This document shows, one piece after another, positions 1 through 6,554 of a stretch of 6,554 bases of DNA. Each line of letters begins with the position of its first letter. Within the stretch, counting starts at the first letter, position 1. The notes under the pieces are model-generated. The model was given only the letters and a program-made list of their open reading frames with translations, searched no databases and had not been told where the DNA came from. A program made the position numbers and the translations under genes. Source of the DNA: a virus (Duplodnaviria > Heunggongvirae > Uroviricota > Caudoviricetes); the IMG/VR virus record IMGVR_UViG_3300029033_000094, positions 1-6,554 of that record; one strand, written 5' to 3'.

Positions 1-2124
1 ACGAAGATGGATGCCTTTGGCTGTACCAGCCGGGGGCAGGCACACCGCGCCGGGCTGTGGCTGATTAAAACGGAGCTGCTGGAAACGCAGACGGTGGACT
101 TCAGCGTGGGTGCCGAAGGGCTTCGCCATGTGCCGGGCGATGTCATTGAAATCTGTGATGATGACTATGCCGGTATCAGCACCGGCGGGCGCGTGCTGGC
201 GGTAAACAGCCAGACCCGGACGCTGACGCTCGACCGTGAAATCACGCTGCCATCCTCCGGTACCACGCTGATAAGCCTGGTTGACGGAAGTGGCAATCCG
301 GTCAGCGTGGAGGTTCAGTCCGTCACCGACGGCGTGAAGGTGAAAGTGAGCCGTGTTCCTGACGGCGTTGCCGAATACAGCGTGTGGGGACTGAAGCTGC
401 CGACGCTGCGCCAGCGCCTGTTCCGCTGCGTGAGTATCCGTGAGAACGACGACGGCACGTATGCCATCACCGCCGTGCAGCATGTACCTGAAAAAGAGGC
501 CATCGTGGATAACGGGGCGCACTTTGACGGCGACCAGAGCGGCACGGTGAATGGTGTCACGCCGCCAGCGGTGCAGCACCTGACCGCCGAAGTCATCGCA
601 GACAGCGGGGAATATCAGGTGCTGGCGCGCTGGGACACGCCGAAGGTGGTGAAGGGCGTGAGCTTCCAGCTCCGTCTGACCGTAACAGCGGATGACGGCA
701 GTGAGCGGCTGGTCAGCACGGCCCGGACGACGGAAACCACATACCGCTTCACGCAGCTGGCGCTGGGGAACTACAGGCTGACAGTCCGGGCGGTAAATGC
801 GTGGGGGCAGCAGGGCGATCCGGCGTCGGTATCGTTCCGGATTGCCGCACCGGCAGCGCCGTCACAGATTGAGCTGACGCCGGGCTATTTTCAGATAACC
901 GCCACGCCGCATCTTGCGGTTTCTGACCCGACGGTACAGTTTGAGTTCTGGTTCTCGGAAAAGCGGATTACCGATATCAGGCAGGTTGAAACCACAGCCC
1001 GCTATCTTGGCACGGCGCTGTACTGGATAGCCGCCAGTATCAATATCAAACCGGGCCATGATTATTACTTTTATATCCGCAGTGTGAACACCGTTGGCAA
1101 ATCGGCATTCGTGGAGGCCGTCGGTCGGGCGAGCGATGATGCGGAAGGTTACCTGGATTTTTTCAAAGGCAAGATAACCGAATCCCATCTCGGCAAGGAG
1201 CTGCTGGAAAAAGTCGAGCTGACGGAGGATAACGCCAGCAGACTGGAGGAGTTTTCGAAAGAGTGGAAGGACGCCAACGATAAGTGGAATGCCATGTGGG
1301 CTGTCAAAATTGAGCAGACCAAAGACGGCAAACATTATGTCGCGGGTATTGGCCTCAGCATGGAGGACACGGAGGAAGGCAAACTGAGTCAGTTTCTGGT
1401 TGCCGCTAACCGTATCGCATTTATTGACCCGGCAAACGGGAATGAAACGCCGATGTTTGTGGCGCAGGGCAATCAGATATTCATGAACGACGTGTTCCTG
1501 AAGCGCCTGACGGCCCCCACCATTACCAGTGGTGGCAGTCCTCCGGTATTTTCCCTGACATCAGACGGAAAGCTGACCGCTAAAAATGCGGATATCAGTG
1601 GCAGTGTGAATGCGAACGCCGGGACGCTCAACAATGTCACGGTAAATGAAAACTGTACGATTAAGGGCATGCTGGAGGCGACTCAGGTCAGAGGTGACTT
1701 CGTTAAAGCTGTATCCAAATCATTCCCGAAACAGGCTGGTACGTGGGGTAATACGGAAACACCAAACGGGACGGTTACAGTCACCATCAGCGATGATCAT
1801 AACTTTGACCGTCAAATCATTATTCCGCCCATTATCTTTAACGGAATAGCGTATAGCGATCCGGGAAGTGGTAATAACCCGGGAGGTACAAGATACACGG
1901 GGTATGGTTTTGAAGTTCGCAAAAACGGTGTATTAATCGCATCCAGAGAAACTAAAGGGGCCATTCCCGGTAGCTACAGTGCGGTTATTGATATGCCTAG
2001 TGGCAGGGGAAGCGTCACTCTGGAGTTTAAGGTTTTCCATAAAGGCAATCAGCGGGCAGGTAATATCACCGACTGTACGGTGATTGTGACCAAAAAAGCC
2101 GCTTCCGGCATCAGTATTCGTTGA
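1..2124 (+). CDS. J: Tail tip host-specificity protein J, C-terminal ~705 codons; 5'-partial, gene continues upstream of the window
   Basis: Frame is open from nt 1 to TGA at 2122-2124; the ATG at nt 7 is an internal Met, not the start. The translation reads as the central and C-terminal part of lambda-type J, including beta-rich FN3-like repeat segments (e.g. ...[27 protein letters not shown]...). Gene order J-lom-stf-tfa matches lambda. Identity is by recognition, not search. Confidence 0.88.
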
Positions 2125-2144
2125 AATTGTTATAACCCATATAA

Positions 2145-2170
2145 GGGCACCAGAAATGGTGCCTTTTTTA
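2145..2170 (+). terminator. Candidate rho-independent terminator between J and lom
   Basis: Stem GGCACCA (2146-2152) pairs with TGGTGCC (2157-2163) around a GAAA tetraloop (2153-2156), followed directly by TTTTTT (2164-2169). It sits 21 nt after the J stop. Orientation fits + strand transcription only. Confidence 0.6.
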
Positions 2171-2182
2171 TTGCAGAAAAGC

Positions 2183-2188
2183 GAGAGG
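2183..2188 (+). promoter_or_regulatory. Shine-Dalgarno-like element for lom
   Basis: GAGAGG lies 5 nt upstream of the lom ATG at 2194. Confidence 0.5.
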
Positions 2189-2193
2189 TAATT

Positions 2194-2793
2194 ATGCGTA
2201 AACTTTATGCCGCCATTTTTTCCGCAGCCATTTGTCTGGCCGTATCCGGTGCGCCTGCATGGGCATCTGAACATCAGTCCACGCTGAGCGCGGGGTATCT
2301 TCATGCCTCGACGAACGTTCCCGGCAGCGATGATCTTAACGGGATTAACGTGAAATACCGTTATGAGTTTACGGATACGCTGGGGCTGGTGACGTCATTC
2401 AGCTATGCAGGAGACAAGAATCGCCAGCTGACCCATTACAGCGATACCCGCTGGCATGAAGATTCCGTTCGTAACCGCTGGTTCAGCGTGATGGTGGGGC
2501 CGTCTGTGCGCGTGAATGAATGGTTCAGCGCGTATGCGATGGCGGGTGTGGCTTACAGCCGTGTGTCGACTTTCTCCGGGGATTATCTCCGCGTAACTGA
2601 CAACAAGGGGAAAACGCACGATGTGCTGACCGGAAGTGATGACGGTCGCCACAGCAACATGTCTCTGGCGTGGGGGGCTGGCGTGCAGTTTAACCCGACC
2701 GAATCCGTGGCCATTGATGTCGCTTATGAAGGCTCCGGCAGTGGCGACTGGCGCACTGACGGTTTCATCGTGGGTGTCGGTTATAAGTTCTGA
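2194..2793 (+). CDS. lom: Lom-like outer membrane protein (Ail/Lom/OmpX/PagC family 8-strand beta-barrel), 199 aa
   Basis: ATG at 2194 with upstream SD. N-terminal signal peptide MRKLYAAIFSAAICLAVSGAPAWA with an AxA cleavage motif. The C-terminal half (...SAYAMAGVAYSR...VDVAYEGSGSGDWRTDGFIVGVGYKF) is near-identical in pattern to lambda Lom and ends in the C-terminal Phe typical of OM beta-barrels. Position between J and stf matches lambda. Confidence 0.85.
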   Translation: MRKLYAAIFSAAICLAVSGAPAWASEHQSTLSAGYLHASTNVPGSDDLNGINVKYRYEFTDTLGLVTSFSYAGDKNRQLTHYSDTRWHEDSVRNRWFSVMVGPSVRVNEWFSAYAMAGVAYSRVSTFSGDYLRVTDNKGKTHDVLTGSDDGRHSNMSLAWGAGVQFNPTESVAIDVAYEGSGSGDWRTDGFIVGVGYKF

Positions 2794-2819
2794 TTAGCCA
2801 GGTAACACAGTGTTATGAC

Positions 2820-2846
2820 AGCCCGCCGGTTCTGGCGGGCTTTTTT
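2820..2846 (+). terminator. Candidate rho-independent terminator downstream of lom
   Basis: GC-rich stem AGCCCGCC (2820-2827) pairs with GGCGGGCT (2834-2841) around loop GGTTCT, running into TTTTTT (2841-2846). It lies 27 nt after the lom stop and 12 nt before the stf ATG. Confidence 0.65.
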
Positions 2847-2848
2847 GT

Positions 2849-2855
2849 GGGGTGA
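2849..2855 (+). promoter_or_regulatory. Shine-Dalgarno-like element for stf
   Basis: GGGGTGA ends 2 nt before the ATG at 2858 (the GG core is about 5 nt upstream). Confidence 0.45.
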
Positions 2856-2857
2856 AT

Positions 2858-5800
2858 ATGGCAGTAAAGATTTCAGGTGTACTGAAAGACGGTGCAGGTA
2901 AACCGGTACAGAACTGTACAATCCAGCTGAAAGCAAAACGTAACAGCACCACGGTGGTGGCGAACACGGTGGCCTCAGAAAATCCGGATGAAGCCGGGCG
3001 TTACAGCATGGACGTTGAGTACGGTCAGTACAGCGTTATTCTGTTGGTGGAAGGATTCCCGCCGTCACATGCCGGGACCATCACCGTGTATGAAGATTCC
3101 CGACCCGGTACGCTGAATGATTTTCTCGGTGCCATGACGGAGGATGATGCCCGTCCGGAGGCTCTGCGCCGTTTTGAACTGATGGTGGAAGAGGTGGCGC
3201 GTAACGCGTCCGCAGTGGCACAGAACACGGCAGCCGCGAAGAAGTCAGCCAGTGATGCCAGCACATCTGCCAGTGAGGCGGCAACTCATACAACCGATGC
3301 TGCAGGCTCAGCTCGTGCCGCCAGCACGTCAGCCGGACAGGCTGCATCATCTGCTCAGTCAGCATCTTCCAGCGCAGGAACGGCATCAACAAAGGCCAGT
3401 GAAGCATCGAAAAGTGCTGCTGCTGCAGAGTCCTCAAAAAGCGCGGCAGCTACCAGTGCCGCTGCGGCGAAAACGTCAGAAACGAATGCGGCAGCGTCAC
3501 AACAATCAGCAGCCACTTCTGCATCCGCCGCGACCACGAAGGCGTCAGAAGCTGCCACCTCAGCCCGGGATGCGGCGGCCTCAAAAGAGGCGGCAAAATC
3601 ATCAGAAACGAGCGCAGCCTCGAGCGCCAGTAGTGCAGCCTCCTCGGCAACAGCGGCAGGAAATTCCGCGAAGGCGGCAAAAACGTCCGAGACGAACGCT
3701 AAGTCTTCTGAGACGGCAGCAGCACAGAGTGCCTCCGCAGCAGCAGACTCAAAAACAGCGGCTGCCTCATCTGCCAGCGCCGCGTCAACAAATGCCGGGC
3801 AGGCCTCAGCCAGTGCCACCGCTGCCGGAAAGTCGGCAGAAAGCGCCGCATCATCCGCTTCAACAGCCACAACGAAGGCTGGCGAAGCCACTGAACAGGC
3901 CACGGCAGCAGCGAGGTCAGCTTCCGCAGCGAAGACATCCGAAACGAACGCGAAAGCGTCGGAAACCAGCGCAGAATCCTCAAAAACGGCTGCCGCATCG
4001 TCAGCCAGTTCGGCGGCGTCATCGGCATCATCTGCGTCTGCTTCAAAAGATGAGGCGACCAGACAGGCGTCAGCAGCGAAGGGCAGCGCCACGACGGCAT
4101 CCACGAAGGCGACAGAGGCAGCTGGCAGTGCGACGGCGGCAGCACAGAGCAAAAGTACAGCAGAATCCGCGGCAACGCGCGCTGAGACAGCAGCAAAACG
4201 GGCAGAGGATATTGCATCCGCCGTGGCGCTTGAGGATGCGAGCACGACGAAAAAGGGGATAGTACAGCTCAGCAGTGCGATCGACAGCACTTCCGAGTCA
4301 CTGGCAGCAACGCCAAAAGCAGTTAAGGCCGCGTATGACCTGGCTAACGGGAAATACACCGCACAGGATGCAACGACAGCACAGAAAGGGATAGTTCAGC
4401 TCAGCAGCGCGACCAACAGCACGTCTGAAACGCTGGCGGCAACGCCAAAGGCAGTAAAAGCAGCCAATGACAATGCTGAGAAACGTCTGCAGAAAGATCA
4501 GAACGGTGCGGATATCCCTGGCAAAGACACCTTTACGAAAAATATTGGTGCCTGCCGCGCCTTCGGTGGGTCAGTAAGCACAACAACAGGAGACTGGACG
4601 ACTGCACAGTTTATCGAGTGGCTGGATTCTCAGGGAGCATTTAACCATCCATACTGGATGTGCAAGGGTTCCTGGTCTTATGGCAATAATAAAATCATTA
4701 CTGATACTGGCTGCGGTAATATTCATCTCGCCGGAGCTGTCATTGAAGTAATGGGGATAAAGTCAGCGATGACGATCCGCATTACCACACCGACCACCTC
4801 CACTGGTGGTGGAACAACTAACGCCCAGTTTACCTATATTAATCACGGAACAGATTATTCACCTGGCTGGCGAAGGGACTATAACTCCAGAAATAAGCCA
4901 ACGGCATCAGAGATCGGGGCGTTACCGTCAGGTGGAACAGCAGTATCATCAGTTAATCTGGCTTCAAAAGGTCGGGTAATCGCGCTGACAGACAATACGC
5001 AGGGGGCAACAGGTCTTGAGTTATACGAGGTGTATAACAACGGATATCCAACAGCGTATGGAAATATCATTCACCTGAAAGGGATGACAGCCGTTGGCGA
5101 AGGTGAGTTACTCATCGGCTGGAGTGGTACAAGCGGTGCTCATGCTCCGGCATTTATTCGTTCACGACGGGATACGACCGATGCAAACTGGTCGCCGTGG
5201 GCGCAGCTTTACACCTCAGCTCATCCTCCTGCAGAGTTTTATCCAGTCGGTGCACCAATCCCGTGGCCATCAGATACCGTTCCGTCTGGCTATGCCCTGA
5301 TGCAGGGGCAGACTTTTGACAAATCTGCTTACCCGAAACTTGCAGCCGCTTATCCGTCAGNNNNNNNNNNNNNNGGCTGGACGATTAAGGGCAAACCTGC
5401 CAGTGGTCGAGCCGTATTATCTCAGGAACAGGACGGCATTAAATCGCACACCCACAGCGCCAGCGCATCCAGTACGGATTTGGGGACGAAAACCACATCG
5501 TCGTTTGATTACGGCACTAAATCCACGAATAACACCGGGGCACATACACACAGTGTGAGCGGCTCTACAAACTCGGCTGGAGCACACACACACTCACTAG
5601 CCAACGTGAACACGGCTAGTGCTAACTCCGGTGCTGGTAGTGCATCAACAAGATTGTCTGTTGTGCATAATCAAAACTATGCAACATCATCTGCTGGCGC
5701 ACATACCCACTCACTGTCCGGCACTGCTGCAAGCGCAGGTGCACACGCACATACTGTCGGTATTGGTGCTCATACGCACTCGGTTGCGATTGGCTCACAT

Positions 5801-5887
5801 GGACACACCATCACCGTTAACGCTGCTGGTAACGCGGAAAACACCGTCAAAAACATCGCATTTAACTACATTGTGAGGCTTGCATAA
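2858..5887 (+). CDS. stf: Side tail fibre protein Stf, 1009 aa; contains a 14-nt N-run at 5361-5374, so continuity is unverified there
   Basis: ATG at 2858 gives N-terminus [26 protein letters not shown]..., which matches the lambda Stf N-terminus as I recall it; an in-frame GTG at 2852 is a less likely alternative start. One frame stays open to TAA at 5885-5887. Contents: Ala/Ser/Thr-rich shaft, two tail-fibre repeats (GIVQLSS...[11 protein letters not shown]), and a His-x-His-rich C-terminal tip ending ...[11 protein letters not shown]. The stop overlaps the tfa start. Confidence 0.85.
3205..4250 (+). repeat. Ala/Ser/Thr-rich low-complexity repeat region encoding the Stf shaft
   Basis: About 350 codons dominated by GCN, TCN, AGC and ACN codons. 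The motif AAKTSETNA recurs three times (about nt 3464, 3674, 3926; spacings 210 and 252 nt), and [10 protein letters not shown]-type stretches recur. Copies differ at synonymous positions, so the repeats are old rather than recent slippage. Confidence 0.8.
4252..4470 (+). repeat. Tandem pair of phage tail-fibre repeats within stf
   Basis: [30 protein letters not shown] (from about 4252) and [30 protein letters not shown] (from about 4384) are in frame, 129 nt (43 codons) apart. The copies are diverged at both nucleotide and amino-acid level. Confidence 0.8.
5361..5374. other. Run of 14 ambiguous bases (N) inside stf: sequencing gap or masked bases
   Basis: Literal n characters in the sequence. 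The stf frame is sensible on both sides (...AAYPS / GWTIKGKP...) and in phase only if the true segment length is 2 mod 3, as 14 is. Confidence 0.95.
5443..5816 (+). other. His-x-His motif-rich C-terminal tip domain of Stf (seven HxH motifs)
   Basis: Seven motifs in order: SHTHS, AHTHS, AHTHS, AHTHS, AHAHT, AHTHS, SHGHT, separated by Gly/Ser/Thr/Ala-rich linkers. This is the pattern of the T4 gp37-type fibre tip. Confidence 0.7.
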
Positions 5888-6471
5888 TGGCATTCAGAAT
5901 GAGTGAACAACCACGGACCATAAAAATTTATAATCTGCTGGCCGGAACTAATGAATTTATTGGTGAAGGTGATGCATATATTCCGCCTCATACAGGTCTG
6001 CCAGCAAACAGTACCGATATTGCACCGCCAGATATTCCGGCAGGCTTCGTGGCTGTTTTCAACAGTGATGAGGCATCGTGGCATCTCGTTGAAGACCATC
6101 GGGGTAAAACGGTTTATGACGTAGCGTCAGGGGACGCGTTATTTATTTCTGAACTCGGTCCGTTACCGGAAAATGTTACCTGGTTATCGCCGGAAGGGGA
6201 GTTTCAGAAGTGGAACGGCACAGCCTGGGTGAAAGATGCAGAAGCAGAAAAACTGTTCCGGATCCGAGAGGCGGAAGAAACAAAAAACAGCCTGATGCAG
6301 GTAGCCAGTGAGCATATTGCGCCACTTCAGGATGCTGTGGATCTGGAAATCGCAACGGAGGAAGAAACCTCATTGCTGGAAGCCTGGAAAAAGTATCGGG
6401 TGTTGCTGAACCGTGTTGATACATCAACTGCACCTGATATTGAGTGGCCTACGAACCCTGTCAGGGAGTAA
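5887..6471 (+). CDS. tfa: Tail fibre assembly protein Tfa, 194 aa
   Basis: ATG at 5887-5889 overlaps the stf TAA (5885-5887) as TAATG. The product [51 protein letters not shown]... is the same length as lambda Tfa (orf-194) and, from memory, near-identical to it. Stop TAA at 6469-6471. Confidence 0.9.
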
Positions 6472-6482
6472 TCATTGGGATT

Positions 6483-6554
6483 ATGCCGCAGCACGTCTTA
6501 AGCAAGAACGTGCTGCGGTTGGATGCTATTTTTTCCCTGAAGCGGAAAACATTA
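6483..6554 (+). CDS. Possible start of a downstream ORF running off the window (MPQHVLSKNVLRLDAIFSLKRKTL...); speculative
   Basis: ATG at 6483 opens a frame with no stop before the window end (24 codons). The only SD-like sequence (GGGA, 6477-6480) is just 2 nt from the ATG, and the frame overlaps the inverted repeat. No recognisable product. Confidence 0.15.
   Translation, partial: MPQHVLSKNVLRLDAIFSLKRKTL
6486..6518. repeat. Perfect 10-bp inverted repeat (hairpin or protein-binding palindrome) just downstream of tfa
   Basis: CCGCAGCACG (6486-6495) and CGTGCTGCGG (6509-6518) are exact reverse complements around a 13-nt loop TCTTAAGCAAGAA, which itself contains the palindrome CTTAAG. A T6 run follows at 6529-6534, 10 nt past the stem. 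Confidence 0.6.

Follow-up and report, generated by a model that had tools for sequence, protein, structure and literature searches.

A lambda-like side tail fibre whose middle cassette matches the knob modules of Mu, P2, and P1 fibres

Gene order and architecture of the stf locus

The window, by which we mean the whole 6,554-nucleotide stretch analysed here (positions 1 to 6,554 of the viral record IMGVR_UViG_3300029033_000094), contains four genes in the order J-lom-stf-tfa, and Pfam matches were obtained for all four. These genes and the constituent parts of the side tail fibre are as follows.

7..2124, + strand: tail tip protein J, C-terminal 705 aa (Pfam Ig_J, Ig_J_second, Phage_Tail_Tip, and Ig_GpJ_C)
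2194..2793, + strand: lom, Ail/Lom outer-membrane beta-barrel (PF06316, E 7.5e-120)
2858..5887, + strand: stf, side tail fibre gene (1009 aa, open reading frame intact)
2858..3217, + strand: N-terminal tail-attachment domain, aa 1-120 (PF08400 phage_tail_N; lambda Stf 1-94 structures)
3218..4222, + strand: Ala/Ser/Thr-rich shaft, aa 121-455 (Ala+Ser+Thr fraction 0.65-0.82)
4241..4495, + strand: two Phage_fiber_2 repeats, aa 462-502 and 506-546 (PF03406, E 5e-43, two stretches)
4496..4939, + strand: knob module 1, aa 547-694, the Cys-containing module of the preliminary description (homologous to Mu S', P2 gpH, and P1 Sv')
4940..5236, + strand: knob module 2, aa 695-793 (ends in an FxRSxRD...W..W..YT motif)
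5237..5884, + strand: T4 gp37-type collar and iron-binding needle, aa 794-1009 (2XGF, PF07484 Collar, PF03335; iron binding predicted)
5361..5374, no strand: run of 14 N in the collar domain, masking or assembly gap (reads as five X codons)
5597..5698, + strand: predicted distal "head" of the needle, aa ~914-947 (variable; presumed receptor-contacting)
5887..6471, + strand: tfa, tail fibre assembly chaperone (PF02413 [Caudo_TAP], E 3.2e-45)

The stf reading frame opens with an ATG at 2858 and closes with a stop ending at 5887, where it is overlapped by the start of tfa (TAATG at the junction). An upstream in-frame GTG at 2852 would extend Stf by the residues MN. The long alternative-frame reading frames at 3252-4262(+) and 3355-4359(-) were rejected as artefacts arising from the low-complexity shaft. 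Tfa shares 95% identity with K-12 TfaR, and the last 250 aa of J are 58% identical to lambda J, with identity dropping in the last ~130 residues, the receptor-binding domain, which diverges from that of lambda J.

Both ends of Stf are readily assigned. At the N-terminus, PF08400 extends over aa 1-134 (E 2.4e-71; 238 bits against a cut-off of 26.6), and a PDB sequence search matches this region to residues 1-94 of lambda Stf in the tail structures 9e7m and 9mgh (E 8.7e-51). At the C-terminus, the T4 gp37 tip (2XGF) matches aa 794-1009 with E values of about 1.3e-80 to 1.5e-80, and the PF07484 Collar model scores 33-36 bits against a cut-off of 24. The needle of T4 gp37 carries seven iron-coordinating HxH motifs along its length (2XGF), and Stf has the same number (aa 864, 896, 910, 949, 963, 972, and 981), all predicted metal sites; the two proteins also have in common a conserved C-terminal sequence of 11 residues, whereas the head of T4 gp37 is unlike that of Stf, and T4 fibre assembly employs gp38 and gp57, not a lambda-type Tfa. 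By analogy with T4 gp37, we infer that the head, situated between the third and fourth HxH motifs, would be the receptor-contacting tip. At the site of the 14-N run, which obscures seven collar residues, homologs have 20 nucleotides that encode G-V/A-I/L-P-D-M-R.

The preliminary description, which was made from the sequence alone, had recognized an stf gene with lambda-like ends that is longer than its lambda counterpart and mosaic in structure, and all of this holds up. The peptides that it quoted occur exactly in the translation, identity to lambda (Ur-lambda) Stf is 79% over aa 1-352 and 69% over aa 795-1009, and the present protein exceeds the 774 aa of lambda Stf by 235 aa. Common to the two are the N-terminal anchor, the Ala/Ser shaft, the first Phage_fiber_2 repeat, and the gp37-like collar and needle; lambda stf likewise follows J and lom and is itself followed by tfa. 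In its collinear Ala/Ser-rich shaft, its gp37-like C-terminus, and its location downstream of J and lom and ahead of the Tfa chaperone gene, Stf is thus of the lambda type. The mosaicism resides in a middle cassette that is missing from lambda Stf and in 103 extra residues of shaft (aa 306-408, nt 3773-4081), which a three-way alignment finds in K-12 StfR but without counterpart in lambda Stf. Tandem Repeats Finder detected no DNA tandem repeats in stf, and the longer shaft is therefore not a recent tandem duplication. Where lambda has an unrelated middle of 133 aa (aa 397-529), Stf has a second Phage_fiber_2 repeat and two knobs; lambda Stf and K-12 StfR each possess only one such repeat, and the second repeat here falls opposite a gap of 44 aa in the StfR sequence when the two proteins are aligned pairwise.

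Two knob modules in the middle cassette

The span at nt 4500-5360 had been described as a single module of roughly 240 codons belonging to no recognized family. It actually comprises 287 codons and encompasses two separate domains together with the start of a third, and its Cys-containing domain has known relatives. Residues 539-694 of Stf match residues 178-333 of PDB entry 8JU3 at ~80% identity (E 2.2e-69; for Stf overall, the PDB sequence search returns 8ju3 at E 1.3e-85). This entry represents the G(-) fibre of Mu, gp52 (PMC11821841), from a structural study cited in PMC11915804 as Mori et al. 2024. Knob module 1 is 80% identical to P2 gpH and 72% identical to P1 Sv', and it contains the core residues of the family as defined by the columns of a 56-sequence alignment: W600, C602, T617-G-C619-G, I622, L624, and W671-R-R-D. 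The several cysteines remarked upon earlier number three (aa 566, 602, and 619), the only other cysteine in Stf being at aa 20.

The relationship to Mu S' continues through knob module 2 to aa 792, such that residues 17-250 of the variable part of Mu S' are collinear with aa 538-792 (49% identity overall); residues 103-564 of P2 H correspond in alignment to aa 309-791, and P1 Sv' has the two modules in the opposite order. Knob module 2 is 64% identical to residues 47-153 of P1 Sv', 77% to Goslar, 62% to Gifsy-1 Stf, and 44% to Vibrio phages; searched alone, it has no PDB sequence match, and its structural model has a pLDDT of only 58-73. In Foldseek, a predicted model aligns to 8ju3 over 258 of 261 residues and has the same fold as the knob domains of Mu S', P2 gpH, and P1 S' (8JU3).

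Homologs of the module are widespread. By tblastn, they are present in P1, P7, P2, Mu, SfMu, SSU5, Gifsy-1, Goslar, and Vibrio and Aeromonas phages; 597 were found in the protein database, and PHROG tail-fibre families match the module with E values down to 1e-78. An exact 50-mer taken from knob module 1 had no match among the genome contigs searched. Pfam searches of the isolated segments aa 540-694 and aa 695-794 returned nothing at E<=1, and on a longer piece, Gp34_trimer (PF21446) reached 19 bits against a cut-off of 27, below the gathering threshold. Among the homologs, the module is joined to either lambda-type (PF08400) or P2-type (PF12571) N-termini and precedes tips as varied as PF07484, PF12604, and Mu/P1-type ends; in a Photorhabdus fibre, it occurs twice in tandem. 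Such varied surroundings would fit a reusable structural element. Judging from these matches, the "unassigned" module is a knob domain that is already known and whose structure has been solved (PDB 8JU3).

The preliminary description also noted that this segment is less GC-rich than the shaft. The drop is real, with a GC content of 61.0% in the shaft (nt 3218-4222) and 48.5% at nt 4493-4939 (50.4% across nt 4500-5360), but the compositional break that it seemed to mark is not. GC at the third codon position is level (0.49 in the shaft versus 0.47 in the module), while that at the second position declines from 0.80 to 0.56, a consequence of the ~78% Ala/Ser/Thr content of the shaft; the GC contents expected from amino-acid content and gene-wide codon usage are 60.5% for the shaft and 50.3% for the module. 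The lower GC content of the module is an amino-acid composition effect, with no foreign-DNA break, and the flat third position and the composition-based prediction rule it out as a sign of horizontal origin. Where a raw GC drop adjoins a low-complexity shaft rich in Ala and Ser, codon position 3 should be checked before foreign DNA is invoked.

Relatives of the complete fibre

Several fibres share the full-length architecture. The Stf of E. coli 23CRST001 (WP_095586120.1) is collinear throughout, differing by 23 substitutions, all before aa 372, and by the masked stretch; from aa 372 to the end, the two proteins are identical apart from the masked residues. PhiR26_1 Stf (PV340555) is collinear and 92% identical overall, rising to 98% in the two knob modules, but its needle head (aa ~899-946) is different and 14 aa longer. 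The head also differs from that of lambda, which is longer. The Stf proteins of mEp460_ev081 and PhiR42_1 have the same full-length collinear architecture. None of the titles and abstracts of the literature screened names a receptor for StfR or for the PhiR and mEp460 phages.

A nucleotide-level mosaic map of stf brings out its relationship to stfR of the K-12 Rac prophage, whose product is 1120 aa. Over aa 1-494, long shaft included, nucleotide identity is ~94%; the collar and needle have the same protein sequence in both, beginning at the masked run (aa ~840) and continuing through the C-terminus, and there is 100% nucleotide identity over nt 5500-5760, a stretch that takes in the head. Between these regions, StfR has an unrelated cassette of ~355 aa instead of the Mu/P2-type knobs. 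Lambda Stf, K-12 StfR, and the present Stf therefore each carry a different cassette in the middle position, which bears out the earlier suggestion of a site of exchange; the added suggestion that receptor modules are swapped there is not supported, as the knob module is internal and, by homology to gp37, the receptor tip would be the head, where Stf also departs from its closest phage relatives.

The fibres of Mu, P2, and P1 belong to contractile-tailed phages, and their N-termini and distal tips are different from those of Stf. Mu and P1 carry the module within an invertible segment adjoining an invertase, whereas the present window, which reaches only 83 nt beyond tfa, has a single stf-tfa pair on one strand, no invertase, and no sign of a Mu G/P1 C-type switch with a Gin/Cin invertase, an arrangement in which inverted crossover sites bracket the variable part of the fibre beside a serine invertase and a second fibre/chaperone gene pair. 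At the collinear locus of E. coli 23CRST001, no invertase is present, and a methyltransferase, a tfa fragment, and a hydrolase lie downstream.

Origin and probable function of the fibre

We consider it very probable that this gene is the stf of a lambda-like E. coli prophage, built by recombination from modules that circulate among the fibres of enterobacterial phages. By homology, residues 1 to ~120 are the domain with which lambda Stf is anchored to the tail tip, followed by an Ala/Ser/Thr shaft (aa 121-455) of the K-12 Rac StfR length variant, the two Phage_fiber_2 repeats (aa 462-546), two knobs (aa 547-694 and 695-793) that are collinear with the two domains preceding the distal tip of Mu S' (8JU3), and a collar and needle of the T4 gp37 type (aa 794-1009), with the adjacent tfa encoding the assembly chaperone. 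The protein would form a trimer that folds from its C-terminus with the help of Tfa, and several such fibres would surround the J tail tip. The needle head (aa ~914-947) would mediate a fast, reversible first adsorption, probably to LPS and/or an outer-membrane porin (OmpC, for example), in the manner of lambda Stf and T4 gp37. Given where they lie and how they are distributed, the knobs would act mainly as rigid spacer and trimerization elements that lengthen the distal fibre and not as the primary receptor site. A knob could alternatively bind a surface glycan.

OmpC serves as a receptor for lambda Stf, and a chimeric lambda-P2 Stf retains function (bioRxiv 10.1101/2022.09.30.509847). Recombination across stf-tfa takes place between lambda and both Rac and Qin, and mosaicism of phage fibres was described in 1989-1994 (PMC3945230). 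According to references listed in PMC3945230, the P2, Mu, and P1 homologs of the module have been known since the early 1990s.

Three other readings warrant consideration. It is unlikely that this is a relic gene that, like Rac stfR in K-12, belongs to a defective prophage and makes no functional fibre. The tip and tfa scarcely differ from their counterparts in the defective K-12 Rac prophage, only 6.5 kb of prophage is visible, and the N run breaks the sequence; against this, the reading frames of J (in its C-terminal part), lom, stf, and tfa are uninterrupted and of full length, the N run is in frame at a site where homologs are intact, and collinear Stf proteins with 92% identity come from phages that form plaques and were isolated on K-12 and E. 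coli C.

Somewhat less probable is a bivalent fibre, in which the module at aa ~547-694, with or without aa 695-793, is an additional receptor or glycan site that reads LPS or O-antigen while the needle reads a porin. Mu G(-) and P1 C(-) fibres, both of which bear the module, recognize LPS. The same is true of P2 fibres (bioRxiv 10.1101/2022.09.30.509847), and the middle cassette is among the positions that differ between lambda Stf, StfR, and the present protein. In Mu S', P1 Sv', and P2 H, however, a further distal tip lies beyond the module and varies with specificity, and the module itself retains 70-84% identity among fibres whose tips and hosts differ; Photorhabdus has it as a tandem duplicate, and in P1 the module order is shuffled. 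A module that is conserved, duplicated, and shuffled, with a varying tip beyond it, therefore has the properties of a shaft element and not those of a specificity determinant. We regard as more doubtful still the specific form of this proposal, in which the knob pair at aa 547-793 provides a second LPS or glycan site, allowing one fibre to read two receptors, and the conserved pair C602 and C619, with an adjacent His/Cys at 623, make up a structural disulfide or metal site needed there.

The reading drawn from the preliminary description, that the module constitutes a new and undescribed family of domains obtained recently from a donor of lower GC content, could draw on the lack of a Pfam model above threshold for aa 547-793 and on the raw GC difference, but it is refuted by the 8JU3 match, the P2, Mu, and P1 homologs, the PHROG matches, the 597 database homologs, and the composition analysis, and we give it virtually no credence. 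Both of the outcomes that this description had itself named beforehand as counting against it were found: a full-length collinear annotated Stf (WP_095586120.1) and a match to a known tail fibre domain.

Stf and its modules are thus already known, and the gene encodes an intact, ordinary side tail fibre. Although of little importance beyond annotation, it offers a clean example of the three exchangeable positions in lambdoid Stf proteins, namely, shaft length, middle cassette, and needle head, and its natural junctions at aa ~499, after the first Phage_fiber_2 repeat, and at aa ~794, before the collar, might suit the construction of fibre chimeras for host-range engineering.

Gene order and domain architecture

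ORF mapping and Pfam assign four genes to the window, all on the + strand and in lambda order.

Genes in the window (ORF map and Pfam)
7-2124 (+): J, tail tip protein, C-terminal 705 aa
2194-2793 (+): lom
2858-5887 (+): stf, side tail fibre gene, ATG to end of stop, a 1009-aa ORF that contains the peptides quoted in the preliminary description
5887-6471 (+): tfa, whose start shares TAATG with the stf stop

Two other long ORFs of 334-336 aa, 3252-4262 (+) and 3355-4359 (-), cross the Ala/Ser shaft of stf in other frames and are most likely artefacts of low-complexity, stop-poor sequence, not genes. The lom-stf interval (window ~2820-2848) holds a candidate intrinsic terminator, an apparent hairpin rich in GC with a T-run after it (cagcccgccggttctggcgggcttttttg). 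A run of 14 Ns at 5361-5374 interrupts the collar domain of stf, where every homolog has 20 nt coding G-(V/A)-(I/L)-P-D-M-R, so the masked run falls 6 nt short of the real sequence. The reading frame is kept across it (1009 aa, versus 1011 aa in Escherichia coli 23CRST001).

Domains of Stf
aa 1-134: N-terminal domain PF08400 (Pfam, E 2.4e-71); aa 1-94 match the lambda Stf fragment of tail structures 9e7m/9mgh (PDB sequence search, E 8.7e-51)
aa 121-455: Ala/Ser/Thr shaft (composition and alignment)
aa 462-502 and 506-546: two Phage_fiber_2 repeats (Pfam)
aa 539-694: knob module 1, ~80% identical to residues 178-333 of 8ju3 (E 2.2e-69)
aa 695-793: knob module 2 (tblastn and BLASTP homologs, Foldseek alignment)
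aa 794-1009: T4 gp37 collar and needle (2xgf, E 1.3e-80), with Pfam Collar and seven HxH motifs

A known mosaic without a compositional break

Stf is a mosaic with lambda-like ends, as proposed, and is longer than its Ur-lambda counterpart (774 aa), to which it is 79% identical over aa 1-352 and 69% over aa 795-1009. The lambda protein lacks 103 shaft residues (aa 306-408) and has an unrelated 133-aa segment in place of aa ~500-794. K-12 Rac StfR (1120 aa) shares ~94% nucleotide identity over aa 1-494, long shaft included, and, starting at the masked run (aa ~840), an identical collar and needle protein as far as the C-terminus, with 100% nucleotide identity over nt 5500-5760, head included, whereas its middle is a different segment of ~355 aa. 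The PhiR26_1 fibre is collinear and 92% identical except in the needle head (aa ~899-946), and the E. coli 23CRST001 protein WP_095586120.1, also collinear, differs by 23 substitutions, all before aa 372. Judged by alignment, this exact combination of modules already exists in 23CRST001. The architecture is common in E. coli: at least 80% of the whole window is present in 1320 complete E. coli records, and at least 80% of nt 4400-5887 in 663 genomes. Stf is an already known kind of fibre, of which near-identical annotated copies exist.

The preliminary description had read nt 4500-5360 as a ~240-codon module of lower GC, but this span comprises 287 codons and more than one domain. The drop itself is real (61.0% in the shaft, nt 3218-4222; 48.5% at nt 4493-4939; 50.4% over nt 4500-5360); a lower-GC source for it is not upheld. 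Ala, Ser, and Thr make up 65-82% of shaft residues, and GC differs at codon position 2 (0.80 in the shaft, 0.56 in the module) and is nearly equal at position 3 (0.49 and 0.47). The gene-wide synonymous codon mix predicts 60.5% for the shaft and 50.3% for the module, so that ~10 of the 12.5 points are owed to amino acid content. No compositional break underlies the GC drop.

Fold and spread of the knob modules

We modelled aa 540-800 with AlphaFold2 from an alignment of 55 homologs; pLDDT was 82-95 in module 1, 58-73 in module 2, and below 50 in the linker between them. Foldseek returned a single significant PDB match, 8ju3 (E 3.7e-21), aligned over 258 of the 261 modelled residues. This entry is Mu gp52, the S' fibre of the G(-) orientation (PMC11821841), and the reference list of PMC11915804 gives Mori et al. 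2024, Virology, as its primary reference. The fold of the segment, earlier suggested to be an undescribed family, is therefore known, and its PDB representation is essentially the Mu fibre only. Both results that the preliminary description named as refuting it were obtained: alignment to an annotated Stf along the full length, and assignment of the module to a known tail fibre domain. Module 2 alone has no Pfam match and no PDB sequence match; its identity is 64% with P1 Sv' residues 47-153, 77% with a Goslar fibre, and 62% with Gifsy-1 Stf, and the BLASTP alignment of Mu S' with Stf reaches aa 792.

Cysteines occur at aa 20, 566, 602, and 619, the last three in the segment noted for them. 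Among 56 aligned sequences, C602 is kept in 51 and C619 in 54, and aa 623 alternates between His (29) and Cys (18); this conservation at the three positions (nt ~4661-4726) suggests a putative structural disulfide or metal site in the knob.

A tblastn query spanning both modules (aa 540-794) has matches in 149 phage records: both modules are matched in P1 Sv' (72%), P7 (71%), and SSU5 (66%; whole-query figures), and module 1 only is matched in P2 (80%), Yersinia P2-like phages (84%), Mu (71%), and SfMu (74%); Vibrio and Aeromonas phage fibres are more distant matches. Among 597 homologs in the protein database, the module is joined to lambda-type (PF08400) or P2-type (PF12571) N-termini and to varying tips: Collar (PF07484), gp37_C (PF12604), or Mu/P1-type ends such as ...QYCINGTWYNAGSI. 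The Cys-containing knob is doubled in tandem in a Photorhabdus tasmaniensis fibre protein, and module order in P1 Sv' (2362-3919 of the P1 locus sequence) is reversed relative to the window. These properties speak against the suggestion that the segment is a candidate receptor module; we infer that it is a reusable structural fibre element, not a specificity determinant.

Tail tip and predicted fibre function

The receptor-binding end of J (window ~1668-2121) forms a swapped cassette of its own. Similarity to lambda J is only weak over the final ~130 aa, and GC declines along J from ~0.63 to ~0.46. Despite the common stf, nt 1668-2085 is unmatched in the 23CRST001 prophage; PhiR26_1 and E. coli A8 both match it. 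LamB is probably not the target of the central tail tip. The regions past tfa differ between genomes: pinR, an invertase gene, follows in K-12 Rac, and the prophages of 23CRST001 and A8 carry genes for a SAM methyltransferase and an alpha/beta hydrolase together with a tfa fragment, with ompT adjoining.

By homology, Stf would be a trimeric side fibre whose N-terminal domain attaches it to the tail tip region. Reach and rigidity would come from the shaft and the two knobs, the knobs in a presumably purely structural role, and the gp37-type needle, held stable by metal ions on its HxH motifs, would turn its small head (aa ~914-947) towards the cell surface. A search of titles and abstracts found no identification of the receptor of this StfR-type head. 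Tfa, 95% identical to K-12 TfaR, would chaperone folding of the C-terminus. Lambda Stf uses OmpC for reversible adsorption, and a chimera of the lambda and P2 fibres works as Stf (bioRxiv 10.1101/2022.09.30.509847); lambda and the prophages Rac and Qin recombine across stf-tfa, and it is described as "well documented" that fibre modules spread between unrelated phages (PMC3945230, with Montag 1989, Haggard-Ljungquist 1992, and Sandmeier 1992/1994 as cited there). This literature supports the proposed mechanism.

Follow-up and report, generated by a model that had tools for sequence, protein, structure and literature searches.

A predicted gp37-type metal-stapled needle with seven HxH motifs at the tip of a StfR-type side tail fibre

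The window analysed here, a stretch of 6,554 nt from a tailed phage (Caudoviricetes), begins within a partial J ORF, which is followed by lom, stf and tfa in the order found in lambda (Ur-lambda), and all four reading frames are uninterrupted in the window. The side tail fibre Stf has 1011 aa in the translation of 2852-5884 on the + strand; the starts of its homologues match the ATG at 2858 (MAVKISG...), two codons inside the GTG at 2852, and this ATG is likely the true start. Its Pfam domains are phage_tail_N (aa 3-136), two Phage_fiber_2 repeats, Collar and Phage_fiber, and the central shaft (approximately aa 560-767) carries a Mu S'-like domain. The N-terminal tail-attachment domain (PF08400, E 2e-71) is of the lambdoid Stf/StfR kind and is shared with lambda, where aa 3-96 of our protein match the Stf collar structures 9E7M/9MGH (E 6e-51). 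A run of N masks five collar codons of stf (5361-5374), and the Pfam Collar match, PF07484 at Stf aa 800-832, is ended early by it; the collar may also be two residues short in this stretch. The start of tfa overlaps the stop of stf (TAATG), and the chaperone gene lies directly downstream of the fibre gene, as gp38 does after T4 gp37; Tfa shares 95% identity with its lambda counterpart, 95% with K-12 TfaR, and 29% with T4 gp38 (E 2e-18). Coordinates of all features are collected in Table 1.

Table 1. Genes, domains and motifs of the fibre region; positions are those of the window
Feature	Position	Strand	Details
stf, side tail fibre gene	2852..5887	+	1011 aa counted from GTG at 2852
Collar domain, N-terminal part	5237..5443	+	aa 796-864; corresponds to gp37 D10 811-881; includes N-run
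Ascending stem strand of needle	5444..5593	+	aa 865-914; gp37 882-931; HxH motifs 1-3
HxH motif 1, SHTHS, H866/H868	5447..5455	+	aligned to gp37 H883/885
HxH motif 2, AHTHS, H898/H900	5543..5551	+	aligned to gp37 H915/917
HxH motif 3, AHTHS, H912/H914	5585..5593	+	aligned to gp37 H929/H931
Hypervariable tip cassette, between motifs 3 and 4	5594..5689	+	aa 915-946
Descending stem strand	5684..5833	+	aa 945-994; gp37 960-1009; HxH motifs 4-7
HxH motif 4, AHTHS, H951/H953	5702..5710	+	aligned to gp37 H966/968
HxH motif 5, AHAHT, H965/H967	5744..5752	+	aligned to gp37 H980/982
HxH motif 6, AHTHS, H974/H976	5771..5779	+	aligned to gp37 H989/991
HxH motif 7, SHGHT, H983/H985	5798..5806	+	aligned to gp37 H998/1000
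Collar domain, C-terminal part	5834..5884	+	aa 995-1011; gp37 1010-1026; 94% identity, 16/17
tfa, tail fibre assembly chaperone, 194 aa	5887..6471	+	Pfam Caudo_TAP, E 3e-45

A regular-expression count on the translation gives exactly seven HxH motifs in the tip region of Stf, all within 5443-5816, as the first-pass annotation of this DNA had reported. They start at aa 866, 898, 912, 951, 965, 974 and 983 and span nt 5447-5806; the lone histidine outside the motifs in the 126-aa segment is H939, and the best stretch of the Pfam family PF03335 (aa 893-906) lies around motif 2. This number is far above chance: when the segment was shuffled with its 15 histidines kept, the mean was 1.65 motifs and at least seven were reached in 20 of 100,000 shuffles, and shuffles of the whole of Stf reached seven in 0 of 20,000. 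The array had been described as regular and Gly/Ser-linked. With start-to-start spacings of 32, 14, 39, 14, 9 and 9 residues it is irregular, and Gly and Ser are indeed abundant in the linkers, but so are Thr and Ala (S25, T20, A20 and G14 of 126).

The C-terminal domain of Stf is homologous to the crystallised tip of T4 gp37. In the PDB search, aa 796-1011 aligned with 2XGF to the last residue (E 4.4e-82), query residues 46-261 falling onto residues 28-242 of the chain, end to end equal to gp37 811-1026, with 68% identity over 216 aa. Both stem strands align free of gaps (78% identity for the ascending and 68% for the descending strand), and the N-terminal collar part is 78.8% identical to its gp37 counterpart. 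The collar is split by insertion of the needle into this part and the last 17 residues, as in gp37, the domain limits of which were taken from PMC6957217. All motif histidines of Stf (14/14) align with gp37 iron ligands, seven motifs to seven and one-to-one, so that the two proteins share the collar-plus-needle architecture, the length class and seven HxH motifs in aligned positions. Among the structural residues discussed in PMC6957217, G921 and G964 of gp37 are kept in Stf as G904 and G949, and the highlighted F970 corresponds to L955, a conservative change. In contrast, the rest of the siphovirus side fibre is unrelated to the myovirus long fibre. At the DNA level, similarity to T4 gene 37 extends over the last 134 nt only (78%), which argues that the relationship of Stf and gp37 is ancient; a recent transfer from a T-even phage was rejected on the same ground.

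An AlphaFold2 monomer model of aa 796-1011, built from a 37-sequence alignment, had a pLDDT of 49.6 and a pTM of 0.17, and searching the PDB for it with Foldseek gave no match. The model is uninformative, since an interlaced trimer is the only form in which the domain folds, and the predicted structural similarity between Stf and gp37 derives entirely from sequence homology.

Two points of the first-pass annotation about T4 are borne out by published work: HxH motifs from three gp37 chains hold a line of iron ions along the trimer axis (PMC6957217, PMC6116203), and the ions are seven in number, according to secondary statements in PMC6957217 and PMC11705849. The gp37 sites are octahedral His6 sites made by the motifs of three chains (PMC6116203); H929 and H931 are among the named ligands, and alanine at either of them leaves no plaques (PMC6957217). 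The same His6 octahedral iron site, with one HxH per chain on a three-fold axis, is present in R-type pyocin fibres and in the P2 gpV and phi92 spikes (PMC6116203), but as one site rather than a line of seven and in different folds. No sequence homology of the Stf needle to these proteins was detected, the only PDB matches at E up to 10 being 2XGF and the short tail fibre collar 9CUY; these single sites are analogous chemistry in a different family.

Comparison with 95 relatives shows that stem and collar are strongly conserved, and the C-terminus YIVRLA is found in 106 of the 111 homologues examined. The number of HxH motifs per relative varies from 5 to 9, the needles consisting of modules that come in pairs, one to each stem strand. 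Across lambdoid, T-even, P2-like and Nonagvirus fibres, wherever the outgoing strand has an additional 10-aa xDxGTK or 14-aa His-box unit, the returning strand always carries a matching insertion, a 9-aa or a 14-aa His-box unit. The strand length classes are 46/32, 56/41, 66/50 and 42/27 residues (outgoing/returning). The motif spacings, 32 or 42 or 52, (14), tip, (14), 9 x k, always shift in pairs (Spearman 0.86, n=95). Matched strand lengths are what an antiparallel hairpin needle of the predicted kind requires, and they support it indirectly, at the level of sequence. In the relatives examined, the motif number appears to follow n = 3 + 2u + k, where u (0 or 1) stands for a pair of 14-aa His-box modules, one on each side of the tip, and k (2-4) is the number of paired lower-stem modules, a 10-aa xDxGTK unit out and a 9-aa GxHxHxVxI unit back; the ascending strand of Stf holds two xDxGTK units. 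If this rule is true, the length of the needle and its load of iron (5-9 ions) would be adjusted in discrete steps. The rule may already have been described in structural papers.

The needle of lambda Stf is homologous (72% identity over the aligned C-terminus) and has eight HxH motifs, owing to one extra FDYGTK and one extra IGAHQHPVV unit. Thus the match in count between Stf and gp37, on which the first-pass annotation had relied, is real, but it is without family-wide meaning: it stems from homology to a single length class, and seven motifs were rejected as a signature of the family.

The only hypervariable segment of the domain, with the highest column entropy among the 95 relatives, is the tip between motifs 3 and 4. 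In an E. coli A8 prophage that is otherwise 96-99% identical, the match stops where motif 3 ends, at nt 5593; an unrelated tip follows, and the match resumes at nt 5690, which is 12 nt ahead of motif 4. Because this segment is hypervariable among relatives and exchanged as a cassette in a nearly identical prophage, aa 915-946 are the probable receptor-binding surface. The earlier suggestion that the linkers between the histidines serve as receptor-contact loops holds for this linker alone, and the loop put forward as an example falls in it. This linker corresponds to the tip subdomain of gp37, in which contacts with LPS and OmpC were mapped by mutagenesis (PMC6957217). As a general proposal the suggestion was rejected, since the other linkers belong to the conserved stem and are among its most conserved columns. 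The Stf tip is 10.7% identical to gp37 residues 932-959 and two residues longer, and receptor specificity probably differs between the two fibres. Lambda Stf, which binds OmpC, has a longer and unrelated tip. A receptor therefore cannot be transferred to Stf from T4 or lambda. The closest phage tip is that of the isolated phage Turner, which has the same tip (96.8% identical); a literature search for a paper on Turner, from which its receptor might be learned, found none.

Taken together, these data make it very likely that the tip of Stf is a trimeric, metal-stapled needle of the gp37 type. Of the proposal that it is the same needle, the homology and the aligned ligands stand as observed; the trimer, the identity and occupancy of the metal, and the receptor are what we infer. 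Three Stf chains would form a collar (aa 796-864 and 995-1011) into which a long hairpin is inserted, each chain running out along the trimer axis (aa 865-914), through the tip (approximately aa 915-946) and back (aa 945-994). At each of seven axial levels every chain would contribute one HxH motif, that is, two imidazoles, and the six histidines of a level would bind one buried metal ion octahedrally, Fe(II) in the case of gp37. Such sites would stiffen the needle and prevent its three chains from slipping out of register, leaving the hypervariable tip to contact an outer-membrane receptor. By analogy with T4 and lambda, the candidates for it are OmpC or another porin, the LPS core, or both. 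The downstream-encoded Tfa would act as the folding chaperone of Stf.

The cassette exchange seen in the A8 prophage could also be read to mean that the His boxes matter mainly as DNA, being short conserved sequences that guide recombination of the tip rather than metal ligands. The breakpoints agree with this, the His-box DNA forms direct repeats (26-30 nt, 70-85% identity), and horizontal exchange of stf between unrelated phages is long known (cited in PMC3945230). However, the repeats are short and imperfect, and the histidines are kept in the protein relative to T4 although no DNA similarity can be detected beyond the last 134 nt. The corresponding gp37 histidines are crystallographic iron ligands, and H929A or H931A abolishes plaques (PMC6957217, PMC6116203). 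A recombinational role is compatible with a metal role but cannot stand alone, and as the main explanation it is most unlikely. It is also very unlikely that a gp37 fold is combined here with another metal (Zn, Ni or other) or with partially occupied sites. Nothing in the sequence specifies the metal, and in crystallised T4 gp12 the HxH site is occupied by zinc, possibly from zinc added at refolding (PMC6116203); yet iron occupies the HxH sites of gp37, the R-pyocin fibres and the P2 gpV and phi92 spikes (PMC6116203), and 68% identity to gp37, with the identical ligand geometry that it implies, makes iron the default expectation.

There is an almost negligible chance that stf is decaying in the remains of a cryptic prophage and that its motifs are functionless in this genome. 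The needle has the amino-acid sequence of StfR from the defective Rac prophage of K-12, and the genomic context is 6.5 kb only. Against decay speak the intact frames from the partial J ORF to tfa, the occurrence of the same tip in the isolated phage Turner, and the strong conservation of stem and collar among the 95 relatives. Since the identical K-12 needle sits in a defective prophage, this copy of stf might still not be expressed in virions.

Such a needle is not new. Residues 846-1011 of Stf have the same amino-acid sequence as aa 955-1120 of StfR from the E. coli K-12 Rac prophage, a stretch that reaches from the first of the seven HxH motifs through the tip to the C-terminal collar, and at the DNA level the tip cassette (nt 5594-5701) matches K-12 stfR with 100% identity. 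The seven-HxH needle of Stf is thus an ordinary, already known member of the long-known StfR-type family, and, its sequence being present in the most-studied E. coli genome, it carries little weight as a discovery. Bartual et al. (2010) reportedly published the HxH-iron sites together with the 2XGF structure, and later work has remarked on HxH motifs in lambda fibres. The homology between Stf and gp37 is published as well, and the distal parts of lambda Stf and T4 gp37 are said to have been found functionally interchangeable by Montag et al. in 1989 (cited in PMC3945230). The practical value lies in annotation, as the host-range-determining cassette of a prophage fibre can be placed at aa 915-946, and in the conserved His-box borders as tip exchange points for the engineering of lambda-based delivery particles.

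Outside the needle, Stf and StfR diverge. The N-terminal half is 87% identical to that of K-12 StfR, whereas the central shaft is unrelated, the Mu S'-like domain standing in its place. A joint reading, in which a needle of countable modules is combined with a Mu S'-type domain that precedes the gp37-type tip, is tentative and rather doubtful; should this domain bind a ligand on the cell surface too, the fibre would contact receptors at two sites. Stf further differs from StfR in one extra 44-aa Phage_fiber_2 repeat and in total length (1011 aa versus 1120 aa).

Sequence comparison supports the proposal that the HxH-bearing segment of the side tail fibre Stf is a metal-stapled needle of the T4 gp37 type. 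When all PDB chains were searched with Stf residues 751-1011, the crystallised receptor-binding tip of gp37 (2XGF) was matched at E 4.4e-82, in an alignment that spans Stf residues 796-1011 and ends at the last residue of both proteins. Global alignment of gp37 811-1026 with Stf yields 68% identity; divided at the published subdomain limits (PMC6957217), it gives 79% in the N-terminal part of the collar, 78% in the outgoing stem, 68% in the returning stem and 94% in the C-terminal part of the collar, with 11% in the tip (gp37 932-959). All 14 motif histidines align ungapped with iron-ligand positions of gp37 (H883/885, 915/917, 929/931, 966/968, 980/982, 989/991 and 998/1000), and gp37 residues highlighted by mutagenesis are retained in Stf (G921 as G904, G964 as G949, F970 as L955). 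In addition, Pfam matches comprise the Collar domain and PF03335, a 14-residue His-box family, and PHROGs assigns the segment to tail fibre families. A monomer AlphaFold2 model reached a pLDDT of 49.6 and gave no PDB match, an outcome that is uninformative in either direction for an obligate interlaced trimer.

Translation and a regular-expression count confirm exactly seven HxH motifs in Stf, all enclosed by the interval 5443-5816 named in the first-pass annotation; the sole further histidine of the 126-aa HxH segment is H939. Shuffling this segment with its 15 histidines kept gave a mean of 1.65 motifs and reached seven in 20 of 100,000 trials, and shuffling the whole of Stf did so in 0 of 20,000; thus the motifs are real and non-random. 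The array had been called regular, but the spacings are in fact 32, 14, 39, 14, 9 and 9 residues. The count of seven ions for gp37 is correct, since seven coordinated iron atoms lie along its needle (PMC6957217), a number repeated in PMC11705849, where HxH motifs are also noted as reported in lambda. Each HxH site is an octahedral His6 centre formed by the same motif from three chains, and examples include gp37, the fibres of pyocins and the spikes of P2 and phi92 (PMC6116203). Replacement of gp37 H929 or H931 by alanine abolished plaque formation (PMC6957217).

As a diagnostic number, seven did not hold up: it marks one length class, not the family. From 120 collected homologues we retained 95 unique complete C-termini. 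Where the start of the collar could be recognised (111 sequences), the motifs number five (3), six (14), seven (86), eight (7) or nine (1). Strand lengths before and after the tip always co-vary (Spearman 0.86), the classes being 42/27 residues with six motifs, 46/32 with seven (n=72), 56/41 with eight (lambda included) and 66/50 with nine. A 10-aa xDxGTK unit in the outgoing strand is paired one for one with a 9-aa GxHxHxVxI unit in the returning strand, and a 14-aa His-box unit either flanks the tip on each side or is absent from both; such matched changes are needed if two strands run antiparallel within a single needle. The motif number fits n = 3 + 2u + k, where k (2-4) is the number of lower-stem modules that pair a 10-aa with a 9-aa unit, and u (0 or 1) stands for the paired 14-aa module beside the tip; the observed 5, 6, 7, 8 and 9 all agree (relatives L002, which is lambda, L006-L012, P0096 and P0104). 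Eight motifs occur in T-even phages VR7, SP18 and EP32a and in Nonagvirus HdK1, and among P2-like phages P2_4A7b has six and SEN5 five. These more distant fibres keep to the pattern: a spacing of 32, 42 or 52 comes first, the tip may have a 14 on either side, and k spacings of 9 complete the series, with one-residue departures in PY100 and SP18. One database protein, P0057 (312 aa, named 'ParB N-terminal domain-containing'), shows 100% identity across 79% of the needle query but has PF02195 as well; a chimeric ORF call, or an E. coli contig wrongly joined in assembly, is the probable cause.

Column entropy among the 95 relatives is maximal at residues 915-947 and near zero through collar and stem, and tip length mostly varies from 32 to 53 residues. 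In the E. coli A8 prophage, the match to the window (96%) extends as far as nt 5593, where motif 3 ends, and resumes at nt 5690 (98.6%); the tip in between is unrelated and longer. The suggestion that the non-His linkers are candidate receptor-contact loops stands for the linker between motifs 3 and 4, the only one that forms the tip, whose cassette contains the 15-residue stretch originally singled out; the other linkers are conserved stem. The equivalent gp37 subdomain is the site of mapped LPS and OmpC contacts.

Beside the motifs, homology, aligned ligands, paired-module stem, hypervariable cassette and linked chaperone found here, the structure and mutagenesis of gp37 suggest that three Stf chains would interlace. 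By the same analogy, each HxH level would hold one buried Fe(II) bound by six imidazoles, fixing the register and stiffening the needle, Tfa would help folding, and the tip would bind an outer-membrane receptor, for which our best guess is a porin and/or the LPS core.

The needle is already known, being essentially that of StfR of E. coli K-12. Stf residues 846-1011 are the same in amino-acid sequence as StfR residues 955-1120. The tip-cassette DNA shows 100% identity with stfR in the MG1655 Rac prophage and is present in 414 of 5426 complete genomes. For Tfa of the window, identity is 95% with both TfaR and lambda Tfa and 29% with T4 gp38, the gp37 chaperone. Montag et al. 1989 is cited in the literature for a lambda side fibre component that functionally replaces the receptor-recognising part of gp37, and PMC3945230 describes stf as a well-documented ancient horizontal transfer. 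At the DNA level, only the last 134 nt resemble T4 gene 37 (78%), as expected of an old relationship.

Further up the fibre, a domain of the central shaft strongly matches the S' tail fibre of phage Mu at residues 178-332 (PDB 8JU3; E 1.6e-88 for the whole query, 1.1e-70 for this stretch), whereas StfR has unrelated sequence there; the fibre is thus a mosaic in which modules of lambda/Rac, Mu and gp37 type are combined. StfR has one Phage_fiber_2 repeat where Stf has two, a 44-aa duplication. The collar domain is interrupted by a run of 14 N, at which phage Turner and E. coli A8 carry 20 nt, GCGTGATCCCTGATATGCGT, encoding part of GVIPDMR, so there is room for 5 codons in the window and 7 in the relatives. 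The reading frame is kept either way, and the shortfall may reflect either a true deletion of 6 nt or masking that did not keep the original length.

The window covers a lambdoid prophage at its tail-fibre end; among complete E. coli genomes it is matched best by prophages, at ~96% identity. The stf ORF opens with GTG; homologues start two codons further in, at MAVKISG. The overlap of stf and tfa suggests translational coupling of fibre and chaperone.

Features of the window and, where applicable, the corresponding Stf residues
Feature	Nucleotides	Stf residues
J (tip attachment protein), C-terminal 705 aa	7-2124	
lom	2194-2793	
stf, side tail fibre gene, 1011 aa	2852-5887	
Other long ORFs over stf shaft: 336 aa (another + frame); 334 aa, 172 aa (- strand)	~3250-4360	
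Phage_fiber_2, two tandem repeats	~4238-4495	~463-548
Mu S'-type domain, central shaft	4472-4936	541-695
Run of 14 N	5361-5374	
Seven HxH motifs	5447-5806	starts 866, 898, 912, 951, 965, 974, 983
Tip cassette	5594-5701	
TAATG, stf stop and tfa start	5885-5889	
tfa, tail fibre assembly gene	5887-6471	
Last 70 nt	6486-6554	

The additional ORFs lie over a shaft region rich in Ala/Ser/Thr and are most likely a side effect of its biased and repetitive coding sequence; a comparable reverse ORF, orf206b, is annotated in lambda. Just past tfa, phage Turner and K-12 Rac have a DNA invertase gene (pinR type), and none is visible inside the 6554-nt window. The last 70 nt match DNA 3' of tfa in Turner and E. 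coli A8, where an opposite-strand gene is annotated as a hypothetical protein and a class I SAM-dependent methyltransferase, respectively.

Follow-up and report, generated by a model that had tools for sequence, protein, structure and literature searches.

The run of 14 N within the side tail fibre gene stf is very probably a record-level placeholder of the wrong length that lies over an intact, known gene, and it would correspond to no biological feature. The window, that is, the whole 6,554-nt stretch of viral DNA analysed here, contains this single N-run, at positions 5361–5374. Its flanks are separated by 20 nt rather than 14 nt in every relative sampled, and on this comparative evidence stf would almost certainly be intact at the gap site. 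A separate lead emerged from the same segment, namely a recurrent breakpoint at which the tail fibre tip and tfa are joined to other sequences in decayed prophages.

Genes of the window and position of the gap

The window shows the gene order J-lom-stf-tfa, matching that of lambda. The genes, domains and gap segments are as follows:

1–2124, + strand: 3' part of the tail tip gene J (Pfam Ig_J, Ig_J_second, Phage_Tail_Tip and Ig_GpJ_C)
2194–2793, + strand: lom, encoding an Ail/Lom outer-membrane protein (Pfam Ail_Lom, E=7.5e-120)
2858–5887, + strand: stf, the side tail fibre gene; 1009 codons plus stop as written, 1011 codons with a 20-nt fill
5249–5386, + strand: coding region of the Phage Tail Collar domain; residues 798–845 of the filled protein, with the C-terminal PDMRG motif removed by the N-run
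5339–5360, + strand: left flank of the gap, shared without change by the nearest relatives and at least 120 viral contigs
5361–5374, no strand: run of 14 N, in place of the 20-nt GCGTGATCCCTGATATGCGT of the nearest relatives (rest of G835 plus V836-I837-P838-D839-M840-R841)
5375–5397, + strand: right flank of the gap, shared without change by the nearest relatives and at least 120 viral contigs
5447–5806, + strand: HxH-repeat needle/tip region with 7 HxH triplets, homologous to the receptor-binding tip of T4 gp37
5887–6471, + strand: tfa, the tail fibre assembly chaperone gene, whose start overlaps the stf stop (Pfam Caudo_TAP, E=3e-45)

The open reading frame containing stf spans 2852–5887 on the + strand (3,036 nt) and is open through the Ns, and the stf start at ATG 2858 agrees with the annotated start in relatives. 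Pfam searches of the stf product detected PF08400 phage_tail_N, the N-terminal prophage tail fibre domain (E=2.4e-71, residues 1–134), as well as PF03406 Phage_fiber_2, PF07484 Collar and PF03335 Phage_fiber. The Collar match (E=7e-12, residues 798–845) was obtained on filled Stf, the PD(L/M)RG motif being hidden by the Ns in the window itself. Over its C-terminal 218 residues, Stf aligned with PDB 2XGF, the T4 gp37 tip (E=7.6e-89), and the first of the seven HxH triplets in this tip is HTH, at residues 866–868 of the filled protein (window 5447–5455). The window tfa product is identical to WP_001824636.1. Given the Pfam domains, the gp37-like tip, the overlapping tfa and the J-lom-stf-tfa order, the gene had been correctly identified in the sequence-only reading as a lambda-type stf with an HxH tip.

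The letters around the N-run are gct tat ccg tca g, followed by 14 N and ggc tgg acg att aag, and the g at 5360 is base 1 of the first hidden codon. That reading had also placed a 14-nt N-run at 5361–5374 inside stf, just upstream of the HxH tip and with the frame kept across the Ns as written. Each of these statements holds for the window sequence: the first HxH triplet lies 25 codons downstream, and the reading frame continues through the gap.

Relatives carry 20 nt at the gap site

The closest relatives were L002 (NZ_CM144239.1) and L003 (NZ_AP045758.1), both prophages of complete E. coli genomes. Compared with window positions 3992–6554, they show two SNPs (4306 and 5182) plus the gap, and the 1,180 nt to the right of the gap (5375–6554) are 100% identical to L002, L003 and a further sequence, L147. 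The flanks that the solid N-run separates in the window are contiguous in L002 and L003, where 20 nt, GCGTGATCCCTGATATGCGT, stand between window-identical sequences on either side. The same 20-mer was found in all six relatives fetched (L001–L006), and it reads AAAYPS-GVIPDMR-GWTIKG.

We scanned IMG/VR with the 22-nt left flank and the 23-nt right flank, permitting 8–32 nt between them, and at least 120 contigs matched both. All 120 contigs listed carry a 20-nt insert, identical to GCGTGATCCCTGATATGCGT in 107 of them; the four insert variants in this list encode GVIPDMR or AVIPDMR, none with a stop or a shift. The match set from complete E. coli genomes comprised 3,563 records, 3,430 of them full-length, and in 57 of 57 full-length rows from an evenly spread listing the span measured 182 nt against the 176 nt of the query (+6). 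Every phage match listed across the gap site was likewise 6 nt longer than the window. No stop, shift or length change was found at the hidden site in the relatives sampled.

The N count of 14 is thus 6 short of the true distance of 20 in all relatives, and since this shortfall is divisible by 3, the frame as written survives by luck. Two sources of the kept frame had been suggested from the sequence alone. A masked in-frame segment does not agree with the relatives, all of which have 20 nt and not 14, whereas a placeholder of arbitrary length, keeping the frame with a chance of one in three, proved to be the right reading, the shortfall happening to be 6.

If the Ns were a base-for-base mask, the source would truly hold 14 nt at this site, with an in-frame 6-bp deletion removing two GVIPDMR residues of the collar. 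The kept frame and the fact that N masks normally preserve length agree with such a mask, but we regard it as extremely unlikely. Exactly 14 nt between the same flanks gave 0 matches in IMG/VR, in 185,579 species-representative genomes and in JGI metagenomes, with a pattern that does match literal Ns, as checked on the window only. Among the matches listed, the 20-nt length was invariant (120/120 and 57/57). Furthermore, the hidden residues G835–R841 make up the PD(M/L)RG motif at the C-terminus of the Pfam Collar domain, and conservation of this motif extends to T4 gp37 and lambda.

Probable origin of the gap

We infer that the gap arose during assembly. The placeholder would be a gap of estimated size left by assembly or scaffolding, or the product of another masking step, rather than a base-for-base mask. 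The DNA hidden in the source is, with high probability, the same 20 nt as in the relatives; it would be GCGTGATCCCTGATATGCGT or a synonymous variant, completing the codons G835-V-I-P-D-M-R841. The filled order would then be TATCCGTCAG-GCGTGATCCCTGATATGCGT-GGCTGGACG with the frame open, and stf would be an uninterrupted 1011-codon gene followed by the chaperone gene tfa. When the 20-mer was inserted into the window, the filled Stf was 1011 aa long with a single terminal stop, and the annotated homologues WP_089620328.1 and WP_095586120.1 are also 1011 aa. On either side of the gap, and also through the Ns as written, the frame is open, as it is at this site in all relatives.

This part of stf tends to occur more than once in a genome, the median being 2 places and the maximum 6. 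Since it is multi-copy in most E. coli genomes, an assembly break at this point is plausible. The commonest exact block common to the window allele and other stf alleles measures 31+20+35 nt and is centred on the gap. Short-read contigs typically end at such shared blocks, after which a scaffolder would bridge the break with as many Ns as it estimates to be missing. Under a simple de Bruijn model of repeats, the overhangs should be equal; those of the commonest block, 31 and 35 nt, are roughly but not exactly symmetric, so that the fit of the gap ends to the k-mer model is approximate and suggestive.

The stf gene of the window is itself a mosaic, with one crossover interval:

3992–4471, + strand: crossover interval of the stf mosaic; the left side is of the 987-aa Stf type (L010–L016), the right side of the L002/L003 type

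Window positions 1–4471 show 99.2–99.6% identity to L010–L016, prophages whose Stf is 987 aa long and which carry a pin-type invertase downstream, and positions 3992–6554 follow L002 and L003. The exact mosaic of the window is absent from complete E. coli genomes, in which the best whole-window match reached 96.4%, and phage records gave no whole-window match above 96.4%. That no complete genome holds the same mosaic fits a draft assembly as the source. The crossover lies far from the gap and represents ordinary tail fibre mosaicism.

State of stf at the gap site

The gap might instead hide a disruption. This could be a frameshift or stop, an insertion, or a scaffold mis-join of an intact stf on the left to a truncated stf remnant of another prophage on the right, and stf would then be a pseudogene or the window chimeric. 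Gaps often fall where assemblers met conflicting reads, truncated stf remnants starting inside the hidden 20 nt do exist (the one in L147 is 100% identical to 5375–6554), and lambda PaPa lost stf without harm in the laboratory (PMC12617516). Against this, L002 and L003, both in complete genomes, are collinear with the window on both sides, with 2 SNPs over 2.5 kb; no lesion was seen here in any relative sampled; and each remnant type checked is rare, occurring in 0–5 of 5,426 complete genomes. We therefore consider a hidden disruption very unlikely. The statement in the sequence-only reading that the window alone cannot tell an intact gene from a pseudogene is strictly true, but the comparative data strongly favour an intact gene.

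That reading had drawn its doubt from laboratory lambda, whose stf it described as split into two frames by a frameshift. The description is accurate: the stf frameshift of lambda PaPa and the loss of stf in laboratory lambda are documented (PMC12617516), NC_001416 carries orf-401 and orf-314, and the HK630 annotation remarks of lambda stf 'missing C relative to Ur-lambda'. In lambda, the overlap between the two frames spans 20819–20855, and the equivalent of the hidden segment lies at 21356–21376, which places the frameshift ~500 nt upstream of the site equivalent to the N-run. The window stf frame is unbroken through the region equivalent to the lambda lesion. A pseudogene of the lambda PaPa type, with a 1-bp deletion in the shaft, was rejected for the window on these two grounds. 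The lambda lesion thus has no bearing on the N-run, and the analogy gives no ground to suspect this site.

For annotation, these results mean that stf is better called an intact 1011-aa side tail fibre gene than a suspected pseudogene. The five X residues in the translation may be taken as belonging to GVIPDMR, and the number of Ns is no reliable measure of length. The gap itself would bring no new biology.

A recurrent breakpoint inside the hidden segment

Independently of the gap, we observed that a deletion breakpoint, …CCTGA|TATGCGT…, recurs within the hidden segment, where at least 12 upstream sequences are fused to the Stf tip plus tfa in decayed prophages. The events cluster at one phosphodiester, and the breakpoint coincides with the D839|M840 codon boundary, at the junction of collar and needle.

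Ten contigs encoding the identical Tfa were fetched, and in two of them, L143 and L147, similarity to the window begins exactly at 5375. Both carry a truncated stf in which homology starts within the 20-mer, at …(GA)TATGCGT|GGCTGG. At the breakpoint, L147 has nu1 codon 15 as its left partner and L143 has gpA at about codon 560; a third partner, downstream of bor/iss, stands in the E. coli genome L150. Pattern scans were run for sequences keeping ATGCGTGGCTGG but differing in the 4 nt upstream, and the partners recovered were gpA at about codon 100, an inverted gpA fragment, a ParB-like ORF, a short ORF (MAGTQH) and gpZ codon 29. A protein search with the tip fragment gave an HTH/GntR-like protein, a phage lysozyme, a late Nu1-like part and one unassigned ORF as partners. 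The 7-nt suffix TATGCGT is shared exactly with native stf in seven partner types, while the shared stretch is 8 nt in one and 9–12 nt in four. Where the native sequence of a partner was recognisable (lambda nu1, A and Z), TA stands at the crossover, which gives 2–3 nt of microhomology. All ten recognisable coding partners are fused in frame (10/10); six of these in-frame partners came from the DNA search, which has no detection bias towards in-frame fusions.

The survey covered a 4-nt search window in the DNA scans and proteins of up to 301 aa in the protein search. At the test site, four foreign junction types were found in five IMG/VR contigs. Control scans of equal design in IMG/VR gave no foreign junction at offset +6, none at +12 and none among 14 matches at −12, and one foreign junction type at −24. 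Among proteins of up to 301 aa, foreign tip fusions cluster at Stf residues 837–840, and the site is not exclusive: other foreign tip fusions start at residues 803, 811, 822, 823, 828, 830, 832, 834, 842, 844, 845, 856 and 861. The remnants in K-12 Qin, L005 and L149 break elsewhere.

Several simple accounts of the breakpoint were rejected. Three junction types were checked and each was found in 0–5 of 5,426 complete genomes; this rarity indicates separate events and, together with the at least 12 left partners, argues against one common inherited remnant. The K-12 prophages DLP12 and Qin do not represent the same junction, since DLP12 joins A' to tfa' and stfQ' of Qin breaks further upstream. 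An older idea, restated in PMC3945230, holds that stf exchange is driven by associated invertases. A site for a Din-family invertase (pix/gix/cix) was sought as a ~26-bp imperfect palindrome of the AAACCNNGGTTT type with an inverted partner beside an invertase gene; the e14 pix, for example, reads CCTTCTCCCAAACCAAGGTTT. The breakpoint showed no pix-like sequence, and no inverted partner was found between tfa and pin. A DNA hairpin at the breakpoint was rejected as well (z=−0.14). No description of this breakpoint was found in the searchable literature.

The breakpoint could be caused by a preferred breakage site, by selection for translated cassettes of tip plus Tfa starting from the collar/needle boundary, or by both. 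Its coincidence with the N-run may be due to chance, and only a source genome that also has a remnant of this kind would make it relevant to the gap. One can imagine that the gap covers a preferred site of breakage and rejoining, used independently at least a dozen times, and that assembly failed where intact and rearranged copies coexist; we consider this improbable. If true, it would suggest that a site-preferential mechanism or strong selection makes 'orphan' cassettes of tail fibre tip and chaperone in decaying prophages. Were a mechanism at work, and not chance plus selection, it would have consequences for the way lambdoid prophages keep and exchange host-range cassettes.

A related reading takes the Ns as real structural heterogeneity, such that in the sequenced genome or population intact stf coexists with a copy that was rearranged at the breakpoint, and no consensus could be called. 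The recurrence of the breakpoint with at least 12 different left partners is in its favour, as are the scattered Ns beside the e14 pix crossover in a K-12 record, which illustrate that Ns can mark recombination heterogeneity. Heterogeneity of this kind, however, would give scattered Ns at the true length and not a solid run 6 nt too short, and ATGCGT, on the right-hand side of the breakpoint, should have been called without ambiguity but is hidden as well; the odds of this reading are slim indeed. A wrong-length placeholder over intact stf thus stays the preferred explanation of the gap, and the breakpoint cluster is an unexplained lead, the only one of wider interest here.

Comparison with known systems

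The nearest known counterparts of the window are the prophages of E. coli strains KK05-19 (NZ_CM144239.1; WP_089620328.1) and 23CRST001 (NZ_AP045758.1; WP_095586120.1), which have the same J-lom-stf-tfa order and the same tfa. L002 shows 96.9% identity overall to the window, and the N-terminal two fifths of the window's stf, as well as lom and J, belong to another allele group.

Lambda Stf resembles the window Stf in gene position, in its C-terminus of collar and HxH tip and in its tfa partner, and its shaft is shorter than that of the window Stf. Its segment equivalent to the hidden codons is GVLPDMR, likewise 7 codons. The Stf of Ur-lambda is 774 aa long.

T4 gp37 (residues 785–1026, PDB 2XGF) shares the HxH repeats and an 11-residue C-terminal stretch with the window Stf, and its YPSGVIPDMRG stretch is identical to that of the filled protein. 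In contrast to the window Stf, gp37 belongs to the long tail fibre of a myovirus, and the central tip segments of the two proteins diverge. The gap itself resembles the scaffold gaps of estimated size in draft assemblies, which, as in the window, appear as a solid N-run of wrong length between collinear flanks at repeats within the genome.

Mosaic structure of stf and its surroundings

The stf gene of the window is a mosaic, with the change falling in the interval 3992-4471. Prophages L010-L016, which encode a 987-aa Stf and a pin-type invertase downstream, match window 1-4471 at 99.2-99.6% identity, and the closest E. coli prophages (L002 and L003), at the ompT/envY (DLP12) locus, are near-identical to window 3992-6554. 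This combination was absent from every complete E. coli genome searched, with the best whole-window match at 96.4%. In relatives, the 3' part of tfa is duplicated, a truncated second copy with 88-89% identity lying ~1 kb downstream under the annotation of a tail fibre assembly protein that is incomplete. This point is beyond the end of the window.

The tfa 3' part and its second copy
Window 6306-6426
L002:8662-8782
L001:6353-6473 (another relative)

The Ala/Ser/Thr-rich shaft of stf also holds two other-frame ORFs, which are most likely by-products of composition bias.

Other-frame ORFs in the stf shaft
Window 3252-4262, plus strand, ~335 aa
Window 3355-4359, minus strand, ~335 aa

A recurrent breakpoint in stf

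We identified a recurring deletion or rearrangement breakpoint of stf between …CCTGA and TATGCGTGGCTGG…, at the D839/M840 codon boundary and within the segment hidden at window 5361-5374. At this position the Stf tip and tfa are fused to at least 12 different left partners, with the frame kept in 10/10 coding partners.

Left partners of the stf breakpoint and loci tied to it
nu1
gpA, at three positions, one of them an inverted fragment
gpZ
Lysozyme
ParB-like ORF
HTH protein
Late part, Nu1-like
Sequence 3' of bor
Two more, without assignment
L143:7495, L147:7483 and L150:1495 (loci with truncated stf)
Further loci: L152, L153, L155, L156, L157, L161, L163 and L182-L185

Exactly the 7-nt suffix TATGCGT was common to 7 of the at least 12 partner types. 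Equally designed control scans of IMG/VR at +6, +12 and -12 from the breakpoint contained no foreign junctions, and the scan at -24 contained one type. The breakpoint is a warm spot, other sites being used too. No mechanism was found when a pix-like invertase site, an inverted partner and a hairpin were checked.

A short stf variant (L165:3059; protein P0063) carries an in-frame internal deletion that fuses ...KDQNGADIP to D-MRGW..., passes through an ATACCCG/ATCCCTG microhomology and removes the entire distal shaft together with the greater part of the collar domain. The K-12 cryptic prophages differ in the remnants kept: in DLP12 (L158:3811-4554) a terminase-A fragment is fused straight to a tfa fragment without the stf tip, whereas in Qin (L159:1143-1844) an stf remnant of 233 aa survives, with a normal reading through the site hidden in the window.

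Assembly breaks and Ns in related records

A 2984-bp contig of a different assembly (L017; GCA_050071795.1, DBIHMD010000244.1) equals window 668-3651 at 100% identity. Because this contig ends within the Ala/Ser-rich shaft repeats, it shows that short-read assemblies break easily within stf. Single, scattered Ns were present in the e14 prophage of E. coli K-12 BZKR3G40 (L160:5076-5095, NZ_CP064681.1; ccaaaccaaNgtttNNgaNaNNNNaNNNataac), the first in the core of pix, the invertase crossover site of e14; they resemble what a consensus over both orientations of the invertible P segment would give. In contrast to these scattered single Ns, the window carries a solid N-run of the wrong length.
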